A stretch of DNA of 64,000 bases from Candidatus Phycocordibacter aenigmaticus (GTDB taxonomy: Bacteria; Patescibacteriota; Minisyncoccia; Phycocordibacterales; Phycocordibacteraceae). The translations under genes and the position numbers were made by a program. Where the stretch lies: the NCBI GenBank assembly GCA_045401115.1, contig CP174359.1:547247-611246 (forward strand), given 5' to 3'. Positions 1 to 64,000 of this stretch are shown here, piece by piece (position 1 is the first letter of the stretch; each line of letters opens with the position of its first letter). Under the pieces are notes generated by a model. That model was not told the origin of the DNA. It ran no database searches and saw only the letters and a list, made by a program, of their open reading frames with translations.

Positions 1-18
1 ATGCATCTTAAACACATT

Positions 19-459
19 CTATGCCTTAACCACGTTTACCGTAAACGTGGTTTTTTTGTTTCCACCGGTTACCTCAATAGTGTAATCGCCTATATGTTTT
101 ATAGATTCAAATACTAAGGCGGATTCAGGTAGTGTCACTTTCAGTTCTTTTTCAAGAGCGTTAACAATGTCTTTAGTATGAATTGCTTTAAATAACTTCC
201 CCGCATCATTTGCAGACACTGCCATACTAATTTGTGAACCGGAAACCGCTTCTATATTCTTTAATAGTAACGATTTGTTAAAAGCTTTTTTTTCAGCAAC
301 ACTCCCCTGTTCTTTTTGAAATCGTGCCTTATTTTGCGGCGTTGCGGGTATCGCACTTTTTTGAGGTAAAAGAACGTTTTGCGCGTATCCCGCAGAAACA
401 GAAACAATCTCATGTTTACGTCCAACTTTTTTGATATCTTTCAATAAAATAACCTCCAT
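19..459 (-). CDS. rplI: 50S ribosomal protein L9
   Basis: 146 aa; N-terminus MEVILLKDIKKVGRKHEIVSVSAGYAQNVLLP is typical of L9; size fits. Confidence 0.88.
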   Translation of the reverse strand: MEVILLKDIKKVGRKHEIVSVSAGYAQNVLLPQKSAIPATPQNKARFQKEQGSVAEKKAFNKSLLLKNIEAVSGSQISMAVSANDAGKLFKAIHTKDIVNALEKELKVTLPESALVFESIKHIGDYTIEVTGGNKKTTFTVNVVKA

Positions 460-462
460 ATG

Positions 463-1695
463 CTACTCATTCCCTGAAAGTAAAAACTCAACAGCTCGTT
501 CAAGTTGTGGATCTCGTCCAGCTTCACGGTCCTCAAGTGTCATGGAAACTTCAATATCAGGATCAACTCCACCAGCTGAAATTGAATTACCGTTCGGAGT
601 AAGCCAATGCGCGACGGTAATTTTAATTGATGAATCATCGGTCACATCAAAAACTTGTTGCACGGAACCTTTACCAAATGAGGTTTCCCCAATAATGGTT
701 GCAATGCCATGCTCACGGAGCGCACCAGCAAGAATCTCAGATGCTGAAGCCGATCCTTTGTCGAGTAAAATAACCAATTTTAACTCATCAGTAAAGACAT
801 CGTACCCACGACTACGATGTACATTGTTTCGAGTAGCATCACCATAATCTTCCGTAACAATAACCTTACCTGCCGGTAGGAACCAGCTCGCAATATCTAC
901 TGCAACTTCAAGGAAACCACCTGGATTGCCACGTAAATCTATAATCATCTTATTAGTTCGTGCGTCAGCAAATTCGGCAATCGCATCACGGAAACGCTGT
1001 GGCGCAAATGCATTGAAACTATAGAGCTGTAGTACAAATACACCGTCTTCACGTACCGTAGTGTCAACAGTCGGTAATTGGATAGTGTCACGAATCACTT
1101 CGATCTCTAATGGAGCTGCTACATCATCTCGAACGATAGTAAAGGCTACTGGGGTTCCTTTTTCCCCACGAATTCGCTTTACTGCCTCCTCAATAGTCAT
1201 ATCGGCCGTACTCTCACCATCAATAGCAACAATTTTATCGGCACTTTGAATTCCTGCATTCCATGCTGGAGTTCCTTGAATTGGCGAAACGACCGTCAAC
1301 ACATCATCACGGATACTGATTTCCATACCAACTCCTTCAAAATCGCCCCGGACTGAACTCTCAAAAATTTCCTTTTCTTCAGGAGGAAGGAAAGTAGTAT
1401 GAGGATCACCGTATGACTTCGTAAGCCCTTCTGTTGCACCCCAAACACGTTCTTCTATTGTTGTAGACGCAGTGGTTGTTGCAGCAGGTGTATAGTGTTC
1501 TTCTAAAAGCCGCCACGCACTATACAGTGGTCCAAAATCAACATCTTCAGGTGGTAATGTTGAAACAGTGTTTGCACCAGCGAAAGAGGTGGTTTGTGAA
1601 GCACCGACATATATCCCGAAACCAAACACCACCACAATCAATGCTGCGCCGGCAAGTAAAAAACGAGTTTTTTTCTCTGTGGAGTCTTTTATCAT
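463..1695 (-). CDS. carboxyl-terminal processing protease (S41 family, PDZ-containing)
   Basis: 410 aa; N-terminal TM anchor; PDZ-like GDFEGVGMEI segment; S41 catalytic region LVILLDKGSASASEILAGAL (Ser) with downstream K; tail-specific protease architecture. Confidence 0.82.
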   Translation of the reverse strand: MIKDSTEKKTRFLLAGAALIVVVFGFGIYVGASQTTSFAGANTVSTLPPEDVDFGPLYSAWRLLEEHYTPAATTTASTTIEERVWGATEGLTKSYGDPHTTFLPPEEKEIFESSVRGDFEGVGMEISIRDDVLTVVSPIQGTPAWNAGIQSADKIVAIDGESTADMTIEEAVKRIRGEKGTPVAFTIVRDDVAAPLEIEVIRDTIQLPTVDTTVREDGVFVLQLYSFNAFAPQRFRDAIAEFADARTNKMIIDLRGNPGGFLEVAVDIASWFLPAGKVIVTEDYGDATRNNVHRSRGYDVFTDELKLVILLDKGSASASEILAGALREHGIATIIGETSFGKGSVQQVFDVTDDSSIKITVAHWLTPNGNSISAGGVDPDIEVSMTLEDREAGRDPQLERAVEFLLSGNE

Positions 1696-1816
1696 TTACC
1701 ATATTGTGCCATAGAAAAAGAGACACTGCATGCTTTATTGTAAACCTTATCCCTACCCACATAATATAGCTTGGCACTACTGTAGGTAAAAATCTTCTAA
1801 GGTATACTGAAACTAA

Positions 1817-2731
1817 ATGATAAACCGATACCAATATAATGAACTCGTTTGGATTGATATTGAAAGTCCAACCGCAGGAGATATTGAAGAAATTGCTAAC
1901 GAGTTTGACCTTGGGCCACTTCTTATCGAAGAATTACTCACTCCTACAGCAAAACCACGTACCGATATGTATCCAGACTTTGTATACACGGTTTTGCATT
2001 TCCCAGCCATGCGCTATACACACGGCCTTGAGACTGATCATGAAATTGACATCATCCTTGGGTCGAAATTTATGATTACCGCACATTACTCAACAGCAAG
2101 TGCTACGTATGACCTTGCACGGACATTTGAAGCAACCACACTCTTGCACCGGACATCAAAGAAAATAAACGTTGGACATATTTTTCTTGAACTTGCACAA
2201 CGTCTCTATCAGGCAGCAGATAACGAACTTGATGCCCTTGAGGGAGTAACTGCAGATATTGAAGATAATATTTTTGACGGCAAAGAACGAGAAATGGTCA
2301 CCGCCATCTCATATACCCATCGAGAGCTTCTTACTCATAAACGCCTTATCAGCACGCACCATGACAGTCTCCAAGTGCTTGAAAAAGCTACCCGTACCCT
2401 CTTTGGTGAGACCTATGCACATCAAATACGTGCTGCTGTAGCATTGCATTATCGAGTATATAATCGCGTACTGACTATGCACGACATTCTCAATGAACTT
2501 CGTGAGACAAATATGGCGCTTCTTTATACAAGACAGAATGAGATTATGAAAAATCTCACGATTATTGCATTTATTACCTTTCCGCTTACTCTCCTCGCGG
2601 CTGTCTTTGGTATGAACACAGTCGGTACTCCTCTTGTTGACCACCCACAAGGGTTCTGGATCATCGTCACCGGTATGGCGATACTCACATTTCTCTTCTT
2701 TGCATACTTTAAAGCCAAAAAATGGTTCTAA
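1817..2731 (+). CDS. corA: CorA-family Mg2+/Co2+ transporter
   Basis: 304 aa; C-terminal two TM helices flanking the signature GMN motif (AVFGMNTVG); cytoplasmic N-domain. Confidence 0.8.
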   Translation: MINRYQYNELVWIDIESPTAGDIEEIANEFDLGPLLIEELLTPTAKPRTDMYPDFVYTVLHFPAMRYTHGLETDHEIDIILGSKFMITAHYSTASATYDLARTFEATTLLHRTSKKINVGHIFLELAQRLYQAADNELDALEGVTADIEDNIFDGKEREMVTAISYTHRELLTHKRLISTHHDSLQVLEKATRTLFGETYAHQIRAAVALHYRVYNRVLTMHDILNELRETNMALLYTRQNEIMKNLTIIAFITFPLTLLAAVFGMNTVGTPLVDHPQGFWIIVTGMAILTFLFFAYFKAKKWF

Positions 2732-2859
2732 ACGAACAAAAATAGTAAAAACATTGAGATAGTATCGTATTAAGAACAGGGGAAAACAGGTGGAAAAGTT
2801 GTTGTAAAAACGGCTTTTAGAGATGAGTAAAAAAGAGACTAAAGTGCTAAAATGCTGCT

Positions 2860-4251
2860 ATGACAGGTAAATCTATTTCGAGTCGCGTACCACCACAAAA
2901 CCTTGACGCAGAACGTGCCTTACTTGGTTCGATCATGCTCAAGTCTGATTCAATTCATGATGCGACCGAAACTATTACACCGGAATCTTTTTATGTAGAA
3001 AAACATCGGGCAATTTTCCGTGCCATGCTCGACTTAATGAATGGAGGAAACCCTATTGACCTCCTTTCAATAGCAAACCGCCTTAAAGAAACAAACGATC
3101 TTGACCGTGTAGGTGGAAACGCATATTTAGCTGATCTTGTTGGCACCGTACCATCTTCAGCTAACCTTAAATATTATGCGGAGATTGTACAAAAAAAGGC
3201 GCTCATGCGTAACCTGATAGACGCAGCTACTGAGGTTATCGAGCTTGGGTACGATGAATCACAAGGAATTGAAGACTTACTTGATACCGCCGATAAACGT
3301 ATGGGTGAGGTTACCTCATCCCCTACTATGCGTAAATTCGTCCCCATGAAAGACATGTTGGGAAATGCGTGGGAACGTATTGAAAAGCTTCACAGCTCAG
3401 ACGGTGGAATGCGTGGTGTCCCCAGCGGTTTCCCATCTCTTGATACCCTCCTTGCTGGTTTTCAGCCCTCTGACCTGATTATTCTCGCTGCCCGCCCTTC
3501 TATGGGTAAAACTGCCTTTGCGCTTGATATCGCGCGCCAGAGCGCCGTTAAACACGGAACTCCTGTAGGTATATTCTCTCTTGAAATGAGCTCAGAACAG
3601 TTAGTTGACCGTATGCTTTCTGCTGAGGCACGAGTTAATGCATGGAAACTTCGTACAGGGAAAATTGACTCCGATGAAGAATTCCAAAAAGTGCGTGATG
3701 CTATGGAGACGCTTTCAAAAGCTCCTATTTTTATTGATGATCAACCAGCAACGAATGCCGTCGTTATGCGCTCAGTAGCGCGTCGACTTAAACGTGAACA
3801 TGGTATTGGTCTTTTGATTGTTGATTACCTCCAGCTTATGACACCGACTTCAACACGAGCCTCTGATTCATTAGTTCAGCAAGTGACTGAACTTTCCCGT
3901 TCGCTTAAAACCCTTGCTCGTGAGCTCGAAGTTCCTGTTATTGCGCTCTCACAGCTTTCACGTGCTGTTGAACAACGTCGCGGCAAACCACGCCTCTCTG
4001 ACCTTCGTGATTCGGGTTCTATTGAGCAAGATGCCGACGTAGTAATGTTTATTCATCGAGAAGACAAAATGAGCGATGACCAAAACCGAGAAAACGATAA
4101 CATTGCTGAAATTATGGTTGAAAAACATCGTAATGGTCCTGTAGGGAAAGTTGATCTTTACTTTGATGAAAGACGGGCAACCTTCCTCTCACTTGAAAAG
4201 AGTGATTTTGGATCCTCTCCTGCCCCAACAGAACACGCAACCGACTTTTAG
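2860..4251 (+). CDS. dnaB: replicative DNA helicase DnaB
   Basis: 463 aa; N-terminal LPPQNLDAERALLGSIML; Walker A PSMGKTAF; Walker B LLIVDYLQLM; RecA-like C-domain. Confidence 0.9.
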   Translation: MTGKSISSRVPPQNLDAERALLGSIMLKSDSIHDATETITPESFYVEKHRAIFRAMLDLMNGGNPIDLLSIANRLKETNDLDRVGGNAYLADLVGTVPSSANLKYYAEIVQKKALMRNLIDAATEVIELGYDESQGIEDLLDTADKRMGEVTSSPTMRKFVPMKDMLGNAWERIEKLHSSDGGMRGVPSGFPSLDTLLAGFQPSDLIILAARPSMGKTAFALDIARQSAVKHGTPVGIFSLEMSSEQLVDRMLSAEARVNAWKLRTGKIDSDEEFQKVRDAMETLSKAPIFIDDQPATNAVVMRSVARRLKREHGIGLLIVDYLQLMTPTSTRASDSLVQQVTELSRSLKTLARELEVPVIALSQLSRAVEQRRGKPRLSDLRDSGSIEQDADVVMFIHREDKMSDDQNRENDNIAEIMVEKHRNGPVGKVDLYFDERRATFLSLEKSDFGSSPAPTEHATDF

Positions 4252-4253
4252 TT

Positions 4254-4856
4254 ATGTCACACCCTATTGATGAAATTACTGAGCTCATAGCACGTATGCC
4301 GGGTATTGGTCCCCGACAAGCACGACGTATTGTGCAATTTTTATTACGTTCTGATGCTTCCTATAAACAGAAATTGACCAGTGCTATTTCTCGTATTGCT
4401 GACCACATTTCACAATGTAAGCAGTGTTTTCGCTTTGATGAAGTAGACACTGATCAAGTGTGTACACTCTGTGCTGATACTCAACGAGACCCAACTCTTC
4501 TTATGGTAGTAGAGAAAGATGTCGACATTGAAAGTATTGAACAAGCAGGCATCTACAATGGTTACTATTTTGTGCTTGGCAGTCTTATTCCTCTAGCAAA
4601 GCAACGAAAAAATATTATTGAACCACGCACACATCTTCTCGAAAAACGTCTTGGGAATTCTCAGATAAATGAAGTTATTCTTGCTTTTGCAACTACCCCT
4701 GAGGGAGATTTTACTGCACGTGAATTAAGTACCTTACTCAAAGAAAGGACCCCGCACATACATACCTCTATGCTTGGTCGCGGCCTCTCACTTGGCGCAG
4801 AGATTGAGTACGCCGACCAAGATACACTCCGCAACGCTTTTGATGGTAGACATTAA
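4254..4856 (+). CDS. recR: recombination protein RecR
   Basis: 200 aa; HhH N-terminus (PGIGPRQARRI); C4 zinc finger CKQC..CTLC; Toprim region; 2-nt spacing after dnaB. Confidence 0.9.
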   Translation: MSHPIDEITELIARMPGIGPRQARRIVQFLLRSDASYKQKLTSAISRIADHISQCKQCFRFDEVDTDQVCTLCADTQRDPTLLMVVEKDVDIESIEQAGIYNGYYFVLGSLIPLAKQRKNIIEPRTHLLEKRLGNSQINEVILAFATTPEGDFTARELSTLLKERTPHIHTSMLGRGLSLGAEIEYADQDTLRNAFDGRH

Positions 4857-4883
4857 AAAAACGCCCTAATGGGCGTTTTTTTA
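4855..4883. terminator. bidirectional intrinsic terminator hairpin (ACGCCC-TAAT-GGGCGT flanked by A-run and T-run)
   Basis: Perfect 6-bp GC-rich stem with A7 upstream and T7 downstream; sits between convergent recR (+) and rplU (-). Confidence 0.7.
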
Positions 4884-4893
4884 ATTACTATTT

Positions 4894-5208
4894 TTATACT
4901 GAAGTAATCTTCACTTTTGTAAATGGCTGGCGGTGACCTTTTAACTTAGTACGGTTACTCTTTGGTTTATAGCGAAAGACAATTTTCTTTGGAGCTTTGC
5001 CAGCACCAATTACTTCACCTTCTACTTTAGCGCCTGAAACCGTTGGAGTTCCAATCTCAGTCTTCGTACCATCATCGGTCATCAATACTTCATCAAAAAC
5101 AACCTTATCACCTTTTTGAGGATCTCCAGGAAGTTTCTCTATCGTCAAAAGCGCGTCTTCGTGCGCGATGTACTGCTTCCCGCCTGTTTTAATAACTGCG
5201 ATTTTCAT
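4894..5208 (-). CDS. rplU: 50S ribosomal protein L21
   Basis: 104 aa; MKIAVIKTGGKQYIAHEDALLTIEKL... matches L21; basic C-terminus. Confidence 0.88.
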   Translation of the reverse strand: MKIAVIKTGGKQYIAHEDALLTIEKLPGDPQKGDKVVFDEVLMTDDGTKTEIGTPTVSGAKVEGEVIGAGKAPKKIVFRYKPKSNRTKLKGHRQPFTKVKITSV

Positions 5209-5389
5209 ATGTATATAATTCTATTCTGCTTATTCATCGTCTACCGGACCTTCTGGTTCCGGAACACTAAAAGGGTTCCAATTACGAGGATCTGGCTCGC
5301 TTTGAGGCTGGTCAGCTGGTGTTGGTGCTTGTTCTCTACTCATGGCAGGAATAATACCCGAAAAGCGTGTTTTTAGCAACCCTAAAATA

Positions 5390-6454
5390 CTATTCTCGGT
5401 CCGGCTTTTCAAGCAATTCTGGGCTGATACCTGGTGATGTTTCAGTAATACGCAACACGTCTTTATCGATTTTGCCTAGTTCTTTATATGCTGCATTATA
5501 GTGATTGACAGTAGTGCCTAACGTATTGCCTAATTTTTGCATAAATCCTTCATACGTTTGAAGATGTTTACCCAACTCCCCCACTCGCTTCTGAATTTCT
5601 TCAGCTTTCTTTTCAATGCTGAGCGCCTTAAGGCCTTGTAGCACCGTCTGTAAATATGCCAAGAAGCTTGTGGGTGAGACAATAATTACTTTATATTTAC
5701 TCGAAGCACGTTGAATAAGATTCTCCTCCTCTTGAGCACCCACTTGGTTAGTAAGCAAATCATAATAGATACCTTCTGATGGAATAAACATAAATGCAAA
5801 ATCCATTGTCCCAAGTTCCGGACGAATATACTTTGCCGTTTCTTGAATGCGCATTTTAAGATCATTCACAAAAAGCTTTTCCAATGCTGGTTTTTCTTCA
5901 GGTGCTGCTTGTACTAAACGGTTATAGTTTTCAAGAGAAAACTTTGAATCAACTGGTACTATTTGTTCATTAATAAACACGACGGCGTCAGGAACCAATT
6001 CTTTCCCATCATCATCCTGTCCCAGGCGGTATTGTGTCTGATACATATTAGGTGGTAACACATTCTTCAGTACTGTTTCTAAGTAGTACTCACCGAGTAC
6101 ACCACGTTGTTTTGGATTCTTAAGAATGTCCTGGAGACCTTTTAATTGCTCGGCAAATGATTGTGTTTGAAGACCAATTTCTTTTACACTCGTTACTTCT
6201 TGGGTAATTTCCTTAATGAGACGAGATGACTCTGTAAATTGCCGATGGGCATTCTCTTGCATCGTCTTTGCAGATTCTGATACACGCGCGTCTATTGTTT
6301 TAGTAAGTTCATGCATTTGTTGTTGTAAAAGCGAGAGTCCTTCACTGGGTGTATCATTCTTTTTACTCAAACGAGAAAGAACAAACCATAAAAGTCCACC
6401 GTTGAAAACAACAAGTAACACAATGACAACTACTAAAACTGCTATTGAACTCAT
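5390..6454 (-). CDS. rmuC: DNA recombination protein RmuC
   Basis: 354 aa; N-terminal TM followed by long coiled coil and a C-terminal RmuC-like nuclease-fold region (FMFIPSEGIYY...). Confidence 0.7.
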   Translation of the reverse strand: MSSIAVLVVVIVLLVVFNGGLLWFVLSRLSKKNDTPSEGLSLLQQQMHELTKTIDARVSESAKTMQENAHRQFTESSRLIKEITQEVTSVKEIGLQTQSFAEQLKGLQDILKNPKQRGVLGEYYLETVLKNVLPPNMYQTQYRLGQDDDGKELVPDAVVFINEQIVPVDSKFSLENYNRLVQAAPEEKPALEKLFVNDLKMRIQETAKYIRPELGTMDFAFMFIPSEGIYYDLLTNQVGAQEEENLIQRASSKYKVIIVSPTSFLAYLQTVLQGLKALSIEKKAEEIQKRVGELGKHLQTYEGFMQKLGNTLGTTVNHYNAAYKELGKIDKDVLRITETSPGISPELLEKPDRE

Positions 6455-9138
6455 GCTGTTATCTTACCATTTTTACGAAACGCAACGACCTTAGCGAACT
6501 CAATAGTAATAATATTTGCAATTGCCACACCAATAAGAACTATTATATCGAATGGATTTGGCATAGTGAGTGAAAGCAATGAGCGCAACGGTTCAACAAC
6601 AAGGGAGGCAACAATGCCGAGTGTCGCCACAGCTAAGGCAAACAGGAGATAATGGTTGGTGAATGGATTAATTTCCCAAATTGGTCGATGAAGATTTTTC
6701 AACGATATACCAAAGAATATTGCATCAAGCGAAAGGACTACAAACATGATAGTGCGTACCTCTTCGATTGGAATACCGCGGTTGAGCAGCCACACAAACA
6801 AAGCAATACTAAACAACCCTGAAATAGTACCTGCGATAATAATCAATTTTTTGACTGCCGGAGTTAGTGCCGTTTGTGCGCGAACTTCGTGTGGGCTACG
6901 TTGCATGGCATTTTTTTCATGCGGTTCAAACGCATACCCAAATGTCAGTAAACCTTCTTCAAAGATATTGACCCACAGAATTTGCACCGGAAGCAACGGA
7001 AGGGGCAACCCCGTGATCAATGCCGCACTAATAAGAAATACTTCGTGAAAACTAGTACTAATAAGGTGTGTGATGGCTTTCTTAATATTATCGAGAATGC
7101 GTCGCCCTTCACGTATCGCAGCAACAATGATGCTAAAACTGTCATCTAATAAAATTAAGTCAGATGCTTCACGGGCAACTTCGGTGCCACTACCAACAGC
7201 AATACCGATTTGCGCGCTCTGAAGTGCCGGCGCGTCATTCACACCATCACCCGTCATTGCCACTACCTCGTCATGCGCTTGAAGTACACGTACGAGACGT
7301 TGTTTTTGTTTTGGTAACACCCGTGCAAATACTGGAATAGTGCGTAATGCAGTATAGAGCTCTTCATCGGTCATAGTGTCAATATCAGAGCCCATCACAT
7401 ACCTAGAGCCGACATCAGCAATACCTACCTGTTGAGCTACATTGAGTGCTGTTTCTGGTTTATCGCCCGTTACCATAACCACCCGCACACCGGCACCGTG
7501 AACCTCGGTAATCGCTGCGGGAACCTCTGCTCGTATCGGATCGGCAAAAGCGATAAAACCAATAAACACGGTATCTTGCAACAGCGCTTTTTCATTATCG
7601 CGATCAATCACCTCTCCTTTGTATGGAGTATATGCCACACCGACAATGCGCTTTCCTGCCGTAGCGAGCACCTGTAACTCCTCTCGCAGCGCTTCACGTC
7701 GCTCATTTGAGAGCGCCTCAGGACCCTCCGACCCCTGTATGCGACTCGCCCCCTCTAACACCACCTCTGGTGCGCCTGAAATATAAAGATGTGCCACTTC
7801 ATCTTCATCGGCATATAACGCCGCAGCAAACTGTCTATCGGAATTGAACTTCAGTGTATCAATTTTCTGTTGTCCCGGTGTAAGCATCTTTTCAGTGAGT
7901 CCATTTTTTCGGGCAGCCGTAAGTATTGCCCGCTCAAGCGGATCACCGCCATATACCTCGTTAGTGTCGTTAATATAGTACGACTCTGAAACATACATAG
8001 CGGCAGTAAGCAGCCTCTCTTGTGTTGAAGAAAGTTCTCCTGGGATATATACTCCCTTGTCTTCGTGCGTTATAAGACCCGCAACACTCATACTTGCCTG
8101 CGTCAGAGTACCCGTCTTATCGGTAATAATAATGGTAGTTGATCCAAGTGTTTCGGCAGCAAGTAAATTACGTACTAACCCTTTCTTCTTTAATATCTCC
8201 TCCATCCCCACTGCGAGAATAACAGTCACCGCAGCTGGAAGACCTTCGGGAACCAATGAGACGGCGAGCGCAATAGCGAGGATGATGATCTCTGAAAATG
8301 GCATACCACGAAGGAAGCCAAGTACGATAAGACCAGTGATTACAATAACCACCATAATACTCAAAAAATGCGCCAGACGACTTACACTCTTTTCAATAGG
8401 TGTTTCAGCTGCCTTGTAGTTGTTTAAGCTTTCAGCAATAGTGCCAATCTCCGCATCCTCTCCTGTTTTGATTACCACCCCTTGCGCTGATCCTGTTAAT
8501 ACAGGCGATCCGGAAAAGAGTATATTCGTTCGCTCATAGATCATTGCTTCATGAGAAAGGGTCCCGGATGTTTTATGTACTGAACTAGATTCTCCAGTTA
8601 AATGCGCCTCAGATACACTGAGATCGCGCTCACTAATAAGATATGCGTCAGCAGGTATGATTCCCCCAGCCTCAACAAAAAATATATCACCCGGTACCAA
8701 GTTCCGCGCTGAAACAACGGCTCGCTCCCCGTCACGTAATACGGTAACTTCATGTTCTTCTGAGGTAAGGAGTGCAAGGAATGAACGTTGTGCACGATAT
8801 TCCTGTACAAAGCCAATAATCACATTTACCAACAACGCCAACATAATCACTATCGCATCAACCTTTTCACCTAAATAGAGCGCACCAAGTCCGGCAAGAA
8901 TTAAAATCACCACCAAAGGACTTTTAAATTGCAGCAAAAAAGTTTTTATAGGAGAAGAACTTTGTTTCTCTTCGAGTGTGTTATAGCCGCATTCTTTGTG
9001 GCGTTTTTCTACTTCATCAAAAGAAAGGCCGGATGATTCTGATGTAGCAAGCTGTTCAAGAACCACTTCTTTAGAAAGCGTATGCCAAGAATCTTTTTTT
9101 TCAGAAAGGAAATCTTTCTTAGCGGTATTATTTTTCAT
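6451..9138 (-). CDS. cation-transporting P-type ATPase (P2-type, Ca2+/Mg2+-like)
   Basis: 895 aa; phosphorylation motif DKTGTLT; hinge MTGDGVNDAPAL; TGES actuator motif; 8-10 TM helices; 4-nt overlap with rmuC. Confidence 0.9.
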   Translation of the reverse strand: MKNNTAKKDFLSEKKDSWHTLSKEVVLEQLATSESSGLSFDEVEKRHKECGYNTLEEKQSSSPIKTFLLQFKSPLVVILILAGLGALYLGEKVDAIVIMLALLVNVIIGFVQEYRAQRSFLALLTSEEHEVTVLRDGERAVVSARNLVPGDIFFVEAGGIIPADAYLISERDLSVSEAHLTGESSSVHKTSGTLSHEAMIYERTNILFSGSPVLTGSAQGVVIKTGEDAEIGTIAESLNNYKAAETPIEKSVSRLAHFLSIMVVIVITGLIVLGFLRGMPFSEIIILAIALAVSLVPEGLPAAVTVILAVGMEEILKKKGLVRNLLAAETLGSTTIIITDKTGTLTQASMSVAGLITHEDKGVYIPGELSSTQERLLTAAMYVSESYYINDTNEVYGGDPLERAILTAARKNGLTEKMLTPGQQKIDTLKFNSDRQFAAALYADEDEVAHLYISGAPEVVLEGASRIQGSEGPEALSNERREALREELQVLATAGKRIVGVAYTPYKGEVIDRDNEKALLQDTVFIGFIAFADPIRAEVPAAITEVHGAGVRVVMVTGDKPETALNVAQQVGIADVGSRYVMGSDIDTMTDEELYTALRTIPVFARVLPKQKQRLVRVLQAHDEVVAMTGDGVNDAPALQSAQIGIAVGSGTEVAREASDLILLDDSFSIIVAAIREGRRILDNIKKAITHLISTSFHEVFLISAALITGLPLPLLPVQILWVNIFEEGLLTFGYAFEPHEKNAMQRSPHEVRAQTALTPAVKKLIIIAGTISGLFSIALFVWLLNRGIPIEEVRTIMFVVLSLDAIFFGISLKNLHRPIWEINPFTNHYLLFALAVATLGIVASLVVEPLRSLLSLTMPNPFDIIVLIGVAIANIITIEFAKVVAFRKNGKITA

Positions 9139-9250
9139 AGTAAATAGATATATCTAAAAATTCTTTTGATGGTTATTAATATGGTTATTTTTTACATCAC
9201 ACATGTTCACCCACTCTTACTATACCGCGCTCAATGCTATACTTATCCCT

Positions 9251-9700
9251 ATGATACAAAATGATGTGAAAGAAGCAGCTACCGCCGCTATGCGAGCGCG
9301 AGACCAGCAAACACTCACCACGCTTCGTGGCCTTTCGGCGGCATTTACTAATGAGTTGGTCACTCAACACAGGAAACCTGACGAAGCACTTTCAGACGAA
9401 GACGCTATTACTATTATTCGTCGCGAAGTAAAAAAACGCAAAGAAGCCGCTGAAGCGTTTGAAAATGCCGGTCGCACTGAGTCTGCAGAAAAAGAGCGTG
9501 CCGAACAAGCTATTCTTGAAACGTACCTCCCTGCTCAGATGAGCGAAGAAGATATTGCTGTTGTGGTAAAGAAAAAACAAGAAGAGCTTGGTATTACCGA
9601 TAAAAAAGATATGGGTCGTCTTATGGGAGCAATTATGCAAGAACTTAAAGGAAAAGCTGATGGCGATCTCGTTAAAAAGGTGGTAGAAAGTGTTCTATAG
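9251..9700 (+). CDS. yqeY: GatB/YqeY domain protein
   Basis: About 150 aa from the internal Met (MIQNDVKEAATAAMRARDQ...); YqeY-like helical protein with RREVKKRKEAAEAFENAGR...YLP segment; the ORF-track start at 9203 is probably too long. Confidence 0.7.
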   Translation: MIQNDVKEAATAAMRARDQQTLTTLRGLSAAFTNELVTQHRKPDEALSDEDAITIIRREVKKRKEAAEAFENAGRTESAEKERAEQAILETYLPAQMSEEDIAVVVKKKQEELGITDKKDMGRLMGAIMQELKGKADGDLVKKVVESVL

Positions 9701-9753
9701 TAACAAATACAGCATCTTGACAAGATATATATAAATGGTATATTACCACTTAT

Positions 9754-9954
9754 ATGGAAGGAAAAAATCTTGAATTTGATTTTCAAAATACAACTTTTCA
9801 GTCTCAACGACGCCGAATAAAACCCGGTATAGATACTGAACCACCAATGACAAGACAAGAAAATCCTGATGAATGTCCAAACTGTGGGTGTATTTGTCCT
9901 GGCTGTAACTGTAAACATTACTGCCCTAAATGTTTTTGCAATCACGAAAACTAA
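9754..9954 (+). CDS. small cysteine-rich protein (40-aa N-terminal region plus 26-aa core with 9 Cys: CPNCGCICPGCNCKHYCPKCFC)
   Basis: 66-aa ORF in its own intergenic unit; sigma70-like promoter upstream (TTGACA ... TATATT around 9716-9745); strong terminator immediately downstream; no homolog recognised. Confidence 0.45.
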   Translation: MEGKNLEFDFQNTTFQSQRRRIKPGIDTEPPMTRQENPDECPNCGCICPGCNCKHYCPKCFCNHEN

Positions 9955-9966
9955 TATCTCTAGTTA

Positions 9967-9998
9967 TAAAAAATGGCTCACCTTAGTGAGCCATTTTT
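9967..9998. terminator. bidirectional intrinsic terminator (AAAAAATGGCTCACC-TTAG-GTGAGCCATTTTTT)
   Basis: Perfect palindrome with A-run and T-run; lies between convergent genes. Confidence 0.75.
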
Positions 9999-10019
9999 TA
10001 TGTAGCTGATTTTTATTTG

Positions 10020-10526
10020 TTACGGAATTATCCGCTCATACACAAATTGTTCACCATCTTGGTTACCAATAGTAAACGTATTTGTCGTTACCTCAAATAC
10101 TGCAAATTCTCGTTTTCCGTTTTTATTGCCATCAAAACGCATGAATACAATTGTTGCTGCGCCATCTGGTGATTCTTCTGTGTACAGGTCCCATGCGCCA
10201 CGATCATTTCCTTGTTCAAAAGTACCGTCCGAATTCAAAGTAAGGTTTGAAGCGTCACCGTTGATATGTTCCCACGCAAAACCAGAGATATGAGCGCCCA
10301 TACGATCAAGATCAACCTCTGACTGCTGTCCATCAGCGTTTTCTGTTGCAGCCTGATCGTTGCGTTGAACATTTTGTTGTGGCGTATTATTTAAATTACC
10401 CGCGGTATTTCCTTTAAAAAAATCAATATCATTCTTACTTAGAGCCTGTCCACCAAACCAAAGTCCCACGCCAAGAAAAACGCTTAAAACGCCACCAACG
10501 ATATATGTTATATACTCTTTGTTCAT
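10020..10526 (-). CDS. hypothetical membrane-anchored or secreted protein
   Basis: 168 aa; N-terminal TM (YIVGGVLSVFLGVGLWFGG) then Asn/Gln/Asp-rich extracytoplasmic region; no recognised domain. Confidence 0.5.
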   Translation of the reverse strand: MNKEYITYIVGGVLSVFLGVGLWFGGQALSKNDIDFFKGNTAGNLNNTPQQNVQRNDQAATENADGQQSEVDLDRMGAHISGFAWEHINGDASNLTLNSDGTFEQGNDRGAWDLYTEESPDGAATIVFMRFDGNKNGKREFAVFEVTTNTFTIGNQDGEQFVYERIIP

Positions 10527-10660
10527 ATGTATATATTAGTATATCAATAAAAGAGATAATATGGGAGTATATCCACCGTCTTAAATAATACGGGGACGCT
10601 TCGCTATCTCACTGCTCGACGTATTCTCGTCTGCGCACATAGAACCCACGGTTCTATGTC

Positions 10661-10736
10661 GGCCTCGCTTAACTCCTCCACGGGAAAACAACATGTTTTC
10701 CCGACCCCTTTCCGGTTCGATTCTCCACACAAAGCA
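10661..10736 (+). repeat. tRNA-Glu-derived degenerate repeat (copy A; GGCCTCG ... CCGGTTCGATTCTCCACACAAAGCA)
   Basis: Shares start GGCCTCG and end CCGG(CCG)TTCGATTCYCCACRCAAAGCA with the copy at 11097-11194; GC-rich, no credible ORF. Confidence 0.4.
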
Positions 10737-11096
10737 ATTTTTTGTGGGAATCGGCGTCAGGTTCGTAAACAAGTTTTCTTTCTGCTCTCCTTCAAAAATA
10801 CAATATTCTAATAGTATATTGTATTTTATTCACTCGTTTGAAAGTAATTCGTTTTGCCTACCTATCGGCATGAAAACTCATAACGACCTCCTGCCCGGAC
10901 TCGCCGCCCCATTGTGCATAGAACTCAGCACAATGGGGACCCGCAGCTTCGACATTGTTTTGTTACGACTGAAAGGAATTAGAAAACAAGAAGTGCCCTT
11001 GTGGTGCGTCTTTCGATTCCCCGGGGATCGTCCCGGAATAGCGGACTTTTTGCTGCACCCTGCGGGTACAGAAAAAGCTCTCGCTTTCCTGGACGC

Positions 11097-11194
11097 GGCC
11101 TCGAATGTTTTGCTCCGTGAATTCTCCGCAAAACATATACTCCGGCCGTTCGATTCCCCACGCAAAGCACGCAGGTGCTTTGCTGTAGGGTCAC
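11097..11194 (+). pseudogene. degenerate inverted copy of tRNA-Glu (tRNA pseudogene or fragment with a 25-nt hairpin insertion before the acceptor 3' strand)
   Basis: Aligns to the functional tRNA-Glu of the opposite strand: CGTGA..TTCTC..CAAAA..CGG..GTTCGATTCCCC then insertion ACGCAAAGCACGCAGGTGCTTTGCT then GTAGGGTCAC; no acceptor pairing, so it is non-functional. Confidence 0.45.
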
Positions 11195-11210
11195 AGCGAC
11201 ATGTTCTATC

Positions 11211-11240
11211 AACAAAACCGCCATTCAGGCGGTTTTGTTG
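11211..11240. terminator. bidirectional terminator hairpin (AAAACCGCC-ATTCA-GGCGGTTTT)
   Basis: 9-bp stem with flanking A/T runs immediately 3' of the minus-strand tRNA-Glu. Confidence 0.7.
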
Positions 11241-11255
11241 AGAACATCTATGTTG

Positions 11256-11327
11256 TGACCCTACGGGGAATCGAACCCCGATTTTGAGCTTGAGAAGCTC
11301 ACGTCCTAACCGTTAGACGATAGGGCC
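11256..11327 (-). tRNA. tRNA-Glu (anticodon CUC)
   Basis: Hand-folded cloverleaf: 7-bp acceptor GGCCCTA/TAGGGTC; D-stem GTCT/GGAC; anticodon stem TGAGC/GCTCA with loop TTCTCAA (U33, anticodon CTC, A37); T-arm CGGGG-TTCGATT-CCCCG; discriminator A; CCA not encoded. Confidence 0.85.
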
Positions 11328-11451
11328 GAAGAATCTGAGGAAAGTACGAAGAAAAAGAAGATGAGGACGACGGAGAAATTGACGACCTTTAGCTTAAGCT
11401 AAAGGGAGAAGATTTCTCCAAGTCCTCGCTGGTTTTTCAAAGTAATTTTCC

Positions 11452-11610
11452 AGAGTCTGAGGCCCTATCGTCGTTTTGCACGATAGGGCCAAAGAATGTT
11501 CTGCGTACACAACGCAGATTTTAAAAGAACGAGGCCCTATCGTCGTCAAAGACGATTCTAAGGCCGAGAAGTCTGAGGCCCGTATTATCGTCAAAGACAA
11601 TCCTAGAGCC
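11452..11610. repeat. cluster of palindromic/direct repeats derived from the tRNA-Glu 5' end (GGCCCTATCGTCG), each preceded by GA(R)TCTGAGG
   Basis: GGCCCTATCGTCG-TTTTGCA-CGATAGGGCC perfect palindrome at 11461-11490; further copies at 11533-11545 and a degenerate one at 11577-11592; each followed by an ATCGTC..GACGAT mini-hairpin; TCTGAGG recurs at 11334, 11454, 11571, 11633. Confidence 0.5.
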
Positions 11611-11688
11611 GTTCAAAGAATATAGCATTTTGCCTCTGAGGAATAAAGCCTCCTATATAAGACCTGCTGTATGATAGGATTTAATTAT

Positions 11689-11781
11689 ATGAAAAAGAAC
11701 ACTGCCATCGCGGTGCTCGTTACTCTTTCTCTTGGTGCCGGATTATGGGTGCATTTTTTAAATCAGAGACATACCAATTAA
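11689..11781 (+). CDS. possible 30-aa single-TM peptide (MKKNTAIAVLVTLSLGAGLWVHFLNQRHTN)
   Basis: Short ORF with a hydrophobic core; the downstream 99-aa ORF is in another frame, so this could also be the remnant of a frameshifted gene. Confidence 0.2.
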   Translation: MKKNTAIAVLVTLSLGAGLWVHFLNQRHTN

Positions 11782-11866
11782 AACAAAGACACCTCCAACA
11801 CCGCGTTTAGCGTGGATAGCGCACACCACACAAGAACCTGATGTACATCAAGCAGGTAATGGTTTA

Positions 11867-12166
11867 GTGGGTTTCTGGCAGAGTCTTGATGATACGCATC
11901 TTACTATTGAATACCTTCCTGATGGCACACTCTATGAATACTATCGAGGAGCGCTTCACCAAAAAACTTCATGGAAATTTGTAACTCGTAGAAAGGGCGA
12001 TAACCACGCCATACTCTATTTAAAAACATCAAAAAAACTGTACGGGACCAAGCAAGACGCCTCTGAATACTTACTTATAAAACTTACTGACACAGAGCTA
12101 GTGCTCGATTTTTTTGATCGAAGTAATAAATTACGGTACAAACGCCCTAACACAATAGAAAACTAA
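11867..12166 (+). CDS. hypothetical protein
   Basis: 99-aa ORF with a GTG start; the frame is open upstream back to 11762 with no ATG; no recognised domain. Confidence 0.35.
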   Translation: MGFWQSLDDTHLTIEYLPDGTLYEYYRGALHQKTSWKFVTRRKGDNHAILYLKTSKKLYGTKQDASEYLLIKLTDTELVLDFFDRSNKLRYKRPNTIEN

Positions 12167-13458
12167 CGAATAAGCCACTCAGGGTCTTGGCGCGCTAATA
12201 ACTCTTCTGCCATAGCGGGATTTTTCATTAATTTCTTAGTCACATGCTCCATGCGCATACTTTGTGACCCTTTAATAAGTACAGTATCGCCTGAACTTAA
12301 TTCTTTACGAAGAAAAGCAATTGCTTCGCTTCTTTTTTCAAACATATGGATACAGGAATCGGGCATACCTGCCTGCGCCGCACCTTCAGCAATATGGCGC
12401 GCGCGGACACCCACAACTACAAGCATATCGCTTAAGTCATGTGCCAATATACCGATTTTTTTATGTTCTTCTTTTGAGTATGAACCGAGTTCAAGCATGT
12501 CACTGAGTACCGCAATGCGCTTCCCTTCTGTGGGCACGCTCTGGAGAGTATGCAGAGCCTTCTCAGTAGCTGTTGGAGACGCATTATAGGTATCATCAAT
12601 AATTAAACCTCCATACGAACCGTCAATTAACCGTAAACGCCCTGGCGGTGGGTTATATGCCTCTTTCACGCTTTCAAGCACGCTAAAAGGTGCACCAGCA
12701 GCCATAGCCCCAGCAATACCGGCAAGTATTGCATACACGTGTGTCTCCCCAATTATTCCATCAACAGAAATAGGAAGTGTCTCTTCTTTATAGTGTACGG
12801 AAAAAGAAATACCCGCGGCAGTGCCTTGTGAGGTGCGGACACGATACCGGGTTGCACGTATATCAGCATCTTTTGAAAACCCATAACTGATACGACGAAT
12901 CCCTTCTTTAAGAGGATACACACGTGAACGCTCATCATCACTATTTATGACCGCAACCCCTCCTTCAGTGAGTTGCGTCAATGGAAAAATTTCCTCTTCA
13001 AACACTGCTTCGGGAGAAGTATAGAACTCAACATGTACCGGCATTTCTGGAAAACGCGTAGTTACTACAATATCTGGTTTAAGCCAAGAAAGTGATTTTG
13101 AAATATCACCTGGACGATCTGCTCCAACCTCAAGGACCAACCACTGTGGGTATGGCATACGAATGATTAACAACAAAAAACCATCAATAATATTTTGCAT
13201 CCACTGTATCGGATTGGTCCATCCATTTGGAACACCTAATACTGTCAGTGGGACCCCAATGTCAGCGTTAAAACTTTTTTCACTTTTACGTACAAAAGCA
13301 TGCTGAGAGAGTGTTGAATAAATCGCGTCTTTTGACGACGTCTTCCCTACTGAACCAGTTACTACAATAATCTTTGGCCGGTATCGTTTTAATACGGCAC
13401 GTGCTTCAAGAGCTAAAATAAACACGACTATATCTCTAATGGTTTCTTTAATATTCAT
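12163..13458 (-). CDS. Mur ligase family protein (MurF/MurE-like UDP-MurNAc-peptide ligase)
   Basis: 431 aa; Mur ligase P-loop VVTGSVGKTSSKD; central and C-terminal Mur ligase domains; downstream of ftsI in dcw order. Confidence 0.8.
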   Translation of the reverse strand: MNIKETIRDIVVFILALEARAVLKRYRPKIIVVTGSVGKTSSKDAIYSTLSQHAFVRKSEKSFNADIGVPLTVLGVPNGWTNPIQWMQNIIDGFLLLIIRMPYPQWLVLEVGADRPGDISKSLSWLKPDIVVTTRFPEMPVHVEFYTSPEAVFEEEIFPLTQLTEGGVAVINSDDERSRVYPLKEGIRRISYGFSKDADIRATRYRVRTSQGTAAGISFSVHYKEETLPISVDGIIGETHVYAILAGIAGAMAAGAPFSVLESVKEAYNPPPGRLRLIDGSYGGLIIDDTYNASPTATEKALHTLQSVPTEGKRIAVLSDMLELGSYSKEEHKKIGILAHDLSDMLVVVGVRARHIAEGAAQAGMPDSCIHMFEKRSEAIAFLRKELSSGDTVLIKGSQSMRMEHVTKKLMKNPAMAEELLARQDPEWLIR

Positions 13459-13459
13459 A

Positions 13460-15214
13460 TCACTCAGATGTTGTTGATAGTGGGGTTACTCCTTGGGCAG
13501 GTAATCGGTCTGGTTGAATACTGTAATACGAAGTAAGGAAATGCACACCTTCCATAAACGGAGTAGTCCACGTTTCTGATGCATACCGTGCTCCTTGTGG
13601 TTCTACTGCGTAAAAGAAAAGAAAGAATTGCGGGTCATACGCCGGGAAGTACCCGAAAAAAGAATGCAGGTACCGATCATCATAGTAACCACGCTCACCT
13701 TTTTGTGCAATTTGAGCTGTCCCCGTTTTTGCTGCAATAGACATTTCTGGAATCTTTACTGTTCCATCACGCAGTGCTGTATCTACCACTTCGACAAGCA
13801 TACGCGTTATGGTTTCATTTGTCTCTTCTGAAATAGCGCTTGTTCCTGGTTTTGGAATATTTTTTTTATTTAACAATCCAGGATATTCAAATTCAACAGC
13901 AATATGCGGAGTAGGAACAATCCCGTTATTAGCAAGTGTCGCCAGTGAACGCGCCATGGCAATTGGAGTAACCGCAATACCTTGTCCAAATGAAGCAGTT
14001 ACATATTCGATAGTTCGTGGACTTCCTAGATTGGCAACAAGTGGTGTTGCTTCGTTTGGTAAATCAATACCGGTTTTCTTATCAATGGCAAATGCATCAA
14101 AATAATCGCTAAACTGTTTAGTGCCTAATTCTTCAACAATAAAAGCAACACCGGTATTCAGCGACTGGTTCAACACTTCTTGCATCGACACCACCCCTCG
14201 CGCTTTTCCATCATAGTTTGCAATACGTGCAGTGTCATAAACTGCTGAACCTTTGTCGTTATACGTTGTTTCTGGAGTAATGACTCCTGCGTCAAGTCCT
14301 GCCGCAACAGTAAGTGGCTTCACGATAGAACCAAACTCATATACATTTTCCACTAACGGGTTTGCAAACGTACTAGGATCAGCCTCAGCGATCTTGTTCG
14401 GATCAAATACAGGAAGTGCTGATAAGGCAACTACTTCACCAGTTGATGGATCAAGTATAATTGCGCCCACTTCACGTGGATTCCATTCTTCTTTGTATCG
14501 CGTTACTAAATCTTCTAAAAAGAATTGCACTGTCGGTTCAATACCGGTTACGACATTAGCACCTGGTTGCGTTGTGTCATTTAAAATACTTGTTCGAATC
14601 CCTGCAAAAACATCAGCAAAAAAATTAATATAAAGTCCAGTATTTGGTTTTGTAAGTATATCGTCATAGAAACGTTCTAATCCATATTGCCCAGAGAGTT
14701 CATTACTTGAACCGTAACCAATAAATCCTACTGTGTGCGCTGCTGCTTTTCCCGCCGGATATGTTCGCCACTGCTGACGATATAATCGCACTCCGGGGAT
14801 TTCTTGTGCGATAAGTTCTCGACCCACCTCAAGTGGCACACGGTGTTTTATCTCTTCATATGGGTCGTCTTTTTTAGCCGTTTTTATAAAAAATTCCTCT
14901 GAATCAATATCAATATATTCACTGAGCGATGCATATACTTCGGCGGGATAATCTATCTCTCCTGGTATGATTGCTAAAATAAATCCTGAATCAAGCGTTG
15001 CGGCACCAAACGGCACTCCGTGACGAGGTGAGAAAAAGATAGAGCCTCGGTCAAAATAATTAGCACTTGGTGTACTGTACTGCCCTTCCGCTCTTAAACG
15101 AAAGGAGTCTCCGTGTACCACCTGAAGCGTATAAAGCCGAACTAATAAGATAATTGAAAGTATGATTAAAACCGCCGCAATAATACGTATACGTCCAACA
15201 AATTGTTTTCTCAT
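13460..15214 (-). CDS. ftsI: penicillin-binding protein (FtsI-type transpeptidase)
   Basis: 584 aa; N-terminal TM; SxxK (GSIVKP), SxN (SLNTG) and KTG(T) motifs; sits in the dcw cluster. Confidence 0.85.
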   Translation of the reverse strand: MRKQFVGRIRIIAAVLIILSIILLVRLYTLQVVHGDSFRLRAEGQYSTPSANYFDRGSIFFSPRHGVPFGAATLDSGFILAIIPGEIDYPAEVYASLSEYIDIDSEEFFIKTAKKDDPYEEIKHRVPLEVGRELIAQEIPGVRLYRQQWRTYPAGKAAAHTVGFIGYGSSNELSGQYGLERFYDDILTKPNTGLYINFFADVFAGIRTSILNDTTQPGANVVTGIEPTVQFFLEDLVTRYKEEWNPREVGAIILDPSTGEVVALSALPVFDPNKIAEADPSTFANPLVENVYEFGSIVKPLTVAAGLDAGVITPETTYNDKGSAVYDTARIANYDGKARGVVSMQEVLNQSLNTGVAFIVEELGTKQFSDYFDAFAIDKKTGIDLPNEATPLVANLGSPRTIEYVTASFGQGIAVTPIAMARSLATLANNGIVPTPHIAVEFEYPGLLNKKNIPKPGTSAISEETNETITRMLVEVVDTALRDGTVKIPEMSIAAKTGTAQIAQKGERGYYDDRYLHSFFGYFPAYDPQFFLFFYAVEPQGARYASETWTTPFMEGVHFLTSYYSIQPDRLPAQGVTPLSTTSE

Positions 15215-15230
15215 GCCCTCCTATTGTACG

Positions 15231-15545
15231 CTATCTACTGTCACGAAACGTAAACGTACGGCGTTCTACAAAAGTACTTGAGTATGTAGGGACAAGTCCA
15301 AAAGCAATAGCATTTTGTTGCGTGATGGCAATAGAGCGGGTCATATATTCACGTTCAAGTTGTGCTACATTCTCAGTTAGGTTTATTGTTTTATATGCAA
15401 ATTCTTCACGAGTTACCACATGTGCCACTGATGCGGTAATAAAATACGTATACAAAAGAGCGATACCAATAAGTAACGCGCCAACCGCTAAACACACCTT
15501 CTTTTCAAGATCAAAATCTATTTCATGTGTACGTGTGTGTGTCAT
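15231..15545 (-). CDS. FtsL-like cell division protein (single TM plus coiled coil)
   Basis: 104 aa; TM LAVGALLIGIALLYTYFI followed by a coiled coil; sits between rsmH and ftsI as in canonical dcw clusters. Confidence 0.5.
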   Translation of the reverse strand: MTHTRTHEIDFDLEKKVCLAVGALLIGIALLYTYFITASVAHVVTREEFAYKTINLTENVAQLEREYMTRSIAITQQNAIAFGLVPTYSSTFVERRTFTFRDSR

Positions 15546-16453
15546 AGTTTTTCAATAATTCTAAGTTTTGCACTACGGGCGCGGGGGTTATTTTTTATCT
15601 CCTCTGCCTGTGGTGTAATTGGTTTTTTAGTAATACGAACGGCAACGCCGTTATCTTCGAATGTTCGAAACTGTCTTTTTACTAACCCGTCTTCAAGACT
15701 ATGGAACGTAATAACTGCGATACGTCCTCCTGAGCGAACCATATCAAGTGCCTTTGGTAATACCTCGACAATACTTGAGAGCTCATCGTTTACCATCATA
15801 CGGAGTGCTTGAAATGTTTTTGTCGCCGGATTGATTTTCCCTTTGCGATAAAACATAGGCACAGATTCGGTGATGATATCGGCAAGTTGTACTGAATGCG
15901 TAATCGGAGCTGTTCTTCGTGCAGTAATAATTGCTTGAGCAATACGTCCTGCAAATCGCTCTTCTCCAAGTGTATGGATCATCTCTTTTAGATCATCCTC
16001 ACTCCATTCATTAACAATAGTTTCTGCAGTAACCTGCTCATCGTCAGTATCAACCGCGTAGGTCATGCGGAGCGGTTCGTCGGCTTTAAAGCTAAATCCC
16101 CTTCCTGAAATAAGTTGAGTGCTATTCCACCCAAGATCAAAGAGGATGCCATCAACAGTCTTTATGCCGGCCTTGTCTGCATGCTGATCAATATCTCGAA
16201 AATTACCGAGTGCAAAACACATCTGAGGTAAATCGGCGAGATGTCGCTGTGCGTTCATAAGCGCACCTTTATCAGCATCAATACCAAGTACTTTTCCTTG
16301 TGGTCCTACATGCTCAGCAAGAAGCGCGCTATGTCCACCAAGACCGAGTGTTGCGTCAATGATGGTGTCGCCTTGAGATATATTAAGACCAAGAACAGAT
16401 TCGTGTAAAAGAACAGTAGTGTGCGTATCGTTTTTCATGGAATTAGATGACAC
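15542..16453 (-). CDS. rsmH: 16S rRNA (cytosine1402-N4)-methyltransferase RsmH (MraW)
   Basis: 303 aa; N-terminal HxxVL (LLHESVL) and SAM-binding DATLGLGGHS motifs. Confidence 0.9.
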   Translation of the reverse strand: MSSNSMKNDTHTTVLLHESVLGLNISQGDTIIDATLGLGGHSALLAEHVGPQGKVLGIDADKGALMNAQRHLADLPQMCFALGNFRDIDQHADKAGIKTVDGILFDLGWNSTQLISGRGFSFKADEPLRMTYAVDTDDEQVTAETIVNEWSEDDLKEMIHTLGEERFAGRIAQAIITARRTAPITHSVQLADIITESVPMFYRKGKINPATKTFQALRMMVNDELSSIVEVLPKALDMVRSGGRIAVITFHSLEDGLVKRQFRTFEDNGVAVRITKKPITPQAEEIKNNPRARSAKLRIIEKL

Positions 16454-16886
16454 CTATTTCGCCAAGTTTTTGGGCGATGGCATCTCCTTGAGATTCAATA
16501 GTTGTTTTATATTCTTCCCAACGTTTTTCATCCCAAATCTCAATACGATCGTTGACACCGGCGAGAACCACTTTACTTTCGAGACCCGCAAACCCCTTGA
16601 GGAACTCAGGAAGTAAAATACGTCCCGCCGAATCAACGTCGACTTCAACAGCGCCAGAGAGCATAAAACGATTAAAGCTCCTTGATTCCGCTGAGCCAAA
16701 TGAGAGCTCGCTAAACTTATTGACGAGCTTTTTCCATGAAGCAGGTGAAAAGACAAAGAGACATTGGTCAAGGCCACGTGTAACAATTACCGTCCCCCCA
16801 AGTTCTTTACGAAACTTAACAGGAAGCGACAAGCGCTTTTTCGGATCGATAGTATGTACATATTCGCCAATTAACATATTTCCCAC
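16443..16886 (-). CDS. mraZ: transcriptional regulator MraZ
   Basis: 147 aa; two SpoVT/AbrB-like MraZ repeats (IDPKKRLSLPVKFRKEL ... DSAGRILLPEFLK); first gene of the dcw cluster; true start may be the Met at 16877. Confidence 0.88.
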   Translation of the reverse strand: MGNMLIGEYVHTIDPKKRLSLPVKFRKELGGTVIVTRGLDQCLFVFSPASWKKLVNKFSELSFGSAESRSFNRFMLSGAVEVDVDSAGRILLPEFLKGFAGLESKVVLAGVNDRIEIWDEKRWEEYKTTIESQGDAIAQKLGEIGVI

Positions 16887-16954
16887 TTTGTCCCACCTAC
16901 TTACAATTATATGACACTATCCCCCACTTCATAGTTTCTTATCCACACAACATT

Positions 16955-16978
16955 AAAACCACTCATTAGAGTGGTTTT
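16955..16978 (-). terminator. intrinsic terminator (AAAACCACTC-ATTA-GAGTGGTTTT)
   Basis: 10-bp palindrome followed on the minus strand by a T-rich tract; downstream of the small minus-strand ORF and upstream of mraZ. Confidence 0.6.
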
Positions 16979-17009
16979 AAGAAAAGTAGCTCTACCCCTA
17001 TATAAAAGG

Positions 17010-17219
17010 TTATTTCTTGGGAGTCATTGCCCAATACACTAACGGAAGAGCGAGAATCAAAAAAGAAACAAAGAGTCCCGCCTCATCAAAACCAAAACCA
17101 TCATCAACGCCATCTTCAACGCGTCGTTTAAAGAAATCAGCAGACAGTATACCGCCGCCAAAATACGCTGCTATCGCAAGGTTTCTATAAAAATTATTCT
17201 GTGGCGGACGTTCACTCAT
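17010..17219 (-). CDS. small hypothetical membrane protein
   Basis: 69 aa; two hydrophobic segments; between lysS and mraZ with flanking intergenic space. Confidence 0.35.
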   Translation of the reverse strand: MSERPPQNNFYRNLAIAAYFGGGILSADFFKRRVEDGVDDGFGFDEAGLFVSFLILALPLVYWAMTPKK

Positions 17220-17266
17220 GACAATATTATGTAATATTTATATAATATTGTCAAATATCTGATTGA

Positions 17267-18736
17267 TTACCCCTCTTCAGAACGAGGGCGCATAAGGGGA
17301 AAGATTTGCGTCTCACGAATTGGTTTATCAGCAAGAAAACTGAAGAGTCGCTCCGATACACCAAAACCAAATGTTGGCGGCATACCATACTCCAAAGCCT
17401 CTACATAGTCGTAGTCGGCCATCTGTGCTTCTTCATCCCCCGCGTCACGTAATGCCTGTTGCGCTTTAAAGCGCTCTAACTGATCCTGCGGATCATTAAG
17501 TTCATTAAACCCTTTACCAAGTTCACTGCCACCAATTAATATTTGAAATCGGTCAACAACACGCGGATCATCTGCATTTTTCTTAGCAAGTGGTTCAAGA
17601 TAGACCGGCATACCAGTAAGCACCGCTGGGCCGGCAATGGTTTTACGAATAGTCTTCCAAAGCATATCAACCCCACGTCCCACATCGAGTGTATCGTCGT
17701 ATGCGATACCTTCAGTATCAAGATGTTTTTTTATTTCTTCTAATGAGACATCACGCGGGTCAAAGCCATATTTATTTTGTAAGAGCTCATTAAAATCAAG
17801 TCGGTCCCACTCACGGCCAAGGTCAACCTCGTGACCATGGATAGTGAATTGGAGGGTACCAAATGTTTCCTGCGCTACTGTGCGGTAAAGTTCAATAAGC
17901 ATCGGTACACCGGTGCGCCCATCTTGATACGACTCATAAAATTCAAACGACGTATAATCTTGCGCATGTTCATAGCTCATCCCTTCGTTGCGGAAAATGC
18001 GCCCAATCTCAAATGTCTTAGGAAGACCACCAAGCATAAGCTTTTTTTGCCATAACTCTCCTACCGAAATACGTAGGAACACATCAATATCAAGCGCGTT
18101 GTGGTGGGTAATAAATGGTCTTGCTTCTGCTCCCCCAGTTTTTGTTTCAAGTATCGGTGTTTCAACCTCAATGAAATCTCTGTTTAACATAAATGAACGA
18201 ATAGTGTTCCAAAAGATGGAGCGTTTTTTAATAAGGTCAGCAACCTCCGGATTCAAAAGCATGTCTAAGTAACGCTTACGATATCGTTCATCCTCGTCTT
18301 TCAGTCCAAACCATTCATCAGGCACTGGGCGGATACTTTTTGCAAGCATGCGCCACGTATCTACCGCAAGTGATTCAACTCCCCGTTTGGTGGTAAATGG
18401 TTTACCTGTTACTTCTATAAAGTCACTCGTATCAACTACTTCGAGGAAGAAATTGAAATGAGCCTCGTCCATATCATCCTTTTTCAGAACTGCCTGAGCG
18501 CGCGTGGTGCCATCAAATATATCAAGAAAGATAATACCGCCTTGGTCACGAAATGACATGATTCTCCCGGCAAGGGTAAGTGTCTCTCCCGCGCTGTTGA
18601 GTGATTCGAATGAATCTAGAAACTCGGCGTTAGTGTGTGTGCGGTATGACTCCGCTGGATAAGGGTCCATTCCCTGCTCTTTTAAGAGCTCAATTTTCTT
18701 CAATCGTTCGTTTCGAATGTCATCAAGACTGGACAT
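17267..18736 (-). CDS. lysS: lysine--tRNA ligase (class II)
   Basis: 489 aa; N-terminal OB anticodon-binding domain; class II motifs 1-3 (e.g. FRNEG, GGLPKTFEIGRIFRNEG, terminal GFGVSERL). Confidence 0.9.
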   Translation of the reverse strand: MSSLDDIRNERLKKIELLKEQGMDPYPAESYRTHTNAEFLDSFESLNSAGETLTLAGRIMSFRDQGGIIFLDIFDGTTRAQAVLKKDDMDEAHFNFFLEVVDTSDFIEVTGKPFTTKRGVESLAVDTWRMLAKSIRPVPDEWFGLKDEDERYRKRYLDMLLNPEVADLIKKRSIFWNTIRSFMLNRDFIEVETPILETKTGGAEARPFITHHNALDIDVFLRISVGELWQKKLMLGGLPKTFEIGRIFRNEGMSYEHAQDYTSFEFYESYQDGRTGVPMLIELYRTVAQETFGTLQFTIHGHEVDLGREWDRLDFNELLQNKYGFDPRDVSLEEIKKHLDTEGIAYDDTLDVGRGVDMLWKTIRKTIAGPAVLTGMPVYLEPLAKKNADDPRVVDRFQILIGGSELGKGFNELNDPQDQLERFKAQQALRDAGDEEAQMADYDYVEALEYGMPPTFGFGVSERLFSFLADKPIRETQIFPLMRPRSEEG

Positions 18737-18788
18737 AGTATTTAGAAATATACCACAGCATTACGTATTTCTTAAAAAGACAATTTGC

Positions 18789-18826
18789 AAAAAAAAATGA
18801 CATACAAGACACCACAGAGTAGTCAT
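18789..18826 (-). terminator. intrinsic terminator in the greA-lysS intergenic region (ATGACTAC-loop-GTATGTCAT then T8 on the minus strand)
   Basis: 8-9 bp stem with a one-base bulge and a 13-nt loop, followed by eight T on the transcribed (minus) strand; lies about 55 nt upstream of the lysS start. Confidence 0.55.
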
Positions 18827-18844
18827 CCAAGGTGTACCACAAAC

Positions 18845-18969
18845 GCAACTGCTCAGAATTGATGCAGTACGAGGCACTGAGGAACGAAAATCCGAGGCGT
18901 ACTTCATACGGTACGACGAGGGTTTGAGTGACGAGGGTAACGAAGTAATGCGCAATTCTGAGCAGTTGC
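18845..18969 (-). promoter_or_regulatory. large structured element: perfect 17-bp inverted repeat (GCAACTGCTCAGAATTG / CAATTCTGAGCAGTTGC) enclosing 91 nt with internal sub-hairpins
   Basis: Starts 4 nt after the greA stop; followed by a T-box-like GTGGTAC heptamer and then the terminator at 18789-18826; candidate leader or attenuator for lysS. Confidence 0.4.
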
Positions 18970-18972
18970 CGC

Positions 18973-19491
18973 CTATTTGATGTCTATGACTGTGTACTCC
19001 TGCATACCACTTGGAGTACTAAAACCAAACGTCTCGCCCTTTTTACGACCCATCAACGCTTCACCAAGCGGTGAAAGGTGAGATATCTTTTTATTACGCA
19101 TATCAGCCTCTTCAGAGCCAACAATGGTATATACGTGTTTTTCTTTATCCCCTTTTTTACAAATGCTCACTTCTGACCCAAAACTCACCACACCCTTTTT
19201 TTGTTTTGAAATAATAGTGGCAGATTTGATAATAGACTCAAGTCTGCGGATTCGCTCTTCAGTTGCTGCCTGTAGTTCTCGTGCAGCTTGGTATTCAGCA
19301 TTTTCAGAAAGGTCCCCTAATGAACGCGCGTACTCAAGACTTTCAGCGATCTCTTTTCGAGCAATGGTTGTAAGGTGTTCAAGTTCTGCTTTTAATTCAT
19401 CGAATTTTTCCTGAGTGAGCACATTATTCTCAGCAGGTTCATTTGACTGTGACTCAGAAATCTTTTTTTGTGGCATACGCTTTAAGGACAT
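18973..19491 (-). CDS. greA: transcription elongation factor GreA
   Basis: 172 aa; N-terminal coiled coil with conserved acidic tip; C-terminal FKBP-like domain. Confidence 0.88.
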   Translation of the reverse strand: MSLKRMPQKKISESQSNEPAENNVLTQEKFDELKAELEHLTTIARKEIAESLEYARSLGDLSENAEYQAARELQAATEERIRRLESIIKSATIISKQKKGVVSFGSEVSICKKGDKEKHVYTIVGSEEADMRNKKISHLSPLGEALMGRKKGETFGFSTPSGMQEYTVIDIK

Positions 19492-19513
19492 TCTATAGGT
19501 TCTTTTCGCTACG

Positions 19514-21190
19514 TCAATCCTGTATCATCTGTGGACGTTCAGTGATAATCCACTCTAATACATTACGCATCACTAACGGAGCACCAGAAGTAGTACCGGC
19601 GTCTGCTCGTTCCATGATAATAGCAAAAGCAAATTGCGGCTTTTCATAAGGGAAAAATCCAATAATCAACGAGTTAATAAATGCTTTTCCTTGACCAACT
19701 TCAGCTGTACCGGTTTTTCCGGCCACTGCAACATCTGGAAGTGCTAATGCCGCAGCGGTACCATCAGTAACCGCTTGCCGCATACCCTCATTTATTATAT
19801 GCAGGTTTTCAGGGGCAATATTTAATTGTTGACCATAGGTCGGTGTGTTTTTTTCAAGCGTTGGTTTCAGTAATATACCGCCATTCGCAAGAGCCGCAGT
19901 AGCACGAGCAAGTTGTAGCGCGGTTACTTGAAAACCGTATTGCCCGATAGAGGTATGATACGTATTACCAAGAAACCATCGCTCTCCATCAAATTGCTCC
20001 GCTTTCCAGTCCGGATCAGGCACTACTCCCCTCGCCTCACCGTCAAGATTAATCCCTGCGACTGCACCAAATCCAAATAAATTCATATAGTGTTGTATGG
20101 TGCTAATACCGAGACCCCGCTGATCTTCATAACCGCCACCGATAGCGTAAAAATACACGTCTGAAGACACCGCGAGCGCCTCGCGCATATCAACCCAACC
20201 ATGCGCTTTCCAGTCGCGAAAAATTGTTGGGAGCTCAGGGTTATACGGGTTAGGAATACTAATAGACCCCGTTGAAAGTATTTCCTTTTCAGGAGCAATT
20301 ATTTCTTCTTCAAGAGCAGCAAGAGCAACGAACGGTTTCACTACTGACCCAGGTGCATACACACCGGCGATTGCACGGTCAAGAAATGGAGCTCGTGTAT
20401 CCGATACGTATTGCGACACCGTTTCTGAATCACTTCCATCAGCAAGTACATTAGGGTCAAATGATGGATAGCTGGCAAGTGCGTGAATTTCACCTGTATG
20501 CACATTCATAATAACGCCGGAACCACCGTTAAAAGATGAGTTATCTGCGCGTTCTTTTATCGCATTAAAAAGTTCCTTCTGAAGTTCTGCATCAATAGCG
20601 ACAACTATCTCTTCCCCGTCACGCGGCACTTGAATAATACTTCCTGAAATCACTTCACCGGTCGCACTTGTTTCTTTCAACTCAAACCCATTATCACCAC
20701 CAAGACGGTCTTGCCATCTTGATTCCAGTCCAGAGAGCCCATTAACTGTTTCTTGAAACCAAAACCCGTTTGAGTCACGTTTAGGATAGGATACATATCC
20801 AACGATGTGCGCCGCTGCTTCACCAAGTGGGTAAAAACGTTTTGAAAAACCAGATTCTGGCTGCGAATTATTAAGCGCCAATGAATCACCATAACGATCA
20901 ACAATACGGCCACGTTCAGCAATGATTAATGTTTGGTTTAGTCGATTCGCTTCGGCGCGCTCTTTAAGTGTTGCAGCATCCAATACTTGTAGTTTTAAAA
21001 GTTGTCCCAAAAACACTAGACCAATCAGAAGTGCTAAAATCAGAAAAATGCGATATGCGCGACGTTCAATCGGACGTTCAATACGACCTTCAAGGCGATT
21101 TGCATCAAATCCTGGCAGATTTTGTGCATCAATAAGAATCTCATCAGGATCAATGGTTTCGTAACGTTTTTTTCTTCGAATACGAGACAT
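19514..21190 (-). CDS. mrdA: penicillin-binding protein 2 (elongasome transpeptidase)
   Basis: 558 aa; N-terminal TM; SxxK (GSVVKP), SxD/N, KTGT motifs; immediately downstream of mreBCD. Confidence 0.85.
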   Translation of the reverse strand: MSRIRRKKRYETIDPDEILIDAQNLPGFDANRLEGRIERPIERRAYRIFLILALLIGLVFLGQLLKLQVLDAATLKERAEANRLNQTLIIAERGRIVDRYGDSLALNNSQPESGFSKRFYPLGEAAAHIVGYVSYPKRDSNGFWFQETVNGLSGLESRWQDRLGGDNGFELKETSATGEVISGSIIQVPRDGEEIVVAIDAELQKELFNAIKERADNSSFNGGSGVIMNVHTGEIHALASYPSFDPNVLADGSDSETVSQYVSDTRAPFLDRAIAGVYAPGSVVKPFVALAALEEEIIAPEKEILSTGSISIPNPYNPELPTIFRDWKAHGWVDMREALAVSSDVYFYAIGGGYEDQRGLGISTIQHYMNLFGFGAVAGINLDGEARGVVPDPDWKAEQFDGERWFLGNTYHTSIGQYGFQVTALQLARATAALANGGILLKPTLEKNTPTYGQQLNIAPENLHIINEGMRQAVTDGTAAALALPDVAVAGKTGTAEVGQGKAFINSLIIGFFPYEKPQFAFAIIMERADAGTTSGAPLVMRNVLEWIITERPQMIQD

Positions 21191-21207
21191 ATTCCTCTTA
21201 TTGTACG

Positions 21208-21465
21208 CTATTCCACAATACTTTTTTGCAGGGCTATACGAATAATAATAAGTATGATGAAAATACCAGTATACAGATACGCAAATCCACCAAACATATG
21301 TATTGGTGCGCTATGGAGCACATCAAGCAATAACCCACCAATAAGAACTGAGGGCACAGCATCAAAATATGCAATCAAAAGAATACCGAGTGCAATTGAA
21401 ACCCACCATGGTGCCAAAGCGATAATACTTGCGATAAAAACAGTGATGCAGAGTGCGCGAATCAT
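21208..21465 (-). CDS. mreD: rod shape-determining protein MreD-like
   Basis: 85-aa polytopic membrane protein in the canonical position between mreC and mrdA; 4-nt overlap with mreC. Confidence 0.5.
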   Translation of the reverse strand: MIRALCITVFIASIIALAPWWVSIALGILLIAYFDAVPSVLIGGLLLDVLHSAPIHMFGGFAYLYTGIFIILIIIRIALQKSIVE

Positions 21466-22256
21466 AAAGCATCAGGAAGTTGTGGTGCCGGTTCAAGAAA
21501 ATGTATAAAACGGATGTCAGAAAGTGGCGCCGGTAAATGTGCGTAGACACGTTTCGTAGTGCGATCAGGGTCTTCACTAATGGTACTTACCACACCGAAT
21601 GTATGCGTGCCATAACGCGCGCTGATAAGGACATCCCCTGGTTCAAGTGCTACGTCATCTGAGACATCGAACACATACGAACCACCACCGAGTCCATGAA
21701 TCACAACAATTGCGCTTGGCTCACCAACACGAACATCGTTCGTCACGCCAGGTGCACTGAAAAGTTGCACCACTGCAGCTGCACTGTTGGTACGTAATAC
21801 TTCACCAAGTACTGCGCCCTCAAATACTGCGATGTCTCCACGAGATACCGAATGTCCTTCAGTAAGTGATACGAGTAATGTATCGTAATGTGTGCGCGGT
21901 GGACGACTAATGACACGTCCAATGCCTGTTTCTCGTGCTTCACGTAACCCGAGTTCTTTCTTGAGCTGTTGATTTTCTTCTTGCAATGTTTCAAGCATAA
22001 CTGACTGAAATGCAACACGAGAGAGTTTTTCTTCTGCGTCAGCAAGACGTTCAGCAAGTACTGGGCGCGGTATATTATTATAAAGTTCAGTTGGATTTAC
22101 AGAAAAAACACTTACTGCTGAGCCCGCAACGCGAAAGAGTGTTCCTGAAAGAGTAATACCAACACCGACCAAAATGACCACCAATAATCCAAAGATTAGT
22201 GGCAGTGCCCGACGACGTGTATTTTTATTTAAGCGGGAGCGCATGGTCATCATCAC
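21462..22256 (-). CDS. mreC: rod shape-determining protein MreC
   Basis: 264 aa; N-terminal TM, coiled coil, C-terminal beta-rich MreC domain. Confidence 0.85.
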   Translation of the reverse strand: MMMTMRSRLNKNTRRRALPLIFGLLVVILVGVGITLSGTLFRVAGSAVSVFSVNPTELYNNIPRPVLAERLADAEEKLSRVAFQSVMLETLQEENQQLKKELGLREARETGIGRVISRPPRTHYDTLLVSLTEGHSVSRGDIAVFEGAVLGEVLRTNSAAAVVQLFSAPGVTNDVRVGEPSAIVVIHGLGGGSYVFDVSDDVALEPGDVLISARYGTHTFGVVSTISEDPDRTTKRVYAHLPAPLSDIRFIHFLEPAPQLPDAL

Positions 22257-23289
22257 TTAAAAGTACAGCTCGATATTTTTCAATATCTTCAAGAACCATT
22301 CCTGTGCCACGTGCGACAGTAGTAAGTGGGTCATCAACTACATGAATTGGCACTTTAAGTTCTTCAGCAAAAAGCTTAGGGACACCGCGGAGCAATGCGC
22401 CGCCACCAGTCATATAGATACCGCTTCGCATGACATCTGACACTACTTCAGGTGGTGCAGATTCAATAACTTCTTTAACTGCTTCAATTATTGATGCAAT
22501 AGAACCAGCGATCGCTTCACGAACATCAGCATCAGTTACGACGATTTCACGAGGAAGTCCGGTAACCAAATCCCTCCCGCGGATAGTTGTCTGTAAGGGT
22601 TCTTCTTGTTTTAATACAGCACCGACGGCGAGTTTAACGTCCTCGGCTGTTTTCTCTCCTACTAAAATTTTAAATTCATTACGAATATAACTTGAAATAT
22701 CTTGGTTAAGAGTATCGCCAGCAATGCGTACATTTTTTGAGCGCACAATACCACCCAACGAAATAAGTGCCACATCTGTGTTACCGCCGCCGATATCAAT
22801 AATCATCGTGCCAACCGGATCATGCACTGGAAGACGTGCGCCTACTGCTGCCGCCATTGGTTCTTCAAGAATATGTACCTTACGCGCACCAGCATTCTTT
22901 GCCGCATCGCGCACCGCGCGAATTTCAACATTGGTTATACCACTAGGCACACCGACCACCACTTCAGGACCAAGCAGTGGTTTGTTTGGTTCCTGTGCTT
23001 TCTGAATTAGATACACCAACATTTCTTCGGTCACTTCAAAGTCTGAAATCACACCCTCGACCAACGGGCGGACCGCAGTAATATGACTTGGTGTACGGCC
23101 AAGCATTGCCTTAGCTTCTTGCCCAACTGCAACCACTTGTCCTGTTTTTTGGTTAACCGCCACTACTGACGGCTCACTAAGAATTACCCCCTTACCGCGC
23201 ACATATACCAACGTGTTAGCAGTTCCAAGGTCAATACCAATTGAACGAGAAAAACGATCAATTATTTTTTTAGGGATAAAAAAGTCCAT
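22225..23289 (-). CDS. mreB: rod shape-determining protein MreB (actin homolog)
   Basis: 354 aa; phosphate-1 IGIDLGTANTLVY, phosphate-2 DIGGGNTD, adenosine motif GIYMTGGGALL. Confidence 0.9.
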   Translation of the reverse strand: MDFFIPKKIIDRFSRSIGIDLGTANTLVYVRGKGVILSEPSVVAVNQKTGQVVAVGQEAKAMLGRTPSHITAVRPLVEGVISDFEVTEEMLVYLIQKAQEPNKPLLGPEVVVGVPSGITNVEIRAVRDAAKNAGARKVHILEEPMAAAVGARLPVHDPVGTMIIDIGGGNTDVALISLGGIVRSKNVRIAGDTLNQDISSYIRNEFKILVGEKTAEDVKLAVGAVLKQEEPLQTTIRGRDLVTGLPREIVVTDADVREAIAGSIASIIEAVKEVIESAPPEVVSDVMRSGIYMTGGGALLRGVPKLFAEELKVPIHVVDDPLTTVARGTGMVLEDIEKYRAVLLSDDDHALPLK

Positions 23290-23300
23290 ACAATAGCATA

Positions 23301-24569
23301 TTAGCGACGCAGTAACTCGTCACGTGACATCATAAGTGTTTCGCCTGTTGCGCGCCTGACTACTTCAAGCATATCGGGCGTGCTCTTTTTACCATATACA
23401 ATACGATACGGAATACCGAGTAATTCGCTGTCGGTAAATTTCTCACCGGCGCTTACAGAGCGGTCATCATATAACACATCAATACCATGAGAGATCAATG
23501 CCTCATAGAGTGAATCAGCTTCGTCGCGTGCACTTTCATCATCACTTAATACCACTAAATGATACGTAAACGGAGCGACACTTTCAGGCCACACCAATCC
23601 CTTTTCATCAGCACATTTCTCAGCAAGCACCCCCATAAGACGAGTGATACCGATACCATAAGAACCCATCCACACCGGAGTAATCTCACCTTTCTCGTTT
23701 TTAAAGGTAAGGTCGAGTTGTTCAGATTTTTTCGTACCGAAATTAAAAATGTTTCCCACCTCAGCCGTCGCTACCTCTTCAAGAGAATCACGAGTAATAC
23801 CAAGTTCAGTTAAAGTCTCATCTGTAAGAACTTCTTCATTTATCGCAATATTCTTCTCGCGGTTTATATAGATGATATCTTCACCAGCCTCAGTGATGGT
23901 CTGAAACTCATGACTAAATTCAGTAAATGCACCACCTGAGGCAAAAGTGACATACGTATCACCGCCAACACCAACACGATCAAAAATTCGTTTATATGCT
24001 TCGATAGTCTTGTTATAAAACTGTCGATGACTTTCCTCGTCTACATCAAACGAGTACATATCATTCATAATAAATTCCCTGCCGCGCATAATGCCACTCT
24101 TGGCGCGCAACTCATTGCGAAGCTTGTTTTGAAACTGGTGTACGTTAACTGGTAAATCACGAAAACTATGCACGTGGTCGCGCAACATGGCAGCAATAGG
24201 TTCTTCATGCGACCACCCAAAACCAACCTCACCACCGGCGTGCAGTTCCGATTTAAACCATACATCCACATTTTCATCACTCCATCGATCAGTTTGTTCC
24301 CATAATTCTTTACGCTGCAACGTGGTCATACGGATTTCTTGAGCGCCAAGGGCGTTTAACTCTTCACGCACAATATGCTGTATTTTTTCAATCACACGGA
24401 GTCCTAGCGGAAGGAGCGCATACACCCCGGCAAGTTCTTTATGAATATACCCAGCACGAATTAACAGTTGAGCATTTTTTGAAATTTCACCTTTCGGCGC
24501 TTCACGACGGGTTTTTGTAAAAAGTTCTGACTGGCGCATTCCGTGAGTAGTGTGTGTATGTGTGTTCAT
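23301..24569 (-). CDS. proS: proline--tRNA ligase (short form lacking the bacterial INS editing domain)
   Basis: 422 aa; class II core plus anticodon-binding domain; MRQSELFTKTRREAPKGE resembles the ProRS N-terminus; true start may be the internal Met at 24539. Confidence 0.85.
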   Translation of the reverse strand: MNTHTHTTHGMRQSELFTKTRREAPKGEISKNAQLLIRAGYIHKELAGVYALLPLGLRVIEKIQHIVREELNALGAQEIRMTTLQRKELWEQTDRWSDENVDVWFKSELHAGGEVGFGWSHEEPIAAMLRDHVHSFRDLPVNVHQFQNKLRNELRAKSGIMRGREFIMNDMYSFDVDEESHRQFYNKTIEAYKRIFDRVGVGGDTYVTFASGGAFTEFSHEFQTITEAGEDIIYINREKNIAINEEVLTDETLTELGITRDSLEEVATAEVGNIFNFGTKKSEQLDLTFKNEKGEITPVWMGSYGIGITRLMGVLAEKCADEKGLVWPESVAPFTYHLVVLSDDESARDEADSLYEALISHGIDVLYDDRSVSAGEKFTDSELLGIPYRIVYGKKSTPDMLEVVRRATGETLMMSRDELLRR

Positions 24570-24630
24570 AAACGTAATATCGCTATTGTACCGCGTATAC
24601 CAACTTTTAGCATTATGGATTTTTACCCTT

Positions 24631-24657
24631 TTGAATAAAGGGTAAAACGTCCTACTT
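24631..24657. terminator. palindromic hairpin (TTTTACCCTT-TTGAATA-AAGGGTAAAA)
   Basis: Perfect 10-bp stem between rseP and proS; flanking tracts only weakly T-rich. Confidence 0.45.
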
Positions 24658-24700
24658 CGACAAAAGAAATGGCATTAACTGCGACCCTCTTATCAGTACA

Positions 24701-25792
24701 CTAGCCAATCAGACGGGATATATCACCCACTGTGACCGCAACCATAAGTAAGATAAGAATAAGGAATCCGATTGTATTTACTATCTGAGAAATTTTATTA
24801 GGAACAGGGCGACGAGTTATGCTTTCAATGGCAACAAACACAAGTCTCCCGCCATCAAGTGCTGGGAATGGGAGTAGATTAATAATGGCAAGATTCACCG
24901 AAAGCAGCGCTGCAAATGAAAGTAGTGACCCAAAACCAAACGCTGCGGCGTCTCCAGTGAGCGACGCGATACCCACCGGACCAGCAAGATTAGATACATC
25001 AGCAGAAAACGTTATTGCACCCGCAATTAAACCAACCAAAGAAACTAATACAAAAACAAAATCACGTGCTGTATCCACAATTCCTTGCCAGAGCGCTTCA
25101 TGAAGCGGATATGAAACTGTACCAACCTGTGCCGTAGCAATACCCACACCATAACGTTCTGGCTCACCATCAATAACCCCTTGTTGAGGAATTACTGAAA
25201 CCATCTGTTCTTCCCCTGATCGACGTATCGTAAAAACAACAGCACTGTCGAGCGCAGCGCTGATGTGTTCGGTGACTGTTTGAGGATCTGTAATAGACGT
25301 TACATTATCCTTTTCACCAACTGCCACAATACGATCCCCAGACATCAGTCCTGCTTCAGCAGCGGGACTTTCAGGAGACACTTGTACGACTACTACTGAT
25401 ACGTCACGTGCATGTTCTTTATTAACCTCACTGTCAATCAATGCAGGAGTGCCCACCATAAACGCAACACTTGAAAGCACAAAAGCAATGACAATGTTTG
25501 CGAACGGACCGGCAAAAAGTACTGCCGCTTGATGGAGCGCCGGACGGCTCGCAAATGCGCGAGGGTCTTTCTTTTCACTACTGTCTTCACCGAAAATTTT
25601 GACAAAACCACCAAACGGTAACCAGTTCACGGTATATTCAGTTTCTCCTATTTTTTTCCCAAAAATCTTTGGAGGAAATCCAACTCCAAACTCGTCCACG
25701 CGCATACCGCTTTTTTTGGCTACCAAAAAATGTCCAAGCTCATGCCCGACAATAAGGAGAAGTAAAATGCCTATAAAAAGTAGTATGGTCAT
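24701..25792 (-). CDS. rseP: RIP zinc metalloprotease RseP (site-2 protease, M50)
   Basis: 363 aa; HEXXH (HELGHF) in the first TM region; PDZ domain; LDGG motif in the C-terminal TM region. Confidence 0.85.
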   Translation of the reverse strand: MTILLFIGILLLLIVGHELGHFLVAKKSGMRVDEFGVGFPPKIFGKKIGETEYTVNWLPFGGFVKIFGEDSSEKKDPRAFASRPALHQAAVLFAGPFANIVIAFVLSSVAFMVGTPALIDSEVNKEHARDVSVVVVQVSPESPAAEAGLMSGDRIVAVGEKDNVTSITDPQTVTEHISAALDSAVVFTIRRSGEEQMVSVIPQQGVIDGEPERYGVGIATAQVGTVSYPLHEALWQGIVDTARDFVFVLVSLVGLIAGAITFSADVSNLAGPVGIASLTGDAAAFGFGSLLSFAALLSVNLAIINLLPFPALDGGRLVFVAIESITRRPVPNKISQIVNTIGFLILILLMVAVTVGDISRLIG

Positions 25793-25812
25793 GGATATTA
25801 GAGAAAAGACGA

Positions 25813-26364
25813 TTAGCCTTTTAGTTCAGTTTCTTTTTTCTCAGCAATTTTTTCAAGTTCTTTGTTGCCCTCATCTACTAATTTCTGCGCTTCTTCTTTT
25901 GCGTCATGCGCCTCGTCTTCTGAAAGTTCATTATTTTTTTGTGATTTATCAATAACGCTCATCGTTTCAGTACGCTTCTGTTTAATCGCAATACGCGCTT
26001 CCTCTAGCTTACTCTTAAGAACTTTAATAAGCTGTTCGCGACGCTCAGTAGTTAGTTCAGGAAATGATACACGTACTCCCCTTTCATCAGCGCCTGCCGT
26101 AACACCAAGGTCAGCAACTGCAATTGCTTTTTCAATTGGTTTGACTTGTTCAGTGTCCCACGGAGTCACATACAACGTGCGCGCATCTTCAACAGAAACA
26201 GATGCCACCTGATTCAATTTCATGCGGCTTCCGTATACATCAATTGATACCGCATCAAGTAATGCGGGAGTTGCCCTACCGGTACGAAGCGTTGAAAGCT
26301 CCTGAGTAAGCCATGTTTTAGTATCAGAGATACCGTCTTTTAATTCATCGAATTTATATGCCAT
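25813..26364 (-). CDS. frr: ribosome recycling factor
   Basis: About 184 aa from the internal Met MAYKFDE...; RRF signature segments (LRTGRATPALLD, VSFPELTTERREQL); the ORF-track start at 26415 is likely too far upstream. Confidence 0.85.
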   Translation of the reverse strand: MAYKFDELKDGISDTKTWLTQELSTLRTGRATPALLDAVSIDVYGSRMKLNQVASVSVEDARTLYVTPWDTEQVKPIEKAIAVADLGVTAGADERGVRVSFPELTTERREQLIKVLKSKLEEARIAIKQKRTETMSVIDKSQKNNELSEDEAHDAKEEAQKLVDEGNKELEKIAEKKETELKG

Positions 26365-26389
26365 ATAGGCGTAGTATAAAGGATAATTG

Positions 26390-27055
26390 CTAGAGTACCA
26401 ATGCGAGATGTCCAATAACTCCTTTTGGCGATGAACCGGTTAACTGAAGGTATTGATCTGCATTAAGTAAGTCGCGCATACGCGACGCATCAAACTGTTT
26501 TGTATGAGCCAGCACGAGCAGCGAACGTACTAACGCTCGCGCACCCTCACGGTCTTGTTTTTTACCAAACGCCTCGGCTTGTGCGATACGTTCACCATAC
26601 GAAAGATTTAAAAAAGTTTCGCCGATATCACTTGAGTAGGTGTCATTACCTTGAAGTGTAATACATCGTGATGCAAGCGTCGGCACTATACCAACACCAG
26701 GCGGCACTATAAAGAAAAAGACTGAGTTACCAATCCCCTCCTCAACTGCCTTAAGGAGTGCATTCTGTGCACCAGTTGTAATGGTCTGCGCGTGGATAAC
26801 AATATATTTATTCTCACCCACCGGACGTAATTGTGTGAATTGCATGACTGATCGCGCAGCGTCAATATCAAACTGCTCTTCATGACGCATCATACAGTCG
26901 GGATTTCCAGTAAACACGATTCCCCGTTCTTTCAGAGCGTGCTGAACCATGTCTCCCGCTGTTACATCACCTCGTATCAAATACGCATGAGAAAGTGAGG
27001 TAGCGTTTTTAATATGATTACGTGCGTCAGAGAGTGATGTTTCCCGATCAGGCAT
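26390..27055 (-). CDS. holB: DNA polymerase III delta-prime subunit-like AAA+ protein (HolB-like, short)
   Basis: 221 aa; degenerate P-loop region HAYLIRGD; sensor-1-like IVIHAQTIT; AQNALLKAVEEG clamp-loader motif. Confidence 0.65.
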   Translation of the reverse strand: MPDRETSLSDARNHIKNATSLSHAYLIRGDVTAGDMVQHALKERGIVFTGNPDCMMRHEEQFDIDAARSVMQFTQLRPVGENKYIVIHAQTITTGAQNALLKAVEEGIGNSVFFFIVPPGVGIVPTLASRCITLQGNDTYSSDIGETFLNLSYGERIAQAEAFGKKQDREGARALVRSLLVLAHTKQFDASRMRDLLNADQYLQLTGSSPKGVIGHLALVL

Positions 27056-27069
27056 GGTGTATTAAAGGG

Positions 27070-28080
27070 TTATTTACTCGTCATAGTTTTCTTATAGGTA
27101 TTGAGATGATTCAAGGTAACACCTGTACCTTTCACCACACAAAATGCGGCTTCGTCAGCAAGGGTTGCTTGCACGCCCGTTCGACGAAACACCAACTCAG
27201 GCAGATGACGTAACTGACTCGTTCCACCGGTCATAATAATGCCCTGATCAATAATGTCAGCAGCAAGCTCAGGTGGTGTCTCTTGTAGTGCATTACGTAT
27301 TGCCTTCATCATCTCTCGTAATTCACGAGAGATGGCGCGTACAATTTCATTTGTACCGATATCTGCAGTACGTGGTAAACCAGAAAGAATATCTCTTCCT
27401 TTAATCGTCATAGTAAGTTCCTCTTCGAGAGGCACTGCTGATCCAATTTGGATTTTAATATCTTCAGCCGTTTTATCACCAATAGCAAGGTTATAGGTTT
27501 TTTTAATATAATCAGCAATCGCTACATCAATACGGTTTCCTGCACATTTCACACTCGTTGACGCTACAATACCTCCAAGCGAAATAACAGCAGAATCGGT
27601 CGTACCACCACCAATATCAACAATCATGTGTCCACGTGGTTCATGAATGGGAATACCTGCGCCAATAGCAGCGAGGATGGGTTCTTTAATAACAAAAGCA
27701 TTCTTTGCGCCACCACGCAGCGCTGCTTCAACAACTGCGCGACGTTCTGTTGACGTGACGCCTGCCGGCACCGAAACAATGACATCAGGTTTAAAAAGAT
27801 TCCACCGACCAAGTGCTTTTTTTATATAGTATCTGAGCATTGCTTCAGTAACGCGATAATCAGCAATAACACCGTCTTTCATGGGGCGGTACGCAATAAT
27901 AGACTCCGGTGTACGACCGATCATCTCTTTGGCTTCAGAACCGATTGCAAGAATAGAATTGTCGTTCTGTGATACCGCAACCACTGATGGCTCATTTAAT
28001 ACCACACCCTGACCTGGGACATACACTAATGTCGTAGTAGTACCAAGATCAATACCGAGTGCCGGAGAGAAAAATGACAT
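27070..28080 (-). CDS. second MreB/Mbl-like actin homolog
   Basis: About 336 aa from MSFFSPALGIDLGTTTT; all actin-fold motifs present (DIGGGTTD, GIIMTGGTSQL). Confidence 0.8.
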   Translation of the reverse strand: MSFFSPALGIDLGTTTTLVYVPGQGVVLNEPSVVAVSQNDNSILAIGSEAKEMIGRTPESIIAYRPMKDGVIADYRVTEAMLRYYIKKALGRWNLFKPDVIVSVPAGVTSTERRAVVEAALRGGAKNAFVIKEPILAAIGAGIPIHEPRGHMIVDIGGGTTDSAVISLGGIVASTSVKCAGNRIDVAIADYIKKTYNLAIGDKTAEDIKIQIGSAVPLEEELTMTIKGRDILSGLPRTADIGTNEIVRAISRELREMMKAIRNALQETPPELAADIIDQGIIMTGGTSQLRHLPELVFRRTGVQATLADEAAFCVVKGTGVTLNHLNTYKKTMTSK

Positions 28081-28134
28081 ATAAAGACAGTATAGCAAGC
28101 CGCAGGCTCAGGCTCCTAATTTCTACAAATAGGA

Positions 28135-29424
28135 CTATGTGCGCTCAATCGTAGCGCCTAATGACTGGAATTTTTGTTCAATCTGTTGATAGCCGCGGTC
28201 AATCAAGTGTGCATTACCGATACGTGACGTTCCACTGGCAACAGCACCTGCAAGCAGGAATGCGAGACCGGCACGAATATCCGGACCATCAATATCACGG
28301 GCCTTGAGTGGCGTCGGGCCTTTGACCGTTGCTTTGTGTGGGTTCCAGATACGAATGTCCGCTCCCATTGTTACTAAGTCATCAATATAATTAAGACGAC
28401 CATCAAAAATAGTTTCCACCACAGCGCTTTCTCCCTCTGCCTGTGTTAAGAGCGTCGTCATGGGCGCCTGAAGATCGGTAGGAAATCCCGGATGTTCGTG
28501 GGTACGGATATCAGTCGCGCGAAGCGTATCTGGACGCGATACAGTAATCGTATCTTCAGTAGCATGGATAGGGACTCCCATAACACGCAGTGCTTCAATA
28601 ACCGCATCCAGATCACTGGGACGCACATTAGTAATGGTCACATCTTTACCCAATAACGCACCAAGAATCAAAAAGCTCCCCGCCTCAATACGATCAGGGA
28701 TGACAGCAAACGGTTCTTGTGGTGGTTCAACATGTGCAGGATGAATAATTATTGTCGGTGTTCCGGCTCCTTCAATACGCGCACCACATTTTTTCAAAAA
28801 ATCTGCAGTTGCAACCACTTCCGGCTCCATTGCACAGTTTTTAAGTGTGACCGGAGCCTGTGCGCGTACCGCAGCCATCATAAATGTTTCCGTTGCCGTT
28901 ACCGACATAACGCGGAAAAAGATCGTACCACCGGAAAGACCTTCGGGAGGTGCAGTAAGGGTGCTACTTTCTTCGTCTCCCGTAAAGGAACATCCAAGCG
29001 TCTGAAACCCTTCAATAAATAAATCAATGGGACGGGAACCAAGTACACATCCACCAGGGTGAGGAAATGTGACACTTCCAAGCCGAGCAAGTGTTGCGCC
29101 AATAAGTAAAACACTTGCCCGTAATCGTTTTGCTAGTGTCTGGTCTAAAATAGTATTTTTTGCATCTTGTGTACGAATTGAACAAACCCCGTCCCGGTAG
29201 CTTCCATACGCTCCAATCCCTTCAAGTAAAGAAATCATCGAGTGCACATCCGCAATATTAGGTACATTCGTTAATTGTGTCTCACCATCCACAATAAGCG
29301 ATGCTGCCATAATAGGTAACACCGCATTTTTAGCCCCCTCAATAGCGACACTTCCTGAGAGTGTTGGTTCCCCCGCTGAACCGGTAATAATAAAAGCCTG
29401 GTTTTCGTTGATATTCATAGGCAT
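28135..29424 (-). CDS. murA: UDP-N-acetylglucosamine 1-carboxyvinyltransferase
   Basis: 429 aa; EPSP-synthase-like fold; active-site Cys region HPGGCVLGSRPID; start MPMNINENQAFIITGSAG. Confidence 0.9.
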   Translation of the reverse strand: MPMNINENQAFIITGSAGEPTLSGSVAIEGAKNAVLPIMAASLIVDGETQLTNVPNIADVHSMISLLEGIGAYGSYRDGVCSIRTQDAKNTILDQTLAKRLRASVLLIGATLARLGSVTFPHPGGCVLGSRPIDLFIEGFQTLGCSFTGDEESSTLTAPPEGLSGGTIFFRVMSVTATETFMMAAVRAQAPVTLKNCAMEPEVVATADFLKKCGARIEGAGTPTIIIHPAHVEPPQEPFAVIPDRIEAGSFLILGALLGKDVTITNVRPSDLDAVIEALRVMGVPIHATEDTITVSRPDTLRATDIRTHEHPGFPTDLQAPMTTLLTQAEGESAVVETIFDGRLNYIDDLVTMGADIRIWNPHKATVKGPTPLKARDIDGPDIRAGLAFLLAGAVASGTSRIGNAHLIDRGYQQIEQKFQSLGATIERT

Positions 29425-29493
29425 ATTCTAACAGCTTTTCCCGCAGCACCCCACAGGACAACAGGGCTGAAATAAAATCAGAAAAAGCGTATC

Positions 29494-31431
29494 ATGGATG
29501 AAATGCATGTCATCAAAGTTATACCAATAAGCCGCCGTGGCCTCAAAGGACATCTTTCCTTCTTTTCAAAAAAAGATATCCCTGAAGGAGCAGTTATTGA
29601 TGTACCTGTCCGTGGTAAACCTACACCCGCACTGGTTATTGCCAGTGTTGATGCGCGTGATGAAAAATTATTACTTCGCGGTAGTTCTTTTTCACTTAAA
29701 AAAATAGCACCGAAAAGTATCCGCACTATTTTTCCTGCACATATTATTGCAGCATTTCGTAAGACAGCTGAGTGGCACGCAGTTGGTCTCGGTGAAGTGC
29801 TTGCTCATTTTTCACCAAAAGCTGTACTTACTGCTCCCGTAAAAACTCCAGTTGAAGAAGTAGACCTTACTGACGCACATGCTCCTGCATCAGAAACATT
29901 AGTGCTCCAAGCAAACCTTGACGAGCGTATGCGGATGTATCGCTCATTGGCACGTGAAGCCTTTGCGCGTAACGAGTCTTTGATGATTATTACACCCACT
30001 ATTGCCGAAACTGAAATACTCTACGAGAAACTGCACCGCGGCATCGAAGAATCAGTAATTATCCTCACGAGTGCACTGACTAAAAAGAAATTAATCACAA
30101 CATGGGAGCGTGCAATAAATAGCACGCAACCAGTACTCATCATCGCTACGTATTCATTTGTAGCGCTGCCACGTAATGATTTTAATGCAATTATTATTGA
30201 ACATGAAAATGCCCGTAGCTATACGGCACGTGAACACCCACGTATCGATACACGCGTTGCCGCAGAATATATTGCTCAAGCAAGTAATACTCGTATTATT
30301 TTTGCCGACTTTCCGGTACGTGTTGAAACACGCGCACGACTTGAGTCAGGTGAATTAGAAGAACTAACACGTCTTCAAGTATCGTCACAAAGCACCGGAC
30401 AAATACAGATAATTGACGCAAAAGAAAAGAAAAATATCCCAGCAGACGTAGAAGCGGTTAAAAAGGAAATGCGTCGCCGAAAACAATTCTCTGTATTTAC
30501 CGATGCCGCACGTGAAGCGATTACTCAAGAACTTGCACGCGGTGGGCGCGTCTTTCTCTATGCAACCCGACGCGGCCTGGCGCCGGTAACTGTATGTAAT
30601 GATTGTGGCACTCCAGTGACTGACCCTGCCACCGGCAGTCCAATGACCCTTCATAAAACAAATGAAGGCAATGTATTTCTCTCTTTTTACTCAGGTGCGA
30701 TAATGCCGTCAAATATTTCTTGTAGAGATTGCGGGAGTTGGAACCTTGTGTCTCTTGGTATTGGTGTGCAGCGCGTTATTGAAGAGGTAGAGAAACTGTT
30801 TGAAAATGCGCCATTGTTTTCACTTACTGCTGATACAGCACCAACACACGCGAAAGCAAAAAAAATACAAAGCTACTTCTTTAATACACCCGGTGCAATA
30901 TTAGTAGGCACCGAACGAGCTCTTCCTTATCTCAACGAACCCACTGAACTCTCTGTAGTGACCTCTATTGATTCTCTTCTCTCAATTTCTGCATGGCGGG
31001 CACATGAATATGCGCTTGCAACTCTTTTTTATATTAGCGATCGTACACAAGACCGTCTTCTCATACAAACCCGACTTCCCGATCATCCAGTAATGCATGC
31101 CATGGTAAACGGAAATCCTACTGATTTTATCCGCACTGAACTCGCAGAGAGAAAAAAATTTGGCTATCCACCATTCTCCCTCTTTATTGGCCTCACGTGG
31201 ACCGGTACTGAAAAAACAGTCACGACGATCGGAGAAGAATTAAAAGAACCTTTAGCTCAATGGGATGTGGTTGGTCCTCTTCCTCCCCGTGCCATCAAAA
31301 AAAATCAGTATCTCGCACGTGCGGTAATTCGTGTACCAAAAGACTCATGGCCTCATCCTGAATTAGTTCGGATTATTAAAAACCTACCACGCACCATCAC
31401 CGTTACCGTCAATCCTGACGATATTATTTAG
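29494..31431 (+). CDS. priA: primosomal protein N' (PriA)-like protein with degenerate ATPase motifs
   Basis: 645 aa; N-terminal 3'-DNA-binding-like domain; helicase-core topology; CxxC...CxxC zinc-binding insertion (CNDCGTP...CRDCGS); the Walker A position reads QANLDERM instead of GxTGSGKT and the DExH position reads IIEHEN. Confidence 0.7.
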   Translation: MDEMHVIKVIPISRRGLKGHLSFFSKKDIPEGAVIDVPVRGKPTPALVIASVDARDEKLLLRGSSFSLKKIAPKSIRTIFPAHIIAAFRKTAEWHAVGLGEVLAHFSPKAVLTAPVKTPVEEVDLTDAHAPASETLVLQANLDERMRMYRSLAREAFARNESLMIITPTIAETEILYEKLHRGIEESVIILTSALTKKKLITTWERAINSTQPVLIIATYSFVALPRNDFNAIIIEHENARSYTAREHPRIDTRVAAEYIAQASNTRIIFADFPVRVETRARLESGELEELTRLQVSSQSTGQIQIIDAKEKKNIPADVEAVKKEMRRRKQFSVFTDAAREAITQELARGGRVFLYATRRGLAPVTVCNDCGTPVTDPATGSPMTLHKTNEGNVFLSFYSGAIMPSNISCRDCGSWNLVSLGIGVQRVIEEVEKLFENAPLFSLTADTAPTHAKAKKIQSYFFNTPGAILVGTERALPYLNEPTELSVVTSIDSLLSISAWRAHEYALATLFYISDRTQDRLLIQTRLPDHPVMHAMVNGNPTDFIRTELAERKKFGYPPFSLFIGLTWTGTEKTVTTIGEELKEPLAQWDVVGPLPPRAIKKNQYLARAVIRVPKDSWPHPELVRIIKNLPRTITVTVNPDDII

Positions 31432-31478
31432 AACATACCTAAAAGCATAGAATACTGTTTTCAGTTATACTGCACATT

Positions 31479-32039
31479 ATGGAAAAGGAGATTGTTTTCG
31501 AAGGTGATCCGGTGCTCAGAGCTATAGCTAAAGAGGTCCCCCGTGACCTTTTTGGCAGCAAAAAACTCTATGACATCATTGCTAATATGCAACGTGCACT
31601 GCGTAATACCGAATACGGAGTTGCTATTGCCGCACCACAAATTGGCGTATCGTACCGTATATTTTTGGTCCGTGGTTTCGTTATGCAGAATAATGAAAAA
31701 AATGATGAAGATGAAGATGTTGTATTCATTAATCCAACTATTGTTCGCACTTCAAAAGCAACTATTGAAATTGACGGGGAAGGATGTCTCTCGGTGCCTC
31801 ATATTTATGGCACCGTCGTAAGACATGAAAAAGTAGCTGTACAAGCTTACGATGCACAAGGGAAAAAATTTGAGCGTGGCGGTAGTGGTTTAATCGCGGA
31901 AATCTATGAACATGAAATTGAGCACCTTGATGGTATTTTATTTATTGATAAGGCAGTTAATTTACGTGAAGAAATAAAAAAACCCACTGATAATGATGAA
32001 GAAGAAGATAATGAATCAACTCTAAAAACACATGAATAA
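31479..32039 (+). CDS. def: peptide deformylase
   Basis: 186 aa; the three PDF motifs present (EGCLSVP, HEIEHLDG); acidic C-terminal tail. Confidence 0.9.
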   Translation: MEKEIVFEGDPVLRAIAKEVPRDLFGSKKLYDIIANMQRALRNTEYGVAIAAPQIGVSYRIFLVRGFVMQNNEKNDEDEDVVFINPTIVRTSKATIEIDGEGCLSVPHIYGTVVRHEKVAVQAYDAQGKKFERGGSGLIAEIYEHEIEHLDGILFIDKAVNLREEIKKPTDNDEEEDNESTLKTHE

Positions 32040-32907
32040 CAAACCTACTATCGTATTTTTTGGTACCCCTCACTTTGCAGTGCAGACACTTGAAGCGCTA
32101 GAAGCAGCGCAGCTACTCCCCGACATCGTTATCACCGCCCCTGATAAACCTGCTGGGCGCGGTCTTCTTTTAAAACCTTCACCTGTTAAAGAGTGGGCGG
32201 AAGATCGGGAGATTCCTGTATTGGAACCAGAAAGCTTAAAAAAAGACAGCGAAACGCTTGATTTACTTTATAACTCAGAGTGGGACCTCTTTATCGTATC
32301 GGCATACGGTAAAATTCTACCAAAAGCTATTATTGACCTACCAGCTCATGGCACATTAAATGTACATCCTTCACTACTTCCCCGTTTTCGTGGCGCCTCT
32401 CCTATTGAAAGTCAGATATTAGAAAACGAGCAGAACACTGGAGTTACTATCATGCTTATGGATGAGGAACTTGATCATGGTCCTGTACTTGCTCAAGCAT
32501 CGGTTACTCCTGAAGAGTGGCCACTTACTGCCCCGCTTCTTGATGAGCTTCTTGGCCATGTTGGCGGTGAACTTCTCACTGAAACTATCCCTACATGGAT
32601 TGCTGGCGAAATAACTCCTGAAGCGCAAAATCATGACAAAGCAACATATACACGTAAAATAGAAAAAGCAGATGGAGAAATTGATCTTACTGACGACGGG
32701 TATCAAAACTATCTAAAGTATTGTGCCTACTCCGGCTGGCCAGGAACCTTTTTTAGGCATATAAAAAATGACGGGGACATGATACGTGTAAAAATCACCG
32801 ACGCCACGTTTGAAGATGGCGCATTCATACCACGCTTGGTAGTTCCTGAAGGTAAAAAAGAAACGGAATATACAACGTTTCTTAATAATGTCGGTAGTAG
32901 TGCCTAA
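32032..32907 (+). CDS. fmt: methionyl-tRNA formyltransferase
   Basis: 291 aa; formyltransferase N-domain (IVFFGTPHFAV; HxSLLPRFRG) plus C-terminal domain; overlaps def by 8 nt (def-fmt operon). Confidence 0.9.
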   Translation: MNNKPTIVFFGTPHFAVQTLEALEAAQLLPDIVITAPDKPAGRGLLLKPSPVKEWAEDREIPVLEPESLKKDSETLDLLYNSEWDLFIVSAYGKILPKAIIDLPAHGTLNVHPSLLPRFRGASPIESQILENEQNTGVTIMLMDEELDHGPVLAQASVTPEEWPLTAPLLDELLGHVGGELLTETIPTWIAGEITPEAQNHDKATYTRKIEKADGEIDLTDDGYQNYLKYCAYSGWPGTFFRHIKNDGDMIRVKITDATFEDGAFIPRLVVPEGKKETEYTTFLNNVGSSA

Positions 32908-33275
32908 CCTTTCCGTCCAAAGTTTCTAAAGAAATCTTTAATTTGTTTTCCACCACGACGTGCAAGATCACGTTTTTTCTCGCGTGTCTTTTTTAATTCC
33001 CGCCGCATCTCTTTCACTGTCTCGTCAATAGCATTACGGAGTGTCTCATTCACCGCATCAGCATACAAATCGCCGCCGGCGAATGTAAGATGAATTTCAC
33101 CACGAAATACATCACCTGACTTCTGCCCTTCAGTGGTGGTGCCTACCTCAACCTGTGCGAGTGCTGAATCATCACCTTTTACAAACACCTCAAGTTTGCT
33201 GACTTTCTTTTCAATAAGTGTAGTAAGTTCCTCATTAAGCGTGACTGAACCGGTCGTTTTTATTTTTATTTGCAT
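32904..33275 (-). CDS. hpf: ribosome hibernation promoting factor (S30AE/RaiA family)
   Basis: 123 aa; beta-alpha-beta-beta-beta-alpha sigma-54 modulation protein fold residues; basic C-terminal tail. Confidence 0.8.
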   Translation of the reverse strand: MQIKIKTTGSVTLNEELTTLIEKKVSKLEVFVKGDDSALAQVEVGTTTEGQKSGDVFRGEIHLTFAGGDLYADAVNETLRNAIDETVKEMRRELKKTREKKRDLARRGGKQIKDFFRNFGRKG

Positions 33276-33280
33276 TATTC

Positions 33281-33544
33281 TTATGATACCGCACTATCAT
33301 TTTCCTGCCCATTATTTGGGGTGTTTATAGATACCGAAAAGACCTTTTTTCGTGACCGGTGGCCACTAACCAGACGCACATCGCCTAAGGAAACCTTATA
33401 ATGCAAAGCAATAACTTCTCGTACTCGTTTATTTGCCGCGTTGGCAACAGGTGGTTCACGTACCGAAATACTGAGCATTGTTTCATCCTCAACAATAATG
33501 TGCTCTTTTTTAGCACCCGGGGTGACTTTCACTGCAATATACAT
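33281..33544 (-). CDS. DUF167/YggU-family protein
   Basis: 87 aa; YggU-like segments (AANKRVREVIALHYKVSLGDVRLVSG). Confidence 0.55.
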   Translation of the reverse strand: MYIAVKVTPGAKKEHIIVEDETMLSISVREPPVANAANKRVREVIALHYKVSLGDVRLVSGHRSRKKVFSVSINTPNNGQENDSAVS

Positions 33545-33548
33545 TCCA

Positions 33549-33830
33549 CTATAGATCGCAGATATGAGTTGTTGTGTCCTTAAAGCGAGAAGAGTCGCCG
33601 GTAAACTTTTTACATAAATATTCTACAATAGCGTCAGATTCATAGGTGGAAAAATCATTTTCATCGTCCACTAAAAATGGCACTTGGCGCACGCCTCCGA
33701 GGTGTAGTAGTTCATCAAGATTCGCTTCCTCAGAAATTTCTTTAATTGTTGCCTCAACACCGAGCTCTTCTACGGCACGAAGTACTTTTCGTGAATAAGG
33801 ACAATGTGGTTTTACATAAAGTGTAATCAT
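33549..33830 (-). CDS. glutaredoxin/NrdH-like thiol-disulfide oxidoreductase
   Basis: About 93 aa from MITLYVKPHCPYS; CPYS active site; thioredoxin fold. Confidence 0.7.
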   Translation of the reverse strand: MITLYVKPHCPYSRKVLRAVEELGVEATIKEISEEANLDELLHLGGVRQVPFLVDDENDFSTYESDAIVEYLCKKFTGDSSRFKDTTTHICDL

Positions 33831-33928
33831 ACGGAGCATAGTGTATCACATCGCCTCACTTGCTTTCTCATTTACTTTCTCGTTATACTAAGGGACACAC
33901 ATATATTACTCACTAACAAAAAAACAAT

Positions 33929-34465
33929 ATGAAAGAAGGAAATCGCATCCCCGATGTAGTGTTTAAAACCCGTGTTCGTGATGAATCAGTACCAGGTGAA
34001 AACCCATATCGTTGGGAAGATAAAACCAGTGCTGATATCTTTGGCGACAAAAAGGTAGTTGTATTTGCACTTCCAGGAGCATTTACTCCAACATGTTCAT
34101 CAACACACGCACCGGGCTACGAAGCAAAGTATGACGAATTTAAGCAGCTAGGCATTGATGAAGTTATCTGTCTTTCAGTAAACGATGCGTTCGTTATGAA
34201 AAAGTGGGCTGACGACCTTGGTATTAAAAAGGTATACATGCTTCCTGATGGAAATGCAGACTTTACCCGTGGCATGGATATGCTTGTTAAGAAAGAGAAT
34301 CTCGGCTTTGGCGATCGTTCATGGCGTTACGCTATGTATGTTGAAGATGGAGAAATTAAAAAGATGTTCATTGAGCCAGGTAAAAATGATAACCATCCTG
34401 ACGATCCGTTTGAGACATCAGACGCAGATACAATGCTTGAATATCTTAAGGAAAACGCGAGTTAG
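33929..34465 (+). CDS. peroxiredoxin (Prx5 / glutaredoxin-dependent type)
   Basis: 178 aa; PGAFTPTCS peroxidatic-Cys motif characteristic of Prx5-type 1-Cys/atypical 2-Cys peroxiredoxins. Confidence 0.85.
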   Translation: MKEGNRIPDVVFKTRVRDESVPGENPYRWEDKTSADIFGDKKVVVFALPGAFTPTCSSTHAPGYEAKYDEFKQLGIDEVICLSVNDAFVMKKWADDLGIKKVYMLPDGNADFTRGMDMLVKKENLGFGDRSWRYAMYVEDGEIKKMFIEPGKNDNHPDDPFETSDADTMLEYLKENAS

Positions 34466-34484
34466 GTGATACAACACGTTATTC

Positions 34485-34515
34485 AAAAAACGGACATTAC
34501 GATGTCCGTTTTTTT
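34485..34515. terminator. bidirectional intrinsic terminator (A6-CGGACAT-TACG-ATGTCCG-T7)
   Basis: 7-bp stem with A-run and T-run; sits between convergent genes. Confidence 0.75.
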
Positions 34516-34846
34516 AATATATAAGAATACCTAACACAATAAACGCGTCGATGAAAATTAAGAACGAGGAACCAAATAAAATTGGATATTCTTTATGCAC
34601 CAGCGCATACACAAAGTACACCATTGCATTAAGAGTGAATATACTCCATGTCACCAGCGATAGATTACTTGCATCCTGTGTACTCCAAATAATCCATGCT
34701 TGCGGGATAGTGCCAAACGCAATAATAAATCCGAAAAGCATCATCAAGTAATCCAGTCCACGAATAAGTGGGTTTGGGTGTGGATATGGTTCACAATGTA
34801 CTTTTACCCGTTTTCGTTTTCCTTGGTGCTGTGGGGCATGTGTCAT
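34514..34846 (-). CDS. small PQ-loop/SemiSWEET-like membrane protein
   Basis: 110 aa; three predicted TM helices with a PQ motif (GTIPQAWIIW) in TM1; basic N-terminal extension. Confidence 0.4.
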   Translation of the reverse strand: MTHAPQHQGKRKRVKVHCEPYPHPNPLIRGLDYLMMLFGFIIAFGTIPQAWIIWSTQDASNLSLVTWSIFTLNAMVYFVYALVHKEYPILFGSSFLIFIDAFIVLGILIY

Positions 34847-34901
34847 ATCGTGTAGATTTTTAAAATTAAATTAATCGTCATTAAATATAAAGTATACTAC
34901 C

Positions 34902-35399
34902 CTATCCGATGAGTTTACGGTGCACCGCGCCGGTGGAAATCAGCAACACGATACCCACTAACAGCGCAACAGATGGATTCTGTAGAAACGGCACTGTACC
35001 AATAATTCCCCAAGCACCATACCAAGTAAGCCAACCACCTAATACTACCGCAACGCCCCAGAACAATGTCTTCAGTTGAATGTATGACGTAACTTTCTTT
35101 AATTCTTCTTTTAATTTCTTTTTACTCAACTTTTCCTGTTCAGCAAAATGTTCGTCAATGCGTTCTTCAAGTTTTTCTGTTACTTCATCGGCAATATATT
35201 CTTCGATATCATCAGAGACAATACTCGCGATATCTTCTGTAAGATTTTCAACTTCGCTCGTACCACCCTTTCCTATATCTTCAGCAATAGAATCAAGTTG
35301 GGATTCTATACTGGTAATACGAGAATCAAGCTCTGTATAAATATCAGAACGTAATTGATTGAGCAACTGTCGTAGCTCTGATGTTTTTTTGTCAGTCAA
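34902..35399 (-). CDS. hypothetical protein (acidic coiled-coil N-region, two C-terminal TM helices)
   Basis: 165 aa; no recognised domain. Confidence 0.4.
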   Translation of the reverse strand: MTDKKTSELRQLLNQLRSDIYTELDSRITSIESQLDSIAEDIGKGGTSEVENLTEDIASIVSDDIEEYIADEVTEKLEERIDEHFAEQEKLSKKKLKEELKKVTSYIQLKTLFWGVAVVLGGWLTWYGAWGIIGTVPFLQNPSVALLVGIVLLISTGAVHRKLIG

Positions 35400-35519
35400 A
35401 TCTTGATTCGTTTATTGTAATCTGCGGATTTTATACTCCGCAACACCACATTGTCAATCAGTTGTATCTGTCTATATCTTTTTTGCTTTTACCGCCATCG
35501 TTACGTACAGTAGAGGAAT

Positions 35520-37001
35520 ATGCAACTCACCAAAACTGACTTTAAAGAGTTCCTCCTCTGCAGTAAATGTTTGTGGTTCAAAAAGAAAAAACCGGACGAA
35601 TATGTCCCTGGTGAGTTTTCACTCTTTTTACAAAAACTTATCAAAGACGGTTATGAAGCGGAACGTTACGTGCAAACACTCTTCCCAGACGGTGTAGCGC
35701 TTAACGGCGATAAAGAAACACTCCTTGAAAAAACCCAACAACATTTGACGAAGAAACAAACCATGTTTCAAGCAACGTTCGCACTCCCTGACGGCCGTTT
35801 TGCCAAAGTTGACATCCTTGCCTATAACGAAGGTACTAAGAAGTGGGACCTCTACGAGATCAAAGCCTCCTCTGAAATAAAAACTGATATTAAACATAAC
35901 CATATTAAAGACGCTGTATTTCAAACTATGTTGGTGGAAGAAGCAGGGGTGCCGATAGATAAAACATACATGGTATATATCAACCGTGATTATCGACGCG
36001 ATGGCGAAGTAAACCCGCACAGTCTTTTTATAGTAGAAGATATAACCGAAACAGTAGTCGAACAGAAACCACAGGTAGCGCAAGAAATTAAGGTCGCCCT
36101 CGAGATGCTTACACGAGACGAAGTGTCACTGAAAGGGTGTGACTGTTTGTATAAGAGTCACGGCCAACGATGCGATATGTTTAGTGAATTCAATCCTCAA
36201 GTGCCCGAATATTCGGTTCATCACATCCTCACCGGTAAAAAATTAATGCAACTGTTAGACGACGGAGTTCTGGAAGTGACCGATATACCTGAAGATTTCC
36301 CTCTCACTGATATACAACAAAACAAAGTGGTCTTACAAAAAACCGGCAAGCCGCAGATAGACACGGAGCGTATTCGCAAAACTCTCAACGATCTCCAGTT
36401 CCCACTTTATTTCCTTGATTATGAAACCTACGGTTCACCTATCCCCCTCCTTGATGGATACAAACCAAACCAACAAGTAGTGTTCCAAGTATCTATACAT
36501 ACACTGCATGAAGATGGCATCCTTGAACACGCTGAATATCTTGCTGATACTCTTGAATATGCCACTAAGGAACTTATGCAAACACTCAAAAAAACTATCG
36601 GCGCTACTGGAAACATAGTTGTCTGGTATGAGTCGTTTGAAAAAGGACGCAATCTTGAGCTCGCAGAACTTCACCCTGAATATAAAGATTTTCTTCTCGA
36701 CATGAATAGTCGAGTGTTTGATCTTATGAAAGTATTTAAAAAAGACTACTTACACCCTGAATTTCGCGGCAGCGCGTCTATTAAAAATGTTTTGCCAGTG
36801 TTATTGCCGGAACTCTCCTATAAATCTCTTGAAATTCAAAACGGCACTATGGCGCTAAGTGAATGGGAGAAAATGATTAAAGGGGCGCTGGATGATGAAC
36901 AAAAAGGCAGTACTCGGGAAAATCTTCTTAAGTACTGTGCGCTCGACACACTCGCTATGGTGGAGATATATAAAAAGCTAAAAAAAGAAGTAACGAACTA
37001 G
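35520..37001 (+). CDS. two-domain nuclease: N-terminal PD-(D/E)xK (DUF2779/Cas4-like, Cys-containing) plus C-terminal DnaQ-like DEDDy 3'-5' exonuclease
   Basis: 493 aa; N-terminal CSKCLWF then D-ILAY...DLYEIKAS (D, E-x-K); C-terminal Exo I YFLDYETYG, Exo III YCALDTLAMVEIY. Confidence 0.6.
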   Translation: MQLTKTDFKEFLLCSKCLWFKKKKPDEYVPGEFSLFLQKLIKDGYEAERYVQTLFPDGVALNGDKETLLEKTQQHLTKKQTMFQATFALPDGRFAKVDILAYNEGTKKWDLYEIKASSEIKTDIKHNHIKDAVFQTMLVEEAGVPIDKTYMVYINRDYRRDGEVNPHSLFIVEDITETVVEQKPQVAQEIKVALEMLTRDEVSLKGCDCLYKSHGQRCDMFSEFNPQVPEYSVHHILTGKKLMQLLDDGVLEVTDIPEDFPLTDIQQNKVVLQKTGKPQIDTERIRKTLNDLQFPLYFLDYETYGSPIPLLDGYKPNQQVVFQVSIHTLHEDGILEHAEYLADTLEYATKELMQTLKKTIGATGNIVVWYESFEKGRNLELAELHPEYKDFLLDMNSRVFDLMKVFKKDYLHPEFRGSASIKNVLPVLLPELSYKSLEIQNGTMALSEWEKMIKGALDDEQKGSTRENLLKYCALDTLAMVEIYKKLKKEVTN

Positions 37002-37017
37002 AATATAATAGAACGGT

Positions 37018-37773
37018 ATGCGTATCACCTCTTGGAATATTTTTTATAAAAATAAACGCTTGGACGATGTAATTATACACTTGGCGCGCAGTACCAATGA
37101 CATTATCTGTCTACAAGAGGTACCTGAACACGCATTACCTCATCTCGATACATTGCCATATCATATGGCACACCAACACACTTTTACTACCAATACCGGC
37201 GAACATATATACTTAGTAACGCTCTCGCGGCATAAAATTACATCACAAAAAAGTATTGCATTTCCAAGCGAGTGGTACAAACGCCCGTCGCTATTCGCAC
37301 GCCTACTTGGTAGCTGTATCGGATGGCATCAGCCGTATCAAGATAGAGCGGCGCTTTTAGTAACAACCACCATTAATGATGCGCCACTGCAAATATTGAA
37401 CATGCATTTAAGTGTCGTGTTCGTGCATGAAAATGTCCGCATCAATGAATTTACAAAAAGTATCGCAACAATTGATGCCACACAACCGCATATTATTTGC
37501 GGTGATTTAAATATTCTTGAGCAACCACATGTAAAAATCATTAACTGGATTATGGGTGGTAGTTTATTTAAAAATGAACGTGCTCTGTTTGAAGACGTAT
37601 TTAGTACACATCACCTCAGTAACCCACTGCGTGGATGTATGACACACTGGTTCACTCGCTCACAGCTCGATCATATATTAGTAAGCGAACACACCACTAT
37701 AGAACAGGCATGGGTAGAGAAAAATACGACTGGCTCTGACCATAATCCTGTACACGTTCATCTAAATACATAG
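37018..37773 (+). CDS. endonuclease/exonuclease/phosphatase (EEP) family protein
   Basis: 251 aa; N-terminal SWNI...CLQEV; downstream GDLN and SDH motifs of the EEP fold. Confidence 0.75.
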   Translation: MRITSWNIFYKNKRLDDVIIHLARSTNDIICLQEVPEHALPHLDTLPYHMAHQHTFTTNTGEHIYLVTLSRHKITSQKSIAFPSEWYKRPSLFARLLGSCIGWHQPYQDRAALLVTTTINDAPLQILNMHLSVVFVHENVRINEFTKSIATIDATQPHIICGDLNILEQPHVKIINWIMGGSLFKNERALFEDVFSTHHLSNPLRGCMTHWFTRSQLDHILVSEHTTIEQAWVEKNTTGSDHNPVHVHLNT

Positions 37774-37784
37774 CTACAAAATTA

Positions 37785-38201
37785 TTACGAAGCGCATTTT
37801 AACAACTTGATCACTCGTAAAAAAATTTCTTGATGTTTACCTCTAATTAAAGGATTATTTACAATATCGTGCTCAGACACAAACGCACCATACTCTCCTT
37901 CTTGTACGTTTACCAACGACTCAAAGTCTTCATCTACTTCTTTACCAAATAAAGATACTACTGAAACATATTCCTCAAATTCACCAAAATACCTACACTG
38001 AGCAGGCTCAATAGTAATAGACAGTTCTTCTTGTATCTCGCGCACCAATGCATCCTCAGCCGATTCCCCTCTCTCACAAGAACCGCCAAAAAGACCATAC
38101 ATACCAGGGTTATGTGGTGCGTCCTGTGTACGCATCTGTAAATACAAAAAGTGCTCCCCGTCTATTTCTTTATAAGGAAGGAAGCCGGCGGTTTTGTTCA
38201 T
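37785..38201 (-). CDS. NUDIX hydrolase
   Basis: 138 aa; Nudix box GGSCERGESAEDALVREIQEELS. Confidence 0.8.
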   Translation of the reverse strand: MNKTAGFLPYKEIDGEHFLYLQMRTQDAPHNPGMYGLFGGSCERGESAEDALVREIQEELSITIEPAQCRYFGEFEEYVSVVSLFGKEVDEDFESLVNVQEGEYGAFVSEHDIVNNPLIRGKHQEIFLRVIKLLKCAS

Positions 38202-38209
38202 AGATATTA

Positions 38210-38779
38210 TTACTCTATCATCTGGTTTTCACTATCTCTATCGATATTAGAGCGTTCATTATATGTATTATGCACGCGACGTTCTGCTTCTTCTTCACTC
38301 AAACGCTCTCCTGAAACTGTTTCCGCATACTCCGCAGCTTGCTCAACCACCTCAGCTGAAGGCGTACACTTATACTCGTCATCATTCACGTCATACGCAT
38401 CTCTACATTCACGTATACAAACCCACTCACCATAGGACATATCATTTACCCGCGTCACACCAGATTCATATGCATCCTTAAAGTCTAACCGTGTTTGTTT
38501 GTATGGCGCATACCAATAACCGGCTTTAAATTCAGAACCATCTGCAGCAACAAAATCATGTGTGCAAAGCGCTGCCATGCGTCCCTCAAATTTAAGTACT
38601 AAACAATCATCAACAATAATTGTGAATCCTTCTCTCATTGAAGTGAAGAGTCGTGATTCTGCAGAACTACAAAGTGTATATTCATGATCGCTTTCTGGAA
38701 TAACCCGCGCCTCAGTCATAGGAAATTGAGGCCTCAGAAAACTTATTGGTTTTTCATAATTACCATTCCGCATACACAA
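38210..38779 (-). CDS. hypothetical protein
   Basis: 189 aa; acidic C-terminus; no recognised domain. Confidence 0.4.
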   Translation of the reverse strand: MCMRNGNYEKPISFLRPQFPMTEARVIPESDHEYTLCSSAESRLFTSMREGFTIIVDDCLVLKFEGRMAALCTHDFVAADGSEFKAGYWYAPYKQTRLDFKDAYESGVTRVNDMSYGEWVCIRECRDAYDVNDDEYKCTPSAEVVEQAAEYAETVSGERLSEEEAERRVHNTYNERSNIDRDSENQMIE

Positions 38780-38854
38780 TGTTGCAACATTAAGAGTATA
38801 TAACTATGACATATATAATATATATGTCAATTTTCACTATAATAAAGTACGAAT

Positions 38855-38880
38855 AAACAGCTCACCTAGGTGAGCTGTTT
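38855..38880. terminator. palindromic terminator (AAACAGCTCACC-TA-GGTGAGCTGTTT)
   Basis: 12-bp perfect stem; A/T-rich flanks; sits between convergent genes. Confidence 0.6.
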
Positions 38881-38914
38881 ATGTGAGGTCAATAGTATGT
38901 AATTTTAGAATCAC

Positions 38915-39400
38915 TTATTCTACAACCGGTACAATTTCCTTTATTACCACTGGGTCCACAGGACGATCTTGTGCTTCTGTTGGTACTACTTGAATCGCTT
39001 CTACAATATCCATACCTTCTGTCACCTTTCCAAACACCGTATGTTTATCATCAAGGAAATTATTATCGGCAACATTAATAAAGAACTGACTTCCGTTCGT
39101 ATCAGGCCCGGCGTTTGCCATAGCAATAGTGCCCACTTCATTTCTGTTGTGTTCATGAATCTCGTCGGCAAAACTATAGCCAGGACCACCAGTTCCCCAC
39201 ATTTCCTGCGCAGTATCATCTTTAGTTAATGGGTCCCCTCCTTGAATCATAAACCCAGGAATAATACGGTGAAATTTCACCCCATTATAGAAACCTTCTG
39301 TAGCAAGTTTTATAAAATTCTCAACTGTATGTGGTGCATCTGTATCATTAAGTTCAATGGTAATGTCCCCCATTGATGTTTTCATTATTACTGTTTTCAT
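38915..39400 (-). CDS. ppiB: peptidyl-prolyl cis-trans isomerase (cyclophilin type)
   Basis: 161 aa; cyclophilin signature FHRIIPGFMIQGGDP and downstream conserved residues. Confidence 0.9.
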   Translation of the reverse strand: MKTVIMKTSMGDITIELNDTDAPHTVENFIKLATEGFYNGVKFHRIIPGFMIQGGDPLTKDDTAQEMWGTGGPGYSFADEIHEHNRNEVGTIAMANAGPDTNGSQFFINVADNNFLDDKHTVFGKVTEGMDIVEAIQVVPTEAQDRPVDPVVIKEIVPVVE

Positions 39401-39473
39401 ATTACGTTTTTCTTTTTATTTATTTTTGAGCAGTATACCATTCTCTATAGAAGTCGTACTGTTGCCATAATAT

Positions 39474-39734
39474 TTATTTATGCGGATCAGTCACCTCAAT
39501 GATGTGTTGGAGTGATTTCGGCAGACGTTTGTATAAGGCACGGATGGTGCTTTCAAAGCCTGGGCGCGCAAGACGTTGTGTCTTAATAAGACGCTGCATC
39601 CAAGGCTCTGAAATAGCAAGCACCAACGCACCCAACGCGATAAGTAATAGCCCAACTGGGACTGGAAGTGGAAATAAGAGCAACCCAATAGCAACTAAGG
39701 TGAGTCCAAAAACATCAAGAGAAAAACGCTTCAT
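39474..39734 (-). CDS. small hypothetical membrane protein
   Basis: 86 aa; one or two TM helices. Confidence 0.35.
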   Translation of the reverse strand: MKRFSLDVFGLTLVAIGLLLFPLPVPVGLLLIALGALVLAISEPWMQRLIKTQRLARPGFESTIRALYKRLPKSLQHIIEVTDPHK

Positions 39735-39800
39735 CTCTGTTCAGTATACCAACCCCTATTACACATCAAAAAACCCTTATTGGGTTGGCGGTACTAATAT

Positions 39801-40523
39801 TTAGTGGTGTATCTTTCCAAAAAGTAAGCGCTGCACACCACTACCCACAATACTAATCAGTAGCCCAAAAAGAAGGAGACCGGTAAACCGAGCGCTGATG
39901 GTAATCAACTCTCCCCATATCGTCACTGGTACCGTTTGCGGTATACCGCCGAGGATTATCTTTGCTGACCAAATCATTGCCTGAGGAATGCTTGAAAAAG
40001 CTTCCCGTGTACCTTCTGTGATGTACATAAGACTGGCAAAAATTATCACAGAAGAAAAAAGCGTCAGTACGTAGATACGCAATTTATAGCTATGTAGAAG
40101 ATCTTCCTCTTCTTCGGAAGGAGCATCTTTATTTTCCTTCACCGCACGCGTCAGTTTTGCCAATCGCAGTACACGTAAAAAGCGAAGAATACGGACCATA
40201 CGCGCTGTTTTAAGAAAGGTAAGGTTCGTGAGTCCTGTGTAGGTAGGTATAATGGCAAGTAAATCAATAATGCCAAAAAAACTAATCATATAACGCAGTG
40301 GGTTTTTATGGGCAAGTACGCGACCAATGTATTCTAGAGAAAAGAAAAATACAGTGAAGTATTCAACTGCGGTAAAAAACGGTTGATATGATGCTAACGA
40401 TTGTACTGTTTCAAGCACAATGCCAGCAACAGACAAAAGTGTGATTGCTGCAAGAAAATTATTGGTAGGTGTAAAATAACGAGCTGTTGGCTCATAAAAT
40501 ACCTTCTGCAAAAAACTTCTCAT
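39801..40523 (-). CDS. ion-transport (voltage-sensor-containing cation channel family) protein
   Basis: 240 aa; S4-like segment with Arg at every third position (RILRFLRVLRLAKLTR); S5-pore-S6-like C-terminus; no TVGYG selectivity filter. Confidence 0.55.
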   Translation of the reverse strand: MRSFLQKVFYEPTARYFTPTNNFLAAITLLSVAGIVLETVQSLASYQPFFTAVEYFTVFFFSLEYIGRVLAHKNPLRYMISFFGIIDLLAIIPTYTGLTNLTFLKTARMVRILRFLRVLRLAKLTRAVKENKDAPSEEEEDLLHSYKLRIYVLTLFSSVIIFASLMYITEGTREAFSSIPQAMIWSAKIILGGIPQTVPVTIWGELITISARFTGLLLFGLLISIVGSGVQRLLFGKIHH

Positions 40524-40665
40524 TACACGCAGTATACGGTAGAAGATGTTTTTTTTATGAACATATAAATAATTCTGTGAATTACAGACTCTCTCAAATG
40601 TAACCTCTGTTGTGTGTCAAGGACATCCCTTGACTGGGTCTTGTTTTAAGCCGCCAAATGTATCT

Positions 40666-40688
40666 GTAGCAAGGACCGACCTCGCTAC
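40666..40688 (-). repeat. hairpin of the GGTCGGTCC-loop family (GTAGCGAGG-TCGGTCC-TTGCTAC on the minus strand)
   Basis: First member of a six-member hairpin family between 40.6 and 44.9 kb. Confidence 0.5.
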
Positions 40689-40825
40689 AGAAAATTCAAA
40701 CATCGTGCGCCGTATCTTTATGCAGTAGCGCCTTTAGGTTTTTCCTTTTTAGGTTTCTTTTTTTCTTTTCGTCTATCTTGTCCTTTTGACATATACGTAT
40801 ATAAGTTCGAGCGTAGTATAGCACC

Positions 40826-41128
40826 CTACTGAGATGTATCTTTATCCTTTGGAAATCCCCACTGCCATTTTGGCGGCTCCCCTTTCCAATATCCAATGGC
40901 AATAATTATCGCTACCATAACAATAAGGATGGCGAAGTATTCAAGCACCTTCTCTTCGACAAGTAAAAACTGCGCGGCGAGTACCAACACCGCAACAGCA
41001 GCGAGCACTACCAACCACCCCTGCCAGGTCACCGGTGTCCAACCCCAACCGAACACCTTCCGTTTAAACCAATACTCTTCGGGATTGTCTTTATAATAGG
41101 CGACAAATTTTTTAATCCAGTTCATATA
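40826..41128 (-). CDS. hypothetical membrane protein
   Basis: About 100 aa from MNWIKKF...; two TM helices; Trp-rich; start moved to the internal Met to avoid a 59-nt overlap. Confidence 0.4.
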   Translation of the reverse strand, partial: YMNWIKKFVAYYKDNPEEYWFKRKVFGWGWTPVTWQGWLVVLAAVAVLVLAAQFLLVEEKVLEYFAILIVMVAIIIAIGYWKGEPPKWQWGFPKDKDTSQ

Positions 41129-41153
41129 TTTAATTATAATATTTATTAATGCG

Positions 41154-41759
41154 TTAGAGGGCACTCTCCCCTTCAAAATCAGGCACCACAATACCCCACT
41201 GCATGCGCTCAAGGTCGAGTTTCAGATACGCACTTTTTCCAATACTTGGTTGTGTTGTCATCGGTTCACCCGGCGCGCGATCGACATAATTCACTACCAC
41301 CACATTTACGTGACGCGGGTTGGGACTCTCCCCAATTGTTTGTGGAGCAACACGATCACCGAGTAAGTAGCCGTCTGAGCCGACATAGCCGTCTTCAGTG
41401 TTTAGTGCGGCAACTGCATAGTAGAATGTGCCACTTCCGCCGGTCTCCTGGGTAAGCAAGAACACCACATCATCACGGCCATCATCGTTAAGGTCAGTCA
41501 CAAATTCATTGCCAAAATAACGAGTGACTGTTTTTGATTCAGCATTGGAACCTGTGTCCGTTTCGGCAATACCGTTTTTAAGCATCACGTTCTGTCCATC
41601 AATACTGTATTCTATATTTTTATAATCAGAAGCAGTAACTACCGGTGCCTGAGCAGTATCGTCTTTTTGTAATCCGTATAGCATAAAAGCACCCCCAAGT
41701 AGCACTACTGCTGCGATAGCAAGGAGGATATTTTTGTGTTTTGAGTGGCGCATGAACAT
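41154..41759 (-). CDS. hypothetical secreted or membrane-anchored protein
   Basis: 201 aa; N-terminal signal/anchor (ILLAIAAVVLLGGAFMLYG). Confidence 0.45.
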   Translation of the reverse strand: MFMRHSKHKNILLAIAAVVLLGGAFMLYGLQKDDTAQAPVVTASDYKNIEYSIDGQNVMLKNGIAETDTGSNAESKTVTRYFGNEFVTDLNDDGRDDVVFLLTQETGGSGTFYYAVAALNTEDGYVGSDGYLLGDRVAPQTIGESPNPRHVNVVVVNYVDRAPGEPMTTQPSIGKSAYLKLDLERMQWGIVVPDFEGESAL

Positions 41760-41851
41760 AGTATGTAGGGGTTAGATTATAAGAACACTTCAGTGCTGAT
41801 TATAGCAAGGGTTTAGTGGCAAGGTCGGTCCTTGAAAAAATGTGTGGCGAG

Positions 41852-42043
41852 TTAAGATAGTTTTGCTAAGAAGCGGTATATCACGAGCGGTACCCAGATT
41901 AAAAAGCTGGCTAAGCCAATTATAAAAAAGGTTACGGGAATTTTCTCAAATGAAACCGGTTCCAGCCAAATCATAGCAAGCACAGAGACGGCACAAATGA
42001 GCATTGCGCTCCAAAACATCCATAAGCTTATTTTTTCAGTCAT
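41852..42043 (-). CDS. small hypothetical membrane protein
   Basis: 63 aa; two TM helices. Confidence 0.3.
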   Translation of the reverse strand: MTEKISLWMFWSAMLICAVSVLAMIWLEPVSFEKIPVTFFIIGLASFLIWVPLVIYRFLAKLS

Positions 42044-42106
42044 TACCTAACCATACCCCTCGCCTTGCCTATAGGTTACGTACCGTTTACAGATCCTTAG
42101 TTTGTT

Positions 42107-42553
42107 ATGATACATAACATGGATATATTCCACGCATGGCACACTATGCTCAATATGCCAAAACATGATGAGGCGTGGCACAGGAAAGATATGGCGGATG
42201 AGCTGGCTGAATATAAAGAAGCGCACGGCTTAATAGATACATGGAGTGAATTGTCTGATGTTGTGTATACCTATACTCGTGCAAAATGGTCTAACCATAC
42301 CAACATCATTTTTCCTTTTTCAAAATTATCCTTTTATATAGGCGCGCTGTACATGTTTCCAAAGTACACTTTGCGTTGGAAATTTTTTCAAAAACTCGGT
42401 TATCAATTTGATAAAAATTTAAACATTCGTGAAGTACGCAACCCAAAGAAAATAGAAAAACTAAAAACGATTGCTGAAGCATACGACTTAGACACTGAAG
42501 AATTCGTTAGTGCTGCAAAGAGACTCATGCGTTATTGGTTTTTTCTTAAATAA
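42107..42553 (+). CDS. hypothetical protein
   Basis: 148 aa; no recognised domain. Confidence 0.4.
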   Translation: MIHNMDIFHAWHTMLNMPKHDEAWHRKDMADELAEYKEAHGLIDTWSELSDVVYTYTRAKWSNHTNIIFPFSKLSFYIGALYMFPKYTLRWKFFQKLGYQFDKNLNIREVRNPKKIEKLKTIAEAYDLDTEEFVSAAKRLMRYWFFLK

Positions 42554-42655
42554 ATACCCTGTCTCACGGTCGGTCCTTGAGACAGGTGGGAAAGGGTGCG
42601 TTGTGATACGATACGTAGAGTTAGTAGTATTCTTTAATTCACTTGTTTTAAAATT

Positions 42656-43792
42656 ATGATACAGAAAATAAGCCTCTTTCTTACCCTTTGTTTACTTGTT
42701 GTGACCGCACTGCCAAGCACCGCCCTGGCAGCACAGTTTGAAGTAGGTGAACAACCATCGCTTCCCACTGGCGCCATTATTGATGACGTCTACATGGCAG
42801 GAGGCAATGTGCATTCTGCAGCGGATATAACCGGTGACCTGGTTGCCGGTGGCGGTAATGTACTTATCGATGGTTCCATTTCTGAGGACTTAATAACTTC
42901 TGGAGGTTCAGTGACCATCACTGGCGCTGTTGGCGACGACCTGCGTGTTGCCGGTGGTGCAGTAACTATTACCGGTGCTATTGGCGGTGATGTGGTGGCG
43001 GGTACCGGGCAACTACACATCAGCGGTGAAGGCATCGGCGGCGATCTTGTATGGGGCGGCGGTATGTTGCAACTCAACGCACCGGTTGCCGGTAATGTAC
43101 GCCTCGGTGGCGGTGAAGTAATTATTAATGCACCTATTGAAGGTAGCGTAGAGTTTTACGGTGACACACTTATTCTCGGCAGCGATGCGTCTATCACTGG
43201 CACCTTGACCTATCAATCACCAAACGAAGTGATTATGAAAGATGGCGCAGTAGTAAACGGAGAGATCTCCTACGAACAAACAACACCTAAAGACATGGTT
43301 GATGTTTCAACGGTTGCCACTATTTTCTCTGTGGTGACACTTATTGCCTTCTTAATGTGGTTAGTCGCCGGTCTGGTGATTGGTCTTGTGTTCCGTCGCT
43401 ACACCACCACTGTTGTGACACACGCCCTTACGCGTCCTCTCGCATCTCTTGGGTATGGATTGAGTGCCGCTATCGTGCTCCCTATTATCTCCATTATCCT
43501 CCTCTTCACTATCATTGGTTTACCGTTTGCAGGTTTAGGCTTGATTGCCTTTGCTGGACTCATGTTGATGGGCGCTATTCTGACTCCGATTGCACTTGGC
43601 AGTTTGCTAATGAAATGGACTGACCGCCAACCTGAATATGTGGTGAACTGGAAGAGTATTCTCCTTGGTGTTCTGGTGTATATGCTTCTTGGTTTTGTTC
43701 CATTCATTGGTGGATTAGTGCAGCTCATTCTTACCATCATGGTGATTGGTGGCATCGTGAAGCTCAAGCTTGATATTGCTAAGGAATGGTAA
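42656..43792 (+). CDS. beta-helical repeat protein (bactofilin/DUF4097-like Gly-rich repeats) with signal peptide and four C-terminal TM helices
   Basis: 378 aa; about ten tandem ~17-aa repeats of the form GGxVxIxGxIxGDLxxxGG; hydrophobic C-terminal third. Confidence 0.5.
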   Translation: MIQKISLFLTLCLLVVTALPSTALAAQFEVGEQPSLPTGAIIDDVYMAGGNVHSAADITGDLVAGGGNVLIDGSISEDLITSGGSVTITGAVGDDLRVAGGAVTITGAIGGDVVAGTGQLHISGEGIGGDLVWGGGMLQLNAPVAGNVRLGGGEVIINAPIEGSVEFYGDTLILGSDASITGTLTYQSPNEVIMKDGAVVNGEISYEQTTPKDMVDVSTVATIFSVVTLIAFLMWLVAGLVIGLVFRRYTTTVVTHALTRPLASLGYGLSAAIVLPIISIILLFTIIGLPFAGLGLIAFAGLMLMGAILTPIALGSLLMKWTDRQPEYVVNWKSILLGVLVYMLLGFVPFIGGLVQLILTIMVIGGIVKLKLDIAKEW

Positions 43793-43834
43793 TACAAGGG
43801 GTGTAAACGACATCACACTTCCCTATTTACACTA

Positions 43835-43865
43835 AAAATAGCGAGGTCGGTCCTCGCTATTTTTA
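43835..43865. terminator. intrinsic terminator hairpin of the GGTCGGTCC-loop family (AAAATAGCGAGG-TCGGT-CCTCGCTATTTT)
   Basis: Stem of 10 bp or more with A-run and T-run; 3' of the 42656-43792 gene. Confidence 0.65.
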
Positions 43866-43884
43866 GTGGTTATGTATAAAAATT

Positions 43885-43913
43885 TCTCAAGACCAGTCCT
43901 TGAGATTTTTTTT
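43885..43913. terminator. bidirectional terminator (TCTCAAG-ACCAGTC-CTTGAGA-T8), loop variant of the same family
   Basis: 7-bp stem plus T8; 3' of the minus-strand gene 43925-44857. Confidence 0.65.
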
Positions 43914-43924
43914 GTTTTAAGGGG

Positions 43925-44857
43925 TTAGGTGTGTTTTTCTAAGAAGTGGTCAAAGGCCATCTTTCGAATGGTGTCTCCCTCAGCTGTAAGACTGTGACCG
44001 CTTGATTGGGCGATGACCAGCTCTGCATTATTCATTTTTCCGGCGAGTTCGTATGCTTTCTGCAGCGGGCAGAGTATGTCGTAGCGGCCATGCACTATCA
44101 CTGCCGGTATGTCTGCGATCTTATCGACGTTGTTGAGAATATAATTGTCCGGAATGAACTCATGATTCATTTCATAGTGAAGGAAAATGCGCACTGATGC
44201 GATATCGTCTTCAGTCACCTCTTCAGGGTCCTGGTATGATACGGCGGAAAGTGTTGAGAATAAGTTTCCTTCCCAGTCTTGCACCTCTGCGGCAAGTTCT
44301 CTTTGCTGTTCCGGAGTCGCCTCATCAAACGCTTTGAGTATGTCCTTGTTCTGCGATTCCACGTTAATGTTGAAGCGCTCAAAGAACTTCATGCGTTTCT
44401 CCCACACATCAGGCATAAGACGCGCGACACCCTTGGTGTCTTCCATACACCAAGCAATTGAATCGCGGTCTGCAAGGAATACTGCGGTAATCAAAATGCC
44501 ACGTACCTTCTCTGGGTGTTTAATGGCATACAGCAGTGCCAGTGTTGAACCCCAACTTCCACCTGAAACAAACCACTTTTCAATACCAAGCTGTTCTCTG
44601 ATTCTCTCGGCGTCATGAAGAAGGTGGTCGGTAGTATTGTGTTCCAACTCCCCGCTTGGCGTGCTTTTCCCACATCCGCGCTGGTCAAAGAGAATAACGC
44701 GGTAGGTATTCAAATCATATGATTTTGCATAGCGCGGCTTGCTGCGTGAACCTGGCCCGCCATGAAAGGACAGTATCGCCGGCCCCTCAGGGTTTCCGTA
44801 TTCAGAAAACGAAACAATATGTCCATCCTCCTCTGGTAGTTGGTGTTCTTTTTTCAT
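43925..44857 (-). CDS. pip: proline iminopeptidase (alpha/beta hydrolase, S33)
   Basis: 310 aa; HGGPGS oxyanion motif; nucleophile elbow GGSWGS; C-terminal His. Confidence 0.8.
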   Translation of the reverse strand: MKKEHQLPEEDGHIVSFSEYGNPEGPAILSFHGGPGSRSKPRYAKSYDLNTYRVILFDQRGCGKSTPSGELEHNTTDHLLHDAERIREQLGIEKWFVSGGSWGSTLALLYAIKHPEKVRGILITAVFLADRDSIAWCMEDTKGVARLMPDVWEKRMKFFERFNINVESQNKDILKAFDEATPEQQRELAAEVQDWEGNLFSTLSAVSYQDPEEVTEDDIASVRIFLHYEMNHEFIPDNYILNNVDKIADIPAVIVHGRYDILCPLQKAYELAGKMNNAELVIAQSSGHSLTAEGDTIRKMAFDHFLEKHT

Positions 44858-44890
44858 ATGTTTATGATACCAGATAACGAGGTCGGTCCT

Positions 44891-44926
44891 CGCTATTTTA
44901 AAAATAAACAGCTCAATGGGTTGAGC
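44891..44926. terminator. palindromic terminator (AAATAAACAGCTCAA-TGGG-TTGAGCTGTTTATTTTT), preceded at 44864-44889 by a GGTCGGTCC-loop hairpin
   Basis: 11-bp stem with A/T runs; 3' of the gene 44961-45911. Confidence 0.6.
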
Positions 44927-44960
44927 TGTTTATTTTTGTCTTATATTTATGAAATTTCTC

Positions 44961-45911
44961 CTATGACTCAGTACGGTTTTGCTTTTGTAGTGTGAACTGA
45001 ATTTTGTAAGTATAAAAGTCGATATTAGGGGCAACAGATAACGCTCGGTGTATTTTTACATCATCCTCAAATCCAATAATAGCGCCGCGCACTGTTTGTC
45101 CTGGCTCCGCAAGTTCTTCTTTTACATAGCCCATATAACGTTGAATCTGGCCCACCACGGTGTCAGTAACTCGACCACGTTTAAGTTCTACAACTAACAG
45201 GTTCCTTTTATCTTTACTGATTGCAAGAATGTCTATAGGGCCGGTATCACTGGGGTACTGCCTTCCAACCCTTTCGCCATCTACCTCATAGATATCATAT
45301 TTCTCACCAAGCTCCATGTGAGTCCAGTTATGTTCTAGGAAGTCTTCTAGATGCTTCTCTAAGGCAAATACGCTTGGGTCTTCAATTGTGGCATCGGCTG
45401 AAACGATAGTGGCTGGAGCCTTACCTTCTAGGAGTAATTTCAATTCTTCAGCATGAGCTGAAACGTTACTCACTGTTCCAATCGAACCTGCTGAATTACG
45501 TAATGATTCACTCATGTCTTCTCGAGCAATTGTTTGCTTATACCACTTAACAGGTCGACGATGCGGCAAAACCTTACCTGGGTGATATTCATAATCACCG
45601 ACCACTTCTGCAATGTGATATTTACCATCACCGCTCGGAGAAAGAACAACGTCACCAACACTAACACCTTTTATAATTGTATGGAGCATCCCGCACGCTA
45701 AACCAGCCGCTACTTTTGATTTTTCTGGATTCTGCTCAATGTAAACCGGTATAAATTCTTTATTAAAATCTCGCCATGCTTCCGGGATTTTGCCATTCAA
45801 ATCAATGTCTGGCAGCCAACCAGCACCAATAAAGCTCTCGTTTAGTGCGTCTTGTATGTGTGCACTTTTAGCACCCTGCATCACTCTGTAGTAGCTTTTC
45901 ATAATTCCCAT
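44961..45911 (-). CDS. nuclease with C-terminal NucS/DUF91-type PD-(D/E)xK domain and N-terminal unknown (possibly DNA-binding) domain
   Basis: 316 aa; C-terminal PIDILAISKDKRNLLVVELKRGRVTDTVVGQIQRYMGY (D...E-x-K...QxxxY) typical of the NucS C-domain; immediately downstream of hsdR. Confidence 0.55.
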   Translation of the reverse strand: MGIMKSYYRVMQGAKSAHIQDALNESFIGAGWLPDIDLNGKIPEAWRDFNKEFIPVYIEQNPEKSKVAAGLACGMLHTIIKGVSVGDVVLSPSGDGKYHIAEVVGDYEYHPGKVLPHRRPVKWYKQTIAREDMSESLRNSAGSIGTVSNVSAHAEELKLLLEGKAPATIVSADATIEDPSVFALEKHLEDFLEHNWTHMELGEKYDIYEVDGERVGRQYPSDTGPIDILAISKDKRNLLVVELKRGRVTDTVVGQIQRYMGYVKEELAEPGQTVRGAIIGFEDDVKIHRALSVAPNIDFYTYKIQFTLQKQNRTES

Positions 45912-45930
45912 TGTATCACTGGGTTATTTT

Positions 45931-48732
45931 CTACCACTCAAAAATATCTACAATATCTTTAATTGCTTCGCGGATGCGATTAACCACAGACTTATGCTCC
46001 ATGAGTCGAGGGCGTTCTGGCAAGCGCTCGACAATGTCTTCACCACTTGGAAGTCGGTCTGTGTATAGATACTCACCAATTAAAACCTCAACATCTTCCA
46101 TTGAGATGTTTTCAGTTTCTGTGAGGTGTCGCAATGTTGTAGAGCGTTCACTTGCCCAAAATTCAGAAAATGCAGCTTCAACATCTTCAGAGCGTGATAC
46201 TTGAGGAAGATTTTCTTCAATAAACTTCCTTACTAAGTCTTTCTTCTTACGAAGGTTTACGTCACGATCGAATACTTTCAAAATATCTTCTGTCTTCTTA
46301 GCTCGCGCTGCATCAGAAGTAATGTTCTTTAGGCCAGCAATGAGTTGGATGATGTAGTCGAAGTTAACAAGATCTCGAACGGTTAGCTCAAGCTCAAAAT
46401 CAATTTGATCAAGAATTGATTCTTTTTCCTTATCTATTGTTTTACTTTCAGCATATATATCAAGGTACTTACTCTGATAGTCATAGAACTCTTGTTCTGT
46501 AATACCAAGGTCATCAAAAGAGAATTCGGCAAAAGTTTCTAGCGACGATTTGATACGAAGCAGATCACGAAATGACTGAACAAAGTCCGCTTTCTCTTGC
46601 TCGCCTTGCAGAGAATCAACGGAGTCTGGATTCGTTACTTTTTCTCGAAGCTCATCTAACTTTTCTTTAAATTCTTTCTTCTGCTCCTCATAAGGCTTTT
46701 TAAACACTACCTCCTTCGCATTCTCATCACCGTAAAGGGCCAAGGCCTTGTCGGTCGCTTCCTTAAGGTTTCGGAATGAAACAATATTGCCGTGCGGCTT
46801 ATCGGAGTTCAAAAGACGATTGGTTCGAGAATAGGCCTGAATGAGTCCGTGATAGCGCAAGTTCTTGTCTACATAGAGCGTATTGAGCCGTTTGCTATCA
46901 AACCCGGTCAGGAACATATTCACTACTAGAACTAGATCTACTTGTTTGTTTTTAATTCGCTTCTGGATATCTTTATAGTAATCATAAAACTTATCCGTAC
47001 TGTAGTTCGTGCTATAGATAGCGTTGTAGTCTTTAATACAATTCTCTAGAAAATCACGAGAATGCTGATTCACGCTAACGCCTTCCGTTTCCAAAGGATC
47101 ATTATCTAAGTCTGCATTCTCATCATCAGACTCATTGGCATGATAGGTGAAAATAGTAGCAATCTTCATATCCTCAGGGGCCCTTTCTTTAAATAGTGTG
47201 TAGTAGCGCTTGAGAACATCAATGCTGGTTACTGCAAATAGAGCGTTGAATTTTCCAGCCTTTGTTTTCTTTTTCCAGTCGTGGAGTACGTAGTCGGTGA
47301 TTTTTTCAAGACGATCCTGGCTTTCAAGCACTTCCTTCGTATCAATTCCCTCCACCATTGCGTCTGAAAAAATGTCTGCATCAAGTACGTCGGGATCTTT
47401 TTGCTTATATTTACCAACATATTCTACTGAGAACCCGAGTACGTTGTTATCACTAATAGCGTTGGTGATGATGTATTTATGTAAACAATCAGTAAAGACA
47501 TCTTTAGTTGTAACCTTGCCAATATGATTCTCCGCAAAAATAGGTGTGCCAGTAAAACCAAACAGTTGTGCTTTATTAAAGAAACTTTTAATACGTGTGT
47601 GTGTTTTCCCAAATTGACTTCTGTGGCACTCATCAAAAATAATCACTACCTTTTCATCCTTTAGATATTCAAATTGCTTCAAATATGGCCCTCTCCCAAT
47701 CGCAATATCAAGCTTTTGGATAGTAGTAACAATGAGCTTGCGATTTGGATCGGCTAACTGCTTCACTAGAGCACTAGTATTATTTGTGCCATCAACTGAG
47801 CCATCAGAAAATGAATTAAACTCTTCAGTGGTCTTAATGTCTAAGTCCTTACGGTCTACCACGAACATTACTTTCTTAATATCAGGATTTCGGGCAAGAA
47901 TCTGGCTAGTCTTGAATGCTGTCAAGGTCTTCCCCGCCCCGGTTGTGTGCCAGATGTAGCCATTCTTATTTGATTCATTTACCTGCTTCTCCAAGGCTTT
48001 CACTGCGTAATACTGATATGGCCGGAGCACCATTGGTATTTGTTCTGCCTCTGCTAATACTGTATGCTCCGCTATCATTTCTGATACCGCACACTTCTCT
48101 AGGAAAATATCAGTGAAATCTTCAAGCTTGGTGATTTTCTTATTATCGACATCAGTCCAATAAAAGGTCTGCTCGAATGTTTGCTTTGGATTATTAGAAA
48201 AGTACTTAGTATTTACGCCATTGGAGATGACAAAGATCTGTACGTATTCAAAAAGCGTGCCCGTAAATGAATGTTTGTGGTATCGCTGTATTTGATTAAA
48301 CGCTTCCTTCATTTCAATACCGCGACGCTTTAGTTCGATCTGAACTAGAGGTAGTCCGTTAATTAATAGCGTTACGTCATAACGATTCTCATACTTGCCG
48401 ACTTGTGTGATTTGCTGGGTTACCTGATACTCGTTTTTGCACCACTGGTCCATGTTGAAGAACTGAATCCAGATAGTGGTTTCATCGTCACGCTTTAGGG
48501 AGAAACGGTCACGCAGGGTCTTGGCTTTATGGAAGCGGTCACCTTTCATGAGATAATTCATGATGCGAGACCACTCATCATCTGAGAATGTGGTGTTGTT
48601 AAATTTCTCTAGTTGGGAACGGAGGTTAGCTTCAAAAGCAGCAGATTCTTCGACTACAACCGGCTCAAACCCCAAGCGCGTTAATCGCTCGATCAGTGAT
48701 TTTTCTAGTTGTGCTTCGGATTGATGGGTCAT
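45931..48732 (-). CDS. hsdR: Type I restriction enzyme R subunit
   Basis: 933 aa; N-terminal HsdR_N nuclease region; SF2 motor with Walker A HTTGAGKTLTAF and DEAH-box FDECHRS; C-terminal helical domain. Confidence 0.9.
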   Translation of the reverse strand: MTHQSEAQLEKSLIERLTRLGFEPVVVEESAAFEANLRSQLEKFNNTTFSDDEWSRIMNYLMKGDRFHKAKTLRDRFSLKRDDETTIWIQFFNMDQWCKNEYQVTQQITQVGKYENRYDVTLLINGLPLVQIELKRRGIEMKEAFNQIQRYHKHSFTGTLFEYVQIFVISNGVNTKYFSNNPKQTFEQTFYWTDVDNKKITKLEDFTDIFLEKCAVSEMIAEHTVLAEAEQIPMVLRPYQYYAVKALEKQVNESNKNGYIWHTTGAGKTLTAFKTSQILARNPDIKKVMFVVDRKDLDIKTTEEFNSFSDGSVDGTNNTSALVKQLADPNRKLIVTTIQKLDIAIGRGPYLKQFEYLKDEKVVIIFDECHRSQFGKTHTRIKSFFNKAQLFGFTGTPIFAENHIGKVTTKDVFTDCLHKYIITNAISDNNVLGFSVEYVGKYKQKDPDVLDADIFSDAMVEGIDTKEVLESQDRLEKITDYVLHDWKKKTKAGKFNALFAVTSIDVLKRYYTLFKERAPEDMKIATIFTYHANESDDENADLDNDPLETEGVSVNQHSRDFLENCIKDYNAIYSTNYSTDKFYDYYKDIQKRIKNKQVDLVLVVNMFLTGFDSKRLNTLYVDKNLRYHGLIQAYSRTNRLLNSDKPHGNIVSFRNLKEATDKALALYGDENAKEVVFKKPYEEQKKEFKEKLDELREKVTNPDSVDSLQGEQEKADFVQSFRDLLRIKSSLETFAEFSFDDLGITEQEFYDYQSKYLDIYAESKTIDKEKESILDQIDFELELTVRDLVNFDYIIQLIAGLKNITSDAARAKKTEDILKVFDRDVNLRKKKDLVRKFIEENLPQVSRSEDVEAAFSEFWASERSTTLRHLTETENISMEDVEVLIGEYLYTDRLPSGEDIVERLPERPRLMEHKSVVNRIREAIKDIVDIFEW

Positions 48733-50588
48733 GTTGTTGTTGAAAGGTTATCGTCAATCCACTTGAAAATAACTTCAAAGCTTTGTACTGCCTCATTAGA
48801 CAAGTTTTCTTTCTTAATTTCTTCTCGCTCTACCTTAGAAGCAAACTCTCTAGCAAACAATATTTTTCTCCTACCAATGATTGTAGAAGGTTTTCGTTTA
48901 TCATCAGTTTTAATCTTTTTATCAACCAGAGAAAAGTCCTTAACTGTAAACAAATTTTCAATTTCGCTTTTAGATATCAGCTTAATTTTCTTGTTTGTCT
49001 CATTATCATCACCATTAAAAATTCGCTCCTTTAAATCTTCTTTTGTCATTTTTGGATTCTCACCATTGTCCATAACAAGCAACCAATCTAAGCCATAGCC
49101 TATACAAAAAGATATAAGGTGATAAATATGGTTTCCTTTAATGCCAATACCTGGAACAAACTTGTAGTCAATTTCTTTATCAAGGATTTTTGCCATTGAT
49201 TTGAAATACCAAAAATCAGACAGACCTTCTAGTAATACATTCTTTCTAGAAAGAACAGAGAAGTCCTTAAGTGGCTCTAAGCCCATTGCTTCTGCAATAG
49301 GTTGCAATGCCTCTTGTTTGTAGGTCGTATCTAACTTGGTGGTAGTCAATCCTTCAACAATGGTTCCATTGTCCTTGGTATTTATAACTAGTCCAATATT
49401 ATAAAGCAATTCTGTGTTAATTAGCGAAGGAGAATGAGTTGAGTAAATTACCTGGTGGTTCTTTTTAATCAATTCGTCGAACACGTTCAGTATGTCTTTA
49501 TGTGCTTTAACATGGAGGTGCAATCCAGGTTCGTCATACAAAATAACTCGCTTTCGGCCGTGTTCCATTGATTTAAGCTCCAACCACGCAGATAAAAACC
49601 AAATCATTCCTTTGCTTCTTTTTCTCGGCTCTAGAAGCACATTATCTTTTGTTTCTATATAGAAAAATACAGTTGGAACGGCCTGACTGTTTACACTTTC
49701 ATTGTTTATTTGAAATTTTATATACAAATCACCCTCTGAGTATATTCTTTGTTTCCATGCTTTTTGGAATTTAGTAGACAATTTCGTTACATTAGTGGAT
49801 GTCACAGATGTCTGGTGACTGTTCGACAATTTAGATATCGAAACAAAATCCTTATCTAGCAACTCTTCGAGATTTTTAACGGCATTGTATCCTTCTGCTT
49901 CCGTATTTCTTGATTCAAGGTCTGAGATTTTTATTTTATCTGGCAACAAATCGCTGAAAGCGTTAAACAAAACAATTTCAGGAGAGATACCAAAAAATAC
50001 TTCTGCAACTTCTTTTTCCTTTCCTTCTAAATCTATCCAGGGAGTTTTGTTCTTAACCTCCTTTCCATCGGTGTTCGTTTCAACAACCTCCTTATTTTTG
50101 ATAGCACCTCGAACGATACCGAAAACAGAGTCCGTTAACGACATCTCTAAAGTATTTGATTCAAGATTGAATTGTTTTGTAATTGTGTATTCTTTTACTG
50201 ATTTTAGTTTACCTTTATCAAAAAAATCATCCTCATCGCCAATTGAAAAAGTTTTGCGAAATTTCTTAATTAGAGAATTAGCCAAATCATCAGAATCATC
50301 CACTAAGTAAGTACACGAGATTTCCTGTGTAAAATTTTCTGCCTGCTCTTCTTCAAAATTTAATGAATCCCTTTCAAATTCTTCACTTTCGTAGGCATTA
50401 AGTGCTTCTAGTATTGAACTTTTCCCTGATTCATTTTGCCCAGCCAATACAAACATACTCTCAGAAAAGATAATATCTCCTGAATCTTTTATGCTCTTAT
50501 AATTTTTAATTGAAACTTTTTTTATCATAGTATTTCTACACAAACATTTTTTGAAGCAGCCCCTTTTTCCAAGCTTCTGCTTTTTCAA
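48729..50588 (-). CDS. OLD-family / PARIS(AriAB-fusion)-like ATP-dependent nuclease: N-terminal ABC-type ATPase (AAA_15/21) plus C-terminal TOPRIM/DUF4435-like domain
   Basis: Walker A GQNESGKSS; Walker B and signature ILYDEPGLHLH; H-loop STHSP; C-terminal Toprim-like LLEGLSD...LLVMDNGE; the start may be the internal Met at 50528; the stop overlaps the hsdR start (ATGA). Confidence 0.7.
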   Translation of the reverse strand: MKKQKLGKRGCFKKCLCRNTMIKKVSIKNYKSIKDSGDIIFSESMFVLAGQNESGKSSILEALNAYESEEFERDSLNFEEEQAENFTQEISCTYLVDDSDDLANSLIKKFRKTFSIGDEDDFFDKGKLKSVKEYTITKQFNLESNTLEMSLTDSVFGIVRGAIKNKEVVETNTDGKEVKNKTPWIDLEGKEKEVAEVFFGISPEIVLFNAFSDLLPDKIKISDLESRNTEAEGYNAVKNLEELLDKDFVSISKLSNSHQTSVTSTNVTKLSTKFQKAWKQRIYSEGDLYIKFQINNESVNSQAVPTVFFYIETKDNVLLEPRKRSKGMIWFLSAWLELKSMEHGRKRVILYDEPGLHLHVKAHKDILNVFDELIKKNHQVIYSTHSPSLINTELLYNIGLVINTKDNGTIVEGLTTTKLDTTYKQEALQPIAEAMGLEPLKDFSVLSRKNVLLEGLSDFWYFKSMAKILDKEIDYKFVPGIGIKGNHIYHLISFCIGYGLDWLLVMDNGENPKMTKEDLKERIFNGDDNETNKKIKLISKSEIENLFTVKDFSLVDKKIKTDDKRKPSTIIGRRKILFAREFASKVEREEIKKENLSNEAVQSFEVIFKWIDDNLSTTT

Positions 50589-51735
50589 TTTGCTTGGACT
50601 TTGCAGTGATTAACTCATCAATATCCGATAGAAAGTTAGCAATTCTTTTCTGCTCGTCAACACTTGGCATTGCAATTTCGACCCTTACAAAATCATCAGG
50701 CTTTACTGCCATTCTTTCGTAAACAGTTCCTTCTTCAAACCGTCTTGCTTTGTTAATAAAACTTGAATGAGTTAAGTAATATCCAACAAAATCAATATCC
50801 TGTTCGGTAATTTCATATGTTATGTAAATAGGAGAGAATATTCCGTCACCTAGTCTGTTAATATCTATTACATTGAATTTTAAATTGGCTGGGTTGTAAC
50901 ATAAATCATTTAGTCTAGTGATTTTGTATTTTTTTGATTTATCATCTTTTACTAAGAAATCCCTATGGTAACGTTCCGACTTTGGAACCACACCTGCTGT
51001 AGTTAATGAGATATGAGGATACCCGTTTCCTTTGGTTGAATATTCTTTCCTCTCTTTGAGAAAGTGACCGACAGGCATTTTTTGCCACTCAGGGAAGTAT
51101 TTCCCGTCTTCATCCTTAAATCGCACTTCTTGCGAGAAGATTTTTTGCATTATTCCGCGCTTGTATTCTTCAAGTTTTTCTTTTTGGGTTTTGAATGATT
51201 TGATTAGTTTATCTACACTCTCTAAGAAATTAGCGATTTGTGCTTGCTCATCTACTCCTTTTGGAAAGTGAATTGGAGATGCTGATACAAAGTCCCATTC
51301 AGCTCTTGGCATTTTTGAGCCAGCACTTACATTTGCAAAATAGTTAAATCTAGAGCCTTGTATAAAATAAAACAGAAATGAAGGCTCTACTTTTTTTGTT
51401 TTAAAAACCCATATTTCAGTAGTACATACACCATCAGATTTTGCATGTACGAATTTTCTTAGATAGGGTCGTAATTTTCCATACAACACATCGCCCAATT
51501 GGTATACATTTTTAATACTCTTTAGTTCTTGGGTTGGGATATATTTAATAACCTCGCCTGTATCCTTTTCGATGCTTTCTAGCTCTATTGAGTGAGGATA
51601 TTTTTTTGATTTCTGGGGGTCAAATTTCTCTTTACCAAGTTTAACTACATCGCCAAACTCGTATATACTCCACTCGCCTAAAAATCCAGGGAACCGCAGT
51701 TCGGGTGTATTCTTTTTTGTAGTCGCTGTATTCAT
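50536..51735 (-). CDS. hsdS: Type I restriction-modification specificity subunit
   Basis: 399 aa; two target-recognition domains separated by conserved coiled-coil repeats (e.g. LLQKIFSQE / GLLQKMF). Confidence 0.85.
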   Translation of the reverse strand: MNTATTKKNTPELRFPGFLGEWSIYEFGDVVKLGKEKFDPQKSKKYPHSIELESIEKDTGEVIKYIPTQELKSIKNVYQLGDVLYGKLRPYLRKFVHAKSDGVCTTEIWVFKTKKVEPSFLFYFIQGSRFNYFANVSAGSKMPRAEWDFVSASPIHFPKGVDEQAQIANFLESVDKLIKSFKTQKEKLEEYKRGIMQKIFSQEVRFKDEDGKYFPEWQKMPVGHFLKERKEYSTKGNGYPHISLTTAGVVPKSERYHRDFLVKDDKSKKYKITRLNDLCYNPANLKFNVIDINRLGDGIFSPIYITYEITEQDIDFVGYYLTHSSFINKARRFEEGTVYERMAVKPDDFVRVEIAMPSVDEQKRIANFLSDIDELITAKSKQIEKAEAWKKGLLQKMFV

Positions 51736-51742
51736 AGTTAAA

Positions 51743-53320
51743 TTAAAACGGTTTTTTTATACCCAACTCGTTACAGAATTCGACAATAGCTTTTTCAAGT
51801 TTCTCTTCACCTGCTTTTAATTTATTCAGCTCTTCTGCGATAGTATCAATATCGACAGGGTTTTCTTCCTCAAATGTATCTATGTAACGGGGGATGTTTA
51901 AATTGAAGTCGTTTTCTCTGATTTCATCCAGTGACGCGTTGTGAGAATATTTTTCAACCTCCTTACGATTTTTATAAGTGTCAAAAACCTTAACTATGTC
52001 TTTATCTTCTAAGTGGTTTTGATTTTTTCCTTTATAAAATTCTCTCGATGCTTCAATAAACAAAATGCTGTCATCTTTTTCACGGCACTTCTTGAATACG
52101 AGAATAGTCGCGGGAATTGTCGTTCCATAAAAAAGATTTTGCGGAAGACCAATAACCGCATCGAGATAATTTAATTTCTCAACGATGTACTGACGAATAG
52201 TTCCTTCTGCCCCCCCACGAAATAGTGCGCCATGCGGCAATACCACCGCCATGGTGCCGTTATCAGCCAAGTGATGAAGCATGTGGGTTACAAAAGCATA
52301 ATCCGCAGCGCTTTTTGGTGCCAGGCGGCCATATTGTGTAAAGCGATCATCTTGAGCGAGTATTGGGTCAGTATCACCTTTCCATTTAGCGGAGAATGGC
52401 GGGTTGGCCACAATAACCTCTGCTTGTAAGTCAGAGTGCTGATCATCTCTAAGCGTATCGCCTTGGCGAATATCAAAACGATCAAAGCGCACATCATGGA
52501 GAATCATGTTCATCCGAGCAAGGTTGTACGTAGTCTGATTAAGCTCTTGTCCGTAGTAGTGCTTGATTTCTGCGTAGTCAGAAAGACGCAAGAGTAATGA
52601 GCCAGAACCACAGGTGGGGTCATAGGCAGATTTAATAGTCTTCTTGCCTTCTGTGACAATCATAGAGAGCAAGCGCGATACCTGAGCTGGTGTATAAAAC
52701 TCACCACCTTTCTTTCCAGCACCAGCTGCAAATTCACCAATTAGATATTCGTATGCGTCACCGAGTAAATCGCTTTTGCTATCTGCTAGTTTAAAGTCGA
52801 TACCAGCCAAGTGAGAGAGAACTTCTACTACAGTGTCGTTCTTATCTTTTTCAGTTCGTCCAAGCTTACTTGAGGACAGGTCTACATCATCAAACAAGCC
52901 TTTGAAGTCGTCCTCACTATCGGTACCCATTGCAGTGCGTTCAATGGTGTCAAGAACGTTTTGAAGGTCTTCGAGAATAAAGGTATCATTCTCATTAATC
53001 TCACCCTTCCCTTTCGTTACGAGGTATGAAAACAGTTCCTGCGGGCGAAGGAAAAAACCAAGATGTTCAATGGCGAGATCTTTAATTGCACCAAGCTGCT
53101 CTTTACCTTCTTTGGTGCTTGGGTTGATATCAGCGTATGCAAAATCTTCACGAGCGAGAAGTTTTTCATTTACATACAGCTCTAGTTTTTCTGAAAGGTA
53201 TTTATAGAAAATAAACCCAAGAATATACACCTTATACTCATCCGCATTCATACGACCGCGGAGTGTATTAGCAACAGCCCACAACTGTTTTTCAAGAAGT
53301 TTCTTTTGCTCTTCCGTCAT
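51743..53320 (-). CDS. hsdM: Type I restriction-modification N6-adenine DNA methyltransferase subunit
   Basis: 525 aa; HsdM N-domain; motif I DPTCGSGSLLL; motif IV NPPF (VANPPFSAKW). Confidence 0.9.
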   Translation of the reverse strand: MTEEQKKLLEKQLWAVANTLRGRMNADEYKVYILGFIFYKYLSEKLELYVNEKLLAREDFAYADINPSTKEGKEQLGAIKDLAIEHLGFFLRPQELFSYLVTKGKGEINENDTFILEDLQNVLDTIERTAMGTDSEDDFKGLFDDVDLSSSKLGRTEKDKNDTVVEVLSHLAGIDFKLADSKSDLLGDAYEYLIGEFAAGAGKKGGEFYTPAQVSRLLSMIVTEGKKTIKSAYDPTCGSGSLLLRLSDYAEIKHYYGQELNQTTYNLARMNMILHDVRFDRFDIRQGDTLRDDQHSDLQAEVIVANPPFSAKWKGDTDPILAQDDRFTQYGRLAPKSAADYAFVTHMLHHLADNGTMAVVLPHGALFRGGAEGTIRQYIVEKLNYLDAVIGLPQNLFYGTTIPATILVFKKCREKDDSILFIEASREFYKGKNQNHLEDKDIVKVFDTYKNRKEVEKYSHNASLDEIRENDFNLNIPRYIDTFEEENPVDIDTIAEELNKLKAGEEKLEKAIVEFCNELGIKKPF

Positions 53321-53354
53321 TATTCTTCAGTATACCCCACATGAAAAACACGCT

Positions 53355-53858
53355 CTACTCCCCTGTTTCGCGCTGTATGAGCGCGACTGTTTCTTCTAAA
53401 GTGGAATCTTCGCCGATTATGATTTCGCCGGGTACATCCAGATAATTCTTCGGTTGGTACCACGATTTCATTTCTTCTTCGCCGAATTCATCTGCTACGG
53501 ATTTTGTCTTATGTCTTCTGATTGTTTCCTCTAAGGGAACATCGATATAGAACACCCTTACAGGACAGTGAGCGCGTTCCATCAGGCGCATTAATACTTC
53601 TTTGTATTTAGGTTTTGAGAGAATGCCCTCAAGAATGACTGTGTAGCCTTTCTCTAGGCAGTAGGTAACCGTTTGTTCTAATAGACCAATAATATCCGTA
53701 TTTTCCTGTGAATCTTTCTCCATTAAGATACCGCGGCGCAGGGCGTCCTGGCCGACAACCGCTACTTTTCCGTTGAGTTTTTCCCGTAGGCATTCTGCTA
53801 CGGCACTTTTCCCGGAGCCTGAGTTCCCGCGTATGATGATGAGTTTTTGGTTATTCAT
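53355..53858 (-). CDS. P-loop kinase-like NTPase (AAA_33/zeta-toxin/polynucleotide-kinase-like fold)
   Basis: 167 aa; Walker A GNSGSGKS at the N-terminus; Walker B-like VILEG; no further identifiable specificity. Confidence 0.55.
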   Translation of the reverse strand: MNNQKLIIIRGNSGSGKSAVAECLREKLNGKVAVVGQDALRRGILMEKDSQENTDIIGLLEQTVTYCLEKGYTVILEGILSKPKYKEVLMRLMERAHCPVRVFYIDVPLEETIRRHKTKSVADEFGEEEMKSWYQPKNYLDVPGEIIIGEDSTLEETVALIQRETGE

Positions 53859-53875
53859 AGTTAAAGACCTATCTT

Positions 53876-54403
53876 TTACTCTTTATCATCCTTTAAATCC
53901 AGTGCACTGCGAAACACTACCTTTTTAAAATCTTTGTCTTCAACGTGCGCTTCAGCCTCGTGCGGCGGAACCCACGCTATTTTTCTGACATGGCCGGCTG
54001 GGTCTTCGGTAAAATCTCCCTCGGGAACCACGTTACACCTATACACCAAACGATAGTGGCGGATATCTCCTGAAGGGCTCATGACCTTTTGATAGGCAAT
54101 CGGCGCGTAGTCTACTACGGCGCAGTTTGTTTCTTCCCGCACTTCCCTATGAAGCGTCTCCTCAATAGATTCCCCCGGCTCGCGCGTGCCGCCGGGGATG
54201 CTCCATATATTCCACTTAGTGAGATGTACTAGCACTATTTGACCGTTATGCAGGCACAAGGCGTGGGCTTTTATTTTTAACTCGTCCGGTATGTCGTCAA
54301 AATTGTTAGCAGCGACATGGTGAATATCGCACCGCTCTCCTCTATATGTGATTACTCCTTTGAAGACTTCTGGTTTCTCGTTGGGAATATCTGAGTTTTT
54401 CAT
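53876..54403 (-). CDS. NUDIX hydrolase
   Basis: Nudix box GGTREPGESIEETLHREVREETN; start taken at the internal Met (MKNSDIP...), giving a 6-nt gap to the upstream gene. Confidence 0.75.
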   Translation of the reverse strand: MKNSDIPNEKPEVFKGVITYRGERCDIHHVAANNFDDIPDELKIKAHALCLHNGQIVLVHLTKWNIWSIPGGTREPGESIEETLHREVREETNCAVVDYAPIAYQKVMSPSGDIRHYRLVYRCNVVPEGDFTEDPAGHVRKIAWVPPHEAEAHVEDKDFKKVVFRSALDLKDDKE

Positions 54404-54408
54404 GAACT

Positions 54409-55224
54409 TTATTTCCAGTACCCTAAGACGCACGCTTCTACTCCAACCGGTTTACCCTTCTTTGCAAACAAAATGACGGAATCCCTATCAACAATATATT
54501 TTTTAGTATTATCTTGTGCAAAACAAGTGCCTTTTTTCAGCTCTTCAAAATCATCAAAATTTTTAGTGAGCTCAAAGTCTTCAACATCTTTCATTACAAC
54601 ACGATAGACAAATAGGTGTTTTTGTTTTCTTTCTGTTCTCTCAGTTGAGACAGAAATAGCTCCGTTGTATTTGAGAAATTTATAGAGTGAATCTTTTGCA
54701 AGCCCAGTATACGATTCACTGTCCTCTGTATATCCACACTCCACACACACTCCCGGCTTGTTTTGGTGCAACATGTATCCTTCTGTTGCTCCTGGTTCAA
54801 TTTCATCCCAACCTGTTGAGATTATTTCAAAATCTAACTCTTTAACAAAATCTGAATCGAGGCCTCCGTGGATTACAAAAGGTGTCGTATTTTTTGTATT
54901 ACTCGCGTGAATATCTAAAAGAGTGTCTGACTTATCAAGAATAGGTAAAAGCTCCCTAGCAATACAATCTTCATAGGTTTGACCATTGTTACCTTCAATA
55001 AAACACCTGTTAAGGTTTTTTTCTATGAATCTAGTATTTTGTTTTATTGCTTTAGTATTAGCAAAAACAAAGTAGACGGTCCCATTTTTTATATCAACCT
55101 CTTCTAGTACTTCATTTACAGCATCTATCCCCACCCTTTCATTACCATGCACACCACAAAAAACAGCGAGTGTTTTCCCTGGATTCTTTCCTTGAATCAT
55201 TATAATTTTAGGACCATTTTCCAT
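54409..55224 (-). CDS. succinylglutamate desuccinylase/aspartoacylase (AstE/AspA) family zinc hydrolase
   Basis: 271 aa; N-terminal zinc-site motif CGVHGNER and downstream His typical of the AstE_AspA / M14-like deacylase family. Confidence 0.7.
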   Translation of the reverse strand: MENGPKIIMIQGKNPGKTLAVFCGVHGNERVGIDAVNEVLEEVDIKNGTVYFVFANTKAIKQNTRFIEKNLNRCFIEGNNGQTYEDCIARELLPILDKSDTLLDIHASNTKNTTPFVIHGGLDSDFVKELDFEIISTGWDEIEPGATEGYMLHQNKPGVCVECGYTEDSESYTGLAKDSLYKFLKYNGAISVSTERTERKQKHLFVYRVVMKDVEDFELTKNFDDFEELKKGTCFAQDNTKKYIVDRDSVILFAKKGKPVGVEACVLGYWK

Positions 55225-55292
55225 GCTCCAAAGTATACCAAAACCATACGAAATAAGGGCCGATTGTGTTTTTATAGTATTCTAATAGGGTT

Positions 55293-56288
55293 ATGCTTGG
55301 ACAGAAAATAGCCATGTACATAAACATCTTTTTGTTTATCGTATTGATACTTGTGCTTGTAAGTATATTTTTGCGTTGGAACGCAGTGCCTTTTTCGGTA
55401 AGTCCGCTCTCGCGGGAACATTTTGTTGCCACGGAATCAGAACAATTAGCATTATTTTATGAGCTTGAGCCGGGAGATGAGGTAGTGGATGAGTACCCGT
55501 GGCTGCCCAAGACGGCGCGGCAAACTATAACCAAAGATGGGTTTAATGAACGTTTCGAATACACAGTAAAAAAACCAAAAGATGTGTTCCGCATCATGAC
55601 GCTGGGCGATTCATTCACGTACGGTATGTATGTAAACACTGAAGAGAACTATTCTGAGCAACTTGAGGATATGCTTAATAACTCATGCCGAAGTGATGGA
55701 CAACGGTTTGAAGTAATAAACGCGGGAGTACCCGGCTATGACGTTGCGTATACAAGTGAACGTCTTAAAAACAGAGGAGCTCAGTATGAACCGGATCTTT
55801 TTGTGTGGTACTTAAACAATCCATTCCATAAATGGAACGAGATTGTTATACACCTAAACAACGAATGTGCTAACAACACCCCTGAGGAAGAATACAACAG
55901 TGTGCAGCCTGATGGGTCTGTAATACATACCTGCTCTATCCAGGTAGGACAGGAACTGGAAAAACGTAAAAGTTTTCAGGACATCATTGACTACCAGTCG
56001 GGTTATTTATTGACTACGATTGATGCGATAGCCGGCCAGTGGGTATTATTTGCCGATATTCAAACACATAGAGAAAACAATGAACTGCTTAACGAGGTTG
56101 CAGCACAGAACGATCGAGTTTATTTTCTTGAAGACCCGGTTGATATATACAGCGACACACGCTATCGAATCCCCGACGGACATCCGAGCCCTGCCGGCCA
56201 CGTAAAAATAGCTGAGGACATTTTCAACTATCTTACTGACAATAGACTTATTGCGTGTGATACGTCTGGTGCACAACGTTACGATTAA
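55293..56288 (+). CDS. SGNH/GDSL hydrolase with N-terminal TM anchor
   Basis: 331 aa; block I GDSFTYG (catalytic Ser); block III GVPG; C-terminal DGHP (Asp/His). Confidence 0.7.
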   Translation: MLGQKIAMYINIFLFIVLILVLVSIFLRWNAVPFSVSPLSREHFVATESEQLALFYELEPGDEVVDEYPWLPKTARQTITKDGFNERFEYTVKKPKDVFRIMTLGDSFTYGMYVNTEENYSEQLEDMLNNSCRSDGQRFEVINAGVPGYDVAYTSERLKNRGAQYEPDLFVWYLNNPFHKWNEIVIHLNNECANNTPEEEYNSVQPDGSVIHTCSIQVGQELEKRKSFQDIIDYQSGYLLTTIDAIAGQWVLFADIQTHRENNELLNEVAAQNDRVYFLEDPVDIYSDTRYRIPDGHPSPAGHVKIAEDIFNYLTDNRLIACDTSGAQRYD

Positions 56289-56414
56289 TTCTTCAACTCA
56301 ATGCATGTAACCGGTAATAGTACCTAACAGTGCGCAATAGCAATCTGCCGCCACCCTAGATCAAGCTGTATAAAAGAGCTCCAAAATACATAATACACAT
56401 GGCATACTGGTAAT

Positions 56415-57719
56415 ATGAAAAGCAATAAACATACACTATATATATCTACTGTGTTATTAGGTCTCTTTGTTTTTACTATTCCTTTTACTACACACGCACA
56501 AGAATACTACGAGTGCCAAGTTTCAGTTAAAGCATCAATGCGCGATGACGTTACGTGTCGTGATTATTTAAATTTTACACATCGTTGTCAGATTTATGAC
56601 AAAAAATACTCAGGCTCTGGTGTGCCTAACTTTTGTTCTAGCGAGTGTCTGAATAGAAGCGACATACCCCGTGTGTGTGCAGATGTTATTGTACAGCGCT
56701 CAAATAACCCAGAGGCACATGAAAAAAGAAATGCTATAGAAAAAGAAGGTAAGGATCAAATAGAGGACCAACTTGGTGTTGATATTGATCAGTTCATGGG
56801 CACCGATATTGAAAAAGAAGTTCGTAACAGATTAGAGGGAATAGAAAACGAAATCAATACTGAGGACGGTATTGATTCTGGCGAGATTCAATACATTACC
56901 AAAAGAATAGTAGCAGTTATAAGAGATATTTTGGGAGAAAAAGTAGGGGGTGTAATTACCGGAACAAAAGAAAAAATTGGAAATTTTGGAAATACAATAA
57001 AAAATAATATACCGATAATTGGAAACGCTGGAGACGATGAACTCACAGAGGAGGATTTTGAAGACCACAGCATAGAGGCAACTGGTTTTAATGAATTTCG
57101 TACAGAAAAGTGGCCGGATGACGATGGCACAAAAATAGCCAAAATAGTTGATCCATACGGCATTGAACGGTATACATCCGATGGAAAACATTTTTATGAT
57201 AACGCATATGATGCTGCGCATTCACAGGAAGGTTTCAGTAATATGGTGAACACCGTTGGCGACGCATGGGAAGGATTCACTGGTATATTCTCATTCCGCA
57301 CAAAATTGAAAGATGGAGATAAAGAACTTCAAAGAGAAATTGCTCGTGAAGTTTTAAACGATGCACAAAACCAACGAGAAAAAGATATTGAGAAGGCATA
57401 TGAAAAACTGAGTGGCCAAATAAAAACACCGACACTTGGCAACGTGCCTGCAAAGGCAGTTATTGAGGTTGCAAAAGAAGCAAGTGCAACTGATTTTGCC
57501 GGAGGAGCGCTACTTTATATTGAACAAAGAGAAGAAGGGAAATCTCCAGCAACTATAAAAACAAATCTCTCAGAAGAACTTTCTGAAGGGTACGGCACTT
57601 TTGGTAGAGGAGTCTCGCTTTCTACAACAAACAAAGATGCACCGGCAGTGTTGTTTGCGCGGTACGAAGAGACATATCAGCGCTACTTGCTCGCAAAAGA
57701 GTTTGGACGAAAAGAGTAA
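56415..57719 (+). CDS. hypothetical secreted protein
   Basis: 434 aa; signal peptide ending THAQE; Cys-rich first 80 aa; acidic, Glu/Lys-rich remainder; no recognised domain. Confidence 0.45.
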   Translation: MKSNKHTLYISTVLLGLFVFTIPFTTHAQEYYECQVSVKASMRDDVTCRDYLNFTHRCQIYDKKYSGSGVPNFCSSECLNRSDIPRVCADVIVQRSNNPEAHEKRNAIEKEGKDQIEDQLGVDIDQFMGTDIEKEVRNRLEGIENEINTEDGIDSGEIQYITKRIVAVIRDILGEKVGGVITGTKEKIGNFGNTIKNNIPIIGNAGDDELTEEDFEDHSIEATGFNEFRTEKWPDDDGTKIAKIVDPYGIERYTSDGKHFYDNAYDAAHSQEGFSNMVNTVGDAWEGFTGIFSFRTKLKDGDKELQREIAREVLNDAQNQREKDIEKAYEKLSGQIKTPTLGNVPAKAVIEVAKEASATDFAGGALLYIEQREEGKSPATIKTNLSEELSEGYGTFGRGVSLSTTNKDAPAVLFARYEETYQRYLLAKEFGRKE

Positions 57720-57746
57720 TATCCAACACCGCTAACGCGGCGATAC

Positions 57747-58154
57747 TTACGAGAGCAACCATGTTCCAATAAGGTAACTGATCGTAGCGACTGAACCACT
57801 GAGCACTGCGCCCCACGCCATATCAACCACTGTCACTAAAATAGGCCAATCTTTTACCACCGCTAAGTTTGTGAGGTCGTACGTTGCGTACGCAATAAAC
57901 CCAAAGAACGCCCCAAGCATCACGGCGCGCATCAGTGAACCAGATTCAAGCGCCGGGAGTACCGCAAATACCAAAATACCAACAATAAACAGTAGGTAGA
58001 ACACTATTGCTGCTACCCAATTCACCTCCCCCATTAAAAAACCAATTTGATTGCTATAGAAGTTTTTTGCAATCACTCCCAACCACACCATGTCGATAAG
58101 AAAAAATACCGGGATCGTGAGCGCGTAGAGTGAGATAATTTGTATGATAGTCAT
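57747..58154 (-). CDS. hypothetical polytopic membrane protein (DUF2177-like)
   Basis: 135 aa; four TM helices. Confidence 0.4.
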   Translation of the reverse strand: MTIIQIISLYALTIPVFFLIDMVWLGVIAKNFYSNQIGFLMGEVNWVAAIVFYLLFIVGILVFAVLPALESGSLMRAVMLGAFFGFIAYATYDLTNLAVVKDWPILVTVVDMAWGAVLSGSVATISYLIGTWLLS

Positions 58155-58231
58155 ATAAATACTATAGCAAACAAACCAAGCCGCTTTTATTTTTTAGATA
58201 CTACGTAAAAAATTAAGGCAATACTTATGCA

Positions 58232-58426
58232 TTACTCCTTATCTTTCTTCTTCTTTGCGCTTGTATACATAGCAACCCCGATAGCGACGCCGATGGCAAT
58301 ACCTACACCAACATTATCCATACCTACTCCCAACAGAACGCCGATAGCAATCCAAACACCGAGTAGTGATTCAGGTTTTTGCATCTGCTTTTTCTCCCAT
58401 ATGTAAAACTTTTTTAAAAAATTCAT
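58232..58426 (-). CDS. small membrane protein with GxxxG repeats
   Basis: 64 aa; GVGIAIGVAIGVA motif; Lys-rich tail. Confidence 0.3.
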   Translation of the reverse strand: MNFLKKFYIWEKKQMQKPESLLGVWIAIGVLLGVGMDNVGVGIAIGVAIGVAMYTSAKKKKDKE

Positions 58427-58539
58427 ACACTGAGTATAGCAAAGATTGAGGGTTGAAGTTGGCGATTAGGAATCTTACTACTGACTCGTTACATAATTAT
58501 TTAATTGCTTTTTGGTAAATTATAGTAAGATTAATTTAT

Positions 58540-59190
58540 ATGAATTCCGAAAGACCTGATGACCTTGAAGGCAGTAATGATGAAAGAACTCAATCTGGCC
58601 GACTCACTACGCATAAGAAGGTTATAGAAAAGAACCCCGGAGAAGATAAGGAGAAAGCGCCTGCTTCAATAGAAGAAGCACAACCTGAAGATGCCCGATC
58701 AATCACAACACTTCTGTATAAAACGTGGATGGATACTTATCCAAACGAAGAGTTAGGGATTACTGAAGAACAAATAGAGGAATATTTTGCTCATCGTCTT
58801 TCAGAGGAAGGGATACAGAGTATGGCAAGAGGTATTGAACGGATACCGCCAAATACAAAAATGTATGTAGTGAAAGTTGATAATGAAATAGTTGGTGTGG
58901 CTCGTGGTGCAACCTATGATGACAACAATACATTACACTCACTTTACATAGATCCTGACCATCAAGATAAATCTCTTGGGTATCTTTTGTTTTCAAAAAT
59001 ACAAACAAGCTTAGATAGCAGTAAAGATACATACCTTGGTGTCGCAACATATAATCAGAAAGCTATTGATTTCTATACACGACAAGGTTTTGTACCAACA
59101 GGAAAAGTAAAGGAATATAAAAAACCTCCACACATTCCAGAAATGGAAATGGTGCTGAAAGCTGACGCTAGTCAAGAGACTGAAGAGTGA
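58540..59190 (+). CDS. GNAT family N-acetyltransferase
   Basis: 216 aa; motif A HQDKSLGYLLF; C-terminal NQKAIDFYTRQGF. Confidence 0.65.
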   Translation: MNSERPDDLEGSNDERTQSGRLTTHKKVIEKNPGEDKEKAPASIEEAQPEDARSITTLLYKTWMDTYPNEELGITEEQIEEYFAHRLSEEGIQSMARGIERIPPNTKMYVVKVDNEIVGVARGATYDDNNTLHSLYIDPDHQDKSLGYLLFSKIQTSLDSSKDTYLGVATYNQKAIDFYTRQGFVPTGKVKEYKKPPHIPEMEMVLKADASQETEE

Positions 59191-59324
59191 GGTTTCCGCG
59201 ACCAAGAATCTTACTTAAGTACGAAAGTTGGCAGTGGATGTCTTGTGATAGGGAGTAAACAGTGTAAAATAATTTTCCACATTAGGGATAATTTGGGTAC
59301 TTATTTTTGATATAATACGTTTAT

Positions 59325-59627
59325 ATGGCAGATGCACGTACGTATCGTGATAGAGCTGAATATCTAAAGAAAGCAGTTACAGAACGAAGAAGAAAGTTGC
59401 GACGAATGGCTATTGAATATGGTGGCGGTAAATGTAATTTATGTGGGTATAAAAAATCCATCTATGCACTCACCTTTCATCACAGAGATCCAACTCAAAA
59501 AGATTTTGGGCTATCCGCTCGCGGCCTTACACGTTCCTGGGAGAAGATTAAGAAGGAAATTGATAAATGCACTTTGCTTTGCGCAAATTGCCATGCAGAG
59601 GTGCATGAAGGGCTTGTAGAGATGTAA
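59325..59627 (+). CDS. HNH endonuclease
   Basis: 100 aa; CxxC...HH...N...CxxCH pattern (CNLCGY..FHHRD..CANCHAEVH). Confidence 0.8.
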   Translation: MADARTYRDRAEYLKKAVTERRRKLRRMAIEYGGGKCNLCGYKKSIYALTFHHRDPTQKDFGLSARGLTRSWEKIKKEIDKCTLLCANCHAEVHEGLVEM

Positions 59628-59667
59628 AACCATCCCCACTACTCCCTACTAATTGGGTCGAAATTAA

Positions 59668-60513
59668 CTACCTTAATATGTTTAAGAATTCTTCCTGGGC
59701 TTGAGTTGCATCTCGAAGTATATTTTCTAGAAAATCACCATAGGCACTAAAAGATTTATTGAGGTAAGGTATTGGGTTTTGTGTTGGGTTTGGATACCTA
59801 TCTAGAAAATCTCCAACGGGGGCTTGGCTACCCGCATAAAGTATCGTCAAACCAACCTGCGAATACTTTTCTCGCAGGTTCATAAATTTTTGCATTTTAT
59901 TCTGATCTAATTGATCTAGTAGCCTACCAAGATTTACCCCCACAATCATCTCAGTGCAATCAAGTAAGAGTCTAAAATTATCATGTAAACTTTTAGTTTT
60001 AAACTTAAACCACCTATGGGCATAAGTTTGTTGGAACTGCTCCCATGTATACAAATAAATATTAGTATTTTGGGCAGAAGCTATGGCTCCTGGCTGAAAA
60101 CCTTGAGAAGAGATTATAATTCCAAAATTTACCCCGACATCATGTATAACTGTTCTTAAGTCAGCAACAACTGATCTTGAAACTGGGCGTTGCCAATTTT
60201 TGCATTCGCAAATATAAATTGTATTAGGTTCAGAAGATATATCTGTCGCACACACATCTACCTGCACAGGCCCTCGAACCGTTTGTAAATTTTTTGAATG
60301 TTCAGTTTCATATCCAATATCTAAAAATACTTGTGAAACTTTCATCTCTAAATCTAACCAATCTTTTATTGGCTCAAAGAAAATCATATAAAAATTGTAG
60401 CATTGCAATTTTAATTCTGTCTTTTGCACTATTTTTCTTTGCTCCGCGAGTAACTCAGGTTGCCCGCGGTCGCATCCTCGGAAATGAAAAAGCCCCCAGA
60501 AGGGGCTATTCAT
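59668..60513 (-). CDS. Mrr-like restriction endonuclease domain protein
   Basis: 281 aa; PD-(D/E)xK core VDVCATD...IYICECKNW followed by GIIISSQGFQPGAIASAQNTNIYL, typical of the Mrr_cat family. Confidence 0.65.
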   Translation of the reverse strand: MNSPFWGLFHFRGCDRGQPELLAEQRKIVQKTELKLQCYNFYMIFFEPIKDWLDLEMKVSQVFLDIGYETEHSKNLQTVRGPVQVDVCATDISSEPNTIYICECKNWQRPVSRSVVADLRTVIHDVGVNFGIIISSQGFQPGAIASAQNTNIYLYTWEQFQQTYAHRWFKFKTKSLHDNFRLLLDCTEMIVGVNLGRLLDQLDQNKMQKFMNLREKYSQVGLTILYAGSQAPVGDFLDRYPNPTQNPIPYLNKSFSAYGDFLENILRDATQAQEEFLNILR

Positions 60514-60615
60514 TTCACTCGTATGCTCCGCATGCTGAACGAAGTTAGAACCTGCATCTAGGGGTTAATTGACTCAGAAATCGATGTGATTGGAGTAATT
60601 TGGTAAGATATAGAT

Positions 60616-61527
60616 ATGAGTCAGGTAAATTCAATTCCGTTCACAAATGATTCTCAAGCCAGATGGAAATTGGCGGAGCATATAAATACAGAAATCAAAC
60701 CGCCCAAGCAACTTTTGAAATGGGTTGGAAATAAACAGAGATACGCAACACAAATAGTCTCTCAATTCCCACACGAATATAATCGATACATAGAACCATT
60801 TGTTGGATCTGGGGCTATTCTGGCAACTGTAGCGCCCAAAAAAGGTATTGCCGGAGATACAATGTCACCTCTAATCGAAATGTGGGATCTGTTGAAGAAC
60901 GACCCAGAGTCGATCTACAAGCACTATGAAGATTTGTGGCAACAATTCCAACAAGAAGACAGAAAAACTGTATATAAAAAACTACTTGATTCATACAACG
61001 ATAACCCGAACCCTTTGGATTTAGTGTTTATTACAAGAAGCTGTTATGGAGGAATTGTACGATTCACAAAACAAGGTCGGATGAGCACTCCTCTCGGACC
61101 CCATAATCCAATTTCACCAGAATCGTTCTACGAACGTATGTATCTATGGAGACAGAGAATCCAAAATACAGATTTCTACAATAAATCATTCGAAGAGCTT
61201 ATAGGCATGGCTAAAGAGAATGATGTTGTCTATTGTGATCCGCCATACGTAGATTCACAAAGTATCTTATATGGTGCTCAGGCATTTGATATTAAGAAAA
61301 TGTGGGAAGAAATTGCTAAAGCAAAAAAACGGGGAGCATTCGTTGCTGTTTCTATTGATGGGAAGAAAAAATCTGGAAATAAAACAATAGAACTCGATAT
61401 ACCTGAGGGACTATTTGAGAAAGAAGTCTTTATAGAACTTGGATCTTCAATGCTTCGTCGCTTCCAAAAGAAAGATCAAACAATGGAAGGAGAAGATGTG
61501 CACGATAGACTTCTAATCACAAGTTAG
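60616..61527 (+). CDS. Dam-like (D12 class) N6-adenine DNA methyltransferase
   Basis: 303 aa; N-terminal LKWVGNKQR and EPFVGSGAI (SAM binding); catalytic DPPY. Confidence 0.85.
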   Translation: MSQVNSIPFTNDSQARWKLAEHINTEIKPPKQLLKWVGNKQRYATQIVSQFPHEYNRYIEPFVGSGAILATVAPKKGIAGDTMSPLIEMWDLLKNDPESIYKHYEDLWQQFQQEDRKTVYKKLLDSYNDNPNPLDLVFITRSCYGGIVRFTKQGRMSTPLGPHNPISPESFYERMYLWRQRIQNTDFYNKSFEELIGMAKENDVVYCDPPYVDSQSILYGAQAFDIKKMWEEIAKAKKRGAFVAVSIDGKKKSGNKTIELDIPEGLFEKEVFIELGSSMLRRFQKKDQTMEGEDVHDRLLITS

Positions 61528-62349
61528 TTATTTCCAAGATCTTACAATTTTAGACCACCTATCTAAAATTTCTTTACCAAAAATAACTTCATCTACAAAA
61601 CCAGCATGCATCATGTCGACCATTCTACATAGATATGATTTACCGCAACTCCACCATGTGTAGTAGTCATCAACGATTAGATAATGTCCGACCTTGATGT
61701 CATCAGAAGATCGAAGATCATCAAGCTCGTAGCCATCAAGCAGAGTTTCATAAACACCATCAGCGACACGACTCCCAAACGTGGTTGTACCATAGTATTC
61801 CTTAATCTCCCATATTGCCCTTGGATTTGTAGTCGAGGGATATGCACCATCAACCCTCCTACTTAGCGTTTGTATAGGACTATCACCATTAGTAATTACT
61901 ATTAGACTTCTAGGGTCATGATCGAAATCTGCATTACCCAGAGCCTTGGCTGTGAGCATATTTACTATACCCGTTAAATAAGCATGGTGACGCTTTTCTC
62001 CTTTCTGCTTATTAAGAGGGAGAGGTACATCAATCTTTGATTCAGCTCTAAGCTTATCAAAAACTTCTTTCGCTTGATCTCTATTCATGAGGTTCTTTTC
62101 TGCATTCTTGGCAAGAAAATCTGACCTAAATTTAAAGTAATCAACCAGGTCCTGTCCCTCGTTGGTAACTTTTCCGTTTTTAATGATATGACTACCATCT
62201 AAACCAATAGTTTCTAGACATTTAACAATATCCTCAGCTGAATGCTTTTTGATTTCATCACCCTTTGAGTAGCCCAACTTCATTGAAATGAGTTTTACTT
62301 GTGCCCAGAACTTTTTAGGTTTATTAGAGAATTTCTCAGACTTTTGCAT
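61528..62349 (-). CDS. putative Type II restriction endonuclease cognate to the Dam-like MTase
   Basis: 273 aa; PD-(D/E)xK-like D...EIK segment (DGAYP...AIWEIKEY); convergent and abutting the MTase with zero gap; specificity unknown. Confidence 0.4.
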   Translation of the reverse strand: MQKSEKFSNKPKKFWAQVKLISMKLGYSKGDEIKKHSAEDIVKCLETIGLDGSHIIKNGKVTNEGQDLVDYFKFRSDFLAKNAEKNLMNRDQAKEVFDKLRAESKIDVPLPLNKQKGEKRHHAYLTGIVNMLTAKALGNADFDHDPRSLIVITNGDSPIQTLSRRVDGAYPSTTNPRAIWEIKEYYGTTTFGSRVADGVYETLLDGYELDDLRSSDDIKVGHYLIVDDYYTWWSCGKSYLCRMVDMMHAGFVDEVIFGKEILDRWSKIVRSWK

Positions 62350-62412
62350 TTACAAAGTATATCGAAAATGACCTTAAATGACCATGGAAACACAAAATGA
62401 TAAAATGGATAT

Positions 62413-63018
62413 ATGATCACAGATTTTCCTGAAGCAAAAAAACAAGCTCAAGAAGCTCTAAACAAGGTTCTTCAGAACGAGGTGCGACAAAAGACAGTGG
62501 TCGGAAACCTTGTTAACAACAGGGTTCTATATGAGGGCGACAAAATGGGAGTTGTGCAAGAAGACGGCAAACATGAAGTGAGTGATCTTCAACATGCTGA
62601 AAGTAGCTTTACTGTTGAACATAAGGAAATTCCTGAAATGACAGGAGGAAAGCTATTAGAAAAGGTTGATGCTGTTTCGGAAGAAATGGTAAGCCAGATG
62701 GAAAGAGGTCTGTTAAATACAATGTTTGAAGCAACAGAAAAAAGTGGAAATGTCATCAAGTCAGATGGCGAGTTTTCACAAGAAATGATGCTTGCCATGC
62801 TCGAAAAGTTACCAGCCGAGTTTGAAGATGATGATCGTAACAAACCTATCAGACCGTTCATGGTGGTTAGCCCTGAACAAAGTAAGAAAATAAAACAGCT
62901 TATGGAAGCAGAGACCGAAGAAGACAGACAAGCTTTTCACGAAAAAGAGAAAGTTATCCTTGATAGAAAATACAAGGAATATATGGATGACGTTAATTCA
63001 AGAAAGATTGTTGATTAG
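62413..63018 (+). CDS. hypothetical acidic protein
   Basis: 201 aa; no recognised domain. Confidence 0.4.
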   Translation: MITDFPEAKKQAQEALNKVLQNEVRQKTVVGNLVNNRVLYEGDKMGVVQEDGKHEVSDLQHAESSFTVEHKEIPEMTGGKLLEKVDAVSEEMVSQMERGLLNTMFEATEKSGNVIKSDGEFSQEMMLAMLEKLPAEFEDDDRNKPIRPFMVVSPEQSKKIKQLMEAETEEDRQAFHEKEKVILDRKYKEYMDDVNSRKIVD

Positions 63019-63021
63019 TAT

Positions 63022-64000
63022 ATGGAAAAAGAAACCCAAGAAATAAATAAGTATCGTGATCCTTTCCTCCAAAGAGCTGTTGAACACTGGCTGGATTTAT
63101 CAAACGAACTTGGATATCAACCCTTGTTTTGTGAATGGCTGACAACTCGTGGGTACGTTCTTAAATACTCCATAAAAGACACAAGTTTTGAGCAAGGTAA
63201 AGATGTTGTGGCTGTATCACCCGACGGCGTAGCACATGGATATCAACTTAAGGGTGGAAACATAAGTCTTAAACGATGGAGATCAGAAGTTAAACCAGAA
63301 ATTGAGGCGTTAATAGAAATCCCAATTAAACACCCAGATATTGATGCAACAAAACCGCATGTATCCTATTTGGTTACAAATGGAGAAATAGACGACAGTG
63401 TTCGAGAAGATATCGTTGGACTAAATCAAGGACGCTGGAAAGAAACACCGCTGAAAATATACACTCGTGGAGATCTTTTAACCGGATTCCAAGATATTGC
63501 TGAGGGTATTCTTCCCAAAGATGCTGTTGCGTACAAACGCTTAATGGATTTGATATTTGCCGATGGTTCTGGTTTGCCAAACATAGGAGAAATACAATCG
63601 TTTTTGTATGGGTTGCTGAATATAGAAAATGACAAGACGCCTAAAGCTCAAAGAGGTCGAGACATTGCCGCCTCGATGCTATATCTCCAGATGATAATTG
63701 GACCCTACCGACATCGCAAAAACCATGGATCTGTTGTAAGAATTCAGACTGCGTTTATTGCCCTTATGTTTCACTTGGTTGATAAATATCAACTGGAAGA
63801 CAAGTACTGGTTGAACTCGTACAAGATTATATGGGGTGACCTACTATTGGTTGCAAAACAGCTGGAAGAAGAGATCAACAGCGAGGGATTCGAAGCTTCG
63901 TTTGTTGATGTCTTTGATGCTGATCTTATTCCATACAGGAAGCATAGTGCTGTATCGATTGTGTACCCACTTAAGCTAGCTCAACATGTAAATGACGATG
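63022..64000 (+). CDS. hypothetical protein with an N-terminal Mrr-like/PD-(D/E)xK-like segment (3' partial, runs off the window)
   Basis: ORF of more than 326 aa open to the window end; DVVAVSPDGVAHGYQLKGG resembles a restriction-endonuclease-fold core; 3 nt after the preceding gene. Confidence 0.4.
   Translation, partial: MEKETQEINKYRDPFLQRAVEHWLDLSNELGYQPLFCEWLTTRGYVLKYSIKDTSFEQGKDVVAVSPDGVAHGYQLKGGNISLKRWRSEVKPEIEALIEIPIKHPDIDATKPHVSYLVTNGEIDDSVREDIVGLNQGRWKETPLKIYTRGDLLTGFQDIAEGILPKDAVAYKRLMDLIFADGSGLPNIGEIQSFLYGLLNIENDKTPKAQRGRDIAASMLYLQMIIGPYRHRKNHGSVVRIQTAFIALMFHLVDKYQLEDKYWLNSYKIIWGDLLLVAKQLEEEINSEGFEASFVDVFDADLIPYRKHSAVSIVYPLKLAQHVNDD

Follow-up and report, generated by a model that had tools for sequence, protein, structure and literature searches.

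The window analysed here is a stretch of 64,000 nucleotides from the genome of Candidatus Phycocordibacter aenigmaticus (contig CP174359.1). Five genes follow each other on its minus strand in the order hsdM, hsdS, X, hsdR and a gene encoding a PDC-S02 candidate nuclease of 316 amino acids (Table 1). An earlier sequence-only reading of this DNA had proposed the order hsdM-hsdS-X-hsdR, and profile searches bear it out: HsdM matches TIGR00497, HsdS matches Methylase_S twice, and HsdR matches TIGR00348. [quoted passage not shown] The restriction subunit is called Type IC-like because it contains an EcoR124_C domain. The host belongs to the Patescibacteria, and its genome is reduced, comprising 721 kb.

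The PDC-S02 gene starts 19 nt after hsdR and is probably the final gene of the operon. A scan for promoters and terminators returned no more sites than shuffled sequence did, and the sole notable site was the hairpin found past the last gene, which is likely to be a bidirectional terminator. When it comes to base composition, the GC fractions of hsdS (0.354) and X (0.337) are lower than those of hsdM and hsdR (0.40-0.41).

Table 1. Genes of the operon, and domains and motifs of X, with positions in the window
Feature	Position	Strand	Remarks
hsdM, Type I methyltransferase subunit, 525 aa	51743..53320	-	Pfam N6_Mtase 1e-108, HsdM_N; NCBIfam TIGR00497 1e-143
hsdS, specificity subunit, 399 aa, two target-recognition domains	50536..51735	-	Pfam Methylase_S, two stretches; PADLOC Specificity_I 2e-73
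X, predicted OLD-family ATPase-TOPRIM nuclease, 599 aa + stop	48729..50528	-	AAA_15, AAA_21 and OLD-like_TOPRIM matches
X, ABC ATPase region, residues 1-395, with variable insert at residues 76-182	49344..50528	-	
X, Walker A GQNESGKS	50418..50441	-	Translation; invariant in 25 homologues
X, Walker B / D-loop ILYDEPGLHLH	49512..49544	-	Translation; D332 and E333 invariant
X, STHSP	49428..49442	-	Translation
X, TOPRIM core and C-terminal helical region, residues 427-599	48732..49250	-	
X, TOPRIM glutamate motif LLEGLSD (E434, D438)	49215..49235	-	E434, G435, S437 and D438 invariant; aligns with EGxxD of TsOLD
X, degenerate DxD motif MDNGE (D487-N-G489)	49059..49073	-	Second Asp replaced by invariant Gly
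ATGA overlap of X stop (TGA) with hsdR start (ATG)	48729..48732	-	Re-translation
hsdR, Type IC-like restriction subunit, 933 aa	45931..48732	-	HSDR_N, SWI2_SNF2, T1R_D3-like, EcoR124_C 8e-57; TIGR00348 6e-143; PADLOC REase_I 4e-301
PDC-S02 candidate defence protein, 316 aa, DUF8426 and NucS_C-like PD-(D/E)XK nuclease	44961..45911	-	PADLOC PDC-S02 4e-148; Pfam NucS_C 2e-7
Palindromic hairpin, 18-bp stem, just beyond the PDC-S02 gene	44899..44938	.	Pattern match only

Reading frame and domains of X

X had been read as a frame of about 600 codons at 48729-50588. The frame is indeed there, but translation starts at the ATG at 50528 and not at the TTG at 50588, giving a protein of 599 amino acids. 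This start was set from an alignment of homologue N-termini and from a gene call made independently on another assembly, and the 60 additional nucleotides from the TTG overlap hsdS. The stop codon of hsdS (TAG, 50538-50536) lies 7 nt ahead of the ATG of X. X is co-oriented with hsdS and hsdR, and the ATGA overlap couples it translationally to hsdR, as had been claimed.

The protein is 100% identical to XKT74350.1, annotated as an ATP-dependent nuclease, and it has hundreds of full-length homologues; at E <= 1e-30 they form 325 representative clusters. Compared with an 88%-identical homologue the dN/dS is 0.057 for the whole gene, 0.048 for the ATPase part and 0.077 for the TOPRIM domain and C-terminus. 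X is intact and under strong purifying selection. A chance reading frame or a pseudogene, the latter raised in the sequence-only reading, is ruled out by the dN/dS of 0.057 together with the invariance of the catalytic residues.

The motifs quoted in that reading were all recovered by re-translation at their exact coordinates. It had further described an ABC ATPase followed by a Toprim/DUF4435-like domain; the ATPase stands and the C-terminal domain is a TOPRIM of the OLD type, but models of DUF4435 or AriB match neither X nor its isolated C-terminal half at E-values up to 10. X matches AAA_15 (8e-26) and AAA_21 (2.5e-14), and its ATPase half displays the Walker A, Q-loop, signature, Walker B and H-loop motifs. 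The C-terminal half matches only TOPRIM models and structures of the OLD/GajA type, OLD-like_TOPRIM being found at 23.9 bits against a Pfam gathering cut-off of 23.2. In a set of 25 homologues with 47-88% identity, E434, D438, E524 and K555 are invariant, D487 is nearly so, and the ABC motifs as a whole are invariant or almost invariant. The insert at residues 76-182, on the other hand, is hypervariable. X is from its sequence a single-polypeptide ABC ATPase and TOPRIM nuclease of the OLD family.

The metal site of the TOPRIM domain is unusual, since the second aspartate of the DxD motif is a glycine. G489 is invariant in the subclade of X, and the Type III-embedded group has the motif D-D-G as well, whereas many distant relatives (25-43% identity) retain DxD. 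The invariance of G489 indicates a selected active-site variant rather than decay. D438, E524 and K555 of X are putative counterparts of E404, E508 and K562 of BpOLD, as judged by relative position only. Single mutants of the second DxD aspartate of BpOLD stay active, and one metal is sufficient for nicking (PMC6755086). Loss of this aspartate could lower or alter catalysis.

Relation of X to known ATPase-TOPRIM systems

Genomic context has been the basis for dividing OLD nucleases into lone genes, Gabija, retron, PARIS and the archaeal Cran1 type (PMC10568477, PMC12392090, PMC12796447), and none of these three classifications describes an RM-embedded class. In its architecture X resembles Class 1, represented by P2 Old, the Thermus scotoductus protein TsOLD (6P74) and VcOLD of Vibrio cholerae. 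Like X, these are single-chain proteins in which an ABC ATPase with an insert forms the N-terminal part and a TOPRIM and helical region the C-terminal part. TsOLD is also the best match of X in the PDB (sequence E-value 1e-4, Foldseek 1.8e-15), and the PADLOC Old model is found at 5.5e-25, with a low score of 86 bits and over two partial stretches. However, the identity in structural alignments is only about 13-14%, and X has the glycine described above. Class 1 genes are moreover defined as lone genes that do not adjoin other defence genes (PMC10568477), and the RM-embedded clade of X differs from them in this respect. As for Class 2, the neighbours of X are HsdS and the SF2 protein HsdR, and profile searches of the operon genes found no GajB, the UvrD/PcrA/Rep-like helicase of Gabija, beside it. 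A reverse-transcriptase domain, as expected for the Class 3/retron systems, is absent from all genes of the operon.

The sequence-only reading labelled the protein as OLD/PARIS-like, and of this label the first half holds, given the OLD-like_TOPRIM match above cut-off and TsOLD as top structure, but not the second. PARIS (AriA and AriB, or fused AriAB; Class 4 OLD) resembles X in combining an ABC ATPase with a TOPRIM nuclease, in the existence of fused forms and in the conceptual link to anti-restriction. The fused AriAB model, however, covers only about 45 residues of X, all in the ATPase (326-371), and PARIS structures are not among its top structural matches. With no DUF4435 or AriB signal, membership of PARIS or of DUF4435 was rejected.

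ABC ATPase and TOPRIM modules, fused or paired, are also found inside other methylase-based defence operons. Such systems include HEC-04 and other embedded ABC-ATPase systems described under the heading "guilt by embedding" (Payne et al., 2024), MAD3/MAD4 of MADS, and RloA/RloB-AbiL. The embedding of such modules in RM loci has thus already been published. HEC-04 is a validated autonomous defence system which requires the Walker A and the acidic residues of the TOPRIM domain (bioRxiv 10.1101/2024.01.29.577857). It differs from X in being found in Hma systems and, judging by the mutated residues (K62, E319, D375/D377), in being a shorter protein. HEC-04 was absent from the best 25 of the 70 PADLOC matches to full-length X and from the matches to the C-terminal half, and MAD3 and AbiLi match the ATPase portion only. 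Kinship with RloB/AbiLii, DUF4276 (MAD4) or HEC-04 was rejected, since none of them matches the nuclease half.

The position of X is that of the anticodon nuclease gene prrC, which has hsdS and hsdR as its neighbours in a Type Ic locus, as in E. coli prr/EcoprrI (PMC2610378, PMC12707154), and here too the sequence-only reading was right. Both proteins have an ABC-ATPase N-domain and a C-terminal nuclease, and both use the hsdS/hsdR slot of a Type IC-like system. The nucleases themselves differ, PrrC having an ACNase domain with an Arg-Glu-His triad and X a TOPRIM domain of the OLD type.

Occurrence of the clade in restriction-modification operons

Relatives with at least 40% identity to X have RM genes within three genes at 18 of 21 genome loci, and four more metagenomic loci and the window itself show the same pattern. 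Among all 77 genome loci an RM gene lies within three genes at 33 or more, these counts being lower bounds, with RM genes at the distant loci annotated by HMMs built from the loci themselves. The linked systems are of Type I (several unrelated families), Type III (in the order Mod-OLD-Res) and Type IIG. Members of the clade usually have the modification or specificity gene on one side and the restriction gene on the other, and intergenic gaps of -8 to +18 nt are found at most RM-adjacent loci. The distance between the OLD gene and hsdR is -8 to +8 nt in L007, L049, L059, L060 and L067/68, and L082 has an overlap (-4). In plasmid and phage collections only distant relatives (at most 30% identity) were found, with no useful annotated context. 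The clade is an uncharacterised branch of OLD which almost always resides in RM operons.

The association with RM is not an association with one enzyme. Over 13 loci, the Spearman coefficient of pairwise identities is 0.81 for HsdR and HsdM, 0.004 for OLD and HsdR, and 0.05 for OLD and HsdM, as computed from 78 pairs, which are non-independent and come from these 13 loci only. In L010, L030 and L060 the OLD proteins are 85-88% identical, while the HsdR proteins share only 29-32% identity. The DNA homology between these three loci (76-81%) begins and ends within a few nucleotides of the ends of the OLD reading frame. The OLD gene moves between unrelated operons as a single-gene cassette consisting of the bare reading frame. 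PrrC always accompanies a Type Ic system and is held in a physical complex with its enzyme (PMC2610378), unlike the clade of X, which is promiscuous over RM types and displays no co-evolution with them. The lack of co-evolution with HsdR and HsdM, together with the spread over families of Type I and over Types III and IIG, argues against X depending on a single cognate enzyme in the manner of PrrC. These data favour a putative autonomous, portable second-layer effector rather than a PrrC-style partner of one enzyme.

Possible functions of X

We consider it moderately probable that X is an autonomous defence effector of the OLD family, carried as a single-gene cassette within a Type IC RM operon. 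VcOLD is a stand-alone antiphage nickase (PMC12392090), and ABC-ATPase/TOPRIM modules that reside within Hma, BREX and RM loci, such as HEC-04, defend alone (bioRxiv 10.1101/2024.01.29.577857). By analogy with TsOLD, VcOLD and GajA the ATPase heads would dimerise and gate the TOPRIM site, and this site would nick or cleave DNA. DNA is somewhat preferred over tRNA as the predicted substrate, because the C-terminal half resembles the corresponding domains of GajA, BpOLD and TsOLD and not AriB. Nicking would similarly be preferred over processive degradation, because the metal-A site is without its second DxD aspartate. For a sensor surface, the insert at residues 76-182 is the leading candidate. 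Embedding in the RM operon would lead to co-expression and co-transfer with restriction, so that a phage evading or inhibiting restriction would face a second, mechanistically different nuclease. Against this it must be said that the clade hardly ever occurs without an RM operon around it and as a rule uses one slot, which exceeds what simple hitch-hiking would lead one to expect and hints at a functional dependence on RM.

The sequence-only reading had suggested an RM-guarded second line of defence that may act once restriction is inhibited. A more far-reaching proposal, which is possible but doubtful, is that X stands for a separate context class of OLD nucleases, a portable single-gene "restriction guardian" able to slot in ahead of the restriction gene, behind the one for modification or specificity, in ATP-dependent RM systems of Type I, III or IIG alike. 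Its trigger would be a generic sign that restriction has failed or is being inhibited, for instance unprocessed RM intermediates or anti-restriction proteins that mimic DNA.

Somewhat less likely still is a sensor of the PARIS kind, where the ATPase or the insert binds anti-restriction proteins such as Ocr, ArdA or Stp and thereby frees the TOPRIM nuclease, leading to abortive infection; X would then be autonomous and its trigger would be the inhibition of RM. A trigger that is generic across RM types would explain the linkage to Types I, III and IIG without co-evolution, and a hypervariable insert is what is expected of a surface engaged in an arms race. PARIS detects Ocr, and Stp sets off PrrC (PMC10802454, PMC12707154); this very benefit has been proposed for embedded ABC-ATPase systems by Payne et al. 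(bioRxiv 10.1101/2024.01.29.577857). However, beyond the common ABC and TOPRIM folds X has no affinity to AriA or AriB in either sequence or structure, its sequence shows no recognisable binding site for DNA mimics, and these hosts have no known anti-restriction gene or phage trigger.

It is improbable that X is a latent protein which the HsdMSR complex binds and silences, and which is unleashed when the complex is inactivated. The slot between hsdS and hsdR in a Type IC family, the domain order shared with PrrC (PMC2610378) and the tight translational coupling to hsdR are all in keeping with such a role. The coefficients close to zero against HsdR and HsdM and the near-identical copies in unrelated operons speak against it, as do the presence of the clade in unrelated Type I families, Type III and Type IIG, where PrrC is always found with Type Ic, and the TOPRIM domain in place of the anticodon-nuclease domain.

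Equally improbable is an accessory exonuclease that degrades restricted DNA from the ends or nicks which sparse cutters of a translocating or ATP-dependent kind leave behind, and so finishes its destruction. Restriction enzymes of Types I, III and IIG all cut rarely or at a distance, which would suit such a role, and so would the circumstance that reduced genomes, like this one, presumably often are without end-processing nucleases. P2 Old, TsOLD and BpOLD indeed have 5'-3' exonuclease activity in vitro (PMC10568477). The clade is, however, present also in bacteria with full-size genomes, including Flavobacterium and Sulfurimonas, the degenerate metal-A site points to nicking rather than processive degradation, and an unregulated exonuclease would have no use for an ABC ATPase that is kept intact and conserved and bears a variable insert.

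That X is a non-defence or decaying passenger, either an addiction or selfish module or a relic with its TOPRIM site crippled by the DxG change, is very improbable, for although the second DxD aspartate is gone in the subclade of the window and a few relatives are fragmented (L016, L072), the dN/dS is low both overall and across the nuclease half, the remaining catalytic residues and G489 itself are conserved as described above, and nearly all of the 77 genome loci have a full-length or contig-truncated copy.

The operon is a clear example, in a reduced genome of the Patescibacteria, of three nuclease-based defences stacked in five genes. An RM-embedded clade with a conserved DxG metal site provides a compact system for asking what activates single-protein OLD nucleases, and it also bears on whether "guardians" of RM beyond PrrC exist without one cognate enzyme. 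If X does act as a restriction guardian, it would be the first PrrC counterpart from the OLD family without a tie to a single enzyme.

Gene layout and family of X

X lies between hsdS and hsdR on the reverse strand, where a sequence-only reading had placed it with essentially correct coordinates. Its start is now corrected to the ATG at 50528, in agreement with the N-termini of 24 homologues and with the gene call made independently for a second assembly. Both of these disfavour the TTG at 50588, an ORF-finder extension that falls inside hsdS. The window is from a Patescibacteria MAG, and the sequence of X agrees at 100% identity with XKT74350.1, annotated as "ATP-dependent nuclease" on a 721-kb contig of Patescibacteria group bacterium UBA2163. 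Seven nucleotides separate X from the hsdS stop, and at its other end the stop codon of X shares an ATGA overlap with the start codon of hsdR, confirming the translational coupling that had been claimed; each of the motifs quoted in that reading was also found by re-translation at its exact coordinates. HsdR contains an EcoR124_C domain, so that the host RM system is Type IC-like, and the proposed PrrC-like position of X between hsdS and hsdR stands. The operon has ordinary neighbours at each end (a NUDIX protein, an AstE/AspA-like protein and an alpha/beta hydrolase), indicating a compact islet and not a portion of a large defence island.

Almost the whole length of the 316-aa gene following hsdR matches PDC-S02 (4e-148), a PADLOC family of candidate defence proteins that is one of the candidates of Payne et al. 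(bioRxiv 10.1101/2024.01.29.577857). The gene product has an N-terminal DUF8426 and a C-terminal NucS_C-like PD-(D/E)XK nuclease domain, and as this makes it a predicted nuclease, the operon stacks three nuclease-based modules. No homologue of this gene was found beside the OLD gene (the homologue of X) in any of 77 genome loci. The hairpin beyond it is plausibly a bidirectional terminator at the operon end.

Features of the X operon and of loci carrying X homologues (coordinates refer to the window or to the locus named)
Feature	Locus	Coordinates	Strand	Remarks
Three genes directly upstream of hsdM	window	53355-55224	(-)	partly overlapping one another; AAA_33/zeta-toxin-like kinase (167 aa, PRK06762 family), NUDIX hydrolase (185 aa), AstE/AspA-like zinc hydrolase (271 aa)
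hsdM	window	53320-51743	(-)	
hsdS	window	51735-50536	(-)	
X	window	50528-48729	(-)	599 aa
hsdR	window	48732-45931	(-)	
316-aa gene (PDC-S02)	window	45911-44961	(-)	19 nt 3' of hsdR
Hairpin	window	44899-44938		perfect palindrome, 18-bp stem; separates the PDC-S02 gene from its next same-strand neighbour
OLD ORFs sharing ORF-bounded homology	L010; L030; L060	8993-10813; 4326-6146; 7336-9143		
Type III-embedded OLD	L035; L036, L039	5397-7154; ~9001-10730		between Mod methylase and Res helicase-endonuclease
Embedded cargo in OLD-carrying Type I operons	L078; L079; L004	8820-11060; 5896-6911, 8748-9854; 10835-12376		DUF8370/DUF8371, DUF1016/YhcG nuclease, Fic, Schlafen AlbA_2/HATPase_c_4 protein

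The reading had called X "OLD/PARIS-like", and of this the OLD part holds. Pfam finds AAA_15 (8e-26), AAA_21 and OLD-like_TOPRIM (23.9 bits against a gathering score of 23.2) in X, and when only the C-terminal 181 residues are searched the TOPRIM match rises to 26.3 bits and is the sole Pfam family up to E = 10. The closest solved structure by sequence is the Thermus scotoductus OLD protein (TsOLD, 6P74), and an AlphaFold model (pLDDT 84) gives TsOLD, GajA and Retron-Eco8 OLD as top Foldseek matches. The best PADLOC models are AriA (5.6e-27), Old (5.5e-25) and GajA (5e-19). The AriA match is confined to the ATPase (residues 1-370), the same span as that of AAA_15 and of about the same length, while the C-terminal half alone matches GajA models, one RmrT model marginally, and nothing else. 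Neither X nor its C-terminal half matched AriB or DUF4435 in the Pfam and PADLOC profile searches, and the PARIS part of the claim is thus dropped. Taken together, these matches identify X as an OLD-family nuclease of the classic fused architecture and not as a protein of the PARIS type.

Catalytic residues

In an alignment of 25 homologues (47-88% identity) the ABC motifs are all invariant (Walker A K36, Q68, signature S305/G307, Walker B D332/E333, and H365). The same holds for E434 and D438 of the TOPRIM and, further along the chain, for E524 and K555, and very nearly for D487. By position, we infer that E434, D438, D487, E524 and K555 correspond to the residues of BpOLD that were assigned to metal A, to metal B and as the lysine (PMC6755086). 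The second Asp of the canonical DxD is replaced by an invariant Gly in the subclade of X (MDNG, within window 49059-49073 (-), residues 486-490). DxD is kept by many of the more distant relatives (25-43% identity), and the group embedded in Type III systems has D-D-G. In BpOLD this second Asp reaches metal A only by way of water, proteins mutated at this position alone retain activity, and nicking requires no more than one metal (PMC6755086); on these grounds X is probably an active, nicking-biased nuclease. Against a homologue that shares 88% identity with X and lies in the same kind of operon, dN/dS is 0.057 for X, 0.048 for the ATPase and 0.077 for the nuclease half. The least conserved part is an ATPase insert (residues 76-182).

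Restriction-modification operons as residence of the clade

The 77 loci came from a scan in which each species was represented by a single genome; neighbouring ORFs were clustered and cluster representatives annotated with Pfam. The recurrent neighbours of the OLD gene are RM genes of Types I (HsdM, HsdS and HsdR of several families, including EcoR124-type and EcoEI-type), III (Mod-OLD-Res in L035, L036 and L039) and IIG (Eco57I- or MmeI-like enzymes in L003, L005, L009, L025 and L042). Using HMMs built from the neighbour clusters, an RM gene was found within three genes of OLD in at least 33 of the 77 loci, and in at least 23 of the 52 with three or more genes on each side. Among relatives of at least 40% identity 18 of 21 are RM-linked, and four more metagenomic or genomic homologues, looked up singly, all lie inside Type I operons. 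The spacing to the RM neighbour typically falls within -8 to +18 nt, and overlaps of 4 nt occur repeatedly. The exact hsdS-OLD-hsdR order is also present in L007, L015, L049, L059, L060 and L067/68, and occurs with OLD proteins down to 24-27% identity to X.

The Type III slot, between modification and restriction genes, is the same position as in Type I operons. The three hosts are Omnitrophota, Paceibacterota and a gammaproteobacterial MAG; their OLD homologue is distant (28-30% identity), overlaps Mod by 4 nt and lies 1-4 nt from Res. Other embedded cargo in the four singly examined Type I operons includes Fic, a YhcG nuclease, DUF8370/8371 and DUF2779. As OLD-carrying Type I operons often hold further cargo, this suggests that hsd gene junctions are general insertion hotspots.

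Exchange of the OLD gene and its bearing on the role of X

Pairwise identities were compared across 13 Type I-embedded loci. The identities of HsdR and HsdM rise and fall closely together (Spearman 0.81), as those of subunits of one enzyme should, whereas OLD identity is uncorrelated with that of HsdR or HsdM (0.004 and 0.05). In L010, L030 and L060 the OLD proteins share 85-88% identity, yet the HsdR proteins share only 29-32% and the genes are ordered differently; both limits of the 76-81% DNA homology fall no more than a few nucleotides from the ends of the OLD ORF. Around it, the Type I genes of these three loci are unrelated. Conversely, the RM system of L059 is 52-59% identical to that of the window, and the OLD protein at the same junction is only 30% identical. 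The GC content is 0.354 for hsdS and 0.337 for X, against 0.414 for hsdM, 0.403 for hsdR and 0.417 for the whole window, consistent with the hsdS-X segment (48729-51735) being a swapped-in cassette. On this combined evidence, OLD is a single-gene cassette that has passed repeatedly from one RM operon to another, unrelated one.

The near-exclusive residence of the clade in RM operons suggests that some generic link to restriction exists, for instance sensing of anti-restriction proteins as in PARIS, or at a minimum that co-expression and co-transfer are strongly selected for. Silencing of X by one cognate RM enzyme is argued against by the exchange among unrelated operons. In this respect the cassette is unlike PrrC, an invariable companion of Type Ic enzymes that is held in a physical complex with them (PMC2610378).

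OLD proteins have been classified by genomic context into lone genes (class 1), Gabija (2), retrons (3), PARIS (4) and archaeal Cran1 (5), and an RM-embedded class is absent from these classifications (PMC10568477; PMC12392090; PMC12796447); RM-linked OLD clades may already be covered by Krishnan et al. (2020). The embedding of defence modules in RM loci is a general phenomenon already published by Payne et al. (bioRxiv 10.1101/2024.01.29.577857), with ABC ATPases paired or fused with TOPRIM among the commonest embedded systems and HEC-04, an ABC ATPase-TOPRIM fusion, defending on its own. PARIS-like modules in BREX loci have been discussed (PMC12839542), and TgvAB is embedded in a Vibrio Type I operon (PMC11411939). 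What is new is that the clade is near-obligately embedded in RM operons of three types, that its cassette is exchanged exactly at the ORF ends and does not co-evolve with the RM subunits, and that a DxG variant of the TOPRIM active site is conserved. X itself is most likely an autonomous ATP-gated TOPRIM nuclease or nickase, which would be co-expressed with restriction and would form a second defence layer beside it.
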